A DNA stretch of 64,000 nucleotides from Cenarchaeum sp. (GTDB taxonomy: Archaea; Thermoproteota; Nitrososphaeria; Nitrososphaerales; Nitrosopumilaceae), in contig OY843584.1 of the NCBI GenBank assembly GCA_963692915.1, positions 672,001 to 736,000 of the forward strand. Reading direction: 5' to 3'. The notes below the pieces were generated by a model, which worked only from the letters and a program-made list of their open reading frames with translations, was not told the DNA's origin and ran no database searches. Shown here in pieces: positions 1 through 64,000 of the stretch. Made by a program: the position numbers and the translations under genes. The stretch's first letter is position 1; each line of letters opens with the position of its first letter.

Positions 1-1
1 T

Positions 2-742
2 GCCGGTGATGTCAGCCCATCGGCACACACTGCGCGCCTTTTGGCAGAAGAGCACGCGATGCGCTATCTGGCCGCAGACGCGTCTGACTTTGAGGATGAT
101 CCAATTGGCGCAAAGCTGTACGAGCACTATCAAAAGCTGCAGAAACGACTGCTAACCGAGCGCGCAATCGAGGACATGGAGCAGGAGCGCAGGGAAGAGC
201 TTGTGCGCATGCAGGCAATGGCTGACACACAGCGCGTGAAAATGCTCGAGGACGAGACGCATGGTGATGGCACGTATGAGGGGCGCGCACGCAACGTGTT
301 TGTGGACAGCCTTGACAGGTCAGTTCGCCCCACAATCGTCTCGCAGCTCGACTATACACTAGAGGCGTACAGGGTAGGCAAGGCAGCCATGCGAACCGTG
401 CTAGATCGTGGCGGAAGCATGGCCGAGGCCATAGAGGCGCGCAATGCGGCAGCGGCAATACCACGCCATGTCATGGAGAGGCTCTCACCAGAGGTTGGAT
501 TTGACATAGATGACTATCCATGGGCAGCGGCCCACATGACAAACTCCACGGCCGGCCCCGTTGAGGCCGTGCCAGAGGATGACACTCCAGAGCCAGGGCC
601 ACGCAACGCCACGAGCGCGCCTGCGGGCACGGCCGCGCAGGGAGTCGAGGTCGGGCCGGGCGTCACGACCGTGTACATGAGCGTCAACGGCGAGCTTGTC
701 AGGCACGTCTTTAACGGCACGCACTGGACTCCCGAAGGGTAG
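2..742 (+). CDS. hypothetical protein, 5'-partial (frame open to the window edge); helical/charged region followed by a Pro/Ala/Thr-rich linker
   Basis: Frame open from position 2 to TAG at 740-742; protein-like composition; no recognised motif. Confidence 0.7.
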   Translation, partial: AGDVSPSAHTARLLAEEHAMRYLAADASDFEDDPIGAKLYEHYQKLQKRLLTERAIEDMEQERREELVRMQAMADTQRVKMLEDETHGDGTYEGRARNVFVDSLDRSVRPTIVSQLDYTLEAYRVGKAAMRTVLDRGGSMAEAIEARNAAAAIPRHVMERLSPEVGFDIDDYPWAAAHMTNSTAGPVEAVPEDDTPEPGPRNATSAPAGTAAQGVEVGPGVTTVYMSVNGELVRHVFNGTHWTPEG

Positions 743-793
743 GCACAGGCCATCTCAAAATCGTTATATGCCAACGTGCGGCGTGATGCGACC

Positions 794-1843
794 ATGCGCC
801 TAGTGCGCTATGCGCTCATGCGGGCGCTTGCCATGGTTGGTGTCCTTGTCGTGACGCTGTTCATCACCGTCGCGCTAGTCGGCTCGGGCATGGACAGCAT
901 ACTCGAGCGCTCCGTTGCCTTTCACATCCGCTCCGAGATTGCGGCCAATCCCGCCCTGGCCGGCTCGTTTGCCGACGCCGCCGCGCTCGAGGAGCACATA
1001 GCCGCGCGCATAGAGGAGCGTACGCGCGAGATCGGCCTGGACAGGCCATGGTGGGCACCGGATCGCATAGCGACGTCCATGTGGCGCATACTCGTGCTCG
1101 ACTTTGGTCGTGCGACCTTTTTGACCTCGGACACAGGCTCGACGGCCGTGGCAGACATACTCGGCGAGCGACTCCCAAAGACCATCCTCCTGTTCACTAG
1201 CGCAACTGCGGTCATATCGGTGATCGGCGTGGTTCATGGAGCCATGGCGAGCAGTCGCGCACGATCCGTCGCCGACCGCCTCACCTCGGCGTTTGCCGTG
1301 ATAAGCTCAAGCTTTCCGGTCTGGTGGGTGGGTCTCCTAATGATATTTGCGTTCTCGTTTATGTGGCAGGTGTTTCCCCCACGCGCAACGCCAGACGTGC
1401 CACCTGGCGATCCCGGATATGTCGCATCGCTCCTGTATCACATGGCCCTTCCCCTGGCAACGATCGTCCTGATAGGGTTTGGCGCATGGTCGTACCTTGT
1501 GCGAAACTTTATGGTGGGCATATTGCAGGAGGATCACATTGCAGCAAGGCGTGCGATCGGCGTGCGCGAGGGGAAGGTGGTCTACTCGCACGCGTTGCGC
1601 AACGCCGCGCCACCGATCCTCACGGTCATGGCACTAAGCCTGTCAGGCTCGCTTGGTGGCGCAATAATAACAGAGGCCGTCTTTGACTGGCCTGGCATGG
1701 GGCGCCTCTACTTTGAGGCCGTCACGGTAATGGACCTGCCCGTGATAATCGGCTCAACGTACGTGCTCACGGCGTTCTTTCTTGTTAGCGTGCTTGTCGC
1801 AGACCTGCTCTATATGCGCCTCGACCCGAGGACTGCGCGATGA
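794..1843 (+). CDS. ABC transporter permease, oligopeptide/dipeptide/nickel type (DppB/OppB-like)
   Basis: Multiple TM helices; EAA-like loop 'ARRAIGVREGKVVYSHALRNA'; 'TEAVFDWPGMG'; TATA-like TTATAT about 25 nt upstream of ATG 794. Confidence 0.9.
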   Translation: MRLVRYALMRALAMVGVLVVTLFITVALVGSGMDSILERSVAFHIRSEIAANPALAGSFADAAALEEHIAARIEERTREIGLDRPWWAPDRIATSMWRILVLDFGRATFLTSDTGSTAVADILGERLPKTILLFTSATAVISVIGVVHGAMASSRARSVADRLTSAFAVISSSFPVWWVGLLMIFAFSFMWQVFPPRATPDVPPGDPGYVASLLYHMALPLATIVLIGFGAWSYLVRNFMVGILQEDHIAARRAIGVREGKVVYSHALRNAAPPILTVMALSLSGSLGGAIITEAVFDWPGMGRLYFEAVTVMDLPVIIGSTYVLTAFFLVSVLVADLLYMRLDPRTAR

Positions 1844-3168
1844 GCTACGGACGCATATCCATTCGCGACGAGATACTGCGCAGTCGCATGGGAGTGGCCG
1901 GAATTGCCATACTCGTCGCGCTCCTTGCGCTCTCGGTGGCCACGGTGGCCTCAGGACTCGGAGACGCGATCCGCGAGTGGAACGATCCGGCCGCCTGGCT
2001 CACGCTCCCAAAATCGGCAATGCCGGCGTGGGCAAATGTCGGGCCTGACAGACTAGCCGAGCACACAGTCGTTGAGGGCAGTGCGGCACGAGGCGGGCAG
2101 TCACATGCGACTGCGATCCACGCCTTTGAGCTCATGGCCGGCGGGCTGCCGTCTGATGTGATGTTCGAGTATGCGGCACGCTACTCGGGCTCGCCGCTCC
2201 TTGAGCTGCGCGTGCTGCGGCCCGACGGAGTCGAGCTCGGCATTGCCGCCGTCGCCCTCCCCGGCTCGGACGGCGAAGTGGTGCGCCACGGGCGCATCTT
2301 TTCGACTGACGCCTCGGTTCGCAGGATGGTGGCGATGCAGGCCGGCGGTGCAGGTGCCGAGGAGGCAATGTTTGGGGACTCGCGTGGCCAAACCCTGGCA
2401 GGCGCCTATGCCGTGGCCGCCACGATATACGGGACGGGTCACGCCCCCGAGATCGTCTCCTCGCGACTCGTCGTTAGCGGCGGCGCGTATGGCCTTATGG
2501 GAACCGACGAGATGCGCCGCGACCTCGCCGTTGGCCTCGCCTGGGGCGCCCCACTAGCGCTATTTGTTGGCGTGAGCGTCGCTGTCGCCTCGGTCATGAT
2601 CGGCCTCGCGTACGGCATGTATGCCGGATACAGGGGCGGCAGGGCCGATGAGACGATGATGAGGGCAAATGACGTCGTCTATGCGCTCCCCGCACTGCCA
2701 TTCCTAGTCATACTCGCAGTCACGCTGAGCAACAGCATATTCGTCATGGTCGCGTTTCTCGTCATGTTTGGCTGGGTTGCAGTGGCAAAGGTGTCGCGAA
2801 GCATGGCCCTGCAGGCCAGGGCGCGCGGGTACGTCGAGGCTGCCAGGATAATGGGCCAGCGCGACTCGAGGACGATACTGCGCCATGTCATGCCGCAGCT
2901 CCTGCCATACGCGCTGGCAAGCATCGCGATATCGGTTCCGGCGGCGATAACGACGGAGGCCGGACTCAGCTTTTTGGGCCTGGGGGATCCCGAGTATCCC
3001 ACATGGGGCCAGATGCTGCGCGATGCGAGCCTTCACGGTGCGGCAGCACGCGGCCTCTGGTGGTGGGTCGTGCCGCCGGGACTGATGATTGCGCTGACTG
3101 GCCTGGCGTTTGTGTTCATTGGCGGATCGCTTGATGCGGCGATAAACCCAAGGCTGCGTCGCCGCTAG
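1840..3168 (+). CDS. ABC transporter permease (DppC/OppC-like)
   Basis: 'LMGTDEMRRDL', 'YVEAARIMG...ILRHVMPQ', 'EAGLSFLGLG'; ATGA overlap with the upstream permease. Confidence 0.9.
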   Translation: MSYGRISIRDEILRSRMGVAGIAILVALLALSVATVASGLGDAIREWNDPAAWLTLPKSAMPAWANVGPDRLAEHTVVEGSAARGGQSHATAIHAFELMAGGLPSDVMFEYAARYSGSPLLELRVLRPDGVELGIAAVALPGSDGEVVRHGRIFSTDASVRRMVAMQAGGAGAEEAMFGDSRGQTLAGAYAVAATIYGTGHAPEIVSSRLVVSGGAYGLMGTDEMRRDLAVGLAWGAPLALFVGVSVAVASVMIGLAYGMYAGYRGGRADETMMRANDVVYALPALPFLVILAVTLSNSIFVMVAFLVMFGWVAVAKVSRSMALQARARGYVEAARIMGQRDSRTILRHVMPQLLPYALASIAISVPAAITTEAGLSFLGLGDPEYPTWGQMLRDASLHGAAARGLWWWVVPPGLMIALTGLAFVFIGGSLDAAINPRLRRR

Positions 3169-3509
3169 GATCGCTCAAAGGCGCGTATGGCCTCTAGCGT
3201 TGCGCCGCCAAGCTTTACCGTGTATGCGGCCGCAAGGTTGTTGCCGTTTTTCTCCTCGGCGTTGGCCTCGAGCTCCTCGGCAAAGGACGTCTTGTCACGT
3301 CCGCGCGAGTATTCGCCGCCGGCCTCCTTTATGCAGAGTGGAAACTTTTTGAGCGCAACATTTTGCTCGAGGAGGTGCGCGATAAACCCCTTGTACGCCG
3401 CAATGTCATACCACTCGCGCGAGCGCTCGCCGCAAAAGGCGATCCACGTGTCTATCGTGTTCTGGTATATCGCCCTGTCCCGCAACGCCTCTAGCATCAT
3501 CTGCGCCAC
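3165..3509 (-). CDS. hypothetical protein
   Basis: 114-aa ORF with globular composition; shares a CTAG stop with the convergent permease. Confidence 0.7.
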   Translation of the reverse strand: MAQMMLEALRDRAIYQNTIDTWIAFCGERSREWYDIAAYKGFIAHLLEQNVALKKFPLCIKEAGGEYSRGRDKTSFAEELEANAEEKNGNNLAAAYTVKLGGATLEAIRAFERS

Positions 3510-3513
3510 AGCC

Positions 3514-3837
3514 TCAAAAGTGCGCGCTAGTCGCCCGTGATCCGCAGACGGGGCACTCGCGCCCCTTGTAGACCTTGCCGCACCTCATGCAGGAGAACTG
3601 CGCAGACTCTGTCTCGCGGTTCATTCCAAAGAGGCCGCCGCCGAGGCCGGAGCGCTGCGAGCCAAGCCCCCCGCGAAGCTGGCCCATGTAGCGCCGGCGC
3701 AAAAAGAGCGGAAACGCGATGAATATGGCAAGGGCGATGCCAAGGCCGTACGGGAACGGCAGGACCATCTGCAGGCCTATCGATATTCCAAGCGACACAA
3801 AGAGGAACAGGAGGTAGTGCCTGTATGTGAATGCCAT
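3514..3837 (-). CDS. small membrane protein with C-terminal zinc ribbon
   Basis: Two TM helices, then 'CMRCG...ECPVCGS'; ATG 3837 chosen as start. Confidence 0.75.
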   Translation of the reverse strand: MAFTYRHYLLFLFVSLGISIGLQMVLPFPYGLGIALAIFIAFPLFLRRRYMGQLRGGLGSQRSGLGGGLFGMNRETESAQFSCMRCGKVYKGRECPVCGSRATSAHF

Positions 3838-3935
3838 GTCCCACGCACGAAGGGATTTTACATATAACACTTTGCCCTGCGTGCCGCATCATGGGCGAGG
3901 CATCCACCGTGGGCCCTATTGGGCTCTGGGTTCGC

Positions 3936-4118
3936 CTACCTGCGCCTGCGCCGCTGGCCGGGCTTGTTTTGACCCGGAACCCTGCTTAGCACAAAGCGCT
4001 TCTTAAAGTTGGACTTGTTTCTCACGCTGGCGTTGGTTCCGACTCGCTTTCGACCCTCAACCTTGGGGGTCTGACCGCGAACCTTGCCGGCCTTTGTGAG
4101 TGATCCGTGAGTCGCCAT
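3936..4118 (-). CDS. rps30e: 30S ribosomal protein S30e
   Basis: 'MATHGSLTKAGKVRGQTPKV' signature. Confidence 0.95.
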   Translation of the reverse strand: MATHGSLTKAGKVRGQTPKVEGRKRVGTNASVRNKSNFKKRFVLSRVPGQNKPGQRRRRR

Positions 4119-4157
4119 TCTGCAGCAGCGCCAAATGGCGACAATTTAAGGATTTAT

Positions 4158-4172
4158 GGCCCTTTCCACGTA
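4158..4172. repeat. left copy of 15-bp target-site duplication GGCCCTTTCCACGTA
   Basis: Identical to 5265-5279 and directly flanks the IS end. Confidence 0.9.
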
Positions 4173-5264
4173 TGCCTTGTACGAAAAGTAGTAGACTGGG
4201 CAGGAATGCTTGCCGGGCGCAGATCCGGGAGCCCCGGGGGCGCCCCGGGATCCGGCAGGCTGCCGAAACATACGTTTGGGGGGCTCCGCCGCCGGCGCGC
4301 CATGCCGGTCAGGAGGCTTGACGACAGGGCGCTCCGGTACGTGGCCAGGACGCTGGCGACGCGGAGCGCCGAGGAGGTGGCGCGCGAGCTGGGGATCTCC
4401 AGGGCGTGGTCGTACAGGCTTCGCGCGCACTGCCGGCGCACCGGCGCGCCGCCGGAGCCGCGGCCGATGGGAAGGCCGCGCAGGGACGTCACCGACGGCG
4501 AGGTGGCCGAGGTCCTCGGCGAGCACGCCGACCGGCCGGCCGGCGTCGTGCGCGTGGCCGAGGGGCTGCGCGGCAACAACTCAAAAATAACGTACTGGTC
4601 GGTGTACCGCATCATGCTGGCGGAGGGGCTCGTCACGAGGTCGCGGGCGAAGTCGCGCAGGCGAAAGTGGGTCAGGTTCGAGCGCGCGCACTCCGGCGCG
4701 CTGTGGCACGTGGACTGGCACATAATGAAATACGGGCCACTTGCGGGCTCGCACCTCATAGTGTTCCTCGACGACGCGTCGCGGTGCGTCACGGGCTTTG
4801 GCGTGTTCGCCGAGGCCACGTCGGAAAACTCCGTGCTTGCGCTGCGAAAGGCGATCAGGATGTTTGGCGCGCCGGCGCAGATCCTCTCGGACCACGGCAC
4901 GCAGTTCACGGCAAGCCGGCGCGGCACGCCGAGCCGCAGCTGGACGCCGACGCTCTTCGAGCGGGAGCTGCTGGACCGCGACATAGCGCACCTCATGGCG
5001 CGCGTCCGCCACCCCCAGACCAACGGCAAGGTCGAGAGGTTCTTCCAGACGCTCGAGACGGAGATCGGCCACTTTGGCGGGGTCCCCGAGTTCATCGCGT
5101 ACTACAACGAGAGGCGCCTCCACTTCGCCCTGGACATCAAGGGCGGCGAGACGCCCCTGCTGGCCTACAGGAGGCGCAGGGCCGACGGGCGGGTCCGGGC
5201 GGAGAACCCGAGGTGGATGGAGGTGGACTCGAATGAGTGAGTCTACTACTTTTCGTATAAAACA
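4173..5264 (+). mobile_element. IS481-family insertion sequence, apparently complete (1092 bp)
   Basis: TG...CA ends; IRL 4173-4197 TGCCTTGTACGAAAAGTAGTAGACT matches the reverse complement of IRR 5240-5264 (TGTTTTATACGAAAAGTAGTAGACT) at 22/25; single DDE transposase ORF; 15-bp flanking direct repeat. Confidence 0.9.
4302..5240 (+). CDS. DDE (integrase core) transposase with N-terminal HTH, IS481 type
   Basis: HTH 'EEVARELGISRAWSYR'; 'LWHVDW', 'LDDASR', 'ILSDHGTQF', 'PQTNGKVERFF'. Confidence 0.92.
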   Translation: MPVRRLDDRALRYVARTLATRSAEEVARELGISRAWSYRLRAHCRRTGAPPEPRPMGRPRRDVTDGEVAEVLGEHADRPAGVVRVAEGLRGNNSKITYWSVYRIMLAEGLVTRSRAKSRRRKWVRFERAHSGALWHVDWHIMKYGPLAGSHLIVFLDDASRCVTGFGVFAEATSENSVLALRKAIRMFGAPAQILSDHGTQFTASRRGTPSRSWTPTLFERELLDRDIAHLMARVRHPQTNGKVERFFQTLETEIGHFGGVPEFIAYYNERRLHFALDIKGGETPLLAYRRRRADGRVRAENPRWMEVDSNE

Positions 5265-5279
5265 GGCCCTTTCCACGTA
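5265..5279. repeat. right copy of 15-bp target-site duplication
   Basis: Identical to 4158-4172. Confidence 0.9.
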
Positions 5280-5356
5280 TGAGGTCAGCACCCCCGCCCC
5301 ATTTGGTCAAATAGGCGCGATCCTGATCCATTTACCGCGGTGGCGCCCGCCAGGGC

Positions 5357-5623
5357 ATGGCTGGCCGACGGCGCGGGAACCTGGAACACGTGGTGGCGGA
5401 GCTCAGCGGCAGGCTCATGGCCGTGGAGGAGCGGGCCGGGGAGCGCGACCTGCGGATCAGGGAGATGCAGAAGAGGATTACCGGGCTGGAGGATGCCGTC
5501 GAGGCGCTGGACTGGAGGATCGCCGAGCTGGAGGCGGAGAACGACACCGTGAGGCGCACGCTGTCGTACTACCAGAACTCCAACACGCCGCCGTCGCCGG
5601 CGTCGCTGGAGCACCTCCAGTAA
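5357..5623 (+). pseudogene. truncated N-terminus of an IS66-like transposase
   Basis: Coiled coil '...RIAELEAENDTVRRTL' followed by 'YYQNSNTPPS', typical of IS66 TnpC/DUF6444 N-termini; stops after 88 aa; GC-rich codon style like the IS481. Confidence 0.65.
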
Positions 5624-5901
5624 GTACAGCAGATGCGCCAAGCCCGCCATTAATCTTTTCGTCTAGCGTTACCAGGACAGAGCTAGTCGTCGCACCGTTG
5701 CTTATCACAGCAGACAGCATCACCGGACCTGCCGTGTCCTCAGGGTGTGTTGCCCTGACCGTCGCAGCAGAGGCGGAGCGTGGCGTTCCGGTCGTGTCAG
5801 TGACAGTGTCGGGGATTGTGAGTGTCCACGTTCCTGCGCGTGCGCTAGGGCCAGGGGGAAATGTCATCACTGAGCCGGCCACCGTGGGCACGGCAGTCAC
5901 G
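5624..5901 (-). pseudogene. fragment of an Ig-like repeat surface protein
   Basis: 'GTWTLTIPDTVTDTTGTP' then 'DTAGPVMLSAVISNGATTSSVLVTLDEKI' resemble the end and start of consecutive Big/SbsA-type Ig-like repeats; no start codon of its own. Confidence 0.55.
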
Positions 5902-6321
5902 CTAGCAGGGTCTCTCATCGACGATGCGGATCGGCGCGCCAGAGCTGCCCCAGGCGCATATGTCGCCCTCCTCGTACGGGTATGCGACGATGACTGAGAC
6001 GAGGCCAAAAAAGTTGTGCAGGTCAGGAACCGAAGGGCGCGCCGTCCCGCTAGGGTGCGAGTGGAACATGCCAACATAGCTCTTGTCAAACGGGAGAAAC
6101 GAGTGCGGAAACCCCGCAAACGTCGGGCCGCTGTGCGAGAACGGCGGCACGACGAGGCCATCGACTGCAATGCCGGCCCCCTTTGACTTTCCGCGAAGTA
6201 TGAGGATCGCCTCGTTTGGGTGCCGCATCTTGCTGTACGAGAGTATGCCGTCGCGCACGTCCCCTGATATCCAGAGCGTGCGCTCAGGCGGGGGCGACTT
6301 TGGCTTTCTAGAAAAGAACAT
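5902..6321 (-). CDS. JAMM/MPN+ (Mov34) metalloprotease
   Basis: 'HPNE' plus 'HSHPSGTARPSVPD' (E...HxHx7Sx2D). Confidence 0.9.
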   Translation of the reverse strand: MFFSRKPKSPPPERTLWISGDVRDGILSYSKMRHPNEAILILRGKSKGAGIAVDGLVVPPFSHSGPTFAGFPHSFLPFDKSYVGMFHSHPSGTARPSVPDLHNFFGLVSVIVAYPYEEGDICAWGSSGAPIRIVDERPC

Positions 6322-6481
6322 CGCCGGATCAGCGCCCTGACGCGTGCGGCACGGGCATGGCTAGCGCCACATGTCGACTTGCCATCACGAGGCGTGTGCG
6401 CGCTGACCCGTATAAGCCTGCCGAGCGGACGCGCGCTGCCCCATCAGTTGGTTTTTAAGCGCCACCACGATCCTCGCACGC

Positions 6482-7876
6482 ATGAAACTCGCGTTGGCCA
6501 TGGCCATCTGCCTCGCCGCAGTCGCCCTTCCGGCAGCATATGGGGAGAAGGGCATGGAAAAGTACGTGGGGGAGTCCTTCTCGTTCATGTATCCTGAAAA
6601 ATGGACCATATACGATGAGGGTGTGGCACAGTGGGACAGCTGGACGGTCCCTGTGTGGGCATTTGGATCCGACGCGTACGAGGTTGACTCGAGGCTCTAT
6701 GTCGCCGAGATACCCCCTGTCATACTCGATGACGAGAGATGGAGCGACTCGAAATACATTGCGCGCATTTCAACATCAGAGGCCGAGTTTTGCGCCAGCG
6801 GCGCGATTGCGTGGGGGCGCTATGCGTGCGTTGACTTTGAGGTGGTTCACGCGTCACACTATTCCACGAACCACCCATACTATCTTGTAGTGTTCGAGTG
6901 GGTTCGCGAGTATGCCGACGGGACAAGGGTCGAGGCCACGGCGGCGCGAATCGACGTGCCCGGCGAGTCTGGAACGATGGTGATGTTTGCCGAGGCACCT
7001 TCCGAAAAGTGGGATAAACTTGGGCTCCTCGACTCGATCAGGTCGTTTGCGCCATCTGGAGGGGTCGGTGGTCCATCTGAGCCCATGATGACCATGCTAG
7101 CCGAGAACGTCTACCATTATTATGACTCGTACGGAACCCTAGTCGTCATCGGTGAAGACGATGTCCTCATCACAGATACGGCAAACGTGGATAGGGCAGA
7201 GAGCCTAAAGAAGGCCATCACCAAGATCACCGACACCCCGGTGACGATGATCGCGCTCTCACATGAGCACTATGACCACGTTGGCGGGACGGGTGTCTTT
7301 GAGGACGCCAATGTCATATGCCACATAAACTGCGCGCCAGTCTTTGAGCTCTCGACGTTCATGGACGTGCCAGACAAGGTTGACATTGAGTTTGACGAGT
7401 ATCACGAGATCGACGTTGGCGGCATAACAGTGGAGCTCCACCACATTGCTCCAGCTGACGGCGATGCGACAACGGTTGTCTACCTGCCAGATCACGGCAT
7501 TGTCGTAACAGCAGACCTCTACACTCCCGGGGCCCTCACGGACGGAAGGTGGATAACTGACACAAACCTCCTCGGCACGCGAAAGGTTCTCAACGAGATG
7601 GCCTCGTGGGATATTACACACGAGATAAACAGCCACTATCCGGGCACAGACCCCACAAACCTGCGCAAGGCCGCGACGTTCTTTGACGATCTGCACGATG
7701 CCGTCACTGACGAGCTTGCAGCCGGACTCGAACGAGGCGGCATTTTCGGCGTGTACACGGCAATGGCCACTATGCCTGACACGCTAGAGCTCCCCGAGTA
7801 TGCCTCATGGGGCAACTATGAGGACCTTCCGCGCTATATCCAGAGAATGGCCGAAGCGATAACGCACGGTGACTAG
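6482..7876 (+). CDS. secreted two-domain protein: N-terminal PsbP-like/unknown domain plus C-terminal metallo-beta-lactamase-fold hydrolase
   Basis: Signal peptide 'MKLALAMAICLAAVALPAAYG'; 'FSFMYPEKW'; MBL motifs 'ITDT', 'SHEHYDHVGG', 'TADLY', 'NSHYP'; TTTTTAA at 6452-6458. Confidence 0.8.
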   Translation: MKLALAMAICLAAVALPAAYGEKGMEKYVGESFSFMYPEKWTIYDEGVAQWDSWTVPVWAFGSDAYEVDSRLYVAEIPPVILDDERWSDSKYIARISTSEAEFCASGAIAWGRYACVDFEVVHASHYSTNHPYYLVVFEWVREYADGTRVEATAARIDVPGESGTMVMFAEAPSEKWDKLGLLDSIRSFAPSGGVGGPSEPMMTMLAENVYHYYDSYGTLVVIGEDDVLITDTANVDRAESLKKAITKITDTPVTMIALSHEHYDHVGGTGVFEDANVICHINCAPVFELSTFMDVPDKVDIEFDEYHEIDVGGITVELHHIAPADGDATTVVYLPDHGIVVTADLYTPGALTDGRWITDTNLLGTRKVLNEMASWDITHEINSHYPGTDPTNLRKAATFFDDLHDAVTDELAAGLERGGIFGVYTAMATMPDTLELPEYASWGNYEDLPRYIQRMAEAITHGD

Positions 7877-9324
7877 TATCCGCGCGCAAAGAGCGGTGCC
7901 GAACCGGCGCATGCCTCACCGCACACGACGCACTTGCCACCGCTCTCTCCACCAAACGGGATGACCCTAATCTCGGCGCCCGTTTTGTCCTTGACCTTCT
8001 CCTCGCATGTCAGAGAGCCGCACCACGCCGCCTCGATAAACCCGCCAGACTCGACCAGGCGCGCAAGCTCGTCGTACGAGGAGGCACGATGCGTCATTGC
8101 GTCCTGCGCCTTGCGCGCGGCATCGAGCATCTCGGCGTGCATCGTGTCCATGATGCCCGTGACTGTGGCAATATCACCAAAGGCGACGCGAGACTTTGTC
8201 CTGTTGTGCCTCGTCACGACGACGGCCTCGCCGGACTCGATGTCCTTGGGACCGACCTCTATCCTGACGGGCACGCCGCGCAGCTCCCAGTCGTTGAACT
8301 TGAAGCCCGGCGTGAGGCCCTCGCGCGAGTCGACGTGTGCCCTCACGCCGGCGCCAGACAGGGCATCGCGCAGCTCGGCGGCCTTGGCCATGACGAGCGA
8401 CTCGGCGTCACTGTCATAGTATATTGGCACAATGACGGCCTGAATCGGCGCGACGCGTGGTGGCAGGACAAGGCCCTTGTCATCACCATGGATCATTATC
8501 ATCGCGCCAATAAGCCTCCACGAGACTCCCCAGGACGTCTGCCAGGCGGGCTGCTCGACATTGTTACGGTCGGCGTACTTTATCCCAAACGGGACAGAAA
8601 AGTTTTGGCCCAAAAAGTGCGACGTGCCCATCTGGAGAGCCTTGCCGTCAGGCATCATGGCCTCGACGGCGAGCGTGTGGACCGCGCCGACAAACTTTTC
8701 ACGTTCGCTCTTTGTGCCGCGCACAACCGGGATGGCAAGCTCGCGTTCCATGACGCTTGCGTACGAGTCGAGAACGTGCGCAGTCTCTGCCTCGGCCTCC
8801 TCACGCGTCTCGTGGACAGTATGGCCCTCCTGCCACAGGAACTCGGACGTGCGCAGGAACGGGCGCGTCGCCTTTATCTCGGCGCGCAGTGCCGTGTTCC
8901 AAAAATTGATGCGAAGCGGCAGGTCGCGCCAGCTCTTTATCCACCGTGAGTACATCTCATATGCAAGTGCCTCAGACGTCGGGCGCAGCGCGAGCCTGTC
9001 GCCGAGTTCGGCGTTGCCAGAGTGTGTGACCCAAAAGACCTCCGGGGTAAATCCCGCAAAGTGATCGGCCTCGCGCGACAGGAGTGACTCGGGTATGAGC
9101 GTGGGCAGGAACGCGTTGCGCACGCCGTTCTTTGCAAACTCGGCATCAAATGTGGATCGGAGGGACTCCCAGATGGAGTATCCGTCAGGGCGCAGAACCA
9201 TGAGGCCCTTGACGGGCGCATAGTCGGCAAGCTCGGCCTTTAGGACCACCTGCGTGTACCACTCGCTAAAATCCACTGACTTTGGCGTGGTTATGCCAAC
9301 GAGCGGCGCGTTTCGCTTTGCCAA
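7873..9324 (-). CDS. proS: proline--tRNA ligase (archaeal/eukaryote type)
   Basis: 'DFSEWY', 'RPTSE', 'FLRTSEFLWQEGHT', C-terminal Zn site and 'FARGY'. Confidence 0.97.
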   Translation of the reverse strand: MAKRNAPLVGITTPKSVDFSEWYTQVVLKAELADYAPVKGLMVLRPDGYSIWESLRSTFDAEFAKNGVRNAFLPTLIPESLLSREADHFAGFTPEVFWVTHSGNAELGDRLALRPTSEALAYEMYSRWIKSWRDLPLRINFWNTALRAEIKATRPFLRTSEFLWQEGHTVHETREEAEAETAHVLDSYASVMERELAIPVVRGTKSEREKFVGAVHTLAVEAMMPDGKALQMGTSHFLGQNFSVPFGIKYADRNNVEQPAWQTSWGVSWRLIGAMIMIHGDDKGLVLPPRVAPIQAVIVPIYYDSDAESLVMAKAAELRDALSGAGVRAHVDSREGLTPGFKFNDWELRGVPVRIEVGPKDIESGEAVVVTRHNRTKSRVAFGDIATVTGIMDTMHAEMLDAARKAQDAMTHRASSYDELARLVESGGFIEAAWCGSLTCEEKVKDKTGAEIRVIPFGGESGGKCVVCGEACAGSAPLFARGY

Positions 9325-9352
9325 TGCGGCAGACTGCGCGAGTGTGCGTTAA

Positions 9353-9814
9353 TTAGCCTTGCGAGGGCGTGCCCGTCTTTAGGGGGCGGCCCATGCACAG
9401 AACCTTGCCACGCACGCGGCTCTGAAAGTTAGAGCACACAAAGCACTTTAGGAACTGCACGTCACGGCCAAGGACAGGACAGTCCACATACTCCCGTCTC
9501 ATGCGTCGCAGCATCTTGGCGCTCACGCCCTTTATGTTGATCTTGCCGCCGGGCATCATGCCTGCCGCCATGAGCTCCTCACGCGTCTCGACGTCGATCT
9601 TTGGGGCGACCTCGTGTTCGTATATCACAACCTCGTGCTTGTGCGTCGTGGTGTTGCCCTTGCCATCAGCAGGACTAGGCGCGCCATCCTGTGCGGTCTC
9701 TGGCGCAGCTCCCTGCGCGTCAGCTACTGATTCCACCACGGCTGAAGTGTCCTGCCCCTCCGGCGCTCCTGTCACGTCAGGCTGTGGCGACACGTCACTC
9801 CGCTCCTCGCTCAA
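9353..9814 (-). CDS. hypothetical protein with disordered acidic N-terminus and Cys-rich C-terminal domain
   Basis: TTGA overlap with the ppdK stop; 'CPVL...CFVC...LC'. Confidence 0.7.
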   Translation of the reverse strand: MSEERSDVSPQPDVTGAPEGQDTSAVVESVADAQGAAPETAQDGAPSPADGKGNTTTHKHEVVIYEHEVAPKIDVETREELMAAGMMPGGKINIKGVSAKMLRRMRREYVDCPVLGRDVQFLKCFVCSNFQSRVRGKVLCMGRPLKTGTPSQG

Positions 9815-12561
9815 TCCCGCTTATCCCTCTTTTTTGGAGCCTGCGCGTTAGGGGTCGCACGTGATCGCGATGGCTTTTTGCGTGCAGAGCCAGTCGAGGC
9901 CTTGTGCGAAGACGCCTTTGCCTCTCCAAGGGCTGCTTGCGCTGCGGCCACTAGCGCTATGGGAATGCGGTGCGGCGAGGCGCTCACATAGTCGACTCCG
10001 GCAGCATGGCAGAACGCTATTGAGGCCGGATCGCCCCCGTGCTCACCGCAGATTCCGACCTCCATGCCGGCTCGTGCGGCGCGTCCTGAGGACATGCTGA
10101 TCCGCATGAGCTCGCCGACGCCGGCCTCGTCTATTGACTGGAATGGGCTAGTCGTGATGATCTCCTTTTCCATGTACTCTGGCAGAAACTTGCTCTCAGC
10201 GTCCTCGCGGCTAAAGCTGAAAGTCGCCTGCGTGAGGTCATTGGTGCCAAAGCTGAAAAACTCGGCCGTCTTTGCAAGCTCGCCAGAAGTCAGGGCTGCT
10301 CGAACCACCTCGATCATGGTGCCAAAGCTGATGCGCGGACTAACTTTGTGCTTTTTGGCAATGTCATCAGAGATGCGGTCATAGATGTCACGCACGAGGA
10401 GCAGCTCGGCGGCAGTGCCGACCTGTGGAACCATTATCTGCGCTATTGCGCGAATCTTTTTGCGCGAGAGCGATATGGCCGCCTCAAACACGGCACGTAT
10501 CTGCATCTCGTATATCTCAGGGAACGTCACGCCGACACGGACTCCCCTGTGACCCATCATCGGATTGACTTCAGAGAGGTCAACGGCGCGCTGCTGAAGG
10601 GCCTTTTCGACCTCCATCTTTCTCTTGGCCTTTATCTTGCGCAGGTGGGACATGCGCGCACCAAACTCGGCAGGGTTTGGCAAGAATTCATGGAGCGGCG
10701 GGTCGAGGAGGCGTATTGTCACGGGACGGCCGTCCATTGCACGGAGTATCTTTGCAAAGTCGTTGCGCTGCAGAACCTCGAGCTTTGCGAGGATTGCGCG
10801 GCGCTTCTCCTCGTTGTCGGCCATTATCATGTCGACAAAGAGGCCGATCCTGTCCTTTTCGTTAAACATGCGTTCGGTCCGGCACAGGCCTATTCCTTCG
10901 GCGCCGTTCTCGCGCGCTGCGCGCGCAGCCTCTGGCGTGTCGGCGTTGGCCCGCACGCCAAGCTTCTTGGAGGCGCGAGCCCAGCCGAGGATAGTCTTAA
11001 AGTCGCGCGTCACGCGCGGTGCGTTGGTCTCGACTTCCCCCGCATAGACGGTTCCGCTGTTGCCGTCGATCGTTATCGTGTCGCCCTCCCTTATCCTCGA
11101 CTCGCCTGAGACGCATATGCGCGAGTTGGTGTCGATCCTCATGGCCGAGGCTCCAACTATGCAAGGCTTGCCCATACCGCGCGCGACGACTGCCGCATGT
11201 GACGTCTTGCCGCCCTTGCTAGTGAGTATGCCGACTGACGAAAAGAACGCTGGCACGTCCTCTGGCCGCGTCTCCTCGCGGACAAGAATGACGGGCTTGC
11301 CAGACTCGGCAGCCGCCGTAGCGCGCCCCACGTCGAGGATTGCGATTCCCGTGGCAGCGCCCGGCGAGGCCGCAATGCCGGAGGTTATCTGTTGTGCGGC
11401 GCGCGCAGCAGACATGCTGATCGTCGGGTGGAGGAGCTGCTCAAGCTGCTGTGCGCCAAGGCGCATTATTGCGCGCTCGCGCCCGATGAGGCCTTCAGAG
11501 ACCATGTCAACTGACGTCTTTACCATGGCAGCGGCGTTCATCTTTGCGTTACGCGTCTGCAGGAGGTAAAAGCTGCCTGTCTCTACGGTGAACTCTATGT
11601 CCTGTGGCTCTTTAAAGTGCGTCTCGAGGAGCTTGCATGTCTCCTCGAGGCGCGCGTACATCTTTGGCATGTCCTTGCGCATCTCTGAGACTGGTTTTGG
11701 CGTCCTGCTGCCAGCAACGACATCCTCGCCCTGCGCATTGACGAGGTACTCGCCAAATATCCTCTTTTCTCCCGTGCCGGGATTTCGCGTAAAGACCACA
11801 CCAGTCGCGCTGTTTGTGCCCCTGTTGCCAAAGACCATTGTCACTATGTTTATCCCCGTCCCGTCGGCTATGTCCTTGGTGATGCCATTCTTTTCACGAT
11901 AGACGACGGCACGTTCGCCCATCCAGCTGCGAAAGACGGCCTTGATCGCAAGCTCGAGCTGCTCAGTCGCGTCTGAGGGGAACGCCCTGCCGGCATGCTT
12001 TGAGAATATCTCCTTGTAGCGCGTGACGAGGCGACGCAGCGATATGTCGTCGAGTTGAGAGTCGAGCTCCACCTTTGCTGCCCTCTTTGACTCGGCTAGT
12101 GCGGCCTCAAAGAGCGAGTCATCGATCCCAAAGACAACCTTGCCAAAGAGCTGCACGAGTCGCCTATACGAGTCCCACGCAAAACGCCGGCTCCCCGAAG
12201 ATATAGCAAGGCCCTCGACGCTAGAGTCGTTGAGGCCAACGTTGAGGATCGTGTCCATCATGCCGGGCATGGAGATTGCCGCCCCCGAGCGAACCGAGAC
12301 GAGGATGGGGTTGTTGCGCGAGCCCCATGTCTTGCCGGTTCGCTCCTCGAGCTTTGCCATACTCTTGCGAACCTGGGCCATGAGCGTAGGCGGGAGCTTG
12401 CCGCCGGCAGCATAGTAGGACTTGCACGCATCTGTCGTTATGACAAAGCCGGGCGGAACTGGCAGGCCCATGCGCGTCATCTCGCAGAGTCCGGCACCCT
12501 TGCCGCCTAGGAGCCTCCTGTTTGAGGGGTCACCCTCGTCAAAAAAGTATATTGGCTTCAT
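9811..12561 (-). CDS. ppdK: pyruvate, phosphate dikinase
   Basis: 'LLGGKGA', 'SVRSGA...SMPGMMDT', phospho-His motif 'GGKTSHAAVVARG', 'GTNDLTQ', 'GICGEHGG'. Confidence 0.97.
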   Translation of the reverse strand: MKPIYFFDEGDPSNRRLLGGKGAGLCEMTRMGLPVPPGFVITTDACKSYYAAGGKLPPTLMAQVRKSMAKLEERTGKTWGSRNNPILVSVRSGAAISMPGMMDTILNVGLNDSSVEGLAISSGSRRFAWDSYRRLVQLFGKVVFGIDDSLFEAALAESKRAAKVELDSQLDDISLRRLVTRYKEIFSKHAGRAFPSDATEQLELAIKAVFRSWMGERAVVYREKNGITKDIADGTGINIVTMVFGNRGTNSATGVVFTRNPGTGEKRIFGEYLVNAQGEDVVAGSRTPKPVSEMRKDMPKMYARLEETCKLLETHFKEPQDIEFTVETGSFYLLQTRNAKMNAAAMVKTSVDMVSEGLIGRERAIMRLGAQQLEQLLHPTISMSAARAAQQITSGIAASPGAATGIAILDVGRATAAAESGKPVILVREETRPEDVPAFFSSVGILTSKGGKTSHAAVVARGMGKPCIVGASAMRIDTNSRICVSGESRIREGDTITIDGNSGTVYAGEVETNAPRVTRDFKTILGWARASKKLGVRANADTPEAARAARENGAEGIGLCRTERMFNEKDRIGLFVDMIMADNEEKRRAILAKLEVLQRNDFAKILRAMDGRPVTIRLLDPPLHEFLPNPAEFGARMSHLRKIKAKRKMEVEKALQQRAVDLSEVNPMMGHRGVRVGVTFPEIYEMQIRAVFEAAISLSRKKIRAIAQIMVPQVGTAAELLLVRDIYDRISDDIAKKHKVSPRISFGTMIEVVRAALTSGELAKTAEFFSFGTNDLTQATFSFSREDAESKFLPEYMEKEIITTSPFQSIDEAGVGELMRISMSSGRAARAGMEVGICGEHGGDPASIAFCHAAGVDYVSASPHRIPIALVAAAQAALGEAKASSHKASTGSARKKPSRSRATPNAQAPKKRDKRD

Positions 12562-12867
12562 TCTCGTGCGCGCGCGTGATTTAGCGGTGCTTTAAAGGAT
12601 TGCCCACTTTCATGGTTTTCCAATGTGCCGTGGCGGGATTGGCCACCGGTGGACGCGCCGGCCATGGGCTCGCGGGATGGCCACGCCGGAGAGGTGGCGC
12701 GTGGGGCCGACGGGCATGGGGGCCGCCATGGGCCTGTCGTCTCAGCGGTGCCGGCCAGGCTCGTCCCATGAACGGCGCCCCGTCATGCGGCACTAGCCTG
12801 CTCCAAGGGCGGTAGGCGCGCATACGCAGAATCAGAGATATATTCGCGCGCCGTGGCGGGGTGCTGC

Positions 12868-13224
12868 ATGGAGTTTCACCCGTCGATGGTGCCCCTGGGC
12901 CCGACGTACGATGTGGCCGACGAGCGAGGGGCCGCCGAGGCCGCCGGTGAGATCGCCTCGGCATGGTCGCCTGGATCAGGCAAGGGCTTCAAGGTCCTCA
13001 TGCCAAAGGAGAAAAAGCTCGCACAGCGGATGGGCCACACGGTCATGACGACGGTCAGCTATATGCTGCGAAAGGCCGGCATGGAGCGCGACGTCAGGTA
13101 CTGGGTGTACCACGAGGACGCCGAGCACTATGCCATAGTCCTCGTCGACTCGGCGACGCTAGCGGGGATCGAATCCAAGGCGGAGCTTGCCGGAGATGAG
13201 TCCGGCGATGAGAAGCCCAAGTAG
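12868..13224 (+). CDS. hypothetical protein
   Basis: ORF 'MEFHPSMVP...VRYWVYHED' with protein-like composition. Confidence 0.7.
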   Translation: MEFHPSMVPLGPTYDVADERGAAEAAGEIASAWSPGSGKGFKVLMPKEKKLAQRMGHTVMTTVSYMLRKAGMERDVRYWVYHEDAEHYAIVLVDSATLAGIESKAELAGDESGDEKPK

Positions 13225-13818
13225 CGCACCGCCAATGACATCAGACGGATAGTGCTGCAGGACATACACGCGCGAGACCGAGACCATTGCCGGATAGAGC
13301 AGCATGAGGTACGCGGCCGCGCCCAGTCTGGGGTACAGCGCAGCCCCAAGAACGAGCCCAAAGACTGCGGCGCGCGAGGCGTGGCCTGACGGGAATGACG
13401 CCGAGTATCCGCCCTCGCAAAAGAGCGAGTACGTGTCTGCGCCAATTCCGAGCGGCAGCGTTGCGCCCATGTACTCTAGGCCTGGCCTGTCACGCTCTAT
13501 GCCACACTTTGCGTATCCGGTGGCGAGTGTCGCGATGACAAGGGAGATCATTATCGCGAGGCCAATTTTCCGTGTTGGCCTGATGATAAGTATTATGACG
13601 CCAAAGATGAACATATAGTAAATGTCGCCAGTCTCGGTGATCACGTGCATGATGAGGTCTGCCGTGTCGTTCTGCCCGCTGACTGTCTGTGTGGCCTCGA
13701 TGACTGCCTCGTCGAGTGGCGTGAGGACGCCCTGCATGACTAGGAGCGTCGTGGCCACGAGGAGGACCGAGAGAAGCGCCGTGGGACGTGACCTCACCTC
13801 GAATGCCCAGCTACGCAT
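13159..13818 (-). CDS. PAP2-family membrane phosphatase
   Basis: 'KCGIERDRP', 'SFPSGH', 'SRVYVLQHYPSDV'. Confidence 0.92.
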   Translation of the reverse strand: MRSWAFEVRSRPTALLSVLLVATTLLVMQGVLTPLDEAVIEATQTVSGQNDTADLIMHVITETGDIYYMFIFGVIILIIRPTRKIGLAIMISLVIATLATGYAKCGIERDRPGLEYMGATLPLGIGADTYSLFCEGGYSASFPSGHASRAAVFGLVLGAALYPRLGAAAYLMLLYPAMVSVSRVYVLQHYPSDVIGGALLGLLIAGLISGKLRLGFDPR

Positions 13819-14135
13819 GATGGGCGAGAGGCAAAAGGCCGTGTTTTTAATCATTTAGGCACGGAAAAGCAATGTTGGTAAAAATGTAACGTGTGTAAGG
13901 ACACCTGATCAGGGTTTGGAGAATATGTGTAAGTTTGTATAATTAATGGACAGAGTCTCGCAACATCACCACGTCTTTATCGATTGTGATAACCCAGCTG
14001 ATTTTTCTGCAGTCATGAATAAAAGCTGCCAGTGGGGCAAAGGGCACACTAACATTTATGCTAGGAACTGGCATGGGCATCAGCACAACGTCAACAAATG
14101 TTTGATGCGTGTAATTGTTGTCACTATTGCGCACA

Positions 14136-14729
14136 CTATATCGGAAACTTCATCCCAAGAACTCGTCTTGTGGTGTCATGTGCGCCTGCCAGGCTCTTGA
14201 CTACTTCCCAGTTGTGAGGTTCGGCGATGATATCGCTCACCTTTGGAGGAACGCCGTGCCTCCAGTCGTCATTACCGCCCAGAGCCGCCACGTACATCCT
14301 CTCACGCACACCTGTCGCCGAGACGGACTTGCGCGCTCCCACAATTGGCCGCAGGCCGTAGGCCTTTAGCGCAAACCACTCGGCTCTGTCACCGGTGTAT
14401 GTGAAATAGTCATCACCAGCCTCGGCCGCTATGCTTCGCCGCAGGCTCCAGGATGCGCGTGAGAGCAGCGGCGGCAGGTATCGAGAAAAGGGAGCCGTGA
14501 ACGTGTATGCGCGCGAGACGAAGACCGAGTCTCCAAATAGCGCCCTTATCATCCGCTTGCGAGCATCATACGTGAACGGAAAGCTGCGGCTGTTGACCTC
14601 GATCCCGTCACGCATGAACGTGACGGGCATGACGATGACCGAGTCGGCCATGCCGCGCAGCTCGGAGATTATCTGCTCGTGAGCCACGGTCACAGGATTT
14701 ACGTGCGCAAGATACAGGGCAGTCTTCAA
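14136..14729 (-). CDS. cytidylyltransferase/NMNAT-like nucleotidyltransferase (HIGH superfamily)
   Basis: N-terminal 'LAHVNPVTVAH', 'PFTYDARKRMI', 'VSATGVRERM...WRHGVP'. Confidence 0.75.
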   Translation of the reverse strand: MKTALYLAHVNPVTVAHEQIISELRGMADSVIVMPVTFMRDGIEVNSRSFPFTYDARKRMIRALFGDSVFVSRAYTFTAPFSRYLPPLLSRASWSLRRSIAAEAGDDYFTYTGDRAEWFALKAYGLRPIVGARKSVSATGVRERMYVAALGGNDDWRHGVPPKVSDIIAEPHNWEVVKSLAGAHDTTRRVLGMKFPI

Positions 14730-14828
14730 CGCCCCACGAGCGACGCGTTGCCGTATTTCAAGGTGTGGCGTAAGTCCGGAGACCCGGCGCCCAAACGGTT
14801 TTTAGCTCGCATCATCGGCACGCACGCC

Positions 14829-14969
14829 ATGAAGGATCCCGTCTGCGGAATGGAGGTCAGCGAGGGCTCTGAGGCAGTCACGGGTCCGGATGGCAAGACA
14901 CATCGTTTTTGCTGCGCGGCGTGCCGCTGGGCCTTTGAGCGAGACCCCGAGAGGTTCTCTAGACCATGA
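14829..14969 (+). CDS. YHS/TRASH-domain small metal-binding protein
   Basis: 'MKDPVCGMEV...FCCAACRWAFERDPERF'. Confidence 0.88.
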   Translation: MKDPVCGMEVSEGSEAVTGPDGKTHRFCCAACRWAFERDPERFSRP

Positions 14970-16812
14970 GCTGTGCGCGTGCCGAGAGGAGGCGCGGCAG
15001 GTTGGGCGCAGATGCCGGCATGCCTTGCGTGACTAAAGATATCGCGCCGGCGAGCTCGTCGACTGACATGTCAGACGTCTGGCCGGTCATGCGAGAGCGC
15101 ACGCTGAGCTTGCCGGATTCGGCCTCGGCGGCGCCTATCACGACAATGTGGTGAATCCACTCCTTTTCGGCCTGCCTTATGCGCTTGCCGATGCTCTCAG
15201 AGCGGTCATCAATGTCAACGCGCGCGCCAGAGGCGGCAAGCGCGTCGGCGACCTCGATGGCGCGCGCGTTGTGCTCGGCCGAGAGCGGGATTATGCGAGC
15301 CTGCGTGGGCGAGAGCCAGAGCGGAAGCGAGGGCTTTGAGCCGGTCCGAGAGTCGCGCGCGGCGTTCTCTAGGAGCGCATACATTACGCGCTCGACGGCC
15401 CCACTGGGAGAGTTGTGCAGGATTATCGGGTACTTTAGCGAGCCGTCAACGGCGGCAAAGCGTATCGCATAGCGCTCGCCGTTCTCGACGTCTATCTGGT
15501 CAGTCGAGAGCGCAGAGGCCTTGCCGGACGCATCGACATAGTTAAACTCCCACTTTAGGACAAAGTAAAAGAACCGCTCTTGCCACATCTCGACTAGCAT
15601 GGGCCGGCCGTGGCGCTCAGCAAGGCGCCTGACGGCATCGCCGTTGCCCTCGTAAAACTCGCGCGTGAGGCGAACGGACATTTCATAGTCTGATGACGCA
15701 AGGCCGATTCCCTCCATGACCGAGCGAGAGAGATCAAACCGCGTCTCTAGCTCGGATATCGCCTGGTCCATGTCCGCGCAGAACGCATGGCAGTCCGGCA
15801 TTGTGAACGCGCGCAGTCGGCGCAGGCCAACTAGCTCGCCGGACTGCTCGCGCCGAAAGCTATAGCGCGTGAGCTCGTACAGCCTGTACGGCATGTTGTG
15901 GTGCGAGAGCTGGGCCTGCGCGGCTATGAGAAACTGGCCAAAGCACGCCGCAAAGCGCAAAAAGAACCGCCTGCCCTCAGAGTCAATGTTGTACTGGCGT
16001 GCCGGAAAGCGGTCAAAATAGCTCTTCATGCTGGGGTGCGCCGAGTCGTACATTATGGGAGTCTCGACCTCTGATGCCCCGTACGCGCGCACGCGCTCAG
16101 TCACATAGCGCTCGATGAGCGACTTTACGAGGCGGCCGTTGGGCAAAAACCTCATGTTGCCCGAGTCAGATGCCGGCTCATAGTCGGCCATGCCCATCTT
16201 TTTCATCAGCGCCACGTGGGCAGGGGCGTCATCGGCGCTGCGCGTGCCAGACTCCTCGTGCGCATATAGCCTGCGCAGCGAGTCATGGGCAGCAAAGTCA
16301 AATCCGGCCGCATCGTGGAGCGTGCCGTCCGGCGTGAGGACATGCCACGTCGACTCTAGGCGCGACTCGGAGCCTAGCGCAGACGGCACGTCGGCCTCGG
16401 CAGGCTCGCCGGGCTCAAAGACGCGCAGGCTCTCGGCGAGGGGGTGCGCCTTTACGCGCACGGCGTATGACTTTGTCCAGCCAAACGGCGCGCGGCTCAC
16501 CTCGGTGGCCTTGATTGCGGATGCTACCTCGCGCAGCACCCCAAAGGCGTCCTGCGGCGGCGCAAGCGACGAGCTCAGGTGCGCGTACGGGTACACGAGG
16601 ACGCGCGCGCACCCAAGGCGCGAGGCCAGTGACGTAATGTCCTCGGCCGCACGCGCCGCAGTGCCCGAATCATCGCCGGTCTCGACTGCGATAAAGGCGA
16701 CGAGAACGTTCTCGAGGCGCACCGTGCCGCCGTCGGCCTCCTCGGCGGACTCTATCTCCTTGGCAGTGGCCGTGTACTCTATGCTGTCACAGTGCAGCTG
16801 CAGAACCCTCAT
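14959..16812 (-). CDS. thrS: threonine--tRNA ligase with archaeal editing domain
   Basis: 'MRVLQLHCD', 'YPYAHLS', 'LRFAAC', 'FRREQSGEL.GLRRLRAFTMPD'. Confidence 0.97.
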   Translation of the reverse strand: MRVLQLHCDSIEYTATAKEIESAEEADGGTVRLENVLVAFIAVETGDDSGTAARAAEDITSLASRLGCARVLVYPYAHLSSSLAPPQDAFGVLREVASAIKATEVSRAPFGWTKSYAVRVKAHPLAESLRVFEPGEPAEADVPSALGSESRLESTWHVLTPDGTLHDAAGFDFAAHDSLRRLYAHEESGTRSADDAPAHVALMKKMGMADYEPASDSGNMRFLPNGRLVKSLIERYVTERVRAYGASEVETPIMYDSAHPSMKSYFDRFPARQYNIDSEGRRFFLRFAACFGQFLIAAQAQLSHHNMPYRLYELTRYSFRREQSGELVGLRRLRAFTMPDCHAFCADMDQAISELETRFDLSRSVMEGIGLASSDYEMSVRLTREFYEGNGDAVRRLAERHGRPMLVEMWQERFFYFVLKWEFNYVDASGKASALSTDQIDVENGERYAIRFAAVDGSLKYPIILHNSPSGAVERVMYALLENAARDSRTGSKPSLPLWLSPTQARIIPLSAEHNARAIEVADALAASGARVDIDDRSESIGKRIRQAEKEWIHHIVVIGAAEAESGKLSVRSRMTGQTSDMSVDELAGAISLVTQGMPASAPNLPRLLSARAQLMV

Positions 16813-16903
16813 GCGGCACGGCGCGCAGGCACAATTGAATTAAGTGTTGTGGGGAATGCTGGCCTGTGCGCCACAGTCATCACAGACGACAGGCACCCGA
16901 TCC

Positions 16904-19783
16904 CTACTCGACGAGGATCGCCGGCTTGAACGCGCGCGCAGTCTTGGCCTTGCCGCGCGGGTCATCCGGGCCGGCATCAGACTCGGCGAGAACGACAAGG
17001 CTGGCGCCAAGCTCGGCCTGAACGAGCGGGCCGAGGCCCGACTCGTATGTCGCTGCCTCATCAAGCGGGCCGGCCCCCGCCATGAGGTGCCTGTTACGGG
17101 GAGTCTCGGAGAGAATGTCAGCAAGCGTCTTTTTGACAAATGCCGCATCGCGGCGCACGTCTGCCGTGCCGGCATCCTCGCCGAGCGCGCGCATCATCGA
17201 GCCCAGGTCGGCGGCCCCGCCCTCGGCTGCCCCGAGCATAAGCGAGTGTGCGCGCGACTTTGCCTCGCCGGCCACGTAGAGCGTGATCCTCGAGGCCTCT
17301 ATGCCCGTAGTCTTTAGTATCTTTTGAATGTCGGCCATCGCCGAGGAGACGAGTGACTCGGCGAGGAGCATTCGCGCATCGCCCTCGTGCGGGGTCACAT
17401 CAGGCCACGGCGATGATGACACCATGCCGGCGTTTCCAAGGGCCGCCCACATCTCCTCGGCGGCATGCGGTGCAAACGGGGAGAGGAGTGCGGCGCGCGC
17501 AGACCACGCCTCGCGCAGTGCGGCCACGCCTGCGCCGCCGGTGGAGCCGGCGCGGCGCGCGTGCCATGCGAGATCAGAGTCAAGGCCGGATATAACGTGA
17601 CGGACGGCCTCGCGGAGGCGCATCTTTTCGACGAGCTCGGAGACTGTTGCCGCAGTCTCGCGCACGCGCGCGCCGAGCCACACGTCAGCTGGGGTTGCGT
17701 CGCCCTGTGCTGCCGCACCAAGGCGCGCGCACTCGGCCATCATCGACTCGAGGTGCCTCGAGGATGAGCGCACAAGATCCATCTTAAAGTCCGCATCCTG
17801 CAATAGCTCTGCAGACGACAGGATCGCCAGGCGTATGGGGTCGGCCCCGTGCTCGCGAACCGCCTGCCGGAGCGGGATTATATTGCTCATCGACTTTGAC
17901 ATCTTTTTGCCCTCCATGAGGACAGAGCCGTTCACGACTATCTGGCGCGGCCAGTGTCCCTCGGGGAAGATGAGCGCGTGGTTGAAGACAAAGAACGAGA
18001 GGTGGTTTGGCACGAGGTCACGGCCCGAGTGCCGCGAGTCGACGGGATAAAAGTACTCAAACTCTGCCCTTATCTCGGAGATCGTGCGCTCATCTGATCC
18101 ACAAGATGCTGCCACGGACGCCGCATCGCCGAGGCCAAGAAACACGTGGTCAAAGAACGCGTCATCGAGTGACTCGGTCTCGATGAGGCCCTCGTTGACA
18201 AAGCGCGAGACGACATAGTATGCCATGTATATGACCGAGTCTGACAGGCTCTCGACTATCCAGCCGTCATCCCACGGCAGGCGCGTCCCCAGGCCGCTCT
18301 GGCGCGCGCACGCGCGCTCGCGCAGCCACCCAAACACGTGGTCAAACTCTGGCCTCATGTCAGCGGGGACTATCTCGAGGCGCCCAAGGGCGCGGCGCGC
18401 AGTCTCCTTCCACTCGGGGCTCGAATAGTCAAGAAACCACTGGTTGCTCAGGACATGGACGACGCACTCGGTCCCGCAGCGGCACACTATGGGCGGATTG
18501 GAGAACTCGTACATTGCGCCCGGCGGGCCGTCCTGCACGCGCGCAAGCCACGCAGAGGCGGCCTCCTTTGCGTCCTGCGCGCCCATTCCCGCAAGGTCAC
18601 CGGTGTTCTCGAGCATCGTGCCCCCATAGTACTCGGCAGCATAGAGCTTTTTTGTGAGCTCCTCGAGCCTCGCGTCATCCTGCGAGGCCACGCCGGCGCC
18701 AGAGACGAGGGATGCTGCCGGATTGTCGCCATGGCCGTCAGTGGAAATTATGCGGATGGGCTCGATCTGCGCGGCGAACGAGGCGGCCTCGCCGGAGGCG
18801 CCGCGCAGGTCGGCGAGTGCCGCATGGTCATATGGCGCGTGGGCAGGCACGGACATTACGGCACCTGTCCCGACGTTGCCGCGCACAAAGCTCGCAGGCA
18901 GGACACGCACGTCTCGCCCGATGCCTGGAATGCGCGCGACGCGCCCAACGAGCTCCGAGCCGGCCACGGCCTCGCCGCCAAGCGCGCGCGCGCCGGCATC
19001 AAGGTGCGCAAGCTTGGAGGCGCACTCGGGACTCACAAGCCACACAGAGCCGCCTACGTCGACCTTGACGTATCCAATCTCGGGGTTTATCCACATGTTC
19101 GTCACCCCGTATATCGTCTCTGGCCTCATCGTTGCTGCCGGCAGGACCGTCCCGTCATCGAGCTCCACGCGCACGATCGAGTATTCCACAAAGTCCGGCT
19201 CGACGTCCCCGCGCGTGTCATGCTGCGAGACAGGGTTGGAGTCACGCGGGCACCACCCCACGGGGTGCGAGCCCTGCACAATGACGCCGCGCTTGCGCAG
19301 GAGGCGAACCTGCCACGCGATGAACTTTTGGTATGCGGCATCTATCGTCGTAAACTCGCGGCTCCAGTCAATAGAGTAGCCCATCTCGACCATGCCAGAG
19401 CGTATCTCGGCGTGAAAATAGCGCGCAATGTTGACCGGTTCGGTGAACTCGGCGATCCGCTCGTGCGGAACCCCATACAGGTCAACGAGGCCAGATATCA
19501 GGCCCTCATCACCGGACTCTATTCGCGCGGCCATTCCAAGTATTGGCGTGCCCGTGTAGTGGAACGCCATCGGAAAGAGGACGTTGCGGCCTCGCATGCG
19601 CTCAAAGCGCGCATGGACGTCGGCCAGCGTGTACGTCCGGCCGTGGCCTATGTGCTGCGGAGAGTTTGGGTAGGGGTACGCGACGGTGATAAAGCGCTTT
19701 TCGCGTGACGCGTCGACTCGCGCGGCCTCTGTGCCGCTCCATCGCGCGCGCCACTTTGACTCTATTGCGCCCCAGTCGGCCAT
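16904..19783 (-). CDS. leuS: leucine--tRNA ligase
   Basis: 'AYPYPNSPQHIGH', 'KMSKS', 'IVESLSDSVIY'. Confidence 0.97.
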   Translation of the reverse strand: MADWGAIESKWRARWSGTEAARVDASREKRFITVAYPYPNSPQHIGHGRTYTLADVHARFERMRGRNVLFPMAFHYTGTPILGMAARIESGDEGLISGLVDLYGVPHERIAEFTEPVNIARYFHAEIRSGMVEMGYSIDWSREFTTIDAAYQKFIAWQVRLLRKRGVIVQGSHPVGWCPRDSNPVSQHDTRGDVEPDFVEYSIVRVELDDGTVLPAATMRPETIYGVTNMWINPEIGYVKVDVGGSVWLVSPECASKLAHLDAGARALGGEAVAGSELVGRVARIPGIGRDVRVLPASFVRGNVGTGAVMSVPAHAPYDHAALADLRGASGEAASFAAQIEPIRIISTDGHGDNPAASLVSGAGVASQDDARLEELTKKLYAAEYYGGTMLENTGDLAGMGAQDAKEAASAWLARVQDGPPGAMYEFSNPPIVCRCGTECVVHVLSNQWFLDYSSPEWKETARRALGRLEIVPADMRPEFDHVFGWLRERACARQSGLGTRLPWDDGWIVESLSDSVIYMAYYVVSRFVNEGLIETESLDDAFFDHVFLGLGDAASVAASCGSDERTISEIRAEFEYFYPVDSRHSGRDLVPNHLSFFVFNHALIFPEGHWPRQIVVNGSVLMEGKKMSKSMSNIIPLRQAVREHGADPIRLAILSSAELLQDADFKMDLVRSSSRHLESMMAECARLGAAAQGDATPADVWLGARVRETAATVSELVEKMRLREAVRHVISGLDSDLAWHARRAGSTGGAGVAALREAWSARAALLSPFAPHAAEEMWAALGNAGMVSSSPWPDVTPHEGDARMLLAESLVSSAMADIQKILKTTGIEASRITLYVAGEAKSRAHSLMLGAAEGGAADLGSMMRALGEDAGTADVRRDAAFVKKTLADILSETPRNRHLMAGAGPLDEAATYESGLGPLVQAELGASLVVLAESDAGPDDPRGKAKTARAFKPAILVE

Positions 19784-19793
19784 CGTGGAGCCC

Positions 19794-22505
19794 TCACGCC
19801 CCTGCTGAGGCCATCGCCTCAGCACGCTTTACGGCCTCTTGGGCGCGCGAGACGTCAACGCCGCCGCCCTGCCCAAAGCGCGCACTGCCGCCCCCCGAGC
19901 CGCCAAGTATCGCCGATGCCTCCTTTGCCAGCTCGCCGGCCCTGACGACCTTTTCGGCCTCAGAGCCCGAGTATGCGATAATGCGCTCACGCTCACCGTC
20001 ACGAACGAGCACAAAGTAGACGAGGCGCGGCTCGGCCTTTATGGCCGCCTCGCCGACTGCAATGTGATAGTCAGCGTCAAGCTCGCCGTCGATGAGCGTA
20101 TAGAGCCTCACAGGGCCGACATCGCGCGCCGAGCCGACAGCAGCCGCGGCGGCCGCATCGCGCGACCTCCTCGTCAGGGACTTTAGGCGGCTTCGCGCAG
20201 CATCCCCCGAGGAGAGCTTGCGCTCAAGGGACTCGGGAATCTTTTGCCGGTCTGCGCCGATCTTGCCGGCGACCCACTCTAGTGTCCGGTCATGATCCTG
20301 CACGTGCGAGAGTGCGGGCTCGCCGGCCTTGAAGACGAGGCGTATCACGCCGTCCTGCACGCGCTCTGTCTGCGTTATCTTTAGGAGGCCGATCTCGCCG
20401 GTTCGCCGCACGTGCGTTCCGCCGCACGCCTCGACGTCAAAGTCGCCAACGCTCACTATGCGAACCGCGTCGACTGGGACCACGCCGCCCTGGTATATCC
20501 TAAACCCAAATCTCGACTCGGCCTCCTCTCGCGCATACTCGCGAATTCGGACCTCGAGATTTTGGCGCACTATCGAGTTTGCCATCGACTCTATCCTTGC
20601 GACATCATCGGGCGTGAGGGCCGAGTGGTGCGTGATGTCAAGGCGCGCGTGATCCTCGTCCTTGAATGCCGAGTGCTGCCAGACCCACGATCCCAGGACG
20701 CTCCGTGCCGACGAGTTTAGTATGTGCGTTGACGTGTGGTGAACCGTGACTGCCTCGCGGCGCGCCGCGTCAACGACGCACCTAACGGTCTCGCCGACGC
20801 GCGGGAGGTCGCCTTTGATCGTGTGCGCAATGACGCCATCGTGCGACGTGACGTCAGTCACCGTGGCCGCGCCTATCGTGCCATAGTCAGGCTCCTGGCC
20901 CCCGCTGCGCGCATAGAATGACGTGCGGTCCAGGACTACAGTCCCGCCGGCCGCATGGAGGACACGCGCGTCAAACTCGCCGGGGTCGTCTGCGTGAAAG
21001 AGCGCAACGGTGCGGTCCAGGCCGGCGAGTCCGGCGGGTGCTGCCTCGGCGGCCTTTGAGGCCGACTGGTGGAGCTCAGAAAGGCGCTCATAGAACTCGG
21101 GCGGTATCTCCTCAATTGCGCCGAGCTCCTTGAGATAGTCAGGCGGCACGCCGTCAGACTCGTAGAGCGTGATGAGCTCGTCGACTGTGGGCTCGGCCTT
21201 TTTTGAGCGCATCTTGGAGGCAATCGACTCCATCCTGGAGCGCATGCCCGAGTAGCGCCGCGCCTCAAGGCCGACGATCTCGCTTATCTCGCCGGCGGCC
21301 TCGGCTAGCTCGGGATATGTCCCGCGAAGGTACTCGACGTGGAGCGCGATGAGCTCGTCGAGGTCGTGGCGCGCCCCGAGGCGCCCGAGCTGCGCCATCA
21401 TGCGGCGAAGGAGCACGCGCAGGTTGTAGCCCCCGCCGACGTTGCTTGGAAGCGCGCCGTCGGCTATTGCAAAGGCGAGCGTGCGCAGGTGGTCGGCCAC
21501 TAGGTATATGCCCTCAAGCGGCGCGATGACGCCCGAGACGTACGAGTCGTCTAGTGCGCACGTCGAGATTGCGCGCCGGCGCGCGCGCGCAAGGTCTGGC
21601 TCGGATGACAGGCCGCGCGCTATCTCCCTGAAATACGCGCAGAGCGCCTCCGTGCCGGCCTCAACGCCCTCGGCGTCGGCCATGCGCGACGTTATCGGCC
21701 CAAAGCAGCAGTCATACGCAGTCGGCGTTCCCATCGTGATCCAGGCAAAGCGCTCGAGGCCTGCCCCCATGTCAATGACGCGCCGGTCGAGCCGGCGCGG
21801 CTCGCCGAGGCTGCCCTGAAACTCGGTAAAGACGGCATTGCCCAGCTCGAGGCCGCCCACAAAGTACTCTAGTGACGAGCCAAACGAGCCGCCGCCTGAC
21901 CACACATCCTCGACGAACGTGACGTCCTTTCCCGGTATGCCAAGCGTGCGCGTGAGCATCTCATAGTCGAGCTCGATGCACCTGTCCTTCCAGTACCCGC
22001 CCTCATCAGGCATGCTAAGCTGCCCGATCATGCAAAAGCTCGAAAAGTGCCTGCCCGTCACGCCGACATTGCCAATGTCATTAAAGCGAACGCACGGTTG
22101 CGGGACGACGAGCGGGTTGGCCGGAAACTCGAACTGTATGCCAGAGCCCGTCGGGCGCTGAAAGTCGACGATCGAGGCGATTGTAAAGTAGAGGTCATCG
22201 CGCCACCTGCACACGACAGGATAGCGCCCAATGGACTTGTGGCCATTCTCGACAAAGAACGACTCGACGGCCCGCCATGCGTTCGCATAGTCGAGCCTCT
22301 TGGCGGTGGGCGGGTTGCCGATAAAGGAATAGGCGTCCTCGACGTCATCATCGGGGCAGAGCGTCCTGGAGGGGTCTTGCGTCCAAAAGTGCCTAGAGCA
22401 CCTAGCGCACGCGTGCCTCTCAAAGCCCAGCTCGTCAAAGAGGGCCACGCGATAGTGCGCATCGGGGTCTGCAGACATCCTAGAGAGGAGCTCCGCCTTG
22501 TCCAT
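19794..22505 (-). CDS. alaS: alanine--tRNA ligase
   Basis: 'RWRDDLYFTIASI', 'DMGAGLER', editing motifs 'HTSTH' and 'EACGGTH', C-terminal 'GGSGGG'. Confidence 0.97.
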   Translation of the reverse strand: MDKAELLSRMSADPDAHYRVALFDELGFERHACARCSRHFWTQDPSRTLCPDDDVEDAYSFIGNPPTAKRLDYANAWRAVESFFVENGHKSIGRYPVVCRWRDDLYFTIASIVDFQRPTGSGIQFEFPANPLVVPQPCVRFNDIGNVGVTGRHFSSFCMIGQLSMPDEGGYWKDRCIELDYEMLTRTLGIPGKDVTFVEDVWSGGGSFGSSLEYFVGGLELGNAVFTEFQGSLGEPRRLDRRVIDMGAGLERFAWITMGTPTAYDCCFGPITSRMADAEGVEAGTEALCAYFREIARGLSSEPDLARARRRAISTCALDDSYVSGVIAPLEGIYLVADHLRTLAFAIADGALPSNVGGGYNLRVLLRRMMAQLGRLGARHDLDELIALHVEYLRGTYPELAEAAGEISEIVGLEARRYSGMRSRMESIASKMRSKKAEPTVDELITLYESDGVPPDYLKELGAIEEIPPEFYERLSELHQSASKAAEAAPAGLAGLDRTVALFHADDPGEFDARVLHAAGGTVVLDRTSFYARSGGQEPDYGTIGAATVTDVTSHDGVIAHTIKGDLPRVGETVRCVVDAARREAVTVHHTSTHILNSSARSVLGSWVWQHSAFKDEDHARLDITHHSALTPDDVARIESMANSIVRQNLEVRIREYAREEAESRFGFRIYQGGVVPVDAVRIVSVGDFDVEACGGTHVRRTGEIGLLKITQTERVQDGVIRLVFKAGEPALSHVQDHDRTLEWVAGKIGADRQKIPESLERKLSSGDAARSRLKSLTRRSRDAAAAAAVGSARDVGPVRLYTLIDGELDADYHIAVGEAAIKAEPRLVYFVLVRDGERERIIAYSGSEAEKVVRAGELAKEASAILGGSGGGSARFGQGGGVDVSRAQEAVKRAEAMASAGA

Positions 22506-22714
22506 GCGCGGCGCGTGAATCGGCCCGTATTAAGAAATTGTGCCAAGCGCAGGGCCGGCGCGCAGGAGAGGCCCTGTGCGCCCCGTGCGGTGCCGGAGGG
22601 CCTGCAGGGAATGGCGCCTAGGCGTGGTTATGAAACAACGCCCGCCCATGGTGCCCATGCGTGCAGACCGCACGCACCAGTAACTGACCGGTCAGGATCG
22701 CACCATGGGGAGAG

Positions 22715-23629
22715 TTAGGCACTGCCGCGAATCTTGCCGGCTAGCAGAACCGAGACCTCGGCAGGCCGGCGGGCGACTGGCACGTTGGCCTTGGTGAACA
22801 TGCCCACCTTTGACTCTGCGGAGCCATAGTTGCCGTACACGATCGCGCCAGCATGGCCCATGCGCTTCTCCTTTGGCGCCGCACGGCCAGCAATGTACGC
22901 CACGACTGGAAGGTCAAAGCCCGTGTCGATTATCTTTTGTGCGAGCGTCTCCTCGGCGTCCCCGCCTATCTCCCCGACAACTACAATGCCGCGCAGGCCA
23001 CTGACGCCACGAACCATCTCAAATGCGTCAACAAGGCGCATGCCGTTCACTGGATCGCCCCCAATTCCCAGCGTGATGCACTGGCCAAATCCGGCCTGCG
23101 TCAGGTTATTCGATATCTCATAGAGGAGCGTGCCGCTCTTTGAGAGGACGGCAATGTCTCCTGACGCAAATGGGCTGGCAGGCATGATGCCGACCTTTAT
23201 CGTGCCAGGAATCATCACGCCTGGCGTGTTGGGGCCGATGACGAGGGCGTCATGCTTGGCGGCAAGCTCGATAACCTCTAGCGTGTCCCTTACGGGCACA
23301 TGCTCGGGTATCGCCACTAGCAGCCGTGCGCCGGCTTCGAGTGCCTCACGGGCGGCACCAAGAAAGTGCCTTGCAGGGACAAAATTTGCGACAATCTCGG
23401 CGTGCGTGGCCGAGATCGCCTCGGCGACTGTGTTGTACAGCGGTATGCCCTCAAAGTCGCCGCCGCCCTTGCCGGGCGTGACGCCGGCGGCGATGTTTGT
23501 GCCATAGTCACGCATGAGGCGCGTGTGGCGCGAGCCAAACGTGCCGGTCATGCCCTGCACAATGACTGGCTTTTTGCCATAGTCGGCATCGCCCTCCCTG
23601 CCGCGCAATATCTCAAATATGTCAATCAT
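22715..23629 (-). CDS. sucD: succinate--CoA ligase alpha subunit
   Basis: 'VQGMTG', 'IGPNTPG', 'SKSGTL', phospho-His motif 'RMGHAGAI'. Confidence 0.95.
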   Translation of the reverse strand: MIDIFEILRGREGDADYGKKPVIVQGMTGTFGSRHTRLMRDYGTNIAAGVTPGKGGGDFEGIPLYNTVAEAISATHAEIVANFVPARHFLGAAREALEAGARLLVAIPEHVPVRDTLEVIELAAKHDALVIGPNTPGVMIPGTIKVGIMPASPFASGDIAVLSKSGTLLYEISNNLTQAGFGQCITLGIGGDPVNGMRLVDAFEMVRGVSGLRGIVVVGEIGGDAEETLAQKIIDTGFDLPVVAYIAGRAAPKEKRMGHAGAIVYGNYGSAESKVGMFTKANVPVARRPAEVSVLLAGKIRGSA

Positions 23630-24735
23630 CGCCGTTTGGCTCCCCGAACTGCCGCGTTGATCGCCTCCTCGACTGTGTCAAACATCTCTATCTGCGATCC
23701 ATCGAGCATCTCCTTGGCCTTGTCTGACTCGGCGCCCTTTAGGCGCGCAAATGTCGGCAGCGAGATGGTTCCGTCACCGTACGCCTTTAGGAACGCAGTG
23801 GCCACCGTTGTGGTCCTCACTATGCCACCATACAGGTTTACGAGGATCGCTCGCGTGCGGTGCATCTTGCTGATTAGCGTGACGGCCTCGTAGACTGACT
23901 CTACGGTCGCGCCGCCACCCACGTCAAGAAAGCACGACGGCTTGCCGCCGCTGTCAGAGAGCATGTCAAACGTCGACATGACAAGGCCTGCGCCATTCCC
24001 GACAACTGCAATGTCGCCGTCCATCTCGACAAGCGAGAATCCTCGCGCCGTGGCCCGATCCTCAAGCTCTGAGACCTCCCTGTACTTTTGGAGCTCGGGA
24101 TGCCTAAAGTTGGAGTTGTCATCCGTTATGACCTTGCCATCAAGGGCCGTCATGGTCTCGCCATCGACTATGGCAAGCGGGTTGATCTCGGCGAGCTCGG
24201 CCTCCTTTTCCATAGCGAGGCGCGAGAGCGACTCGAGCGTCTTGACAAAAGATGCCGCCATGTCTCCCTTTAGGCCGATCTCCGTGGCGATTTCAGCACA
24301 CGTCGCCGCATCGACGCCGTTGAGGCCGATCTCGCGAATCGTCTGATCCTTGACTGACTCTATCTCGACGCCGCCCTCAGAGGACGCAATGACTGTGTAT
24401 GTTCGGGTGCCCCTGTTGAGCATGAGCGCCAGATAGATCTCGGAGGATATCGTGGCGGCCTTTTCAACCAGTATTGTGCGCGTCTGCTCACCCTTTATCG
24501 TCATGTTTAGGACCTCGGGGAACTTTATCTCCAGCTCCTCGGGGCTCGAGCACTTTTGTATTCCGCCGGCCTTGCCCCTGCCACCCACTGGCACCTGTGA
24601 CTTTATGACTACGGGGTAGCCCATCTGACCGGCAGCCTCCCTGGCCTCCCCGACATCACGGCAGACTGCGCCATCTAGGAGGCGTATTCCATACTCGGCA
24701 AATAGTTCCTTTGCCTGATACTCTAGGAGACGCAC
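23626..24735 (-). CDS. sucC: succinate--CoA ligase beta subunit
   Basis: 'LLEYQAKELF', 'GGRGKAGG', 'EINPL', 'NGAGLVM'. Confidence 0.95.
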   Translation of the reverse strand: MRLLEYQAKELFAEYGIRLLDGAVCRDVGEAREAAGQMGYPVVIKSQVPVGGRGKAGGIQKCSSPEELEIKFPEVLNMTIKGEQTRTILVEKAATISSEIYLALMLNRGTRTYTVIASSEGGVEIESVKDQTIREIGLNGVDAATCAEIATEIGLKGDMAASFVKTLESLSRLAMEKEAELAEINPLAIVDGETMTALDGKVITDDNSNFRHPELQKYREVSELEDRATARGFSLVEMDGDIAVVGNGAGLVMSTFDMLSDSGGKPSCFLDVGGGATVESVYEAVTLISKMHRTRAILVNLYGGIVRTTTVATAFLKAYGDGTISLPTFARLKGAESDKAKEMLDGSQIEMFDTVEEAINAAVRGAKRR

Positions 24736-24759
24736 GCGCGCGCCTCGTCGGATGCATCC

Positions 24760-25110
24760 TTATAAGCTGTCGCCACGAAGCTCGGACTCGAGCATTGCGA
24801 GAACCTGCGCAAAGCGCTCCCGGCTCGCGCCGATTAGGCGCGCAGGATACTCGTCTAGCGTAAAGACGGACTGGCTGTGGATGCTCGGGGGAACCGGCCC
24901 GCCCGAGACGATGCGCTGCTCTATGACATGGCCACTAGTGAGCGTGCAGACTATCTCCTCGTATGATGAGCCGTCCTCCTCGAGAACAAGCCTGTAGAGC
25001 GTTATTGGCGTGCCCGTCTTTTCAACGGCGCGCGAGCCGCGCGAGAGGAGATCGCGCATCTGGCGTGCCTGGTACGAGTCTAGGCTGATCTGCCTAACCA
25101 TGGCTCGCAT
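24760..25110 (-). CDS. hypothetical protein
   Basis: 116-aa ORF in the same orientation between ileS and sucC. Confidence 0.7.
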   Translation of the reverse strand: MRAMVRQISLDSYQARQMRDLLSRGSRAVEKTGTPITLYRLVLEEDGSSYEEIVCTLTSGHVIEQRIVSGGPVPPSIHSQSVFTLDEYPARLIGASRERFAQVLAMLESELRGDSL

Positions 25111-25155
25111 ATGCCGGTTTTTCTATTTAATAGTGATCATTGGATATCGTGCGCG

Positions 25156-28100
25156 CTAGCCCACCGCAATGCGGATGGGCTGCCCGTCAACGTCGCCGTC
25201 AGAATATGCGGCTCCTGGCCGATCGGAGAGCGTGACTCCCCTGACCCTCACAAGAAACGCAAGCTCCTCGAGCCGGCCGGCCACCATGGACTCCTGCTCG
25301 GGCGCCAGGCCGCTGACTGCCGCATACTCGAGGATGTCAGTCGGGTTGTGCCCGCGCTCCTTGCGCAGGGCCTGCAGGCGGCGCGCGAGGTCGCGCACGA
25401 GCCCGCGGCAGACCATCTCGGCGCTCCGGTTCGAGGGCAGTATGGCGGCCAGGCCGTCCCTGTCTGAGATTTCATTCTCTCCCGTTGCGCAGACCCCAAC
25501 GCCAATGTCTTCAGGACCCAGGACGATCTCGCGATCCCCGACCACGAGGGCGCACCGGCCATCGGCCTCGAGCATGCCGGCGATCTCGGCAGGCTTGGCG
25601 CGCGCAATCTCCTCAATCAGGCGCGGCAATAGATCCCTGGCCTTGGGACCGGCAGACTTTCGGTCAAGCTCGACGACAGGCTCCACGGGGAGCCCAAGCG
25701 AGGCGAGCTCGCGCACTCGTGCTGCGCCAGACGCACCGGCGTCGGCCTCCAGTATGTCTATGCTCTCGGCGTTGAGCTGCTCGCGCAGTATGTCCATGAC
25801 GCCCTCAAGAAGGCCACCCTGCGACTTGCCGACAACAAGCGTTATGCGCTCTATTGGCCACCGGCGCTTTAGTCGTGCGCGCGTGCGGGCAGCGGCTGCA
25901 ACTGACACAAGGCGCGCCATGAGATCAAATGACTCTTCGAGGCGCGAGTCGGCCATCTTGCCGTCAACTGTGGGCCATGACGAGGATGCCAGTGCGGTGC
26001 CAAATACTGCAGAGTGCAGGTGCTCTGTCGTGTATGGGCAAAAGGGGTGCAGGAGGGCATCTACTGTGCGGAGCGCATGAGCCATCACCATGTAGACCGT
26101 GCGCCGCCGCGCGGCGGCACCGTCGGACTCGTCCCACAGGTCTGCGCGCGTCATTGGCACGTACGACTGGCTCAGGTCGCTGATCACATATTCCTCTATG
26201 GCGTGGGCCGCCTCGTGAATTCTGCACGAGTCGAGGTCGCGCGTGACGCGAGACACCGTCCCATGGAGGCGCGAGAGTATCCACCGGTCAGCCGGCGATG
26301 AGCAGTCCGGCGGTTCTGCACACGTGCTGGCGGACACGTCAACGCCGTCGTACTCGGCGTTCTGCTCAAGGTACGCGTGCAGGTTGTAGAGTGTGGCGAG
26401 AACCTGGTACGGGCGCGTTCCAAGCTCGCGCTCATCAAAGTTTACCGACTCGATGGGGCTGGACTTCCACAAAAAGTACAGTCGAACAAGGTCGACCGGA
26501 CGGCGCTCTAGGAGCTCGTGCGCGTCAATCACGTTGCCCTTGCTCTTGCTCATCTTGTTGCCCTCGTGGTCAAGGACATGGCCCTGGAACAGAAATGACG
26601 AATAGGGCGCCGTCGGGGCGCCGGCGAGTATGACGCCCTCGACGAGCAGCGTGTATGCCCACCCGCGCGTCTGGTCAATGCCCTCGGTCAGAAAGGGCAC
26701 GGGGACGAGGCGCGCGTGGGACTCGTCATCCAGTGACGAATAGGGCGCCGAGCCGCTGTTGTGCCACGTGTCAAGGACATACTTTTCGCGGCTCGTCTCC
26801 TTGCCCCCGCACGAGGAGCAGCGGATCGTGATCCGGTCTATCCACGGCATGTGGAGCTCAAAGTCCTCCCCGTCGGGAAGCGACTCGGCCGCATCGAGGA
26901 TCTCGCTGCGCGAGTGGAGCCACGTCTTTGCGCCGCACGAGGAGCACCCCCACACGGGCAGGGGCGTGCCCCAGTAGCGCTCACGCGAGATGCACCACGG
27001 ATGGCGCTCGGAGACTATGCCCAAAAAGCGGTTGCGCGTCTGCTCGTAATAGTACTCGACAGCAGTGGCCGCATCAACTGTCATGCTGTCGAGTCGGTCC
27101 AGCATGTAAAACCACCCGCGCCTCGCAAGCCACACCAGCGCGTCACCGGAACGCCAGCAGTGCGGGTACTGGTGCTTGATCTTGCGCGCCCGCACGAGCG
27201 CTCCCCTCTCGCGCAGCGAGGCGACTATCGCGTCATCCGCATCGCGCACAAACATGCCCGCATACTTGCCCGCATCGCCAGTAAAGCGCACCGCGTCATC
27301 GATTGGGCAAAAGACGGGAACCTCGCGCCTCTGCGCAACGCGCATGTCCTCCTCGCCGTTTGCCGGCGATATGTGGACGAGGCCGCTCCCCGTGGCCGTG
27401 TCAACAAAGGCCTCGGCCACGACTGTGTGGTATGGCGCATTGCCGGCAAGTCCCGCAAGGCCGGGAATCTCGTCCAGGAGGGGGTGGAGATACCTTGTGC
27501 CCTCCAGGGCAGAGCCCCGGACAGTCGAGATGACGCTATACTCCTCGAGGCGCGCCTCTTTTGCAAACTCGGCGAGGCGCGTCCTGCCGACGATCCACGT
27601 CTCATCACCTGCCCTTATGCGGCAGTACTCCTCCTCAGGATGGACCGCGACGAGCGCGTCGGTGACGAGCGTAAAGGGCATGGTGGTCCACACGACAAGG
27701 CTGGCGTCCTCGCCGTCGAGGCGAACCTTGTAGTAGAGCGACGGATCGGTGGCCTCCTTGTACCCCTGCGCGACTTCGGCATGGCTGAGCGACGTCTGGC
27801 ATCCGGGGCAGTACGCGATGACCGCATAGTCGTCGCGCAGCACGCCGAGCGCGCGCGCGCGCCGCAGAACCTGCCATTCGCGCTCAATGTACGCATCAGT
27901 GTACGTCCAGTACGCAGAGTCGTCGTCAGCAGACATGCCAAGCAGCCTGTCGACTGCGACCCAGCGGTCATGGTACTCGCGCACTATTCTCTTGCACTCG
28001 GCGACGAGGCCCTCTATGCCATGCTCCTCTATTCTTGACTTTGAGCCCTCTATTCCGAGCTCCTTTTGCGCCTGCAGCTCGACGGGGAGGCCCTGCGCGT

Positions 28101-28341
28101 CCCATCCGGCCGCGTATGTCACATTATATCCACGGAGCGTCTTGTAGCGGTACCACATGTCCTTGATGACACGGCCCCTGACGTGGCCTGCGTGCGGAAC
28201 GCCGTTCATTGTCGGCGGACCCTCGATGATCGCAATCTCGGGCGCACCGTCTCGCCCACTTGGTGACTTGCGTGCTGCCTCTAGGCGCGGGCGCGCATCG
28301 CGCTCGATTTGCTTGAGGTCCATCTTGCCTTCAAGACCCAT
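25156..28341 (-). CDS. ileS: isoleucine--tRNA ligase
   Basis: 'EGPPTMNGVPHAGH', 'WTTMPFTL', 'WCISRERYWG', 'EGIDQTRGW', 'KMSKS'. Confidence 0.97.
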   Translation of the reverse strand: MGLEGKMDLKQIERDARPRLEAARKSPSGRDGAPEIAIIEGPPTMNGVPHAGHVRGRVIKDMWYRYKTLRGYNVTYAAGWDAQGLPVELQAQKELGIEGSKSRIEEHGIEGLVAECKRIVREYHDRWVAVDRLLGMSADDDSAYWTYTDAYIEREWQVLRRARALGVLRDDYAVIAYCPGCQTSLSHAEVAQGYKEATDPSLYYKVRLDGEDASLVVWTTMPFTLVTDALVAVHPEEEYCRIRAGDETWIVGRTRLAEFAKEARLEEYSVISTVRGSALEGTRYLHPLLDEIPGLAGLAGNAPYHTVVAEAFVDTATGSGLVHISPANGEEDMRVAQRREVPVFCPIDDAVRFTGDAGKYAGMFVRDADDAIVASLRERGALVRARKIKHQYPHCWRSGDALVWLARRGWFYMLDRLDSMTVDAATAVEYYYEQTRNRFLGIVSERHPWCISRERYWGTPLPVWGCSSCGAKTWLHSRSEILDAAESLPDGEDFELHMPWIDRITIRCSSCGGKETSREKYVLDTWHNSGSAPYSSLDDESHARLVPVPFLTEGIDQTRGWAYTLLVEGVILAGAPTAPYSSFLFQGHVLDHEGNKMSKSKGNVIDAHELLERRPVDLVRLYFLWKSSPIESVNFDERELGTRPYQVLATLYNLHAYLEQNAEYDGVDVSASTCAEPPDCSSPADRWILSRLHGTVSRVTRDLDSCRIHEAAHAIEEYVISDLSQSYVPMTRADLWDESDGAAARRRTVYMVMAHALRTVDALLHPFCPYTTEHLHSAVFGTALASSSWPTVDGKMADSRLEESFDLMARLVSVAAAARTRARLKRRWPIERITLVVGKSQGGLLEGVMDILREQLNAESIDILEADAGASGAARVRELASLGLPVEPVVELDRKSAGPKARDLLPRLIEEIARAKPAEIAGMLEADGRCALVVGDREIVLGPEDIGVGVCATGENEISDRDGLAAILPSNRSAEMVCRGLVRDLARRLQALRKERGHNPTDILEYAAVSGLAPEQESMVAGRLEELAFLVRVRGVTLSDRPGAAYSDGDVDGQPIRIAVG

Positions 28342-28437
28342 GGGAAGCCGCAGTGCGGGCGCTCGTTATAAAGTTAGACTGGTCTTGCGCACATGATCCA
28401 AATGGTTCAATTAGCGGCAGTCATTTTGGCATGCCGC

Positions 28438-28992
28438 ATGAGCGGGCACGGCAGCGTTGGGGAGATTCGCCAGAGCGTCATTGGGTGTACCAAGTGCCCC
28501 TTGTGCTCGACGCGCACAAACGCCGTGCCCGGAAAGGGGGACGAGCACGCCAGAATAATCCTTGTGGGCGAGGCGCCGGGGCGACGCGAGGACGAGCGCG
28601 GCGAGCCGTTTGTCGGAGCCGCAGGCCACATACTCGATAACGCGCTCGCCGGTGCCGGCCTCTCGCGCGAGTCAGTATACATCACAAACACGGTAAAGTG
28701 CAGGCCGCCAGACAACAGGGTTCCAACTGACGCCGAGCGTGCCGCGTGTGCAGAATACCTTGCTGCCGAGATATCGCTCATATCGCCAAAGATAGTCTGC
28801 ATAATGGGCAACACCGCGTACAAGAGCATACTTGGGGGCAGCAGCATCACGCGTGAGCGCGGCAAGACCATACACAGGGACGGCATTGACTATTTTCTCA
28901 CGGTCCATCCGGCCGCAGTCATATACAACCGCGGGCTCGAGGGTGCGCTAGGCGATGACATGAAGGCGCTAGCAAGGATTGCCGGAGGCTAG
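28438..28992 (+). CDS. udg: uracil-DNA glycosylase family 4 (Fe-S type)
   Basis: 'CTKCPL', 'VGEAPG', 'PFVG', 'VKCRPPDNR', 'HPAA'. Confidence 0.93.
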   Translation: MSGHGSVGEIRQSVIGCTKCPLCSTRTNAVPGKGDEHARIILVGEAPGRREDERGEPFVGAAGHILDNALAGAGLSRESVYITNTVKCRPPDNRVPTDAERAACAEYLAAEISLISPKIVCIMGNTAYKSILGGSSITRERGKTIHRDGIDYFLTVHPAAVIYNRGLEGALGDDMKALARIAGG

Positions 28993-28993
28993 A

Positions 28994-29557
28994 ATGAGGC
29001 CGCTGCCACGGGAGTTCTATGCCAGGGACACCGTCACTGTCGCTCGCGACCTTTTGGGCCGCACGCTAGTGCGCCGCGCTGCCGGAGGGAGGGCGACGAT
29101 GGCCGGAACAATAGTCGAGACTGAAGCGTACAGGGCGTCTGACGATCCCGCAAGCCATGCGAGACGCGGCATGACGCAGAGGAACAGGGCAATGTTCGGC
29201 GAGGTCGGGCGCGCGTACGTCTACTTTACCTATGGCATGCATTATTGCCTCAACGCCGTAGCGCGCAGCAGCAGGCATGACGCCGGCGCTGTCCTAATTC
29301 GCGCGATCAGGCCGACTATGGGAGAGTGCATCATGGAAAAAAACCGCCATGGGTGCGCCGCGCGCATAATAGCCGACGGGCCGGCAAAGCTCACGCAGGC
29401 CATGGGCATAACTACTGGCCTGTACGGGACAGACCTGACTAGGCGCGGAGACCTGTATGTTGCCGGTGACGTGGCATCTCGCAGGCGCATTGCCACAGGC
29501 GCGCGCATTGGTATACGAAATGGGCTAGACATGATGTGGAACTTTAGGCTAGCCTGA
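28994..29557 (+). CDS. mpg: DNA-3-methyladenine glycosylase (AAG/Mpg type)
   Basis: 'IVETEAY', 'DPASH', 'YVYFTYGMH', 'AVLIRA', 'GPAKL'. Confidence 0.93.
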   Translation: MRPLPREFYARDTVTVARDLLGRTLVRRAAGGRATMAGTIVETEAYRASDDPASHARRGMTQRNRAMFGEVGRAYVYFTYGMHYCLNAVARSSRHDAGAVLIRAIRPTMGECIMEKNRHGCAARIIADGPAKLTQAMGITTGLYGTDLTRRGDLYVAGDVASRRRIATGARIGIRNGLDMMWNFRLA

Positions 29558-30199
29558 GCGCGCATTGCCATTATCGTCTTCATCGAGCGTCCAGGGCGCC
29601 ACGCGTCCTAGCACACGCGACCAGTCGAGTCGCAAGAGCGCGATCACGATGACCGTAACGGCAGCCCCGAACACGATTATGCCAATCAGCGCATACAGGA
29701 CATTGCCGTCAACCTGCGACATGGCAGACTCTACTAGCGAGGCACCAAGATAGTGCGCGAGGAGAACTGTCGCATAGTTGAGGACGAGCTTGCCTGACAG
29801 CGTGTATATCAGAAAACGCACGGGGTTGTACCTTGCTATGCCAAGCGGGATGTAGACGAGGTCATCAGGTATCGGCGTGGCTGCTGCAACAAATGTCGCA
29901 ATGCCGCCGTACCGCTTTACAAGGCGCTCAAATGGCCGTATTCGCGCCCGCGTCTTTGGGGCAATCATGCGCCTCCCCCCATAGCTGACCGAGAATATTA
30001 TCTGCTTTGCCGCAGTTGCAGTCAGCGCAGATATCAGCGCCAGAGCATGCAGGTTGAACGTGTCTCCCACTGACATTGTCACAAGGAATATGAACGAGGG
30101 CACGGGCACAAACGGTATGAGTGAGCCCACAAAGCTGACCAGTCCAAGTCCAAAATAGCTCAGCTCGGAGGACAGACCGAGCAGCGTGAACAGATCCAC
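29549..30199 (-). CDS. DedA/YqaA (VTT/SNARE-associated) membrane protein
   Basis: TM helices and 'AATPIPDD...PLGIARY'; GTG 30199 chosen as start. Confidence 0.82.
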   Translation of the reverse strand: MDLFTLLGLSSELSYFGLGLVSFVGSLIPFVPVPSFIFLVTMSVGDTFNLHALALISALTATAAKQIIFSVSYGGRRMIAPKTRARIRPFERLVKRYGGIATFVAAATPIPDDLVYIPLGIARYNPVRFLIYTLSGKLVLNYATVLLAHYLGASLVESAMSQVDGNVLYALIGIIVFGAAVTVIVIALLRLDWSRVLGRVAPWTLDEDDNGNARSG

Positions 30200-30442
30200 C
30201 GGCAGGCCGCGTCGGCGGCAATTATTTAACTGTGAAGCGCCCATCAGCGGTCAAGGCGCATTCCAACGCACGTCAGGCATCGCTGTCCACATAACTGCCG
30301 GAAATGCCGCATTGCAGGGCATCACCCGGCCACCATTGAGAGGTTCCACGGACCCTGCATGATGCCGTGTCAAAGGTCAAGCGCCAGATATCGCCCATGA
30401 CACACAGCGTCAGGATCCCAGCCCATATTTCAAAAATAATTC

Positions 30443-30459
30443 TGTTTTTCTGAAAAACA
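30443..30459. promoter_or_regulatory. perfect palindrome TGTTTTTC-T-GAAAAACA, candidate operator upstream of the GHKL-AbiEii operon
   Basis: Exact 8-bp inverted repeat with a 1-nt spacer in the AT-rich leader, 100 nt before ATG 30559. Confidence 0.4.
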
Positions 30460-30558
30460 CGTAAAATAATCAATTTATCCAAAAGTCAGCCTATTTGAAA
30501 CAGATCATATATAAGGAAAATAAAATAGGTATATATATTAAATATGCAGTAGCGGGGC

Positions 30559-32412
30559 ATGGAACTCGTGAGCGTAGACGCAACGCCTGACAAGAGCCTG
30601 ATAATGAAACTCGGCCAAGTCGGCTACAAGGCAGAGCAGGCCATCGCCGAACTGGTGGACAATGCCATTGATGCCAGGATCGACGGCAAGACCGAGAGCA
30701 TTGAGATCGGACTGGACCGCTCCAGCGAGATTGCCATTCGCGACGACGGGAAAGGCATGGATCTAGAGAGGCTGAGGCGCGCATGGACCCTGGGAGGCGC
30801 ATCCAAAAAAGGCAAGATTGGGATGTTTGGCGTGGGGTTAAAGAGCGCGTCATCATCACTAGGCAGGCACATAGACATAAGCACCACAGTCGAGGGATCT
30901 GGATACGAGCTGACTCTGACATATGATGAAGAAGAGTGGTTGAAGGACAAAAATGCCAAATGGAACAATGTCAAGGTAAGGCGCCACAGGGCTGAAAAGG
31001 GCACACATGGCACAAATATACGCATATCACAGCTCCGATCGTCATCATTTCCGCAACCAGCCAAGCTGCGCGAAGAGTTTGGCATACGGTATGGGCCGTA
31101 TCTCAATGAGGGAATTAGAATATCGATAAATGGCAAACAATGCGCGGCAAAAGAACCCACTATTGCTGACGGAACAAGAAAAAAGGTCGCCATGACCACA
31201 TTAGACGGAATAAGCATAACAGGGTGGATCGCATTGCTAAAAAAACGATCCATAAAGGGCAATTATGGAATACACATATACACCAACGGGAGACTGATAA
31301 AACCATACGCAAAGTTTGGCATACCTAGGCATCCCACCGCAGCTCGCGTCATAGGAAGCGTCACACTTGATAATGTTCCAGTGAATGTGTTCAAGACGGG
31401 TTTTCTCACAGAGTCACAAGAATACAAAGCAGCAGCAAATAGATTCAAAAACGACAACAATGTAAAAGAGACGATGCGTATGGCTGCCAGGAATAATCAG
31501 AAGGATCACGATATTGCGTCTGTCCTAAACCCACAAGAAAATCAGCGCCAACCACGCCTTTTGCGGCTAGGCGAGACAAAATCAGAAAGGCTTTTGCAAA
31601 ACATGGGCACCAATCTCATAGAGTACGATTTTGGGCCTGGCCTAAGATTGGAAGACGGCGGCTCAGGCCTGTACCGCTTAGAAAAACATGGTGAACGGCT
31701 AGAAATTGTGGTGAATCGTCAAAGCAAGGTCTTTCAGGCGTTTAAAAATCCACTGCATCTGCTAGTTATGATACAGGCAGAGGTGGAGACGTTTTTTCGC
31801 GATCCAGACATGGGCGACTTTATTGAGGCTCGAAATATCAAGTGGGAAAATCGGATAGACAAGCTTGCCAACGGTGCTCCTCGAGGCAGGTTACAGAACA
31901 TAGATCTGTTGAGTGCTGAACTGAGACATGTCTGTAAATATATGTTAGAACACGGCGCACACAGATTTCAGTTTACTGCATTGTCCACATTAACCGAATT
32001 TTTGAATCAGGCATACAGAAGGCACGTATACACTGTATACACCACGAGAGGGGACAGTCAGGGATTAGAAAGCATGATATCAAAACATGGCGAGTGTTTT
32101 CCGTTGACAGAGCCAACATATCCACAATTGTCTACTGCGATGGATGCAATGGGAGATAAAAGCATCATAATAATACGCGAATATGCCAACATTCCAAATT
32201 CAATAGTTGCGTCTCTAGAAAAATCATGGGTCGATCTGTTTTTTGAGACAACAAAAAAAGGCATACAGTTCTATAAAAAAGAGCTCGAGATGGTCGAGGC
32301 GTTACTAAATTCGGAAATGGCGACCAAAGAGCGCATAATGTCGTGGGCAAAACGGCGCAAGATTGAAACTGTAATTGGCGAATACCTGGAGGTGCAGCAC
32401 TGTGAAAGTTGA
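30559..32412 (+). CDS. MORC-like GHKL ATPase with probable C-terminal AbiEi/DUF6577-like antitoxin domain
   Basis: Bergerat motifs 'AIAELVDNAIDA', 'DDGKGM', 'GMFGVGLK', 'HGT'; S5-like 'GIHIYTNGRLI' and 'VPVNVFKTGF'; C-terminal 'SLEKSWVDLF' and 'WAKRR'. Confidence 0.8.
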   Translation: MELVSVDATPDKSLIMKLGQVGYKAEQAIAELVDNAIDARIDGKTESIEIGLDRSSEIAIRDDGKGMDLERLRRAWTLGGASKKGKIGMFGVGLKSASSSLGRHIDISTTVEGSGYELTLTYDEEEWLKDKNAKWNNVKVRRHRAEKGTHGTNIRISQLRSSSFPQPAKLREEFGIRYGPYLNEGIRISINGKQCAAKEPTIADGTRKKVAMTTLDGISITGWIALLKKRSIKGNYGIHIYTNGRLIKPYAKFGIPRHPTAARVIGSVTLDNVPVNVFKTGFLTESQEYKAAANRFKNDNNVKETMRMAARNNQKDHDIASVLNPQENQRQPRLLRLGETKSERLLQNMGTNLIEYDFGPGLRLEDGGSGLYRLEKHGERLEIVVNRQSKVFQAFKNPLHLLVMIQAEVETFFRDPDMGDFIEARNIKWENRIDKLANGAPRGRLQNIDLLSAELRHVCKYMLEHGAHRFQFTALSTLTEFLNQAYRRHVYTVYTTRGDSQGLESMISKHGECFPLTEPTYPQLSTAMDAMGDKSIIIIREYANIPNSIVASLEKSWVDLFFETTKKGIQFYKKELEMVEALLNSEMATKERIMSWAKRRKIETVIGEYLEVQHCES

Positions 32413-33508
32413 CAAGTACGATGCATCAACAATCAACAACATTTCCAAGAAGTATGGATTTACGTCCAAATTCAATATTGAAAAATTCATAATGGATTTT
32501 TCTATACACAAGCTAATATCAGAAAAAATGGAATGTTGCATACGTGGAGGACTATGTAGTCCGTTTTATGTAAAGACACCCGAATCATGGAGATTAAGCG
32601 TGGATATTGACTTATTCATGAAATTATCACATGAAGAAATAACAAAAATGGTTCCTGAAATTTTAATCCAAGCAGGGTTGAGGTGCAAACTACGAAAACC
32701 CATAAGAATAAGCAATTTGGTGCAGTTTGACGTGTGGTATAAATCAGCATTACTAAAATTTGATGAAAATAGACGGGTGAAAATAGACATACAGTACAGC
32801 ACAGATGTTGATGCATTTGCCCAAATGCTAGATAAAGGACAAAAACCATTCATTGTGGGCATTGATTACGCCATAAAGGCACTCAGACCAGGTTGCTTAA
32901 TTGGAGACAAAATACCAGCATTGGCAATAGGCAATATGGGATATACAGACATATCAAAAGCTCCAAAGCAGATACATGACATTGGTTATTTGCTAGACAG
33001 TGTCGGAATAGATGATATTCATGACATATTGTCATCATTTCCAACAATTACACAAGAGAAAATAACACATGATAAATCAGGAACCACGGTCAATGATGCG
33101 ATCAACGCAATTATCGAGTTTTTGCAGAATTTGCTAATGCCGAATGATGAATTATTAGTGAGTAAATCATATTTAAATGATTTTGAAAGATTTAAGGGCG
33201 AATACCTATCAGAAAACCAGACATATGATATAAATGTCATCAAATCAAATATTCTAAAGACGCTTCTGTGTGCGCTATACATCAAAGCAGCAACAGAGTC
33301 GCGCATGAGCAAACAACAAGCATCCACACTGATGAGTGAATCACTAGTCGAATACAACAGGCTATCCGATAGCAAATATTCGACAGATGTGGAAATTATA
33401 CAAGAAACACACAGTAAAAATTTATACAACGTTAAAAAAGAGACTCTTCAAAATTTGCATCTTGTAAAAAGTGTAAACACAGTATGGAATGTAATAAACC
33501 AAGACTAA
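32402..33508 (+). CDS. AbiEii/AbiGii-family nucleotidyltransferase (type IV TA toxin-like)
   Basis: 'IEK', 'IRGG', 'RLSVDIDL', 'VKIDI', 'IGDKIPAL', 'KQIHDIGYL'; GTG 32402 overlaps the upstream stop; AT-rich. Confidence 0.82.
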   Translation: MKVDKYDASTINNISKKYGFTSKFNIEKFIMDFSIHKLISEKMECCIRGGLCSPFYVKTPESWRLSVDIDLFMKLSHEEITKMVPEILIQAGLRCKLRKPIRISNLVQFDVWYKSALLKFDENRRVKIDIQYSTDVDAFAQMLDKGQKPFIVGIDYAIKALRPGCLIGDKIPALAIGNMGYTDISKAPKQIHDIGYLLDSVGIDDIHDILSSFPTITQEKITHDKSGTTVNDAINAIIEFLQNLLMPNDELLVSKSYLNDFERFKGEYLSENQTYDINVIKSNILKTLLCALYIKAATESRMSKQQASTLMSESLVEYNRLSDSKYSTDVEIIQETHSKNLYNVKKETLQNLHLVKSVNTVWNVINQD

Positions 33509-33790
33509 TGAAATAGTCTATTTAGGAATAACCTGTAAGAGAGTAGACAACATGCCCATGACTTAGATCACGTGCACATGTGCAACACGAACAAGCATTG
33601 GCAATATCGCGCCATGAATCATCCTGCAGAATGTCGCAGGTCGATCCTGTGTGTCACATGCGGCTCATATTCTTGACCTCGCGCCAACAAACGGTGTGTC
33701 GTCCGGCCATATGCCCCTGACGACATCGCGATGCGCGTGCGTGGTATCCACCGCAAAGGCTAAATCTGCACGACGGCGACGCGCAGCACG

Positions 33791-35053
33791 ATGGGCCTGC
33801 CACGGGGAATGAAGGACATAGAGGCCGGCGAGGTGACCGGGATCGAGTCAGTTCGCGCAGCCTTTGCCAGGACGTGCGACCTCTTTGGGTACACGCTAGT
33901 CGAGCCCTCCACGATAGAGTCACTAGAGACGCTAGAGGCAAAGAGCGGGCCGGCAATACGCGACGAGGTCTACCACTTTGAGGACAAGGGCGAGCGCGCC
34001 GTTGCGCTCCGATTCGACATGACAGTCGGCATGACGCGCAACGTGGCAGCACAGAGATCCATGCGCCTGCCTGCGCGAAGAGCCGCCTTTGGAGGCGTGT
34101 GGAGGTATGATGAGCCACAGCGCGGCCGCTATCGCTACTTTCACCAGTGGGACATCGAGGTCTATGGCGCACATGGCGCAGAGGCCGACGCCGAGGTTGC
34201 CGAGTTTACGGTTCGCATGCTAGAGGCGCTAGGCATCCAGGGCGCAACGGTGCAGGTGAGCCACCGCAAGATAGCCGAGTCTCACATACGGCACGTCACA
34301 GGCGGCGCAGGATCCCTCGCGGACATGCTTCGAGCCGTGGACAAGACGCAAAAGAGGCCAGAGGCCGACATCATATCCGAGTACGAGGCCCGCGGCCACA
34401 CGCGCGCGGCCCTAGAGGGCGTCATGCGCCTGGCCCACGCGCGAGGCAGCATCGAGGAGGCCAAAGAGTCCCTCGGCGCCGGCGAGACCGAGGGCTGGGA
34501 CGAGCTGCGCGCCGTCATGGACTCGCTTGCGCGCCGCGGCGTGGAGAACGCTACTGTCAACCTTGGCATCGTGCGTGGGCTTGACTATTACTCGGGAACC
34601 GTCTTTGAGGCATTCGGGCCAGACGGGGGCATTGGCGCGCTCGCCGGCGGCGGGCGCTATGACTCGCTCTCCGAGGCGCTCGGCGGCCCGCCGATGGCAG
34701 CAGCGGGGGCTGCCGGCGGGGTTGAGAGAACCATTCTCGCAATGAGCCCGCAGGACTCTGCGCCAAGGCCGCATGTTGCAGTAGTTCATGTAGGTGACGG
34801 CATGGACGCCGAGGCCGCAGCACTCGCCGCGCGCATTAGGCAACGCGGCATCCCCGCATCGGCGAACCCCGATCCCCGCGCGCTAAAGAGGCAGATTGCC
34901 GCTGCCGAACAGGATGGCGCGCGCGCAGTAGTCATTGTCGCGCCGCGCGAGTGGACAGCCGGAAATGTCGTCGTGCGCGACATGCGCGCGCGTACCGAGT
35001 CGACAGTTCGTGCAGATGATGTTCACGGTGCGCTAAGTGCGGCGCTCAGTTGA
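33791..35053 (+). CDS. hisS: histidine--tRNA ligase
   Basis: 'PRGMKD', 'LRFDMT', 'RYDEPQRGRYRYFHQ', 'RGLDYY', 'GGGRYD'. Confidence 0.97.
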   Translation: MGLPRGMKDIEAGEVTGIESVRAAFARTCDLFGYTLVEPSTIESLETLEAKSGPAIRDEVYHFEDKGERAVALRFDMTVGMTRNVAAQRSMRLPARRAAFGGVWRYDEPQRGRYRYFHQWDIEVYGAHGAEADAEVAEFTVRMLEALGIQGATVQVSHRKIAESHIRHVTGGAGSLADMLRAVDKTQKRPEADIISEYEARGHTRAALEGVMRLAHARGSIEEAKESLGAGETEGWDELRAVMDSLARRGVENATVNLGIVRGLDYYSGTVFEAFGPDGGIGALAGGGRYDSLSEALGGPPMAAAGAAGGVERTILAMSPQDSAPRPHVAVVHVGDGMDAEAAALAARIRQRGIPASANPDPRALKRQIAAAEQDGARAVVIVAPREWTAGNVVVRDMRARTESTVRADDVHGALSAALS

Positions 35054-35711
35054 GAAACGCGCGCGTGAGCATCATTATCTCCGGGCCGCTAGTGTACGTG
35101 CCGGCCATGACGGCCTTGTTGTTCACAAGGAGTCCCGAGGAGACATACGGCACGCCGCCGTTTATCGTCGCAAGCTCTATTCTCACCTTGAGTATCCCGG
35201 ACACAAGCGAGACCTCCTCGTCGCGCGCCTCCGGGTGTATCACTCCCCCTTGCGAGTTGGCCGCCACCATGGCGCCGGCCTGGTGGAATCCCGCTATGCG
35301 CGTCTGAACCGCCTCGACGCCAAGCGCATCGCCTACCGCCGCCGCATCTGCGCGCGGCATCTCTGGCGAGACGACAGCACCGTGCTCATTGGCGCACACG
35401 AGGTTGCCCAGGGCGGTGTATCGCGACTCTAGCAGGATGACCTCCATGCCCGTGGCCGACTCGAGGTGCTCGACCTCTGGTGCCATGGCCGTGGCCGGCA
35501 GGAGGAGCGTCTTGCCTGTGGCGACCATCATGGTCCCCAGGACGCGCGTGCCGGCGACCGAGGAGAGGATCGCCTCCACGCCCAGCTTGCCTGATATGCG
35601 CTCAGTCTTTGCGGGCGAGAACCCCCTGGGGAGAAAGACGTACTCGTCGCACGCCGCAGCGTATATCCCGATATTGGGCCCTCGGTATATGTCATGCTTG
35701 AATATGTCCAT
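35046..35711 (-). CDS. eif6: translation initiation factor 6 (aIF6)
   Basis: 'PNIGIY', 'ALGNLVCANEHGA', 'TINGG.PYV.SGL'. Confidence 0.93.
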   Translation of the reverse strand: MDIFKHDIYRGPNIGIYAAACDEYVFLPRGFSPAKTERISGKLGVEAILSSVAGTRVLGTMMVATGKTLLLPATAMAPEVEHLESATGMEVILLESRYTALGNLVCANEHGAVVSPEMPRADAAAVGDALGVEAVQTRIAGFHQAGAMVAANSQGGVIHPEARDEEVSLVSGILKVRIELATINGGVPYVSSGLLVNNKAVMAGTYTSGPEIMMLTRAFLN

Positions 35712-35856
35712 CGGATCGCAGCACGACCCACGCTCCCCCAAAGCGATATTAACGTAGGCACGCGCCTCAAAAACAGCGTTATAATTGGCCGCCCTGAGCC
35801 GTTAGTTGTCACTAAATTTGTCTAGATTTAAATAATCATTGGCGGGCGTGCCTGTC

Positions 35857-36390
35857 ATGCCAATCGCGGAGAACTTTCCAGAGGGTCTAAAGCCACTCGG
35901 AAAGATCATGCACTCTGACGGGGAGAACTTCCACTTCATGTGGGGGCCCGGCAGGGGCGACGCGGAGGCGTTCTCCAACGACGAGGTAAAGGCCGCATAC
36001 AAGGCACGCGGCGAAAAGCAGGTTCCGCTCGGGGTGAGTGGCACGATGGTCGCAGTTGACTGGGACTCGTGCGTCGCCGACGGCGCCTGCATCGAGGCGT
36101 GCCCAGTGCAGGTCTTCCAGTGGTACAGAACCGAAAAGGACATCGCCGCCGACAAGGTTGTCGGTGAGACCTTTGAGGGGACAGGAAATTCCGAAAAGGA
36201 GGAGCGCAAGGACTACACCGACAAGGCGGATCCCGTAAGGGAGCACGACTGCATCTGGTGCATGGCCTGCGTGTCTGTCTGCCCCCCAGAGGCAATAAAG
36301 GTGGACCAGTCCAACATGGAGCACCACGAAAAGGCAGCGGGCACATACACAAAGCTCGAGGCCGGCGAGAACCCTCACGCTCACGACTAG
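35857..36390 (+). CDS. di-cluster (zinc-containing type) ferredoxin
   Basis: '[12 protein letters not shown]' and '[12 protein letters not shown]'; TTTAAATA at 35827-35834. Confidence 0.9.
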
Positions 36391-36477
36391 CCGTCCACAT
36401 CTGGCCGGTGCATATTTTGGATTCGCCCTCAAGGCTCGTGCCAACAAATTTTATGTGAGTGTTTTTGCGTGCGCTAC

Positions 36478-36561
36478 GCAGAGGTCGCCTAGCCCGGTAG
36501 GGCGCGGGCCTTGAGAGCCTGTGTGCTTTGGCATGCGGGGGTTCAAATCCCCCTCTCTGCG
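36478..36561 (+). tRNA. tRNA-Ser(UGA), intronless, CCA not encoded
   Basis: Acceptor GCAGAGG/TCTCTGC; anticodon stem CGGGC/GCCTG with loop CT-TGA-GA; long variable arm; T-arm GGGGG-TTCAAAT-CCCCC; discriminator G. Confidence 0.93.
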
Positions 36562-36562
36562 C

Positions 36563-37537
36563 TCACTTTTTAGCTGCAAGCGCGCCTAGCTCATAGAGCA
36601 TGGCAGATAGCTGTATCTCTGGGCTTGCGCCCACAAGGATGCGATAGTCGTACTCGGAGATCGTGCGCACTAGGCTCTCGGCACCCTCAGGGGACGCGCG
36701 GTTTATCGCCGCATTGATCCCGCGCAGGATGTCGGCTCCGGACATGCCATACACTCGCAGCAGCTCGATGACGCGCTCACGCGCCTTTTGGACCTTGCCG
36801 GACAGCACAAGCTTTAGGACATCGTCTAGCTGTGTCGCCTTTGCGATTCCGGCTGCCGACTCGGCGTTGGCCACAGTGACTCCCCCGCCAAGCGATGCGG
36901 CAACCTGCATCGTGTTTATCGCATGGCGCAAGTCGCCTCCCGAGTTCTCATACACTGCCATTATTCCGGCCTCGTCAAACTTTGCGCCCTCCTTTTTTGC
37001 TATCTGCGCGAGGCGCTCCACGATCGCCTTTTCGGGCACCGCCGTAAACCTAAACACCGCACAGCGGCTCTGGATGGGCTCTATTATCCTCGAGAGGTTG
37101 TTGGCTATGATGATAAACCTGCAGTGCTTTGCCGTGTCCTCGATAATCCGGCGCAGCGCAGTCTGCGCATCAGAGGTCATCTCGTCGGCCTCATCAAGTA
37201 TGATGACCTTGAATGGTATGTCTCCCATTCCGGCATATCTAGAGAACGTCTTTACCCTCTCGCGAACCATCGCAATCCCTCGATCGTCTGACGCGTTGAG
37301 CTCAAGCGTATGGTCACGCCACGAGTCGCCAAGGACATTGCGGCACACGCACATGGCCGCAGTAGTCTTGCCGGTTCCCGGCGAGCCGGCAAGGAGCAGG
37401 TGCGGCATCTCGGCGGGCTTTTTTGCGAGTGCGGCAAGGCTGCCGACAGTATCCTTTTGGCCCACAATATCTCCAAGATCCTGCGGGCGGTGCTTTTCTA
37501 CCCACATTACGCCATGGATGGCCATCAGGCGGCGCAT
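36563..37537 (-). CDS. rfcS: replication factor C small subunit
   Basis: 'WVEKHRP', 'GSPGTGKTT', 'LELNASDDRG', 'LDEAD', 'SRC'; exact start uncertain. Confidence 0.95.
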   Translation of the reverse strand: MRRLMAIHGVMWVEKHRPQDLGDIVGQKDTVGSLAALAKKPAEMPHLLLAGSPGTGKTTAAMCVCRNVLGDSWRDHTLELNASDDRGIAMVRERVKTFSRYAGMGDIPFKVIILDEADEMTSDAQTALRRIIEDTAKHCRFIIIANNLSRIIEPIQSRCAVFRFTAVPEKAIVERLAQIAKKEGAKFDEAGIMAVYENSGGDLRHAINTMQVAASLGGGVTVANAESAAGIAKATQLDDVLKLVLSGKVQKARERVIELLRVYGMSGADILRGINAAINRASPEGAESLVRTISEYDYRILVGASPEIQLSAMLYELGALAAKK

Positions 37538-37622
37538 GGACCGCCGACTATTTATAAACTAGTGCTGACCTGACAAGTTGCATGACGCGCGGGCGGAATT
37601 GCGCAGACGGAGCCGTGTACTG

Positions 37623-38150
37623 ATGGCCAAGTCAACTGAGATATCGGCAGCCCAGGCAGTCGGCAAGACAGGATTTGACCTAGAGGAGGTAAAGGTGACG
37701 TTCACCAAGGACATTGCAACGTCCGTCTCAGGAACCGACATATCTGGCAAGGAAGGCGACGTGCTAAACCTGCCGCGCTGGATTGCGCGCGTCCTCGAGG
37801 ATGACGGCTATGTGAGGATCGACGAGTCGAGCACAGAGCCTGAGCTAAAGCAGGCCATATCAAAGGAGAATGCGCAAGACGACTACCAGCTCGCCAGGCT
37901 GGATGACCACTTTTACATACGCGTAAAGGCGCACATGGAGCGCATACCGCAGCAAAAGCGCGACGAGATGAGCAGTATACTCAACTCGCTTGTGCGCAGC
38001 AGGGTCGCAAAGATAGCGCGCCTTGTCATATCATCAAAGCTCAGCGCCGCCAATGCCGAAAAGCTCACGATCGAGGAGCGTGGGCTCTATGAGCAGATGC
38101 GCAATGCGCACGACGAGTTCGTCGAGCAAGCCACGGGGGGAACGGCATGA
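37623..38150 (+). CDS. GINS complex subunit (Gins23/Psf2-like)
   Basis: 'LNLPRWIARVL', 'LDDHFY', 'LTIEERGLY'; directly upstream of mcm. Confidence 0.82.
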   Translation: MAKSTEISAAQAVGKTGFDLEEVKVTFTKDIATSVSGTDISGKEGDVLNLPRWIARVLEDDGYVRIDESSTEPELKQAISKENAQDDYQLARLDDHFYIRVKAHMERIPQQKRDEMSSILNSLVRSRVAKIARLVISSKLSAANAEKLTIEERGLYEQMRNAHDEFVEQATGGTA

Positions 38151-40252
38151 GCGAGCAGGTGGCTCCCGAGGAGAAGAGCGCCCCGACGGTTTCGGCCATG
38201 TCTGACATGGCGCGCGACCTCATGCTCACGCACCGTGACCGCGACGGCACGCTCTCGTACGTGAGGCAGATAGACGAAATGCCGTCAAAAAACTCCACGT
38301 ATGCGGTAATTGACTATAATGACCTGGTGACCGAGGACTCCAAGATGACGCGCGTGTTCACCGAGAACGCCGACATGGCACTCGATGCGTTTGCTGCTGC
38401 AATAACCGAGATACTAGGCATAAAGTTCCCCGACTATGCCAAAAAGCACGAGCGTGACATACGCGCGCGAATAGTCAACTATCCATTGCACCGCAGTCTC
38501 CGCAAGATCAACTCGGAGGTGATCAGCAAGATGACAAGCGTGTCCGGAATGGTCGTGAGGTCATCTGAGGTAAAGCCGCACGCGCACGAGATTACATATG
38601 TCTGCCCCGAGGGCCACCCAAACAAGGTCGTCCTCCTCAAGGGCATGAGCGTCTCGCCGCCGCCCAAGTGCACGTTCCAAAAGTGCGACCACCGCGACCT
38701 CGAGGTCGACGAGGCCAAGAGCAGGTTTGTCGACTTTCAGATGATGCGCCTGCAGGATCTCCCCGAGGACATACCGCCCGGCGGCATGCCCGAGTACATT
38801 GACGTGAATGTAAAGCAGGACCTAGTCGACAATGCGCGCCCCGGCGATCGCATCGTGCTGACGGGCATTGTGCGCATAGAGCAGGAGCGCGTGACGGGCA
38901 TCCCGCAGGGCAAGAGCGGCCTCTATAGGTTTCTCATGGACGGCAACAGTGTCGAGTTTCTTGGCGGGCGCGGCTCCAAGGTTTCGCGCACGACAGAGCG
39001 CGAGGCAGTCTCGCCTGAGGAGGAGCGCGAGATACAGCTCCTTGCGCGCGCGCCAGACACGTACGAGCGCCTCGTACAGTCGTTCGCTCCACATATCATG
39101 GGTCACGAGATAATAAAAGAGTCCATACTCCTCCTCATAGTCGGTGCGCTTGAGAGGCGCCTGCCTGACGGCGGCAAGATTCGCGGGGACATCAACGTGT
39201 TCCTTGTGGGCGACCCCGGCACGGCAAAGAGCGCAATGCTAAAGTTCTGCTCGCGGATCGCCCCTAGGGGGCTCTACACGTCAGGGAGGGGATCGACTGC
39301 AGCTGGCCTGACAGCAGCAGTCATACGCGACAACCGTAGCGGCATGATGATGCTAGAGGCCGGCGCAGTGGTCCTCGGCGACCAGGGCCTAGTCTGCATT
39401 GACGAGTTTGACAAGATGAAGCCCGAGGACAGCAGTGCGCTCCATGAGGTCATGGAGCAGCAGTCAGTCAGCGTGGCCAAGGGCGGCATCGTCGCGACGC
39501 TAAACGCGAGATCGTCCATACTTGCGGCGGCAAACCCAATGTACGGCAAGTACGACCCATACAAGAATCTATCCGAGAACGTAAACCTGCCAATTCCGCT
39601 GCTCACTAGGTTTGACCTCATATTTGCCGTGCGGGACACGCCCTCCAAGGAGCGCGATATGAACATCGCGCGCCACATCATAAAACTGCACACGACGAGT
39701 GGGATGCCGGCGAGATCGCTCATAGACCCCGACACGCTCACAAAGTATCTCGCATACGCAAAGCACGGCGATCCACAGCTGACCACAGAGGCCGAGAACA
39801 AGCTCATCGAGTACTATATGAAAATGAGGAACGTAGACTCTGAAGACATGATAACGGTCACCCCCAGGCAGCTCGAGGGCCTAGTGCGCCTCGCGATGGC
39901 GCGCGCGCGCCTCCTCATGAAGCCGCGCGTCGAGGAGGAGGACGCCGAGCGCGCAATATACCTGGTTCAGACCATGCTCCAGGATGTCGGAGTTGATGTC
40001 AACACGGGCAAGGTCGACATGGGGGTCATACACGGCAAGCCGCACAGCGAGATGAGCAAGCTCCAGATATTCATGGACATACTAAAGTCGCTAGAAGGCT
40101 CGCCAAAGGAACCAGTAGAGGAGAAGGCACTAGTTGACGAGCTCATAAAGTCCACAAAGTTCGATGAGGACGAGGCTCGCAAGTATGTCGCAAAGCTGCA
40201 GCGCGAGGGCGTCATCTACGAGTCGCGCACGGGCCACTATAACAGGACATGA
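38147..40252 (+). CDS. mcm: MCM replicative helicase
   Basis: 'GDPGTAKS', 'AAGLTAAV', 'CIDEFDKM', 'ALHEVMEQQ'; Zn finger; no intein. Confidence 0.97.
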   Translation: MSEQVAPEEKSAPTVSAMSDMARDLMLTHRDRDGTLSYVRQIDEMPSKNSTYAVIDYNDLVTEDSKMTRVFTENADMALDAFAAAITEILGIKFPDYAKKHERDIRARIVNYPLHRSLRKINSEVISKMTSVSGMVVRSSEVKPHAHEITYVCPEGHPNKVVLLKGMSVSPPPKCTFQKCDHRDLEVDEAKSRFVDFQMMRLQDLPEDIPPGGMPEYIDVNVKQDLVDNARPGDRIVLTGIVRIEQERVTGIPQGKSGLYRFLMDGNSVEFLGGRGSKVSRTTEREAVSPEEEREIQLLARAPDTYERLVQSFAPHIMGHEIIKESILLLIVGALERRLPDGGKIRGDINVFLVGDPGTAKSAMLKFCSRIAPRGLYTSGRGSTAAGLTAAVIRDNRSGMMMLEAGAVVLGDQGLVCIDEFDKMKPEDSSALHEVMEQQSVSVAKGGIVATLNARSSILAAANPMYGKYDPYKNLSENVNLPIPLLTRFDLIFAVRDTPSKERDMNIARHIIKLHTTSGMPARSLIDPDTLTKYLAYAKHGDPQLTTEAENKLIEYYMKMRNVDSEDMITVTPRQLEGLVRLAMARARLLMKPRVEEEDAERAIYLVQTMLQDVGVDVNTGKVDMGVIHGKPHSEMSKLQIFMDILKSLEGSPKEPVEEKALVDELIKSTKFDEDEARKYVAKLQREGVIYESRTGHYNRT

Positions 40253-42399
40253 GGACGACAGGGCTCGGACTGCCCGAGGATGCACGCAAGTTCCTGACTG
40301 ACCAGGGGTTCACAAAGCTCTATCCGCCGCAGGCCGACAGCGTGAAGGCCGGACTCCTCGATGGCAAGAGTGTCCTGGTCTCGGCGCCGACGGCGAGCGG
40401 CAAGACGCTCATTGCGCTAATGGGCATACTCGCGTGCATTGCGCGCGGGGCAGGCAAGGCGATATACCTCAGCCCGCTGCGCGCACTAGCCTCTGAAAAG
40501 CACAAAGAGTTCAAGATGCTCGAGAATACCACAGTCGGCGGGGTCACGCCAAGGGTGGCAGTCTCCACAGGCGACTATGACGCAAGCGATGCGGCCCTGG
40601 GGCGAGCCGACGTCATAGTCCTGACGAACGAGCGCATGGACTCGCTCATGCGGCACAAGCCATCATGGATGGAGAATGTCGGCCTTGTCATATCTGATGA
40701 GATACACCTGATCGGCGATGCCGACCGCGGGCCGGCCCTCGAGATGGCCATATCGCACGCAATATCATCAAGCAGGCCCCCGCAGATACTGGGCCTTAGC
40801 GCGACTGTCTCAAATGCCGACGTTCTTGCAGAGTGGTTGGACGCGAAGCTCGTGAGGAGCACGTGGAGGCCCGTGCCGCTGCGCGAGGGCGTCTATGACG
40901 GCGGGACGGTTCGCATGTTCGACGGCAAGTCCCACGACATTGAGGGCACCGTGCGCGGGCCGGCAGTCGACCTTGGCATAGAGGCCGTGGCCGACGGCGG
41001 GCAGTCCCTAGTCTTTGCCACCACAAGACCCCGATCCGTGTCAATGGCGACAAAGGCTGCCACTGCCGTCGTGCAGATGATACCCAGAAAGAGCAAGGCG
41101 CGCCTTGATGCGGCAGCAGGCCGCATAACTGCCGAGAACGAGCGCACCGAGACGGTAAAGGCCCTAGCCGCACTCGTAAAGCAGGGAGTCGCGTTCCACC
41201 ACGCCGGCCTCAACCAGGGGTGTCGCGACATAGTCGAAGAAGAGTTTCGGGCCGGCTCAATACGCCTCGTCGCCACGACGCCAACGCTGGCCGCCGGAGT
41301 CAACCTGCCGGCGAGGCGCGTCGTCGTCTCATCAGTCATGAGGTTTGACGGCCGGCGCGGCGGCATGTCCCCAATAAGCGTCCTAGAGTACAAGCAGATG
41401 TCCGGCAGGGCCGGAAGGCCACAGTATGACGACCACGGCGAGTCGATAATTGTCGCCGGCCGCATGGGAGCCGACATGGCCGAGGAGTATATCGGGGCAG
41501 AACCCGAGCCAGTAGAGTCACGCATGACAGACGCGCGCGCGATGCGCATACACACATTGGGCCTCCTTGTCATACGCTCGGCGCAGACCAGGGAGATGAT
41601 TACGGAATTTTTCATGAAGACGCTTGCCGGAAAACAGCTCGACGAGGACAGCATTGGGCGCGAGGTCGGCAGTGCGCTGCGCTCCCTAGCAAAGAGCAAG
41701 ATGGTGATCTCAAAGGGCAAGGGCAAAAATGTCAGGCACATTGCGAGCAGCATGGGCGAGCTCGTCTCGAGGCTGTACCTGGATCCCAGCACGGCCACAG
41801 AGTTCCTCGAGCTCCTCGACATGGCATCAACAAGGCGCGACCACACGCTCGGGCTGGTTCACGCAATAGTCGACTGTGGCGAGTTTTACCCAAAGTTTGC
41901 CCCGCGCGAGCGTGACCGCGAGGCCGCCGAGGAGCTCCTCGATGCGCACTCTGAGGAGCTCGTGTGGGTGGTCAGCCCCGATGAGATCTCAAAGTCGACG
42001 CTCGCGCTCCACGCGTGGGTCAGCGAAGAGTCCGAGACGTCCATCGCCGCGGCCCATGGCGTCGAGTCCGGGGACCTGCACCGCATAAGGGAGAGGGCCG
42101 CGTGGATTGCGCACTGCCTCTCGAGGATTGCAATGCACGAGAGGCGCAGGACAATAGCCGAGGAGGCCGAGAACCTGGAACGGCGGATATCGTACGGCAT
42201 ACGCCCCGAGCTTCTCGACCTGGCAAGGCTAAGGGAGGTCGGCAGGGTGCGCGCACGCGACCTGTACAGGGCAGGATACACCGACAGGAAGGCGCTGCGA
42301 GGTGCTGACGTTAAAAAGATCGCAAAGATAAGCAACATGGGCAAAAAGGTCGCCGAGCGCATAATGGCGCAGGTGGACAGGGGGGCGGGCCGGAGTTGA
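40249..42399 (+). CDS. hel308: Hel308/Ski2-like SF2 DNA helicase
   Basis: 'APTASGKT', 'DEIH', 'LSAT', 'FHHAGL', 'QMSGRAGRP', C-terminal HhH. Confidence 0.92.
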   Translation: MRTTGLGLPEDARKFLTDQGFTKLYPPQADSVKAGLLDGKSVLVSAPTASGKTLIALMGILACIARGAGKAIYLSPLRALASEKHKEFKMLENTTVGGVTPRVAVSTGDYDASDAALGRADVIVLTNERMDSLMRHKPSWMENVGLVISDEIHLIGDADRGPALEMAISHAISSSRPPQILGLSATVSNADVLAEWLDAKLVRSTWRPVPLREGVYDGGTVRMFDGKSHDIEGTVRGPAVDLGIEAVADGGQSLVFATTRPRSVSMATKAATAVVQMIPRKSKARLDAAAGRITAENERTETVKALAALVKQGVAFHHAGLNQGCRDIVEEEFRAGSIRLVATTPTLAAGVNLPARRVVVSSVMRFDGRRGGMSPISVLEYKQMSGRAGRPQYDDHGESIIVAGRMGADMAEEYIGAEPEPVESRMTDARAMRIHTLGLLVIRSAQTREMITEFFMKTLAGKQLDEDSIGREVGSALRSLAKSKMVISKGKGKNVRHIASSMGELVSRLYLDPSTATEFLELLDMASTRRDHTLGLVHAIVDCGEFYPKFAPRERDREAAEELLDAHSEELVWVVSPDEISKSTLALHAWVSEESETSIAAAHGVESGDLHRIRERAAWIAHCLSRIAMHERRRTIAEEAENLERRISYGIRPELLDLARLREVGRVRARDLYRAGYTDRKALRGADVKKIAKISNMGKKVAERIMAQVDRGAGRS

Positions 42400-43391
42400 T
42401 AGAGTATGCGCTCGCCGCACTCCTCGCAGCCGGAGTCGCCGCCGGAGTCACGCTGGGCGCAATGCCGCCGCTCATCGCCGCACTCCGCGCCCGCGGCATG
42501 GTCGTGCCTGATGCGCACAAGGCCGCCGGAACCATGGTCGCGCGTCCGGCCGGACCGGCAATCCTGGGGGGCTTTGTAGCCGGCGAGCTCGTCCTCTATG
42601 CGATATACCCGGCCGACGCGCTAGTTGCTGCCATCCTGGCGACTGCGGTGGCATTTTGCGTCGGCCTGGTCGATGACATGCGCACGATGGGCGGATGGTT
42701 CAAGCCCGTCGCCCTCGTTGCAGCAGCCATCCCCATACTGTTCATCGGCGCATATGACACCGACCTGGCGTTTCCGCTCTTTGGCGAGGTCCACATACCC
42801 GTCCTCTATATCGGCGTCGTCGTCGCGATGATGGTCATAATGGGAAACACGCTAAACTCCATAGACGTCTTCAACGGCGTGGCCAGCGGCGTCATGATCA
42901 TTGCCGGCGTGGCCCTCGGCGTCTCGCTGTGCATCATGGGCCGCCACGAGGCCGCCGCGGCGTGTGCGCCCATAGTCGGCATGTCAGTGGCCCTCTGGCG
43001 CCACCACAGAAACCCGAGCCGCGTGTTTCCCGGTGACTCGGGCGCCCTGGCACTCGGATGCATGTACGGCGCAGTCGCCATATACGGGGGTGTCGAGGTC
43101 ATCGCGGCCATAATACTGCTGCCCGCAATCACAAACTCGTTTCTCTTTCTGTCTAGCATGAGGCGCATAGTCGAGCACAGGGACGTCGCGAGGCCGACGA
43201 GGGTCCTCGATGACCTCAGGCTAGAGGCAACTGACGACTCGAGCGCGCCAGTCACGCTAGTGAGGCTCCTCCTCATGGGCGGACCCATGAGCGAGGCGGC
43301 GATCACGCGCTCCATACTCCGGCTCGCGGCGTTCTCGGCGTGCCTTGGCGTGGCCACAGCGGCAGTCTCGCAGGCGGTGCTGCCCGCATGA
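42396..43391 (+). CDS. glycosyltransferase family 4 (MraY/GPT-like polyprenyl-phosphate GlcNAc-1-phosphate transferase)
   Basis: Multi-TM; 'GLVDD', 'NSIDVFNG', 'VFPGDSG'. Confidence 0.88.
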   Translation: MIEYALAALLAAGVAAGVTLGAMPPLIAALRARGMVVPDAHKAAGTMVARPAGPAILGGFVAGELVLYAIYPADALVAAILATAVAFCVGLVDDMRTMGGWFKPVALVAAAIPILFIGAYDTDLAFPLFGEVHIPVLYIGVVVAMMVIMGNTLNSIDVFNGVASGVMIIAGVALGVSLCIMGRHEAAAACAPIVGMSVALWRHHRNPSRVFPGDSGALALGCMYGAVAIYGGVEVIAAIILLPAITNSFLFLSSMRRIVEHRDVARPTRVLDDLRLEATDDSSAPVTLVRLLLMGGPMSEAAITRSILRLAAFSACLGVATAAVSQAVLPA

Positions 43392-43612
43392 GGCACGCGC
43401 GCGTGTATGCGCTAGTCATCGGCATGTGGGCACTCATGCTAGCCGGCGGCGGCATTGCAGTCAACGTTCTCGGGCCCATCCACGCTGATGATGACGGTGA
43501 TGAGGCTAGCGTCTCGGCCGCAAAGGCCGCAGTCGCCGTTCTCCTCGTCATCGCGTGGGTCTATGTCCTCTCGAGGGTAAAGTCGCTCATATTTGCGCGG
43601 CGTTCGGCCTAG
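43388..43612 (+). CDS. small two-TM membrane protein
   Basis: ATGA overlap with the GT4 gene; two hydrophobic helices. Confidence 0.7.
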   Translation: MRHARVYALVIGMWALMLAGGGIAVNVLGPIHADDDGDEASVSAAKAAVAVLLVIAWVYVLSRVKSLIFARRSA

Positions 43613-43863
43613 GACGCCACGCGTATCTTGGATGGCAGCAAGTCGCGGTTTTTGCGCACAAAGGCGACGTCTGCGGGGATATCGCGCAGGGTATCAGGGA
43701 GCATCACCGGTATGCCCTCGAGTATCGGGTAAAACCTCGAGCACTTTGTGCAGTACAGTGCGCCCTCGTCGACCTCGTCTCCGGACTCGGAGCACACGTA
43801 AAGCTCGAGTGGCGCATGGTGGTCATCCGGACATGCGAGCACGTCGAGCATCTGGCGCCTCAT
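43609..43863 (-). CDS. Trm112-family methyltransferase activator
   Basis: 'MLDVLACP', 'EGALYCTKCSRFYPILEGIPVMLP'. Confidence 0.9.
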   Translation of the reverse strand: MRRQMLDVLACPDDHHAPLELYVCSESGDEVDEGALYCTKCSRFYPILEGIPVMLPDTLRDIPADVAFVRKNRDLLPSKIRVAS

Positions 43864-44879
43864 CTCTGGTCTAGATACACGGGAGCGCCCGTATTTATGG
43901 ATACGAGCATTGCCTCCATCACGTGCGCAAGCGAGGACGGGTTTGGTGGCGGTGGCGGGTGGACGGCCCATGACTGCCACGCTCCCTGTGAGTGGAGACC
44001 GGCAGGATCGATGCCTGTCTCTAGGCCGACGAGCATGGACGGCAGGTGGCGCATGAGGCCATGGCACCCGAGTTCACCATCCGGATCGCCGTATAGGGTG
44101 GCAGGGTGGACGTGCTCCTCCCCAGGACGGCACATGGGGCAATAGTCCGGACCGGCCATGCCATCATTGTATCGCACGGACATCTTGCCCGAGGAGAGGT
44201 CGGCGTGGTTGAGGCCCATGCCTGTCGCCGTGAGCACGATTTCAGAGTTGGCAAACTCGCGATCGATCGGAAATTGGATGCAGTCCCCAGAGTAGGCCGA
44301 GCCTATGGAGGCAAATGCTGTCCGGTCGCCCTCAAAGCGCATCATTAGCGAGACCGAGTCTCCAAGCCTGCGCTCCTCGCCTTCCTGATCGTCATCATCC
44401 TCCCCACGCGGCGAGCTCGCAAAGACGGCCTGTGGTGCCGAGCCGAGCGCAAACATTGCAATGTCAGCGGACAGCGCACACACTGAACGCATGTCAGGGT
44501 GTGGGCCCATGACAGTCGTGGATATGGCCGCCGAGTCGCGCACGTGGTTGCGCGCGTGGCGCATCACGGGGCTATAGCGCGCAATGTGGCTGCCGCAGCC
44601 GAGCCGCAGGCCGGCCTTTTGCGCGGCCTTTTCTAGGCCCTCCCACTCGTTAGACGCGCAAGAGTTGACGTCATAGACCATGACATGAACGCCGGCGCGC
44701 AAGAGGTCCATGGCGAGTCCTGCGCACGAGTCGCCCACATGTCCAATCACGGCAGCACCGCCCTTGCCTGCGACCTCCAGAATCGCATCTACTGTGGGCT
44801 CGACCGTGCGCGCATATAGTGCCACGGGGAGCGAAGGCCCCTCTAGGTGATCCGGCCACCCGGCAAAGACGAGTGCCAC
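43860..44879 (-). CDS. highly divergent Gfo/Idh/MocA-like oxidoreductase homologue
   Basis: Residual pattern 'DLLRAGVHVMV...LEKAAQKAGLRLGCG.HIARYSP'; GxGxxG and EKP motifs absent. Confidence 0.55.
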   Translation of the reverse strand: MALVFAGWPDHLEGPSLPVALYARTVEPTVDAILEVAGKGGAAVIGHVGDSCAGLAMDLLRAGVHVMVYDVNSCASNEWEGLEKAAQKAGLRLGCGSHIARYSPVMRHARNHVRDSAAISTTVMGPHPDMRSVCALSADIAMFALGSAPQAVFASSPRGEDDDDQEGEERRLGDSVSLMMRFEGDRTAFASIGSAYSGDCIQFPIDREFANSEIVLTATGMGLNHADLSSGKMSVRYNDGMAGPDYCPMCRPGEEHVHPATLYGDPDGELGCHGLMRHLPSMLVGLETGIDPAGLHSQGAWQSWAVHPPPPPNPSSLAHVMEAMLVSINTGAPVYLDQR

Positions 44880-45797
44880 CTAGTACACCGCCGTGAGCCA
44901 CCCTGCACGCGTTTCGTTGCGCCCCATGACGGCATCCTCGTATGCGCGCATGAGTGTCCTCGTCAGCTCACCAGGCTTGCCGTTGCCGACCTTTTTGCCG
45001 TCGATCGACGTGACCGGCGTGACCTCGGCGGCCGTTCCGGTCAGGAAGATCTCGTCGGCAACATAGAGCTCGCTGCGCGCAATGTCGCCGACGCGCGCGC
45101 CGATTCCGGCGTCAGGGGCGAGCTGTAGTATGCAGTCGCGCGTGAGGCCCTCGAGTGCGGACGAGGCGAGCGTCGGCGTGATTAGCTCGCCGTGGCGCAC
45201 GACAAAGATGTTCTCGCCTGGCGCCTCGCTCAAGAACCCACGCGAGTCGAGGAGGATCGCCTCGTCGTATCCGTTGCGGTGGGCCTCCTGCGTTGCGATT
45301 ATCGCGTTGAGATAGTTTCCGCCCGCCTTTGCCATGTGCGGCGTTGAGGCATCAGAGAACTTTTTCCACGACGAGATGCCCGCCGATATTCCCGACGCTG
45401 GAAAGAGCCGGCCTGCCGGAAACGCGTACATTGCCGTGCGAACCGGCGCGCCGGGCGCAATGTCGAGGTTTATCCCATAGTCGCCGACAAAGCAGAACGG
45501 CCTGACATAGCACGACTTTTTGAGTCGGTTCTTGCGGCAGATGCCCGTGACTGCCGAGGCGAGCTCGTCGGCGCTGTGCTTGAGTGACATCGAGTAGAAT
45601 GACGCCGACTCGGCGAGGCGCCTGACGTGGTCGTCGAGGCGCACAACGTTGAGGTTCTTGCCGTTCCAGTATGCGCGGATTCCCTCAAAGACAGACGTCC
45701 CATAGTGGAGCGCGTGTGTCGTGATGGGCACGCGCGCGCCGGCTAGTGGGCAGTATCGGCCGTCAAGCCACGCCGTGGGACACGGGCTGAACTTCAT
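44880..45797 (-). CDS. ilvE: branched-chain amino acid aminotransferase
   Basis: 'HALHYGTSVFEGIR', 'AKAGGNY', 'EAPGENIF', 'LEGLTR', 'GTAAEVTP'. Confidence 0.96.
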   Translation of the reverse strand: MKFSPCPTAWLDGRYCPLAGARVPITTHALHYGTSVFEGIRAYWNGKNLNVVRLDDHVRRLAESASFYSMSLKHSADELASAVTGICRKNRLKKSCYVRPFCFVGDYGINLDIAPGAPVRTAMYAFPAGRLFPASGISAGISSWKKFSDASTPHMAKAGGNYLNAIIATQEAHRNGYDEAILLDSRGFLSEAPGENIFVVRHGELITPTLASSALEGLTRDCILQLAPDAGIGARVGDIARSELYVADEIFLTGTAAEVTPVTSIDGKKVGNGKPGELTRTLMRAYEDAVMGRNETRAGWLTAVY

Positions 45798-45943
45798 CGG
45801 GTTGGGCGTGCGCGCATGGAGTAATTAACGTATTTGCGCGAATTTGGGCAGAAGAGCGACTCCCAGACCCCGCGCATAGTGGCCACAGTCGTTCCTGCGA
45901 TCGCCCAAAACGGATATTAATGCGCCCCCTAGCGCGCAGGGCG

Positions 45944-46063
45944 ATGCCAGAGAGGACAATGCCGGTCTGCTGCACCGAGGAGCAACACCGCATAATCACG
46001 GAATACGCCAAGAGACGCGGCATGACTGACGCGTCGCAGGCCGTAGAGTCGTTGCTCGACTAG
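45944..46063 (+). CDS. 39-aa small protein, possible ribbon-helix-helix (below the ORF-track cutoff)
   Basis: MPERTMPVCCTEEQHRIITEYAKRRGMTDASQAVESLLD*; TATA-like ATATTAAT about 23 nt upstream. Confidence 0.6.
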   Translation: MPERTMPVCCTEEQHRIITEYAKRRGMTDASQAVESLLD

Positions 46064-46126
46064 CCCAACGCTTTTTACCCCTAAACGGTGGCGCGAGGCC
46101 ATGAACCCATGGCGTGGTGCGCCCTG

Positions 46127-46537
46127 ATGGGGCTATTTTCAAGAAAGCCAACAGTGTGTGCCGTGTGCGGCAAGGAGACGAGGCACTCGCACAAGCCAAA
46201 GCGCGAGTGGGGCGTGTCAGGCAGGCTGTGCGGCGACTGCCATGTGGAGAAGACAAAGGCGCACTATGACTCGATGACGCAGCAAGCATGTGTCGTGTGC
46301 GGCACCGTAAAGAGAATGCATGACCTCTGGGAGCCGCACTGGAAGTGGGACATGGACGGCCTGCTGTGCAAGTCGTGCTTTGACTCGCATGGCGAGGAGC
46401 ACGAGAAAAAGCGCAACAACTGCTCGCGCTGCGGCGGCAAGATGGGAATCATACGCTACAACCCAAAGCCAAAGTGGAAGATCACCGGCCAGCTATGCCG
46501 GAACTGCTGGGATGTGCAAAAGGCCGAGCTCGGCTAG
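46127..46537 (+). CDS. triple zinc-finger-like repeat protein
   Basis: Three copies of CxxCG...P-x3-W-x3-G-x-LCxxC. Confidence 0.8.
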   Translation: MGLFSRKPTVCAVCGKETRHSHKPKREWGVSGRLCGDCHVEKTKAHYDSMTQQACVVCGTVKRMHDLWEPHWKWDMDGLLCKSCFDSHGEEHEKKRNNCSRCGGKMGIIRYNPKPKWKITGQLCRNCWDVQKAELG

Positions 46538-46572
46538 CGCGCAGCAGGAATTGAAAGGTGGGCAGTTGTGCC

Positions 46573-46854
46573 CTAGAGTGCACTTATCGACTTTACCACA
46601 GGGGGCCTGTTCTTGACAAAGACGCGAAATCCGCAAATGCACTTTATCTCTGGCAGCCTGTCGAGCTCCTCGGCCGGAGCAGGCGTGTTGCAGCGCAGGC
46701 AAGAGTACATTACGCTGTTGCGCTCAGGCTCGACAGTCTCGGCATCCTCGTCGCCGTCAGTCGACTCGGCGGCTCCCGTTGAGCCAAACGCCGTGTTGGG
46801 CACGAGGGCCGTGTCGGCCTCTGGAGGCGTTGGTGGGACGCTCTCGTCTACCAT
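46573..46854 (-). CDS. rpoP: DNA-directed RNA polymerase subunit P (Rpo12) with acidic N-terminal extension
   Basis: 'YSCLRC...IKCICGFRVFVKNRPPVVK'; downstream of tuf-rpsJ. Confidence 0.88.
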   Translation of the reverse strand: MVDESVPPTPPEADTALVPNTAFGSTGAAESTDGDEDAETVEPERNSVMYSCLRCNTPAPAEELDRLPEIKCICGFRVFVKNRPPVVKSISAL

Positions 46855-46897
46855 GCCAGAGCCCCCGCACGCGCCAATTTAAGCCGTTCTGCGCGAG

Positions 46898-47212
46898 TCA
46901 CTTTAGCACCAGCTCGATATACACGCCATCGGGCATGTTTAGCCTCATCAGCTGCCTTATCGCCGAGCCCTTGCCATCGGCGCTAATGTCCATGATACGC
47001 CGGTGCATGCGCATCTCCCACTTTTCGTACGTCTCGGTTCCGCTTCCGCACGGGGACTTGCGCGTGTCGATGTGGAGGCGCTTTACGGGCAGCGGTGTCG
47101 GACCCTTTATGCGAACGCCTGTCTTTAGGCCGATTCCGTGGATCTCCTGGCACACAGAATCCAGCTTGGCAAGGTCAGAGCTTGTCAGTTTGACTCGGGC
47201 TGACTGGGCCAA
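46898..47212 (-). CDS. rpsJ: 30S ribosomal protein S10
   Basis: 'GPTPLP', 'RKSPCGSGTETYEKWEMRMHRR'. Confidence 0.97.
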   Translation of the reverse strand: MAQSARVKLTSSDLAKLDSVCQEIHGIGLKTGVRIKGPTPLPVKRLHIDTRKSPCGSGTETYEKWEMRMHRRIMDISADGKGSAIRQLMRLNMPDGVYIELVLK

Positions 47213-47225
47213 TCAAGCACACCAG

Positions 47226-48524
47226 CTATGGGGTGTGCTCTTCGGTAATCTCTTTCACAATTCCGGCGGCAACCGTCGCGCCCATGTCACGCAGGGCAAA
47301 GCGACCCATCTCGGGATACTCTTTGAACGTCTCTATGGGCGTCGGGCGGACGGGCCTTATCCTCACAATGGCCGAGTCGCCGACCTTTAGGAACTTTGGG
47401 TTCTCCTCGTCAGTCGCGCCCGTGGCGGCGTTTATCTTTGCCTCAAATGACGTTATCGTCGCGGCGACCTGCGCCGTGTGGCAGTGCATGACCGGCGTGT
47501 AGCCAGGTGCGATTGCAGTGGGGTGGTGGATCACTATAATCTGCGCCTTGAACTCTTTTGCGACCTTTGGCGGATCACTCGGAGAGCCCAGCACGTCACC
47601 GCGCTTTATGTCCTTTTTCTCAATTCCGCGAAGGTTGAACCCAATGTTGTCACCAGCCTGCGCCGACTCTAGCTGCTGGTGGTGCGTCTCTATGGACTTT
47701 ATCTCTCCGGCAGCGCCAGATGGCATCACGACGATCTTGTCACCAGGCTTCATCTTGCCCGTCTCGACACGGCCGACGGGAACCGTTCCGACACCCGTGA
47801 TCGTGTAGACGTCCTGGACAGGCACGCGCAGCGGCTTGCTTATCGGCTTCTCCTCGACCTTGAAGTCATCAAAGCACTCTAGGAGCGTCTTGCCCTTGTA
47901 CCATGACATGTTCTCGGACTTTTTGACGAGATTGTCGCCCTTCCAGCCTGAGACGGGTATGAACGGAACATCGTCGAGCTTGTAGCCGACTGACTGGCAG
48001 AGCTTGCCGCCCTTTTCAACGACTGCCTTGTAGGCGTCCTCCTTGTAGTCGACGGCGTCCATCTTGTTGACTGCCACTATGATCTGCTTTACGCCGAGCG
48101 TCTTTAGGAGGAACGCGTGCTCGCGAGCCTGGCCTCCGGCAGCTATTGCCGTGTCCGTCTCACCCTCCTTTGCCGAGAGGACGAGAATCGCACAGTCGGC
48201 CTCTGAAGCGCCGGTGATCATGTTCTTGATAAAGTCCCTGTGACCGGGCGCGTCGATGAGCGTAAAGAAGAACTTTGGCGTCTCGAACTTTTGGAACGCG
48301 AGGTCTATCGTGATGCCCCTCTCCCTCTCGTCCTTTATGTTGTCCATGACCCATGCGTACTTGAAGGTGTCACCCTTGCCCGTCTTTTCGGACTCTTCGG
48401 CGTGCTGCGCTATCGTCCTCTCGTCTACCACGCCCAAATCCATGAGAAAGTGGCCCATCGTGGTGGACTTGCCGTTGTCGATGTGCCCCGTAACTATGAG
48501 GTTCAGGTGTTCCTTGTCAGCCAA
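47226..48524 (-). CDS. tuf: translation elongation factor aEF-1 alpha
   Basis: 'GHIDNGKST', 'ERERGITID', 'DAPGHRDF', 'NKMD'; TTG 48524 chosen as start. Confidence 0.98.
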   Translation of the reverse strand: MADKEHLNLIVTGHIDNGKSTTMGHFLMDLGVVDERTIAQHAEESEKTGKGDTFKYAWVMDNIKDERERGITIDLAFQKFETPKFFFTLIDAPGHRDFIKNMITGASEADCAILVLSAKEGETDTAIAAGGQAREHAFLLKTLGVKQIIVAVNKMDAVDYKEDAYKAVVEKGGKLCQSVGYKLDDVPFIPVSGWKGDNLVKKSENMSWYKGKTLLECFDDFKVEEKPISKPLRVPVQDVYTITGVGTVPVGRVETGKMKPGDKIVVMPSGAAGEIKSIETHHQQLESAQAGDNIGFNLRGIEKKDIKRGDVLGSPSDPPKVAKEFKAQIIVIHHPTAIAPGYTPVMHCHTAQVAATITSFEAKINAATGATDEENPKFLKVGDSAIVRIRPVRPTPIETFKEYPEMGRFALRDMGATVAAGIVKEITEEHTP

Positions 48525-48578
48525 GTGTGACACCCGTCAGAATGGGGGTTTATTACCCTTGTGATGGTCGGCGATATG

Positions 48579-48594
48579 GCCTGCCATGGCAGGC
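48579..48594. repeat. perfect 16-bp palindrome GCCTGCCATGGCAGGC upstream of the tuf promoter
   Basis: Self-complementary; about 25 nt upstream of the AT-rich TATA-like tract at about 48549-48556. Confidence 0.6.
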
Positions 48595-48952
48595 TAGCCA
48601 CGGCGCGGCATGGCGCGCCGCCGTGGGTCGGCAAGCCCCAGCTTGGGCCAGAACTGCCCATGCAGAGCCCCATATCTCGCACGGGGAGGCAGAGCGAGCC
48701 GGCTAGCGCAAACTCCTCAACAGGACCGCCATGCAGGGCTCCCGTCTCTTGCGTCAAGCGCACGCGGCAGGGCGACAATCACCCGTGGCGTGTCCAGGCG
48801 AAGCCCATGCACAGAACCGCAGATGATGCCCCCCAGGGCAGTCCACAAGCTGTGGGCATGCCCCCACACCACATAACCACTGGAAGGCCAGAAATTGGCC
48901 AACCCGATCAGGCCAACCACAGGCAATAAATACAAAGCGGGTTCAGCCGGAC

Positions 48953-49516
48953 GTGTTGAAAGTAGTCGAGGTAAACACGGAAGAGGCTTTTAGGCACTAC
49001 GGCATTGTCGATCCCAGAGACGAGGACGCGGTACAAGAAAGAATCAAACTGACATGCTCGTTTTTGCACATGCTGCGCAATGAGAATCTGATCATATGCA
49101 AGGCATCTCCGGACATAGCATCACTGAACACGAGAAAGCGAATTCAAAGTATGACGTATTTGGCATTTCGCGTGTTCGATCTTCCGCTTGGTTATTGGTA
49201 CAATTTGTACATATATGGCCCATATTCGGTCACGCTGGCCACTGAATATTACCAAATTCCAAACGTCAGGAAACATGAGGCCATCACCACTAAAGAATGG
49301 CCCAAAATGGACGAGTTTTTGGACTTTGTGAGGAGGCAAGACACAGACTGGCTAGAGGTAGTCACTACACTCCACTACATAGCGGCAAAGGAGAGGATTG
49401 CTGGTGACAAGTTGGTTTCGCGCGTCAGTGACCTCTGTCACGTATTGGGCATCAAGGCAGCGTATGACAAAGTGAACAAGGCAAGTTTTTGGGACAAGGC
49501 AAGATATCTTTTATGA
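48953..49516 (+). CDS. YwgA/DUF4065-like putative antitoxin-type protein (orphan)
   Basis: 'RKRIQSMTYL...LGYWYNLYIYGPYSVTLA' and 'WLEVVTTLHY'; AT-rich; ATAAATA about 21 nt upstream. Confidence 0.65.
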   Translation: MLKVVEVNTEEAFRHYGIVDPRDEDAVQERIKLTCSFLHMLRNENLIICKASPDIASLNTRKRIQSMTYLAFRVFDLPLGYWYNLYIYGPYSVTLATEYYQIPNVRKHEAITTKEWPKMDEFLDFVRRQDTDWLEVVTTLHYIAAKERIAGDKLVSRVSDLCHVLGIKAAYDKVNKASFWDKARYLL

Positions 49517-49870
49517 AAAGATGCCATTATTGCCGTATGCATATCTGACCACAGCAACTGGCATCACGTGCCCAGGCAAGACAACGCATTACGGGCAAGC
49601 CGAATAGCTCGCCAAACGACTCTACCCAGAGCCCACGTCGTTCGCACCCGGCACCGCGTCGGCCATGCCCTGCCGTCCCATCATCATGCCCACGCACGAG
49701 TTCAGCATAACCCGTCATTCTGGCCAGGTGAGCACCTCGTTGAGTCACTTGCCACAGTTTCCGCCAAGGCGGCAGGAAGCGCGCCCAGGGGGTCGCTGAA
49801 AGATCCGGATACCGCATCTCACGTCCACGGGGCAGAACGACATAAATCAGACGGGATTTGGCGCCCCCGC

Positions 49871-51001
49871 ATGAAGGTCACAGTGTCTGCCATAAAGGCC
49901 GACGTTGGCGGGATCGGAGGCCACACCAGGCCGAGTGATGCGCTCCTCGAGGCGGTTCGCAAGACTGTCGCCGCATCAGACATTCTCCTTGACAGCTATA
50001 TCGGGTACTGTGGAGATGACGTCCACATTGTGATGGCCCACACGCGCGGCACCGACGACACTGACGTGCACGGCCTGGCATGGCGCGCCTTTGAGGCCGG
50101 AACCGAGGTCGCAAGGCGCGAGGGACTCTATGGCGCCGGCCAGGACCTGCTAAAGGACTCGTTCTCTGGAAATGTAAAGGGCATGGGGCCCGGAGCCGCC
50201 GAGATCGAGTTCGAGGAGAGGCCAAATGAGGCATTTGTCGTCTTTGCGGCCGACAAGACCGAGCCCGGCGCGTTCAACTATCCGCTCTATCGCCTCTTTG
50301 CGGACAGCCTCAGCAACACCGGCCTCATCGTCAACAAGTCACTCGCATCAGGCGTTGTCATGGACATCATGGACGTCGAGGAGGGCATGGTGGCCAGCCT
50401 CAGCCTCTGGGAGGACAAGCCGGCCATAGAGGCCGCACTAATGTATCCCGGCAGGTACGTCATCGAGTCTGTTCGCACGCGCGAGGGCGAGCCCATACTC
50501 TCCGCATCAACTGACAGGCTGCACAACATAGCCGGCACGTACGTCGGAAAGGACGATCCCATATGCCTCGTGCGCACGCAAAAGCTCTTTCCGGCAACAG
50601 AGGAGGCCGGCAGCGTCTTTAACAACCCCCACTATGTTGCCGGAAACACTCGCGGCAGCCACAACATGCCGCTCATGCCCGTAAAGCTAAACACGGCGGC
50701 TAGCATCAACTTTTGCATACCCATAGTGTCATCACTCGTGTTTAGCATGCACGATGGCAAGTTCACCGGCCCGTTTGACGGCTTTTCAACGCCGGACTGG
50801 GATTACATTCGCAACATCGCAGTCAGGAAGGCCATGGCTATGCGCAGCCAGGGCTTTATCCATCCGGCCACGCTCGTGCCCTCGGAGCTAGAGTACGCCG
50901 AGGGGTACAAGGCCATAATGGATCGCGTGCGGTCCAGGATGCGCCCCGTTGAGGGCGGCGATGGCGGGGCTAGCAAGGGAACCTATGAGGATCCCGACTA
51001 G
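49871..51001 (+). CDS. fbp: bifunctional fructose-1,6-bisphosphate aldolase/phosphatase (class V)
   Basis: 'IKADVGG', 'GDD', 'GLYGAGQDLLKDSFSGNVKGMGP', 'DKTEPGAFN', 'YVGKDDP'. Confidence 0.96.
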   Translation: MKVTVSAIKADVGGIGGHTRPSDALLEAVRKTVAASDILLDSYIGYCGDDVHIVMAHTRGTDDTDVHGLAWRAFEAGTEVARREGLYGAGQDLLKDSFSGNVKGMGPGAAEIEFEERPNEAFVVFAADKTEPGAFNYPLYRLFADSLSNTGLIVNKSLASGVVMDIMDVEEGMVASLSLWEDKPAIEAALMYPGRYVIESVRTREGEPILSASTDRLHNIAGTYVGKDDPICLVRTQKLFPATEEAGSVFNNPHYVAGNTRGSHNMPLMPVKLNTAASINFCIPIVSSLVFSMHDGKFTGPFDGFSTPDWDYIRNIAVRKAMAMRSQGFIHPATLVPSELEYAEGYKAIMDRVRSRMRPVEGGDGGASKGTYEDPD

Positions 51002-51024
51002 TGCCCTGATCGCAGGCGCAGCCC

Positions 51025-51471
51025 ATGGACAAAATGTCGGCAAGGCTTAAAAACAAACTGTCCCATCGTCTTACCATGAGGGGTCTGGGTGTCGCGACGG
51101 TCATCATCTCCGTGCTAGGCGTAGTGGCCTTTGCGCAAACGCTCGTCACGCTCTTTGGAAAGGACATACCCGGCGTGATGATATCCTTCTTCAAGGGAGC
51201 CGAGGAGTTTGTCATGCTCGGCGTCATCTTTGTCTTTGTCCTTGCATGGATGAGGAAGGCACAGCCGCGCCGGCGCAGCGGGCCGTACTCGATAGTCGCC
51301 TTTGACGTCTTTGGCCGCGAGACGCGCGTAGACGGGATTCGCACGTCATTTAGGAGCCGCGATGTCGCGCTAAGCTTTGCGAGGCAGTACAGGCACATGC
51401 ACCCCATGCACAACTTTGCCGTCCTGACGGACGCCAGTGAGGCACGGCGCACGATAATACGCTACGTCTAG
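51025..51471 (+). CDS. hypothetical membrane protein
   Basis: Two TM helices followed by a soluble C-terminal domain. Confidence 0.7.
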   Translation: MDKMSARLKNKLSHRLTMRGLGVATVIISVLGVVAFAQTLVTLFGKDIPGVMISFFKGAEEFVMLGVIFVFVLAWMRKAQPRRRSGPYSIVAFDVFGRETRVDGIRTSFRSRDVALSFARQYRHMHPMHNFAVLTDASEARRTIIRYV

Positions 51472-51529
51472 GGCGCGCGTGGCACTGGGCAGCTAATTTT
51501 TAACCCAAGGGGTCACGCCGCGCCCTGCA

Positions 51530-53299
51530 ATGGAGTTCTCTGTCCTGTCTGACGCCTTTGGCCGCATGGAAAAGACGTCAAAGCGCACAGAGCTCACCGA
51601 GATACTCGTTGGCCTCCTCAAGTCCACGCCGACAGACACTGTTGCCAATGTCGTGTACATGCTGCAGGGAATGCTGCGGCCAGGATTTGACGGCATAGAG
51701 CTCGGCATTGCCGAAAAGTCGGCCATACGCGCCATAGCAAAGTCATCTGGCGCATCGGCCAACGAGGTCGAGCGCGCATACAAGAAAAAGGGCGACCTCG
51801 GCGTTGCCGCATCCGAGATACTCCAAAAAAAGACCCAGTCGACTCTAGCTGCGGCTGACATTACCGTTGAGCGCGTGTACGACACGCTAATGAAGATAGC
51901 AATGTCCGAGGGGGCGCGCTCGCAGGATCTCAAGGTCAGGTATGTCTCGAGCCTGCTCAATGACGCAAATGCGACGGAGGCCAAGTTTATCCTAAAGCTC
52001 CTTTTGGGGACTCTCAGGCTCGGAGTCGCCGGAAACACGATAATGGACGCACTAGCCATAGCGCACACGGGCTCAAAGGACGCGCGTGCCGAGATCGAGG
52101 CGGCATACAACGTGTCAAGTGACCTCGGTGCCGTGGCCGAGGCCGTTGCGCTCTCTGGCATTGATGGCATCAGGGCATTTGAGATCATGGTCCACCGACC
52201 CGTGCGCCCAATGCTCGCCGAGCGCGCAAGGAGCGAGGCCGAGGCGATAAAAAAGATGGGTGAGGAGTGCAGTGCCGAGTACAAGCTAGACGGCGAGCGC
52301 GCGCAGATACACATTGGCGAGGGGCGCGTGAGGGTCTTTTCGCGCAGCAACGAGGAGGTGACTAGGTTCTATCCGGACATTGTAGAGAGGATACCTGACG
52401 TCGTTGGCGCAAGTGAGGCCATACTAGAGGGCGAGGCAGTAGCGATGAACGCTGATCGCACGGAGTTTCTGCCGTTTCAGGAGCTCATGCACAGGCGCAA
52501 AAAGCATGGCGTTGACAGGGCAGTTCTAAAGTATCCAATAAGCGTCAACTTTTTTGATGTCCTGTATGTTGACGGTCAGGGAGTCCTAGACGAGCCGTAT
52601 TCAGAGAGGCGCGCGCGCCTCGAGGGAATCATAAAGCCCGATGATGGCGGGTTTGCGCGGTGCATACCGCGCGAGGTCGTGCGCACCGAGGCGGCGATCG
52701 CAGACTTTGTCGAGGAGAGCATTGCGGCAGGCTGCGAGGGAATAATGCTAAAGAGCCATGACTCACCGTACAAGGCCGGCTCGCGCGGCAGCCACTGGCT
52801 AAAGCTAAAGCGCGAGTACCGAAACGAGCTGGGCGACAGCCTGGACCTTGTCGTCATTGGCGGCTTTTTCGGGAGGGGCAGGCGGACCGGCTCGTACGGC
52901 ACGCTCCTCCTTGCGACATATGATGCCGACAGGGACGTGTTCTCGAGCATATGCAAGGTGGGCACGGGGTTTACTGACGAGGATCTTGACAGGCTGTACC
53001 AGATGCTCTCCCCGCGCGTGACGCTGAGGCGCGATGCGCGAGTCGAGAGCGGCCTGGAGCCTGACGTCTGGTTTGCCCCCGAGGTCGTCATAGAGGTAGT
53101 CGCCTCGGAGATCACGCTCAGCCCGACACACCTGTCGGCCATGGACGCAGTCAAGAAGGGCCATGGCATGGCCCTGCGGTTCCCAAAGTTCACTGGTCGC
53201 ATCCGCGAGGAAAAGTCCGCTGAGGACGCATCTAGCGGCGAGGAGGTCATCACGCTATATCGCGGTCAGGTAAAGTCCGCAGTCCAGGGCGGCGACTAG
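51530..53299 (+). CDS. lig: ATP-dependent DNA ligase
   Basis: 'EYKLDGERAQIH', 'EGE', 'EGIMLK', 'WLKLK', 'ALRFPKF'; TTTTTAA at 51497-51503. Confidence 0.97.
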   Translation: MEFSVLSDAFGRMEKTSKRTELTEILVGLLKSTPTDTVANVVYMLQGMLRPGFDGIELGIAEKSAIRAIAKSSGASANEVERAYKKKGDLGVAASEILQKKTQSTLAAADITVERVYDTLMKIAMSEGARSQDLKVRYVSSLLNDANATEAKFILKLLLGTLRLGVAGNTIMDALAIAHTGSKDARAEIEAAYNVSSDLGAVAEAVALSGIDGIRAFEIMVHRPVRPMLAERARSEAEAIKKMGEECSAEYKLDGERAQIHIGEGRVRVFSRSNEEVTRFYPDIVERIPDVVGASEAILEGEAVAMNADRTEFLPFQELMHRRKKHGVDRAVLKYPISVNFFDVLYVDGQGVLDEPYSERRARLEGIIKPDDGGFARCIPREVVRTEAAIADFVEESIAAGCEGIMLKSHDSPYKAGSRGSHWLKLKREYRNELGDSLDLVVIGGFFGRGRRTGSYGTLLLATYDADRDVFSSICKVGTGFTDEDLDRLYQMLSPRVTLRRDARVESGLEPDVWFAPEVVIEVVASEITLSPTHLSAMDAVKKGHGMALRFPKFTGRIREEKSAEDASSGEEVITLYRGQVKSAVQGGD

Positions 53300-53552
53300 A
53301 GCGCGCAACAGGCAGCACACCACAACGCGCAAGGACGGCACGCGGCAGTCCACAACTTGCCGGTGTGACAGTCATCACGCAGCAACATGCAGAGGGAACA
53401 GCACGGTGCTACCACAAGCGCAACGCATTCCCACACATTCACGCAACACGAAGGAGGAACGTGTGCGCAGGGTTCAGGAAGTGGCAAGGACTGTTTTGGA
53501 TCACACGAGGCATAGTGGACTATAACACATTCCGCAATCTTTTCTTGAAACA

Positions 53553-53921
53553 CTAGGTGGAACTCTCAAGATCATGCAATTTGCTTCGTAGTAATTTTAG
53601 CATATTCGGATCATCCTTATTCATAGCACGGTATAGATCATAGAGGTCGGGTTGGTGTTTTTCCAGATAACGAATGTTGCCAGAAGTCAATAGTCCCACA
53701 TATACATCATTAATTACCATGACATGGTTTGAGAGACCACGAGACCGCATCGTCACTATGAGTCGATGGTTTTCTCGCAATTCATTACACAGTATTCTAG
53801 TCAGACTTTGACGCATATCGCGCGTGTCCCAGTGTTTGCGGGCGAAATAGGCAACTGTGCCAAATACAACAGCCACAAAAATAGGATCGTTTAAAATTCC
53901 CCAAAGGTATTCTAGAATCAT
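53553..53921 (-). CDS. hypothetical single-TM membrane-anchored protein (island gene 3)
   Basis: TM 'PIFVAVVFGTVAYFA' followed by a helical domain; AT-rich. Confidence 0.7.
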   Translation of the reverse strand: MILEYLWGILNDPIFVAVVFGTVAYFARKHWDTRDMRQSLTRILCNELRENHRLIVTMRSRGLSNHVMVINDVYVGLLTSGNIRYLEKHQPDLYDLYRAMNKDDPNMLKLLRSKLHDLESST

Positions 53922-53926
53922 AATGA

Positions 53927-54214
53927 TCACCAATACTGTTCAATAATTTGGGCTATGAGCTTGTCTTTGCTTTCTTCTGACAATAGCTGAACTATCCTTT
54001 TGGGATTTTGTGCAAAAGCAGGACGTTCGTTGAGATCTAGTCTGATGTCCGAGTCAGCCAGATCACGCAATGTAACGGCAAGAGATATGTCTGCATAATG
54101 TCCATAACCAGAAAATTTGTCTTTCATGTTGCTCGGATTGGCAACGCGAGCAGACAGTGAAATGTCGACTTTGTTTGTGTCATAGCCGCTAGCAAGATTT
54201 GCGTCTTTGGCCAT
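53927..54214 (-). CDS. hypothetical protein (island gene 2)
   Basis: ATG 54214 lies 1 nt after the upstream stop; AT-rich; no recognised motif. Confidence 0.65.
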   Translation of the reverse strand: MAKDANLASGYDTNKVDISLSARVANPSNMKDKFSGYGHYADISLAVTLRDLADSDIRLDLNERPAFAQNPKRIVQLLSEESKDKLIAQIIEQYW

Positions 54215-54215
54215 A

Positions 54216-54728
54216 CTAGCACCTGTCATCAGGAATCAACCCCTCTTTGCAAAGTGCTTTCCACATGGACTGGCACGTATCTTTGTTCACATCTTGTCCT
54301 TGCATTTTTTTCAGCACACGATCAAATATGGCCTGTTTAGACATTTTAGTGGTAATCACAAGCAAGTGTAATGACGAGGCGACTTCCAAACGAACAAGAT
54401 CAGTTGGCCCGTCCATGATGGAACCGATGAATTGGATGCAACGATCCAGCTTTTTTTGTTTGAGAGGGTCTACGAGTCTCACCTTTACACCATCTGGAAT
54501 TTCCCCATGAATCTCGGTCAGCTCGAATCCCGCCCTGGCCAGATTGGTGCAGTATGGCCCACGAAAGTACCAGGAAAACCCATATCCAAGATACACGTCA
54601 AAAGCCTCGATCATGTAGACCAGCTTTTGTAGGCGAAGTCTGTCTTCAAAGGTGTCCATCTTAAAGTCCGAGTGCGGTATGAGCTTTAAGATGTATCCCA
54701 GGACTGGGACGTTTGGCTCGACGATCAT
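54216..54728 (-). CDS. YwgA/DUF4065(Panacea/SocA)-like putative antitoxin (island gene 1)
   Basis: 'RLRLQKLVYM...LGYGFSWYFRGPYCTNLA' and 'LEVASSLH'. Confidence 0.72.
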   Translation of the reverse strand: MIVEPNVPVLGYILKLIPHSDFKMDTFEDRLRLQKLVYMIEAFDVYLGYGFSWYFRGPYCTNLARAGFELTEIHGEIPDGVKVRLVDPLKQKKLDRCIQFIGSIMDGPTDLVRLEVASSLHLLVITTKMSKQAIFDRVLKKMQGQDVNKDTCQSMWKALCKEGLIPDDRC

Positions 54729-55250
54729 GCGCAGCCTCCCCTAGCGGTTGATGTGCCATGCGCACTATGGCATAGATTATGAATACTCGGCACTCCCATT
54801 ACAGGGTCACAGGGCGGGTGCTGGGATTTAAGCGTTAAGCGGATTCCCGAGAACTGCAGGCGCTCCGCCTAGACTATACCGTCAGGTCACGCACGGCAGA
54901 TGCCATAAAGGCCGTGAAGCTGCCAGGGCACGCACACGGCACAGATGAGGGCAAGCTGGCACCACGGCATGAAGGCACTCAAGGTCCCACACACAGCCTG
55001 TCTAGGCCCCGGACAGACCAATGACCCTGTGGTCCCCAGAACAGACGCATGATGAAGTCACGGTGGGCAGGGTCCCAACTGCTGCCAAGGACTCGCGAAA
55101 ACCACGGCTTTCCCACGGACGCCACACCCCAAGAGCCCACAGGAGCGCCGGCATGATTCACCCTGGCTGCCGATGACACCACGGGCGCTTGAGGGGCACC
55201 CCACCCGTCCGGCAAGGATTTAATTAGCCTCTCCTGCGCGCGTGCGCACG

Positions 55251-55904
55251 TTGTATAGTGGCGAGCTTGAGGTTCAGGCAAAGCGAAAGGCTGTCGCCGT
55301 CCTGCAGGACGAGATAAACCGCATCCTCAACGCCGCACGCGAGCTTGCCGACATGCCCAAGATGATGGCAAAAAAGGACAAGGCGGGCGTAAAGTCGGCC
55401 ATAGAGCAGATATCGGGGATCGAGGAGGAGGTCGAGACGCTGCGCCGCAAGATAACCCGCGAGGTCGCCGATGTGGGCGGCCTCATAATGAACCGCGAGA
55501 ACCTCCTCAACACCGCATACACGATGGACGAGATAGCCGGATATATCACGGGCATCGCATTCAAGCTCTCAAACATAAAGCCGGCAACGCTAAAGGTCGC
55601 AGGCCTAGGAGACGACATCACAAAGCTGATCGAGCTCGTAGTCGACGAGATATACAAGCTCAACGAGGTCATTCGCAGCCTCAGCACAAACACGGCAAAT
55701 GCCATAGAGCACGCGCAGGAGGCCCAGGCCATAGAGCGCGAGATCGACAAAATGTACCGCAACCTGACGATAAAGACGCTTGACGAGATCTCCAACACAA
55801 AGGAGATGCTCCTCATGAAGGACGTCATCGAGGGCATTGAAGAGATGGCCGACAAGTGCCAGCATGTCTCTGACTCGTTCATACTCTTGGCGCTGAGCCT
55901 CTAG
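55251..55904 (+). CDS. DUF47 (PhoU-like) phosphate transport regulator
   Basis: Two helical repeats 'IEEEVETLRR' and 'IEREIDKMYR...IEEMADKC'; TTG start after TTTAATTA. Confidence 0.85.
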   Translation: MYSGELEVQAKRKAVAVLQDEINRILNAARELADMPKMMAKKDKAGVKSAIEQISGIEEEVETLRRKITREVADVGGLIMNRENLLNTAYTMDEIAGYITGIAFKLSNIKPATLKVAGLGDDITKLIELVVDEIYKLNEVIRSLSTNTANAIEHAQEAQAIEREIDKMYRNLTIKTLDEISNTKEMLLMKDVIEGIEEMADKCQHVSDSFILLALSL

Positions 55905-55905
55905 C

Positions 55906-56442
55906 ATGAGGGCAGAGCTCGTAGACGGCAGGGTTGTCGTGTGGAATCCCGATGATGCAGCCCGCCTCTTTGAGTCCGGCTATTACGGAAAGCCAATAGG
56001 AATTCCAAAGCCAAAGCCCGGCGAGATCAACGTTCCGCTAATACTCGACCTCTTTGAGGCGCGCTATCTCGAGGAGCGCGGACTGATAGCAGTGTACGAG
56101 GGCGCGCGGCGCGTCTCGCGCAAGTCCCTCCTCGGGGCGTGCAGGGACAACCATGCCGGATTTGACACAAAGTATGCAGTCTATACCGACTTTAGGGACA
56201 AGGGATACATTGTTACGACTGGCATAAAGTTTGGGTGTGACTTTGCAGTCTATGAGCGCGGGCCGGGAATAGACCATGCGCCATACCTTGTCCAGGCCCA
56301 TGCGCGCGGTGATGCCATAACGGCGACTGGAACGGTCCTCGCGGGCCGGCTTGCGACGACTGTGCGAAAGCAGTTCATACTGGCAATGCCGGACAGGCGC
56401 GGCGGTGTTGCGCTAGTTGCGCTTGACTGGTGGAAGGCCTAG
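55906..56442 (+). CDS. endA: tRNA-splicing endonuclease catalytic subunit
   Basis: 'GIKFGCDFAVYERGPGIDHAPY', 'RLATTVRK'. Confidence 0.93.
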   Translation: MRAELVDGRVVVWNPDDAARLFESGYYGKPIGIPKPKPGEINVPLILDLFEARYLEERGLIAVYEGARRVSRKSLLGACRDNHAGFDTKYAVYTDFRDKGYIVTTGIKFGCDFAVYERGPGIDHAPYLVQAHARGDAITATGTVLAGRLATTVRKQFILAMPDRRGGVALVALDWWKA

Positions 56443-56828
56443 GCTGCCTTTACGTGGCCCGCGATGCGGTCATAGACGTCAAACTCCTCGCGCGTCACGC
56501 CAAACTCGTGCGATGCCCTCCACGCGCCATGAATCCGGACTCCCGAGTCAGTCGGCTCGACGAATATGTCTGCCCCGCTGGTGCCCCTCCTTGCGATCAT
56601 CTCGTTGAGCTCGCCGTCGGCGTTTAGCGTGTCAGCAAGCGCTCCGGCCCCTGACCACCTGACCCCCGTGATGCGCCTTGAGCCACAGTGGCCCTCAGTG
56701 GAGACGACTGTGCGCGCCGCGAGCGTGTGCGAGTCAGGCCCGTCATCACGCCTCACGACATAGTGGGCCTGAAACCTGTCCATTGCGCCCCACGGCATTA
56801 CGCTTGGATCTTGTCCCATCATCATCAC
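56439..56828 (-). CDS. hypothetical protein
   Basis: 129-aa ORF; GTGA overlap with the upstream small ORF. Confidence 0.7.
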   Translation of the reverse strand: MMMMGQDPSVMPWGAMDRFQAHYVVRRDDGPDSHTLAARTVVSTEGHCGSRRITGVRWSGAGALADTLNADGELNEMIARRGTSGADIFVEPTDSGVRIHGAWRASHEFGVTREEFDVYDRIAGHVKAA

Positions 56829-57061
56829 CCTTTTTGCACGATATGAACCGCGTCAATGTTTGTTCCCGAGACCTCGAGGCTTCCCCTGTTGGTCACCATT
56901 CGCGGCGTGCCAGAAAAGACACGCGAGTAATAGTCACCGCCCTCGACGTCTCCGGAGGCCAGGTCGTTTGGCGTCGACTCGACACCAATGCCGGCCAGCT
57001 TGGAGCAAAACTCCTCTGGGCGCGTCATGCGCACAAACGTGTCAGGCTCGTCGTCATGCAC
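56825..57061 (-). CDS. hypothetical protein
   Basis: '(V/M)HDDEPDTF...NIDAVHIVQKG'; AT-rich tract (TGTTTATTT on the minus strand) about 24 nt upstream. Confidence 0.65.
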   Translation of the reverse strand: MHDDEPDTFVRMTRPEEFCSKLAGIGVESTPNDLASGDVEGGDYYSRVFSGTPRMVTNRGSLEVSGTNIDAVHIVQKG

Positions 57062-57336
57062 GCGCGCACGTGCCCAACCCCCCACAAATAAACATTGACG
57101 ACCCTTCAGGCTCGGGATCGCACGCGCGCCCAAGCCCGCCACAGGGCACTCGCCTGCAGGCACGCATTACCTGGGATGCCCCAGTCGGCGCCCCCGTGGG
57201 TGACCCCGCCCCATGCGGGCTCCCCCCAGGCCGCCGACGCTGGGGGTGCTGCGGGCCAGACCCCCCAGTGCCCCCACCGGCTCCCCTGGAGCCATTTCCC
57301 CCTAGGGCGCACATAGGCGTGATTTGTGAGAAGTGC

Positions 57337-57344
57337 TTTTATAA
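57337..57344 (+). promoter_or_regulatory. TATA box (TTTTATAA) of tbp, probably leaderless transcript
   Basis: Purine-rich BRE-like sequence upstream; 22 nt to ATG 57367. Confidence 0.7.
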
Positions 57345-57366
57345 TAGTGTCGGGGGGTTGGCTCTC

Positions 57367-57924
57367 ATGCCGCAGTCAAAGCCAGTGGTAAGCATAGAGA
57401 ACGTCGTGGCCTCAGCCTCTGTCGACCAAAAGATGGACCTCAACGAGATCACAAAACGCTTCCCTGACGTAGAGTACCATCCTGACCAGTTCCCCGGCCT
57501 CGTCTTTAGGCTCACGAGCCCAAAGACGGCGACGCTCATATTCACGTCAGGCAAGATGGTCTGCACCGGCTCCAAATCCGAAGAGATGGCCCGCAAGGCC
57601 GTAAAGACCGTCGTGCAGCAGCTCAGGGCAGGCGGAATTCCAGTTAAAAAGGAGGCAGTCGTCGAGATTCAGAATATAGTCGCGTCGATAAACCTCGGCG
57701 GCAAGATACACCTAGAGGAGGCCGCAAGAACGCTGCCTCGCAGCATGTACGAGCCAGAGCAGTTCCCCGGCCTCATACACCGCATGCTCGACCCAAAGAC
57801 TGTCATACTGCTCTTCTCCTCGGGCAAGCTAGTCTGCACGGGCGCAAAAAAGGAGCCAGACGTGAACAGGGCCGTGAACAACCTGCACGCGCTCCTAGAG
57901 GAAAAGAACCTCATGATATACTGA
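57367..57924 (+). CDS. tbp: TATA-box-binding protein
   Basis: Two repeats 'IENVVAS...PDQFPGL...LIFTSGKMVCTG' and 'IQNIVAS...PEQFPGL...LLFSSGKLVCTG'. Confidence 0.98.
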   Translation: MPQSKPVVSIENVVASASVDQKMDLNEITKRFPDVEYHPDQFPGLVFRLTSPKTATLIFTSGKMVCTGSKSEEMARKAVKTVVQQLRAGGIPVKKEAVVEIQNIVASINLGGKIHLEEAARTLPRSMYEPEQFPGLIHRMLDPKTVILLFSSGKLVCTGAKKEPDVNRAVNNLHALLEEKNLMIY

Positions 57925-58022
57925 GTATATAATCTCGTTTTAAATACCAGATATTCCAGGCGTGACGAGTATATAACGGGCACGCAAACCATATTTAACG
58001 CGTTGAGCACACGTAGCCTGCG

Positions 58023-58445
58023 ATGACAAAGATACACTGCGAGTCGGTGATCAATGCCCCGGCCGATGCCGTGTGGGAGATAATATCGGACATAGACTCC
58101 GAGCCTGACCACTGGAAGGGCACAAAGTCGATTAAAAACGTCTCAAGGGAGGGCAACGTGACGACAAGGGAGGTCACGCTTGCCTTTCGCGACAAGGTGT
58201 GCGGCCAGCGTGTCACGCTCGAGCCGCGCAGCACCGTCAGGGCAGAGTTCACCAGCGGGATCGTCAGCGGGACAAAGGTCGTGCATGTGCGCGCCGACGG
58301 CGAGTCGCGCGCAGTCATCGAGGCCACGTGGGACATCGGAATACGCGGCATGATGGCAATGTTTGCGCCAATGCTCGCATCACACGTGAAATCTGGAACT
58401 GAAAAGGCACTAGAGTCCATAAGGCTTGCAGCCGAGTCACGATGA
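58023..58445 (+). CDS. SRPBCC/START (polyketide cyclase-like) family protein
   Basis: 'INAPADAVWEIISD'; C-terminal helix. Confidence 0.85.
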   Translation: MTKIHCESVINAPADAVWEIISDIDSEPDHWKGTKSIKNVSREGNVTTREVTLAFRDKVCGQRVTLEPRSTVRAEFTSGIVSGTKVVHVRADGESRAVIEATWDIGIRGMMAMFAPMLASHVKSGTEKALESIRLAAESR

Positions 58446-59656
58446 GCGAGCTTGCCGTCATGGCCGTCCATGCGCTCCTAGCGGCCATAATGTGCGGCGT
58501 GGCCGCCACATGGATATGGCTGATCGTCTGCATGCGCCGCACGTTCACGCAGACCCCGCTCCTCGGCGAGTGCGGCGCGCCGGCAGAGTCACCCCTCGTC
58601 TCGGTCATACTGCCGGCAAGAAACGAGGAGGGCTATATCGACGCGTGCGTCTCGTCGCTGCGCGAGCAGGACTATGCCAACTATGAGGTGATCGCCATAG
58701 ATGACTCGTCCGAGGACGCGACGGCGAGTATCATCGCGCGCCATGCCGCCGAGGACCCAAGGGTTCGCCACGTGAGCGCGCGCGCAAAGCCTGACGGGTG
58801 GGCCGGCAAGAGCTGGGCCTGCTCAGAGGGGTATGCGGCTGCGCGCGGCGAGCTGCTCCTGTTCACCGATGCTGACACCATCCACTCGCGCACGGCAATC
58901 TCGGCGGCAGTGGCCGACCTGACCGGCCTGGGCCTCGATGCGCTGACAGTCATGCCGAGAATGCGCTGCGTGGATCCGTGGGCGAGGGTATCACTGCCGG
59001 TGATATCCGTCTTCCTGCACACGCGCTTTTCGGCCCTAAAGGTCAACAGCGCGTCGAGCACAATGGGCTACTTTTTTGGGAGCTTTTTCATGATGCCGCG
59101 CTCGTCCTATGAGGCCCTGGGCACGCACGGCGCCGTCAGGGGCGAGATAGTCGAGGACGGCGCGCTGGGCCGCCTCGCAAAGGCAGCAGGCATGCGCATA
59201 AGGATGGTTCGCGGCGAGGGCGCAGTCAGCGCAGTCTGGTCACGCGACCTCGGCACGCTCTGGAACGCGCTAAAGCGCCTCATGGTTCCGCTATACCTGC
59301 AGGTGGGCCGGCTCGCAGTCGGCATGCTAGTCGGTGTCGCATTTGTACTGCTAGTGCCCTTTGTGAGCCTTGCATACTCGGCGGTGGCGGCCAGCGCCGG
59401 AGTGGCCGGTGCTGCCGCACTCTTTGGCACATCGCTTGTGGCGTCGATCCTGGCAGGCGTCGGTGCCGCATACGAGACGCGCTTTTTGGGAACGAGGATG
59501 CGCGACGCGCTAGGCTCGCCGCTCGGCGGCCTCATCATAACGCTGGGCCTGCTAGCCGGAATACTCGGGGCGCGCTCTAGGGAGTCAGTCTCCTGGAGGG
59601 GCAGGTCGTATGAGATTAGCCGCATAATGGGCGAGTCAGGCGGGCCATACACGTAG
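58442..59656 (+). CDS. membrane glycosyltransferase family 2 (HpnB/CrtQ-like)
   Basis: 'VILPARNEE', 'DDSSED', 'GWAGK', 'LFTDAD', 'IVED'. Confidence 0.88.
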   Translation: MSELAVMAVHALLAAIMCGVAATWIWLIVCMRRTFTQTPLLGECGAPAESPLVSVILPARNEEGYIDACVSSLREQDYANYEVIAIDDSSEDATASIIARHAAEDPRVRHVSARAKPDGWAGKSWACSEGYAAARGELLLFTDADTIHSRTAISAAVADLTGLGLDALTVMPRMRCVDPWARVSLPVISVFLHTRFSALKVNSASSTMGYFFGSFFMMPRSSYEALGTHGAVRGEIVEDGALGRLAKAAGMRIRMVRGEGAVSAVWSRDLGTLWNALKRLMVPLYLQVGRLAVGMLVGVAFVLLVPFVSLAYSAVAASAGVAGAAALFGTSLVASILAGVGAAYETRFLGTRMRDALGSPLGGLIITLGLLAGILGARSRESVSWRGRSYEISRIMGESGGPYT

Positions 59657-59690
59657 GAACCGCGCGTGTGCCGGCAAGACTTTTAGCAAT

Positions 59691-60902
59691 ATGCGCGCCA
59701 GACCCAGTGCGATGAGCAGGCTGGAGAGCACCGCTGCCGGAGTCACCGGAGTAGTCATTGTCGCAATAGCCATACTCGTGGCCCTGATCCCGCAGGCCGA
59801 CGTTCCCGTGTCGCCCGCGCCCGGAGAGCTCGGCGTTCCGGCGCCTCCGCGCGCGGTTCCCGAGCCGCGAGTCGTGCCCGTCGAGCCGATCGCGCGCGTG
59901 CCCGGCGGGACGATCGCACTTGAGAGCATATTTGAGCGCGTCGAGGGCGGCGTCGTGAGCGTTCGCGTAATCTCGCCAGACGAGGAGTCCAGGGGTGGCG
60001 GCTCGGGCTCGGGGTTTGTCCATGACGCGCAGGGCCACATCATAACGAATGAGCACGTCGTCGACGAGGGCGGAAAAATCACCGTGACGTTCCTTGACGG
60101 GCGCTCGTACAACGCCGAGATCGTCGGAGTCGACACGTTTACCGACATTGCCGTGATAAAGGCAGATTCAGGTCCGGTGCTCCTGCAGCCACTGCCCATT
60201 GGAGACTCGTCAGTCCTAAGGGTGGGCGAGCCCGTGGCGGCGATAGGAAACCCGTTTGGCCTCTCGGGCTCGATGACATCCGGAATTGTCAGCCAGCTCG
60301 GCAGGCTGCTGCCGGTGCAGGAGAGTGACTTTTCCATTCCCGACATCATACAGACTGACGCGCCAATAAATCCCGGAAACTCTGGCGGGCCGCTCCTAAA
60401 TGCCGGAGGCGAGGTGATTGGCATGAACACTGCAATACAGACAAACACCGGACAGTTTGTCGGGATTGGCTTTGCGATTCCTTCGCAGACCATCTCAAAG
60501 GTCGTTCCGCGCCTCATAACTGACGGCGAGTATCGCCATCCGTGGATCGGCGTCTCGGGAATCGACATATACCCTGACCTTGCGCAGACCCTCGGCCTAG
60601 AGGACTCGCGCGGGTTTTTGATATCGGGTGTTGCCAGGGGAGGGCCGGCTGACAGGGGAGGCCTGCAGGGGAGCAGCGCGATAGTCGAGATCAACGGCGC
60701 GCCCGTCTCTATCGGAGGCGACATCATACTTGCCGTGGACGGCATCGACGTCAGAAAGATAGACGACATACTCATACACCTGCAGCGTGAAAAGGCCGTT
60801 GGCGACTCGATATCGCTCAGGGTCCTGCGTGATGGCGATGAGCGCCTCGTCACGCTCACGCTAGACGAGAGGCCGCGCGTAGAGGACGCGCCCTTGAGAT
60901 AA
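59691..60902 (+). CDS. membrane-anchored HtrA/DegP trypsin-like serine protease with PDZ domain
   Basis: 'TNEHVV', 'DIAV', 'INPGNSGGPL', C-terminal PDZ; start could be 59712. Confidence 0.93.
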   Translation: MRARPSAMSRLESTAAGVTGVVIVAIAILVALIPQADVPVSPAPGELGVPAPPRAVPEPRVVPVEPIARVPGGTIALESIFERVEGGVVSVRVISPDEESRGGGSGSGFVHDAQGHIITNEHVVDEGGKITVTFLDGRSYNAEIVGVDTFTDIAVIKADSGPVLLQPLPIGDSSVLRVGEPVAAIGNPFGLSGSMTSGIVSQLGRLLPVQESDFSIPDIIQTDAPINPGNSGGPLLNAGGEVIGMNTAIQTNTGQFVGIGFAIPSQTISKVVPRLITDGEYRHPWIGVSGIDIYPDLAQTLGLEDSRGFLISGVARGGPADRGGLQGSSAIVEINGAPVSIGGDIILAVDGIDVRKIDDILIHLQREKAVGDSISLRVLRDGDERLVTLTLDERPRVEDAPLR

Positions 60903-60914
60903 ATACGGCAGGCA

Positions 60915-62099
60915 TTGGCGAGCGCGACGTTGGCAGGGCCATCGCTTCAGAGCCTAGTCACGGGAGGCGACGTCCCGGAGGCCCTCGGGGTCAGCGACGC
61001 GCTAGAGGCATACGAGGCGGCCATGCTCGACCCGTCAGGGCTAATGGCCACCGCACGCGCCGCGCGCGAGTCCGCAAGGGGCCATATCGTGTCATTCTCC
61101 AAAAAGGCGTTTGTGAGCGTGACGACGCTGTGCCGCGATGTCTGCTCGTACTGTGCGTACAGGTCAGAGCCCGGCGGCGAGGCGTTTATGCCAGAGGGCG
61201 CAGTCAGGGCGCTGCTCGAGAATGCCCGGCGCCACGGCTGCGTCGAGGCGCTCCTCGTTGCCGGCGAGCGGCCAGAGGAGAGGTATGACGAGGCGTCATC
61301 GTGGCTGCGACGCGCCGGCTTTGCGAGCACCGCCGAGTACATTGCGCGCTGCTCCGAGATTGCACTAGAGTGTGGCATGTTCCCGCACACAAATGCCGGC
61401 AACCTGACTAGCGCAGAGCTTGCGCCCTTGCGCGAGACGAATGCGAGTGTCGGCATGATGCTAGAGACGTCAAGTGAGCGCCTCGGCGGGGCCGGCATGC
61501 CGCATCATGGGGCACCAAGCAAGCGGCCTGCGGCCAGGATTCGCGCACTAGAGGACGCCGGACGCGCGGGCATTCCCACGACGACGGGCATACTTGTCGG
61601 GATAGGCGAGACGCCGCTTGAGGCAATAGAGTCGCTAGCAGAGATTGGCAGGATAAGCTCAGAGTACGGGCACATACAGGAGATCATTGTGCAAAACTTT
61701 CAGCCAGAGGACGGCACGGCCATGCGCGCCAACGCGCCGGCAGCGGCCGCACACCACGCGGCAATAGCGGCCATTGCAAGGCTAATGATGCCGTCCATGA
61801 ACGTGCAGGCGCCGCCAAACCTCACGCCGCACACATACTCACAGCTCCTCTCGGCGGGAATAAACGACTGGGGCGGCATATCGCCGGTGACGCCAGACCA
61901 CGTAAACCCCGCATTTGCGTGGCCCGCAATACGCGAAGTCGAGCGCCACACGCTAAAGGCAGGCCTTGGGTTCAGGTGCAGGTTTCCCGCATATCCGGAG
62001 CGCCTCGCGCAGATGCCATCACGCCTGCGCGACATGGCCCGTGAGTGCGATGACGGGGACGGGTATGTGCGCGAGGGGCGCTGGAGGACGGGGCAATGA
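60915..62099 (+). CDS. cofG: FO synthase subunit CofG (F420 biosynthesis)
   Basis: Radical SAM 'CRDVCSYC'; 'PHTNAG', 'IQEIIVQNF', 'NDWGGISP'. Confidence 0.93.
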   Translation: MASATLAGPSLQSLVTGGDVPEALGVSDALEAYEAAMLDPSGLMATARAARESARGHIVSFSKKAFVSVTTLCRDVCSYCAYRSEPGGEAFMPEGAVRALLENARRHGCVEALLVAGERPEERYDEASSWLRRAGFASTAEYIARCSEIALECGMFPHTNAGNLTSAELAPLRETNASVGMMLETSSERLGGAGMPHHGAPSKRPAARIRALEDAGRAGIPTTTGILVGIGETPLEAIESLAEIGRISSEYGHIQEIIVQNFQPEDGTAMRANAPAAAAHHAAIAAIARLMMPSMNVQAPPNLTPHTYSQLLSAGINDWGGISPVTPDHVNPAFAWPAIREVERHTLKAGLGFRCRFPAYPERLAQMPSRLRDMARECDDGDGYVREGRWRTGQ

Positions 62100-63361
62100 G
62101 CCTCGTTTGCGACACGCTCATCAGGCGCGCAGAGCCTGCCATAGCCGACGTGCTAGAGGGCGTGCTGGCCGGCGAGGAGGTGTCAGCCGAGGAGGGCGCA
62201 CTCTTGTATTCTGCGCGCGGGGCAGACATGCACCTAGTCGGCATGGTCGCCGACGAGCTGCGCCGGCGCGCGTGCGGGGACACCGTGACATATGTCATAA
62301 ACCGCAACATTAACTTTACAAACGTCTGCGTAAAGCGCTGCCTCTTTTGCGCGTTTAGCCGCGACCACCGGACCGAGGAGGGATACATGCTTCCAGTCGA
62401 GGAGGTCGCACGACGCGCCGCCGAGGCCCACGAGATGGGCGCAACAGAGGTCTGCATACAGGCAGGGCTGCCCCCGGACATGGAGCCAGACCTGTACGAG
62501 CGCATATGCGCAGCAGTAAAGCGCGCGGCCCCTGGAATTCACATACATGCGTTCTCGCCCGAGGAGGTTCTTTACGGCGCAACTGCGGCCGGAACCACAG
62601 TCGAGGACTTTGTCATCCGGCTCAAGGACGCCGGAGTCGACACGCTGCCCGGAACGTCAGCAGAGATACTCGACCAGGGCATACGGGACCGCATATCGCC
62701 GGGGAGGATAAGCGTGGAGGACTGGATTCGCGTCATACGCGCCGCGCACCGTGCGGGAATAACGACGACATCAACGATGATGTTTGGCCACGTCGAGGAC
62801 GCCATGGACAGGACGCGCCACATGGCCACAATCAGGGACATACAGCGCGAGACGCGCGGATTCACCGAGTTCGTCCCGCTCAACTTTGTGCACGAGGAGG
62901 CGCCATTGGGTGCTCGCGAGAGCCTTGGCGCGCGCCACGGGGCAGGCGCGCCAGAGATCCTCCTCACGCACGCCATTGCGCGCATAATGCTTGCCGGCCA
63001 CATTGAGAACATACAGATGTCATGGGTAAAGGACGGGCCGATGATGGCGCGCGTCCTGCTCCACTGGGGCGCCAACGACTTTGGCGGCACGCTGATAAAC
63101 GAGAGCATATCGACATCAGCCGGCGCGCGCCACGGCCAGCTCCTCAGGCCCGCGCAGATACGCCAGGCCATACGCGATGCGGGCCGCGTGCCGGCCCAGA
63201 GGCTGACTGACTATACTGTGGCCAAAGAGTACGCGCGCGGCGGGGACACCGAGGAGGGCGCCCTCGATGCCGTCGCCGACGAGTCGCGATTTGGCTCGTA
63301 CGAGGAGCTTGTGAGCATAGACACCTACAGGTACAGGCGTGCGCGCAGGGGAGGCTCCTGA
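62096..63361 (+). CDS. cofH: FO synthase subunit CofH
   Basis: 'NRNINFTNVCVKRCLFCAFS', 'LPGTSAEIL', 'GANDFGGTL.NESIS'. Confidence 0.94.
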   Translation: MSLVCDTLIRRAEPAIADVLEGVLAGEEVSAEEGALLYSARGADMHLVGMVADELRRRACGDTVTYVINRNINFTNVCVKRCLFCAFSRDHRTEEGYMLPVEEVARRAAEAHEMGATEVCIQAGLPPDMEPDLYERICAAVKRAAPGIHIHAFSPEEVLYGATAAGTTVEDFVIRLKDAGVDTLPGTSAEILDQGIRDRISPGRISVEDWIRVIRAAHRAGITTTSTMMFGHVEDAMDRTRHMATIRDIQRETRGFTEFVPLNFVHEEAPLGARESLGARHGAGAPEILLTHAIARIMLAGHIENIQMSWVKDGPMMARVLLHWGANDFGGTLINESISTSAGARHGQLLRPAQIRQAIRDAGRVPAQRLTDYTVAKEYARGGDTEEGALDAVADESRFGSYEELVSIDTYRYRRARRGGS

Positions 63362-63452
63362 GCGCCCCACGCGCGCATGGATGCCACTCATAGGCGTATT
63401 ATACCGCAATAGTACGGTACTCTTTTATAGCCCCCAAATCCGCCCCTGACGC

Positions 63453-63635
63453 ATGAGCCAGATGATGCTCCAGCGGTCGCGGCTAGCGCCTGTGCAGAGC
63501 GCAGGCGTCGTCGTGCCATTCGAGTGTGCCGTGTGCGGGCGCGGTCCGGGCGACGGGACTGCGATCACGTCAAGGGCCGAGGCCGGCGTCGAGATGATGC
63601 TGTGCGACTCGCACATTGGCACACGCGGCGCATAG
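63453..63635 (+). CDS. small putative zinc-binding protein
   Basis: 'CAVC...LCDSH'; TTTTATAG at 63423-63430. Confidence 0.6.
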   Translation: MSQMMLQRSRLAPVQSAGVVVPFECAVCGRGPGDGTAITSRAEAGVEMMLCDSHIGTRGA

Positions 63636-63690
63636 GCGCAGCCCACGTTTTTTGGCAATGCGCCATGCCCCACCATTTTGCAATGGCAGA

Positions 63691-63999
63691 TTACGCCATC
63701 GGCCGAGTCACCGCGCCGTTGGCAGCCGAGCCGACAAGTGAGGCATACTTTGCGAGGGCACCACGCACATAGTTTGGCCCCGGTGGCCTCCATGACCTGC
63801 GCCGCTCGTCAAGCTCGGCTGCCGGAACGTTGAGCTCAATTGTTCCCCCAGTGATGCTGATCGATATTTCGTCACCGTCGCGAACCAGCGCAATGTTTCC
63901 CCCGACAAAGGCCTCCGGAGCCGCATGGCCAACCATAAATCCGCGTGTCGCACCAGAGAACCTCCCGTCAGTCACCATTGCGACGCGCTCGCCGAGTCC
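63691..63999 (-). CDS. ilvD: dihydroxy-acid dehydratase, C-terminal part (5'-partial)
   Basis: '[24 protein letters not shown]', 'LAKYA.LV.SA..GA'. Confidence 0.95.
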
Positions 64000-64000
64000 C

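Follow-up and report, generated by a model that had tools for sequence, protein, structure and literature searches.

A two-gene AbiE-like locus with a MORC-type ATPase fused to its putative antitoxin in a Cenarchaeum genome

Within a 64,000-nt stretch of Cenarchaeum sp. DNA (contig OY843584.1; hereafter the window), two overlapping genes lie between a DedA-type gene and hisS, which raises the question of whether they form a toxin-antitoxin (TA) or defence system and, if so, of which kind. The host of the module is an ammonia-oxidising archaeon. In AbiEi antitoxins, the winged helix (wHTH) normally provides DNA binding and autoregulation. The first gene of our pair appears to encode a MORC-type ATPase in that position, and we consider it probable that the locus is a horizontally acquired two-gene AbiE-family TA/abortive-infection module with an unusual antitoxin.

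An inserted gene pair in the DedA–HisS interval

The coordinates of both genes (Table 1) were exactly as originally predicted, including the start of gene 2 at GTG 32402 inside gene 1 and its 11-nt overlap with the end of gene 1 (TGA, 32410–32412). The reading frame of gene 2 is open from TTG 32375 to 33508, with GTG 32402 in frame. We presume that the AT-rich region upstream of gene 1 is the promoter of a gene 1–gene 2 operon.

G+C content was 46.7% in gene 1 and 34.8% in gene 2, compared with 61–62% in the flanks and 59.9% in the whole window. Along the sequence, composition falls to 0.34–0.48 across the insert versus at least 0.6 in the flanks, and the spot counts reported in the original prediction (21/60 at 32401–32460 and 47/60 at 34381–34440) were reproduced exactly. 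The low-G+C insert between DedA and hisS that it had described was borne out by this drop, by the Pfam identities of the flanking genes and by an empty site in the same-genus genome G059, which retains the gene order IleRS-UDG-MPG-DedA-HisS-eIF6 and has 64 bp from DedA to HisS versus ~3.5 kb in the window. Conservation of the flanks, as seen by comparison with a same-genus genome, stops near position 30248 and restarts near 33752. Given the empty site in this congener, the DedA–HisS segment is a real insertion, and the DedA-type gene and hisS are host genes outside the two-gene module. Terminal repeats, a flanking repeat pair, a target duplication and an integrase were looked for and none were found. 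The empty site, the low G+C content and the patchy distribution described below together point to mobility of the module.

Table 1. Features of the locus, in window positions.
Feature	Position	Strand	Description and basis
DedA-type VTT-domain membrane protein, left flank	29549..30244	-	Pfam VTT_dom 2.4e-16; syntenic in relatives
Low-G+C inserted segment, ~3.5 kb, DedA-HisS interval	30250..33750	n/a	Approximate boundaries; composition and empty site
AT-rich region upstream of gene 1, TATA-like runs	30420..30558	+	Sequence reading
Gene 1	30559..32412	+	ATG ORF, 617 aa; MORC-type ATPase, middle domain, AbiEi-like C-terminal domain
GHKL (Bergerat) ATP-binding domain, aa 23-152	30625..31014	+	Pfam HATPase_c_3 2e-17
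MORC-type S5-fold (transducer) domain, aa 222-297	31222..31449	+	Pfam Morc6_S5 E 9.5e-4
Middle domain, aa 300-445	31456..31893	+	Helix/three-strand/helix unit in AlphaFold model, mostly pLDDT 77-93
C-terminal domain, aa 446-617	31894..32409	+	Homologous, by profile, to C-terminal domain of DUF6577/AbiEi antitoxins
Shine-Dalgarno-like motif GGAGGTG	32388..32394	+	7 nt ahead of gene 2 GTG; sequence reading
Gene 2	32402..33508	+	GTG start, 368 aa; AbiEii/MenT3-like nucleotidyltransferase, putative toxin
Histidyl-tRNA synthetase HisS, right flank	33791..35053	+	Pfam tRNA-synt_His 4.4e-48; syntenic in relatives

Domain composition of the two proteins

Relatives of gene 1 numbered 180 at E ≤ 1e-3, and among the 120 listed, lengths were 520–672 aa and query coverage was 80–100%. 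HATPase_c_3 matched 40/40 relatives, in which E31, D34, D62, G66, G88, G91, G93 and G151 were invariant and N35, G64, K95 and T152 were at least 90% conserved; the GHKL motif residues of gene 1 are E31/N35 (motif I), D62-G64-G66 (II), G88-G91-G93 (III) and T152 (IV). All N-terminal motifs named in the original prediction were located, at aa 31 (ELVDNAIDA), 62 (DDGKGM), 88 (GMFGVGLK), 150 (HGT) and 237 (GIHIYTNGRLI). When the family profile was compared with solved structures, MORC4 (4.8e-19), MORC3 and MORC2 were the top matches (E range 4.8e-19 to 4e-10), and the alignments to MORC4 and MORC3 included a separate second stretch that spans the S5 region. The Morc6_S5 model scored 19.7 bits on gene 1, under its cut-off of 26.2, and matched 21/40 relatives at E ≤ 1e-3. 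Judged by its sequence, aa 1–300 of gene 1 is a MORC-type GHKL+S5 ATPase module, in agreement with the earlier assignment. No HTH family matched gene 1 at E ≤ 1. In the middle domain, which had neither a Pfam nor a Foldseek match, F392, N397 and P398 were invariant.

The GHKL N-terminus also gave weak matches to two other ATPase models, MzaB of MZA in 38/40 relatives and Tiamat (TmtA) in 7/40. In general layout gene 1 resembles these proteins, an ATPase head being joined to a C-terminal module that is swappable (bioRxiv 10.64898/2026.09.30.754977). However, the similarity covers only about 100 aa, and gene 1 lacks both a nuclease domain and the MZA partner genes; the NCBIfam MzaB model scored 39.3 bits (aa 16–125) against a cut-off of 850, and PADLOC TmtA reached E 9.6e-4 over about 80 aa. 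With such partial, weak matches and absent partner genes, we rejected membership of gene 1 in either family.

The prediction of an AbiEi/DUF6577-like C-terminal domain held at the level of sequence profiles, with no match among solved folds. Its motifs were found at aa 451 (LSAELRH), 478 (LTEFLNQ), 552 (SLEKSWVDLF) and 596 (WAKRR). Gene 1 itself matched Pfam DUF6577 (PF20217) with E 8.6e-4 (19.5 bits versus a cut-off of 27.8; model positions 60–200 of 204) and the PADLOC AbiEi model with E 4.8e-4. DUF6577 matched 18/40 gene-1 relatives at E ≤ 1e-3, one fused relative reaching 38.3 bits, and the AbiEi model matched 13/40. A profile of the C-terminal family found 218 proteins among 1.84 billion; among the 150 listed, 26 were fused (600–680 aa) and most others were 200–310 aa long. 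The standalone set, 86 of these 150 listed matches with lengths of 203–311 aa, was matched by Pfam DUF6577 (73/86), the AbiEi_4 winged helix (25/86) and the PADLOC AbiEi model (73/86). In hhalign, the C-terminal profile of gene 1 matched the 86 short relatives at 99.94% (E 1.7e-36, 168 columns), and this profile comparison firmly supports homology of the last ~170 aa of gene 1 to the C-terminal domain of DUF6577 proteins. The latter are AbiEi-type antitoxins composed of a winged helix and a C-terminal domain, usually with an AbiEii gene next to them: standalone DUF6577 genes were located upstream of AbiEii at 5/7 places in 301 Thermoproteota genomes and at 3/4 Solirubrobacterales (mostly Solirubrobacteraceae) loci. 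Given that the match covers positions 70–239 of the standalone family, beginning directly after its wHTH, the ATPase stands in the place of the winged helix, as had been proposed. When the model of aa 300–617 (mean pLDDT 88) was compared with solved structures, the best Foldseek E value was 0.2 and 0/428 matches had E ≤ 1e-3. A canonical COG5340 AbiEi has been solved (PDB 6Y8Q; bioRxiv 10.64898/2026.01.19.700257) and, given that there was no match to a solved AbiEi fold, gene 1 is linked to the canonical family only by gene context and by the sequence models of DUF6577 and PADLOC.

Gene 2 belongs to the DUF1814/AbiEii nucleotidyltransferases and is of MenT3/TglT type. Its predicted structure (mean pLDDT 89.9) matched TglT/MenT3 in Foldseek at E 5e-6 with probability 1.0 and a target-normalised TM of 0.55–0.65, and also JHP933, in line with the AbiEii nucleotidyltransferase call of the original prediction; a sequence-level search of PDB chains gave no match. 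The chains matched have 287–290 residues, compared with ~370 aa for the putative toxin of the module. In 39 sequences, G49-G50, R64-x-S66-x-D68-x-D70, D169-K170, K189 and D193 were invariant, and the predicted motifs were found at aa 48 (RGG), 64 (RLSVDID), 168 (GDK) and 189 (KQIHD). The G-G ... R-x-S-x-D-x-D spacing is identical to that of TglT, where R64-L-S66-V-D68-I-D70 corresponds to R76, S78, D80 and D82 by motif and spacing, rather than by residue-level structural alignment, and S78 is the phospho-acceptor (PMC7205606). Pfam AbiEii scored 21.7 bits on gene 2, versus a cut-off of 22.5, and 34.6–53.5 bits on its relatives.

Within its family, gene 2 of the window diverges most, with at most 36% identity to any other member, and neither PADLOC nor NCBIfam models matched it, including the PADLOC AbiEii model that matched 36/39 family members. 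Such divergence, along with the low G+C and the recent insertion of the segment, would be expected if the locus were a remnant of horizontally acquired DNA that is decaying or has lost its function and is inactive today. We regard this explanation as barely credible, given that both ORFs are uninterrupted, keep all family-invariant residues and have confidently predicted folds (mean pLDDT 88 and 90), and that both genes are 99.5% identical to their copies in a second genome, G012, versus 96.7% for the neighbouring HisS. Both ORFs also have many full-length relatives.

Conservation of the pair and toxin-less copies

The gene 1–gene 2 pair is conserved, according to two linkage counts (48 loci; 151 genomes) that were drawn from overlapping sets of related genomes and are non-independent. 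Of 48 loci that carry a full-length gene 1 and at least 1300 nt of sequence beyond it, 40 had adjacent AbiEii sequence, and the gene directly downstream looked intact in 31, was fragmented in nine and was missing in eight, such that the same fusion-plus-AbiEii neighbourhood was recovered in other genomes. In 151 Nitrosopumilaceae genomes, 27 gene-2 places represented 26 genes, 23 of which were directly downstream of a gene-1 homologue; the remaining three were a gene at a contig edge, a gene separated by 1.7 kb from a truncated copy of gene 1, and a broken fragment lacking gene 1. Except for the contig-edge case, no intact gene 2 was found in these genomes in the absence of gene 1. The module occurred in 21/151 Nitrosopumilaceae genomes and 8/27 genera, with up to five copies per genome, and had a few bacterial members. 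Across 53 loci (L007–L059), we found no third conserved gene (the largest non-shadow neighbour cluster comprised four loci) and no recurrent restriction-type partner (helicase, nuclease or methylase) around gene 1.

Gene 1 was also found on its own. The 17/48 loci without an intact toxin retain all motif residues of the ATPase and the C-terminal domain, near-full-length solo gene-1 copies numbered 11 in the 151 genomes, and the genome from which the window comes also contains a paralogous pair that lost its toxin through a 945-bp deletion but kept an intact gene-1 paralogue. Given that the toxin-less copies have kept their motifs, gene 1 may also serve some function other than the neutralisation of an adjacent toxin. 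Taken further, these copies could mean that the MORC fusion is the main actor, a DNA-directed ATPase whose substrate is foreign or chromosomal DNA, and that the nucleotidyltransferase is not a restrained toxin but an accessory or effector that can be dispensed with. The first descriptions of prokaryotic MORCs placed them in restriction-type contexts (PMC2292703), and other GHL ATPases whose models weakly match the gene-1 N-terminus, Tiamat and MzaB, act in defence. We nonetheless consider this very improbable: the C-terminal domain is specifically the toxin-partner domain of AbiEi/DUF6577, its conservation in all copies is hard to explain without a toxin in cis or a paralogous one in trans, nucleases, helicases and methylases are absent as conserved neighbours, and intact gene 2 occurred together with gene 1 as described above.

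Relation to known systems and proposed mode of action

The module shares with AbiE (AbiEi-AbiEii) of Lactococcus lactis and Streptococcus agalactiae, a type IV system for which type VII has been proposed (bioRxiv 10.64898/2026.01.19.700257), a bicistronic operon in which the antitoxin gene precedes and overlaps the toxin gene, a DUF1814/AbiEii nucleotidyltransferase with the same motifs (hG[GS], [DE]h[DE]h and further motifs) as the toxin, and an antitoxin C-terminal part that belongs to the family modelled by PADLOC as AbiEi. In contrast to AbiE, the N-terminal winged helix (AbiEi_1/3/4, COG5340) gives way to a MORC ATPase, an S5 fold and the middle domain, ~445 aa in all, the antitoxin part has no Foldseek match to solved AbiEi, and the module resides in an archaeon. 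TglT/MenT3, to which gene 2 is structurally most similar, belongs to MenAT3/TglT-TakA (Rv1045-Rv1044) of Mycobacterium tuberculosis, a system that offers a likely neutralisation mechanism, antitoxin-induced phosphorylation; its antitoxin is a small COG5340 protein that, unlike gene 1, has a wHTH and lacks an ATPase. The standalone DUF6577 loci of Thermoproteota and Solirubrobacterales have the homologous C-terminal domain and, downstream, the same long AbiEii subfamily as the module (frames mostly of 390–420 aa, 266 aa in one case). They differ in that their 200–310-aa proteins begin with an AbiEi_4-type winged helix (detected in the 25 noted above) where gene 1 has the MORC module. Finally, gene 1 resembles prokaryotic MORC/paraMORC ATPases in its N-terminal GHKL and S5 folds, with MORC2, MORC3 and MORC4 nearest among solved structures. 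These ATPases have been linked to helicases, nucleases and methylases in restriction-modification-like loci (Iyer, Abhiman and Aravind 2008, PMC2292703), whereas gene 1 ends in an antitoxin domain and has an AbiEii toxin as its sole conserved partner; nucleotidyltransferases, Abi systems and toxins go unmentioned in the main text of PMC2292703.

By analogy, we infer that the gene 2 toxin would add nucleotides to the 3' ends of tRNAs and in this way block translation. Gene 1 would act as its cognate regulator with the C-terminal domain as the toxin-handling part, and most likely neutralises the toxin in the manner of AbiEi, MenA3 and TakA, whose docking provokes phosphorylation of an active-site serine, here presumably S66. 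In S. agalactiae, AbiEi induces auto-phosphorylation of AbiEii (bioRxiv 10.64898/2026.01.19.700257). In place of the winged helix, gene 1 has an entire MORC module (GHKL ATPase and S5 fold) and the middle domain. Driven by ATP, the MORC heads would dimerise or clamp, probably on DNA, and could thereby either set the module's own expression or make antitoxin activity respond to a DNA or nucleotide cue, for example invading DNA.

If expression control were all, the locus could be a plain addiction (selfish TA) module without a defence role, in which the MORC part merely substitutes for the wHTH as a DNA-binding, dimerising autoregulator. The part replaced is exactly the autoregulatory DNA binder of AbiEi, GHL ATPases are dimeric clamps able to hold DNA (bioRxiv 10.64898/2026.09.30.754977), and the insertion is located amid housekeeping genes with no evident defence island. 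Additionally, S. agalactiae AbiE gave no protection from 32 coliphages in E. coli (bioRxiv 10.64898/2026.01.19.700257), and toxin decay in 17/48 loci fits a selfish element under domestication or loss. However, an ATPase of ~300 aa with fully conserved catalytic motifs would be a costly stand-in for a 60-aa helix-turn-helix, solo gene-1 copies retain the ATPase motifs with no operon toxin to regulate, and copies are clustered in some genomes (four within about 80 kb on contig 2 of G071), as is often true of defence genes. On balance, we find the addiction explanation unlikely, and we retain the AbiE-family TA/abortive-infection module as the preferred one.

A more far-reaching version of the AbiE-family module, which we put forward tentatively and with low confidence, is that the MORC head acts as a genuine sensor. 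By clamping in an ATP-dependent manner on DNA of an invading virus or plasmid, it would turn off the fused AbiEi domain, freeing newly made, unphosphorylated AbiEii to stop translation. The many intact toxin-less copies might then guard paralogous toxins in trans or, independently of any toxin, silence foreign DNA in ammonia-oxidising archaea in the manner of MORCs. If true, a prokaryotic MORC ATPase would directly gate an immune effector.

The label "candidate new defence/TA system" in the original prediction went too far, as relatives match existing PADLOC models of both AbiE components, and we read the module as a domain-swap variant of AbiE in which the wHTH has been exchanged for a MORC ATPase. 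The same prediction gave no named system for this architecture; the combination of a MORC–AbiEi fusion with AbiEii has no entry of its own in PADLOC-DB 2.0.0 and no description was found in the literature searched, so the variant does not seem to have been described before. AbiE-family domains as such have previously been noted in sponge-associated Thaumarchaeota (PMC7848895).

The insertion between DedA and HisS

The stretch between the genes for a VTT/DedA-family membrane protein and HisS carries two overlapping genes. Judged from sequence, the first (gene 1) encodes a MORC ATPase joined to an AbiEi/DUF6577 toxin-partner domain, and the second (gene 2), translationally coupled to it, encodes an AbiEii/MenT3-type nucleotidyltransferase and putative toxin; both enzymes appear to be active. 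The positions of both open reading frames, their 11-nt overlap, the identity of the flanking genes and all 13 quoted motifs were recovered as originally predicted, and the G+C spot counts (21/60 and 47/60) were exact. We consider the GTG codon listed in the table the likely start of gene 2, given a GGAGGTG motif 7 nt 5' of it, the overlap with gene 1, and the alignments of gene-2 relatives, which start there.

The segment is an insertion. In a congener (G059), the order IleRS-UDG-MPG-DedA-HisS-eIF6 is kept and DedA lies 64 bp from HisS; comparison of this empty site with the window gave the insert bounds. A second genome with a near-identical gene pair (G012) has the same insert; at this site G078, a third congener, shows a G+C-rich 1.4-kb gap unrelated to it. 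Neither a target duplication nor terminal repeats were found for the insert; no pair of direct or inverted repeats flanks it, and no integrase turned up. The sole tRNA gene of the 64-kb window is 2.7 kb away from the insert, not adjacent. None of 27 matching PLSDB plasmid records covered at least 80% of gene 1, the matches being MORC heads only, and 26 pattern matches in a scan of viral contigs included no relative. Immediately left of DedA, two DNA glycosylase genes, one of the UDG superfamily and one for a methylpurine-DNA glycosylase, overlap by 14 nt, an arrangement kept in three congeners.

G+C content is 46.7% in gene 1, 34.8% in gene 2 and 61–62% in the flanks. Gene 2 thus lies 12 points below gene 1 and is also far more diverged, with 36% identity to its nearest relative vs 57% for gene 1, which reflects either much faster evolution of the toxin or a separate history.

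Positions of the gene pair and neighbouring features in the window
Feature	Position	Strand	Remarks
Gene 1	30559-32412	+	ATG to TGA, 617 aa
Gene 2	32375-33508 (open frame); likely start GTG 32402	+	368 aa from GTG 32402
Insert	~30250-33750		
UDG-superfamily and methylpurine-DNA glycosylase genes	28393-29557		
tRNA-Ser	36478-36562		anticodon TGA

The MORC-type ATPase and its AbiEi/DUF6577 domain

Gene 1 matched Pfam HATPase_c_3 (2e-17) and, under the model's cut-off, Morc6_S5 (9.5e-4); among its relatives, these domains were detected in 40/40 and 21/40 proteins, respectively. The top matches of a profile built from 40 relatives were MORC4 (4.8e-19), MORC3 and MORC2, ahead of any Hsp90, GyrB or MutL, with a second aligned stretch across the S5 region (YGIHxYxNGRLIK vs FGIMMYHNNRLIK). 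Conservation is complete or at least 90% at the ATP-binding residues E31, D34, N35, D62, G64, G66, G88, G91, G93, K95, G151 and T152. These matches and conserved residues identify the predicted protein as a MORC-type GHKL+S5 ATPase that is very probably catalytically active. Matches with MzaB and TmtA, two ATPases of defence systems, are restricted to the ATPase head and fall far under the family cut-offs. A fourth GHKL protein encoded in the same genome outside the window (G000:C1:845813-847606; 598-aa frame, HATPase_c_3 1e-19) has only the ATPase head in common with gene 1.

The original prediction held that the ATPase takes the place of the winged helix-turn-helix usual in AbiEi antitoxins, and it expected a structural match to AbiEi, which was not obtained: a Foldseek search of the PDB with the whole AlphaFold model of aa 300-617 (48 sequences; mean pLDDT 88) gave 428 matches, none at E ≤ 1e-3 and the best at E 0.2. 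The model has two domains separated by a low-confidence linker (aa 439-445), the first of which (aa 300-445) had no Pfam match. In the ESM Atlas, aa 300-617 retrieved only unnamed clusters at 0.90–0.91, a range also reached by shuffled sequences, and the DUF6577 family profile, searched against PDB chains, matched only winged-helix proteins, through its own N-terminus. A complex prediction of aa 300-617 with gene 2 scored 0.01 vs a mark of 0.32 and speaks neither way on binding.

The replacement itself was supported by profile homology and domain architecture. Gene 1 aligned with DUF6577 at 8.6e-4 (aa 475-612 vs model positions 60–200 of 204) and with five PADLOC AbiEi models at 4.8e-4 to 0.027. 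The final ~172 aa of 48 relatives gave a profile that, searched against 1.84 billion representatives, matched 218 proteins at E ≤ 1e-3, of which 99 reached ≤ 1e-10 and 38 reached ≤ 1e-30. Among the 150 matches listed, 26 had the fused form (600–680 aa), and the others were mostly proteins of 200–310 aa with the shared domain at the C-terminus. From these 150 we took a standalone set of 86 proteins (203–311 aa), excluding pieces below 200 aa, anything above 311 aa and, as possible fragments of fused genes, seven short proteins with high scores. Pfam DUF6577 was detected in 73/86 (best 3.9e-48) and the AbiEi_4 winged helix in 25/86, and PADLOC AbiEi models matched 73/86 and 69/86. In a profile-profile comparison, the fused C-terminal domain aligned with the standalone proteins over 168 columns (99.94% probability, E 1.7e-36), beginning at template column 70, right behind their winged helix.

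Gene context points the same way. Across 301 Thermoproteota genomes, DUF6577 occurred at eight places in six genomes, one of them being the C-terminal part of a fused protein, where the score of 38.3 bits exceeds the cut-off. Standalone DUF6577 genes are AbiEii partners in the antitoxin position: 5/7 have an above-cut-off Pfam-AbiEii gene immediately 3' on the same strand, with frames mostly of 390–420 aa and of 266 aa in one. Four Solirubrobacterales loci (mostly Solirubrobacteraceae) encode proteins of ~257–293 aa that combine AbiEi_4 with the gene-1 C-terminal domain, and in 3/4 the next ORF matched the gene-2 profile.

The nucleotidyltransferase and its proposed control

The assignment of gene 2 to the AbiEii nucleotidyltransferases held up. 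Gene 2 itself reached 21.7 bits with Pfam AbiEii vs a cut-off of 22.5 and had no PADLOC or NCBIfam match; its relatives scored 34.6–53.5 bits with Pfam AbiEii, and 36/39 matched PADLOC AbiEii models. The predicted structure (mean pLDDT 89.9, pTM 0.91) was closest to TglT/MenT3 (Rv1045), nine chains of which matched with probability 1.0, E values of 5e-6 to 2e-5 and target-normalised TM scores of 0.55–0.65; the DUF1814 protein JHP933 and then terminal uridylyl transferases came after them. A sequence profile of gene 2 searched against PDB chains gave only chance matches to designed helical proteins. Twelve residues are invariant in 39 sequences (E27, G49, G50, R64, S66, D68, D70, D169, K170, K189, D193 and F264). 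The available text on TglT describes a cavity lined by G62, R76, S78, D80, D82, K189 and D208, with R76 invariant in DUF1814 and S78 phosphorylated in the presence of the antitoxin (PMC7205606). G62 and R76 of TglT are 14 residues apart, as are G50 and R64 of gene 2, each pair then continuing as R-x-S-x-D-x-D, an equivalence by motif and spacing, not by residue-level structural alignment.

Antitoxin-induced phosphorylation is reported for MenT1 and MenT3 (PMC11375011). In the available text of a 2026 preprint, S. agalactiae AbiEi binds AbiEii and induces its auto-phosphorylation at T65, and the same mechanism is proposed for S78 of MenT3 (bioRxiv 10.64898/2026.01.19.700257). By analogy with these characterised relatives, the gene-2 toxin would modify tRNAs at their 3' ends and would be neutralised by the C-terminal domain of gene 1 through induced phosphorylation of S66. 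GHL ATPases are described in general as dimerising through their heads on ATP and possibly clamping DNA (bioRxiv 10.64898/2026.09.30.754977). If the gene-1 heads did likewise, the ATPase could either substitute for the winged helix in autoregulation or act as a cue-dependent gate on antitoxin activity. Overall, we think it probable that the pair is an AbiE-family module whose MORC-fused antitoxin controls the toxin; a true infection-sensor role would account for perhaps one third of this reading.

No model dedicated to the fusion exists in PADLOC-DB 2.0.0. Since the AbiEi models of this database matched 13/40 gene-1 relatives and its AbiEii models all but three of the 39 gene-2 relatives, some fused pairs may already be labelled AbiE automatically, but not the pair in the window. 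Present annotation tools would miss that pair (gene 2 without a PADLOC match, gene 1 reaching AbiEi at only 4.8e-4), so surveys under-count such pairs. A study of sponge-associated Thaumarchaeota recorded an 'AbiE family' system, from Pfam tables, in its sponge-associated genomes alone, and the available text mentions no ATPase beside it (PMC7848895). The main text of the founding paper on prokaryotic MORC proteins, as available, includes no nucleotidyltransferases, Abi systems or toxins (PMC2292703), and a survey of immunity in archaea from 2026 covers AbiE and not MORC or GHKL. We found no description of a MORC/GHKL-AbiEi fusion in the literature, although supplements, including those of PMC2292703 and PMC7848895, may contain the architecture.

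Eukaryotic MORC ATPases act in silencing and in plant antiviral immunity, and the gene pair described here connects MORC ATPases with a toxin-antitoxin effector in prokaryotes. We know of no settled account of the release of AbiE and MenAT toxins from their control; an antitoxin with an ATP-driven MORC clamp in place of its DNA-binding head would offer a natural and testable system in which to study the coupling of antitoxin activity to a signal.

Distribution of the pair and loss of the toxin

The predicted fusion-plus-AbiEii neighbourhood recurs in other genomes. A genome-contig scan returned 60 loci, 54 of them thaumarchaeal (Nitrosopumilaceae and others, one being a Nitrososphaera) and, among bacteria, one from Dehalococcoidia, two from Blautia (ATPase head only) and the four from Solirubrobacterales (C-terminal domain only). 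There were 49 full-length gene-1 relatives, 48 of them with at least 1300 nt downstream; in these 48, an intact-looking AbiEii gene lay immediately 3' in 31, fragments in nine and none in eight. One locus counted as a fragment (L038) scored 53.5 bits with Pfam AbiEii and may encode an intact protein whose tail has diverged, and the 49th relative (L013, 1293 nt downstream) also has AbiEii. The loci are not independent, as L007, L009 and L010 are counterparts of the three copies in the window's own genome. No third component emerged: antisense shadows of both genes aside, the largest neighbour cluster comprised four loci.

In 151 Nitrosopumilaceae genomes, a sample that overlaps the genome-contig collection, gene 1 occurred in 21 genomes and 8/27 genera, with up to five copies per genome, and gene 2 in 17 genomes. 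Of 40 gene-1 places, 23 had gene-2 sequence directly 3' (six of these toxins broken or partial), 11 were solitary near-full-length copies, and six were partial or at contig ends, including a truncated copy 1.7 kb from gene 2. Gene 2 was found at 27 places (26 genes), of which a single intact one lacked gene 1 upstream, and its start is 124 nt from the end of a contig. The two genes are thus co-inherited, the solitary regulator being common and the intact toxin alone occurring only at one contig edge. The family is concentrated in Nitrosopumilaceae, often in multiple copies, and the defence repertoire of these archaea is, to our knowledge, poorly known.

Toxin loss can be followed in the window's own single-contig 1.64-Mb genome, that of a Nitrosopumilaceae member, which has three gene-1 copies (100%, 52% and 41% identity). 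The 41% copy is followed by AbiEii (557162-558139; Pfam 35.2 bits), and the 52% copy (G000:C1:435704-437539) by a 45-codon remnant, the rest of the toxin having been taken by a 945-bp deletion relative to a Cenarchaeum sp. record. By tblastn, both genes of the window have 99.5% identity with their counterparts in that record, where gene 1 is listed at 100%. At 35 checked sites comprising the ATPase and C-terminal domain, copies with no toxin or a toxin fragment were as well kept as paired copies. The persistence of intact copies that lack a toxin argues for a role of the gene-1 protein beyond guarding its cis toxin; such proteins may act in trans to neutralise paralogous toxins, or may serve a separate MORC function. 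That the ATPase-antitoxin gene so often outlives the toxin raises the question of antitoxin domestication and of what such 'orphans' do.

The 52% paralogue (L002, G000:C1:434204-439039) and its counterpart L009 are only 82% identical across gene 1 and upstream but 98% in the downstream flank, and one of these two otherwise near-identical genomes has lost the toxin by deletion; the pattern suggests recombination or replacement at the locus. At another locus (L018, 7766-8287 and 9705-10532; also G080:C2:506425-508928), the AbiEii gene 3' of a gene-1 relative is split into two pieces by ~1.4 kb of inserted DNA, which may be a mobile element inactivating the toxin. A 375-aa ORF of similar size at the usual AbiEii place 3' of a gene-1 relative (L019, 7855-8979), considered as a divergent AbiEii, proved to be a SAM-dependent methyltransferase (Methyltransf_31, 7e-10). 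Finally, in large Nitrosopumilaceae genomes, several gene-1 copies occur within stretches of tens of kb (G071 contig 2, 804661-882762; G089 contig 2, 347264-424439; L022/L030), or a second copy starts 4.6 kb past the first pair (L047), and these clusters may be hot spots or defence islands.
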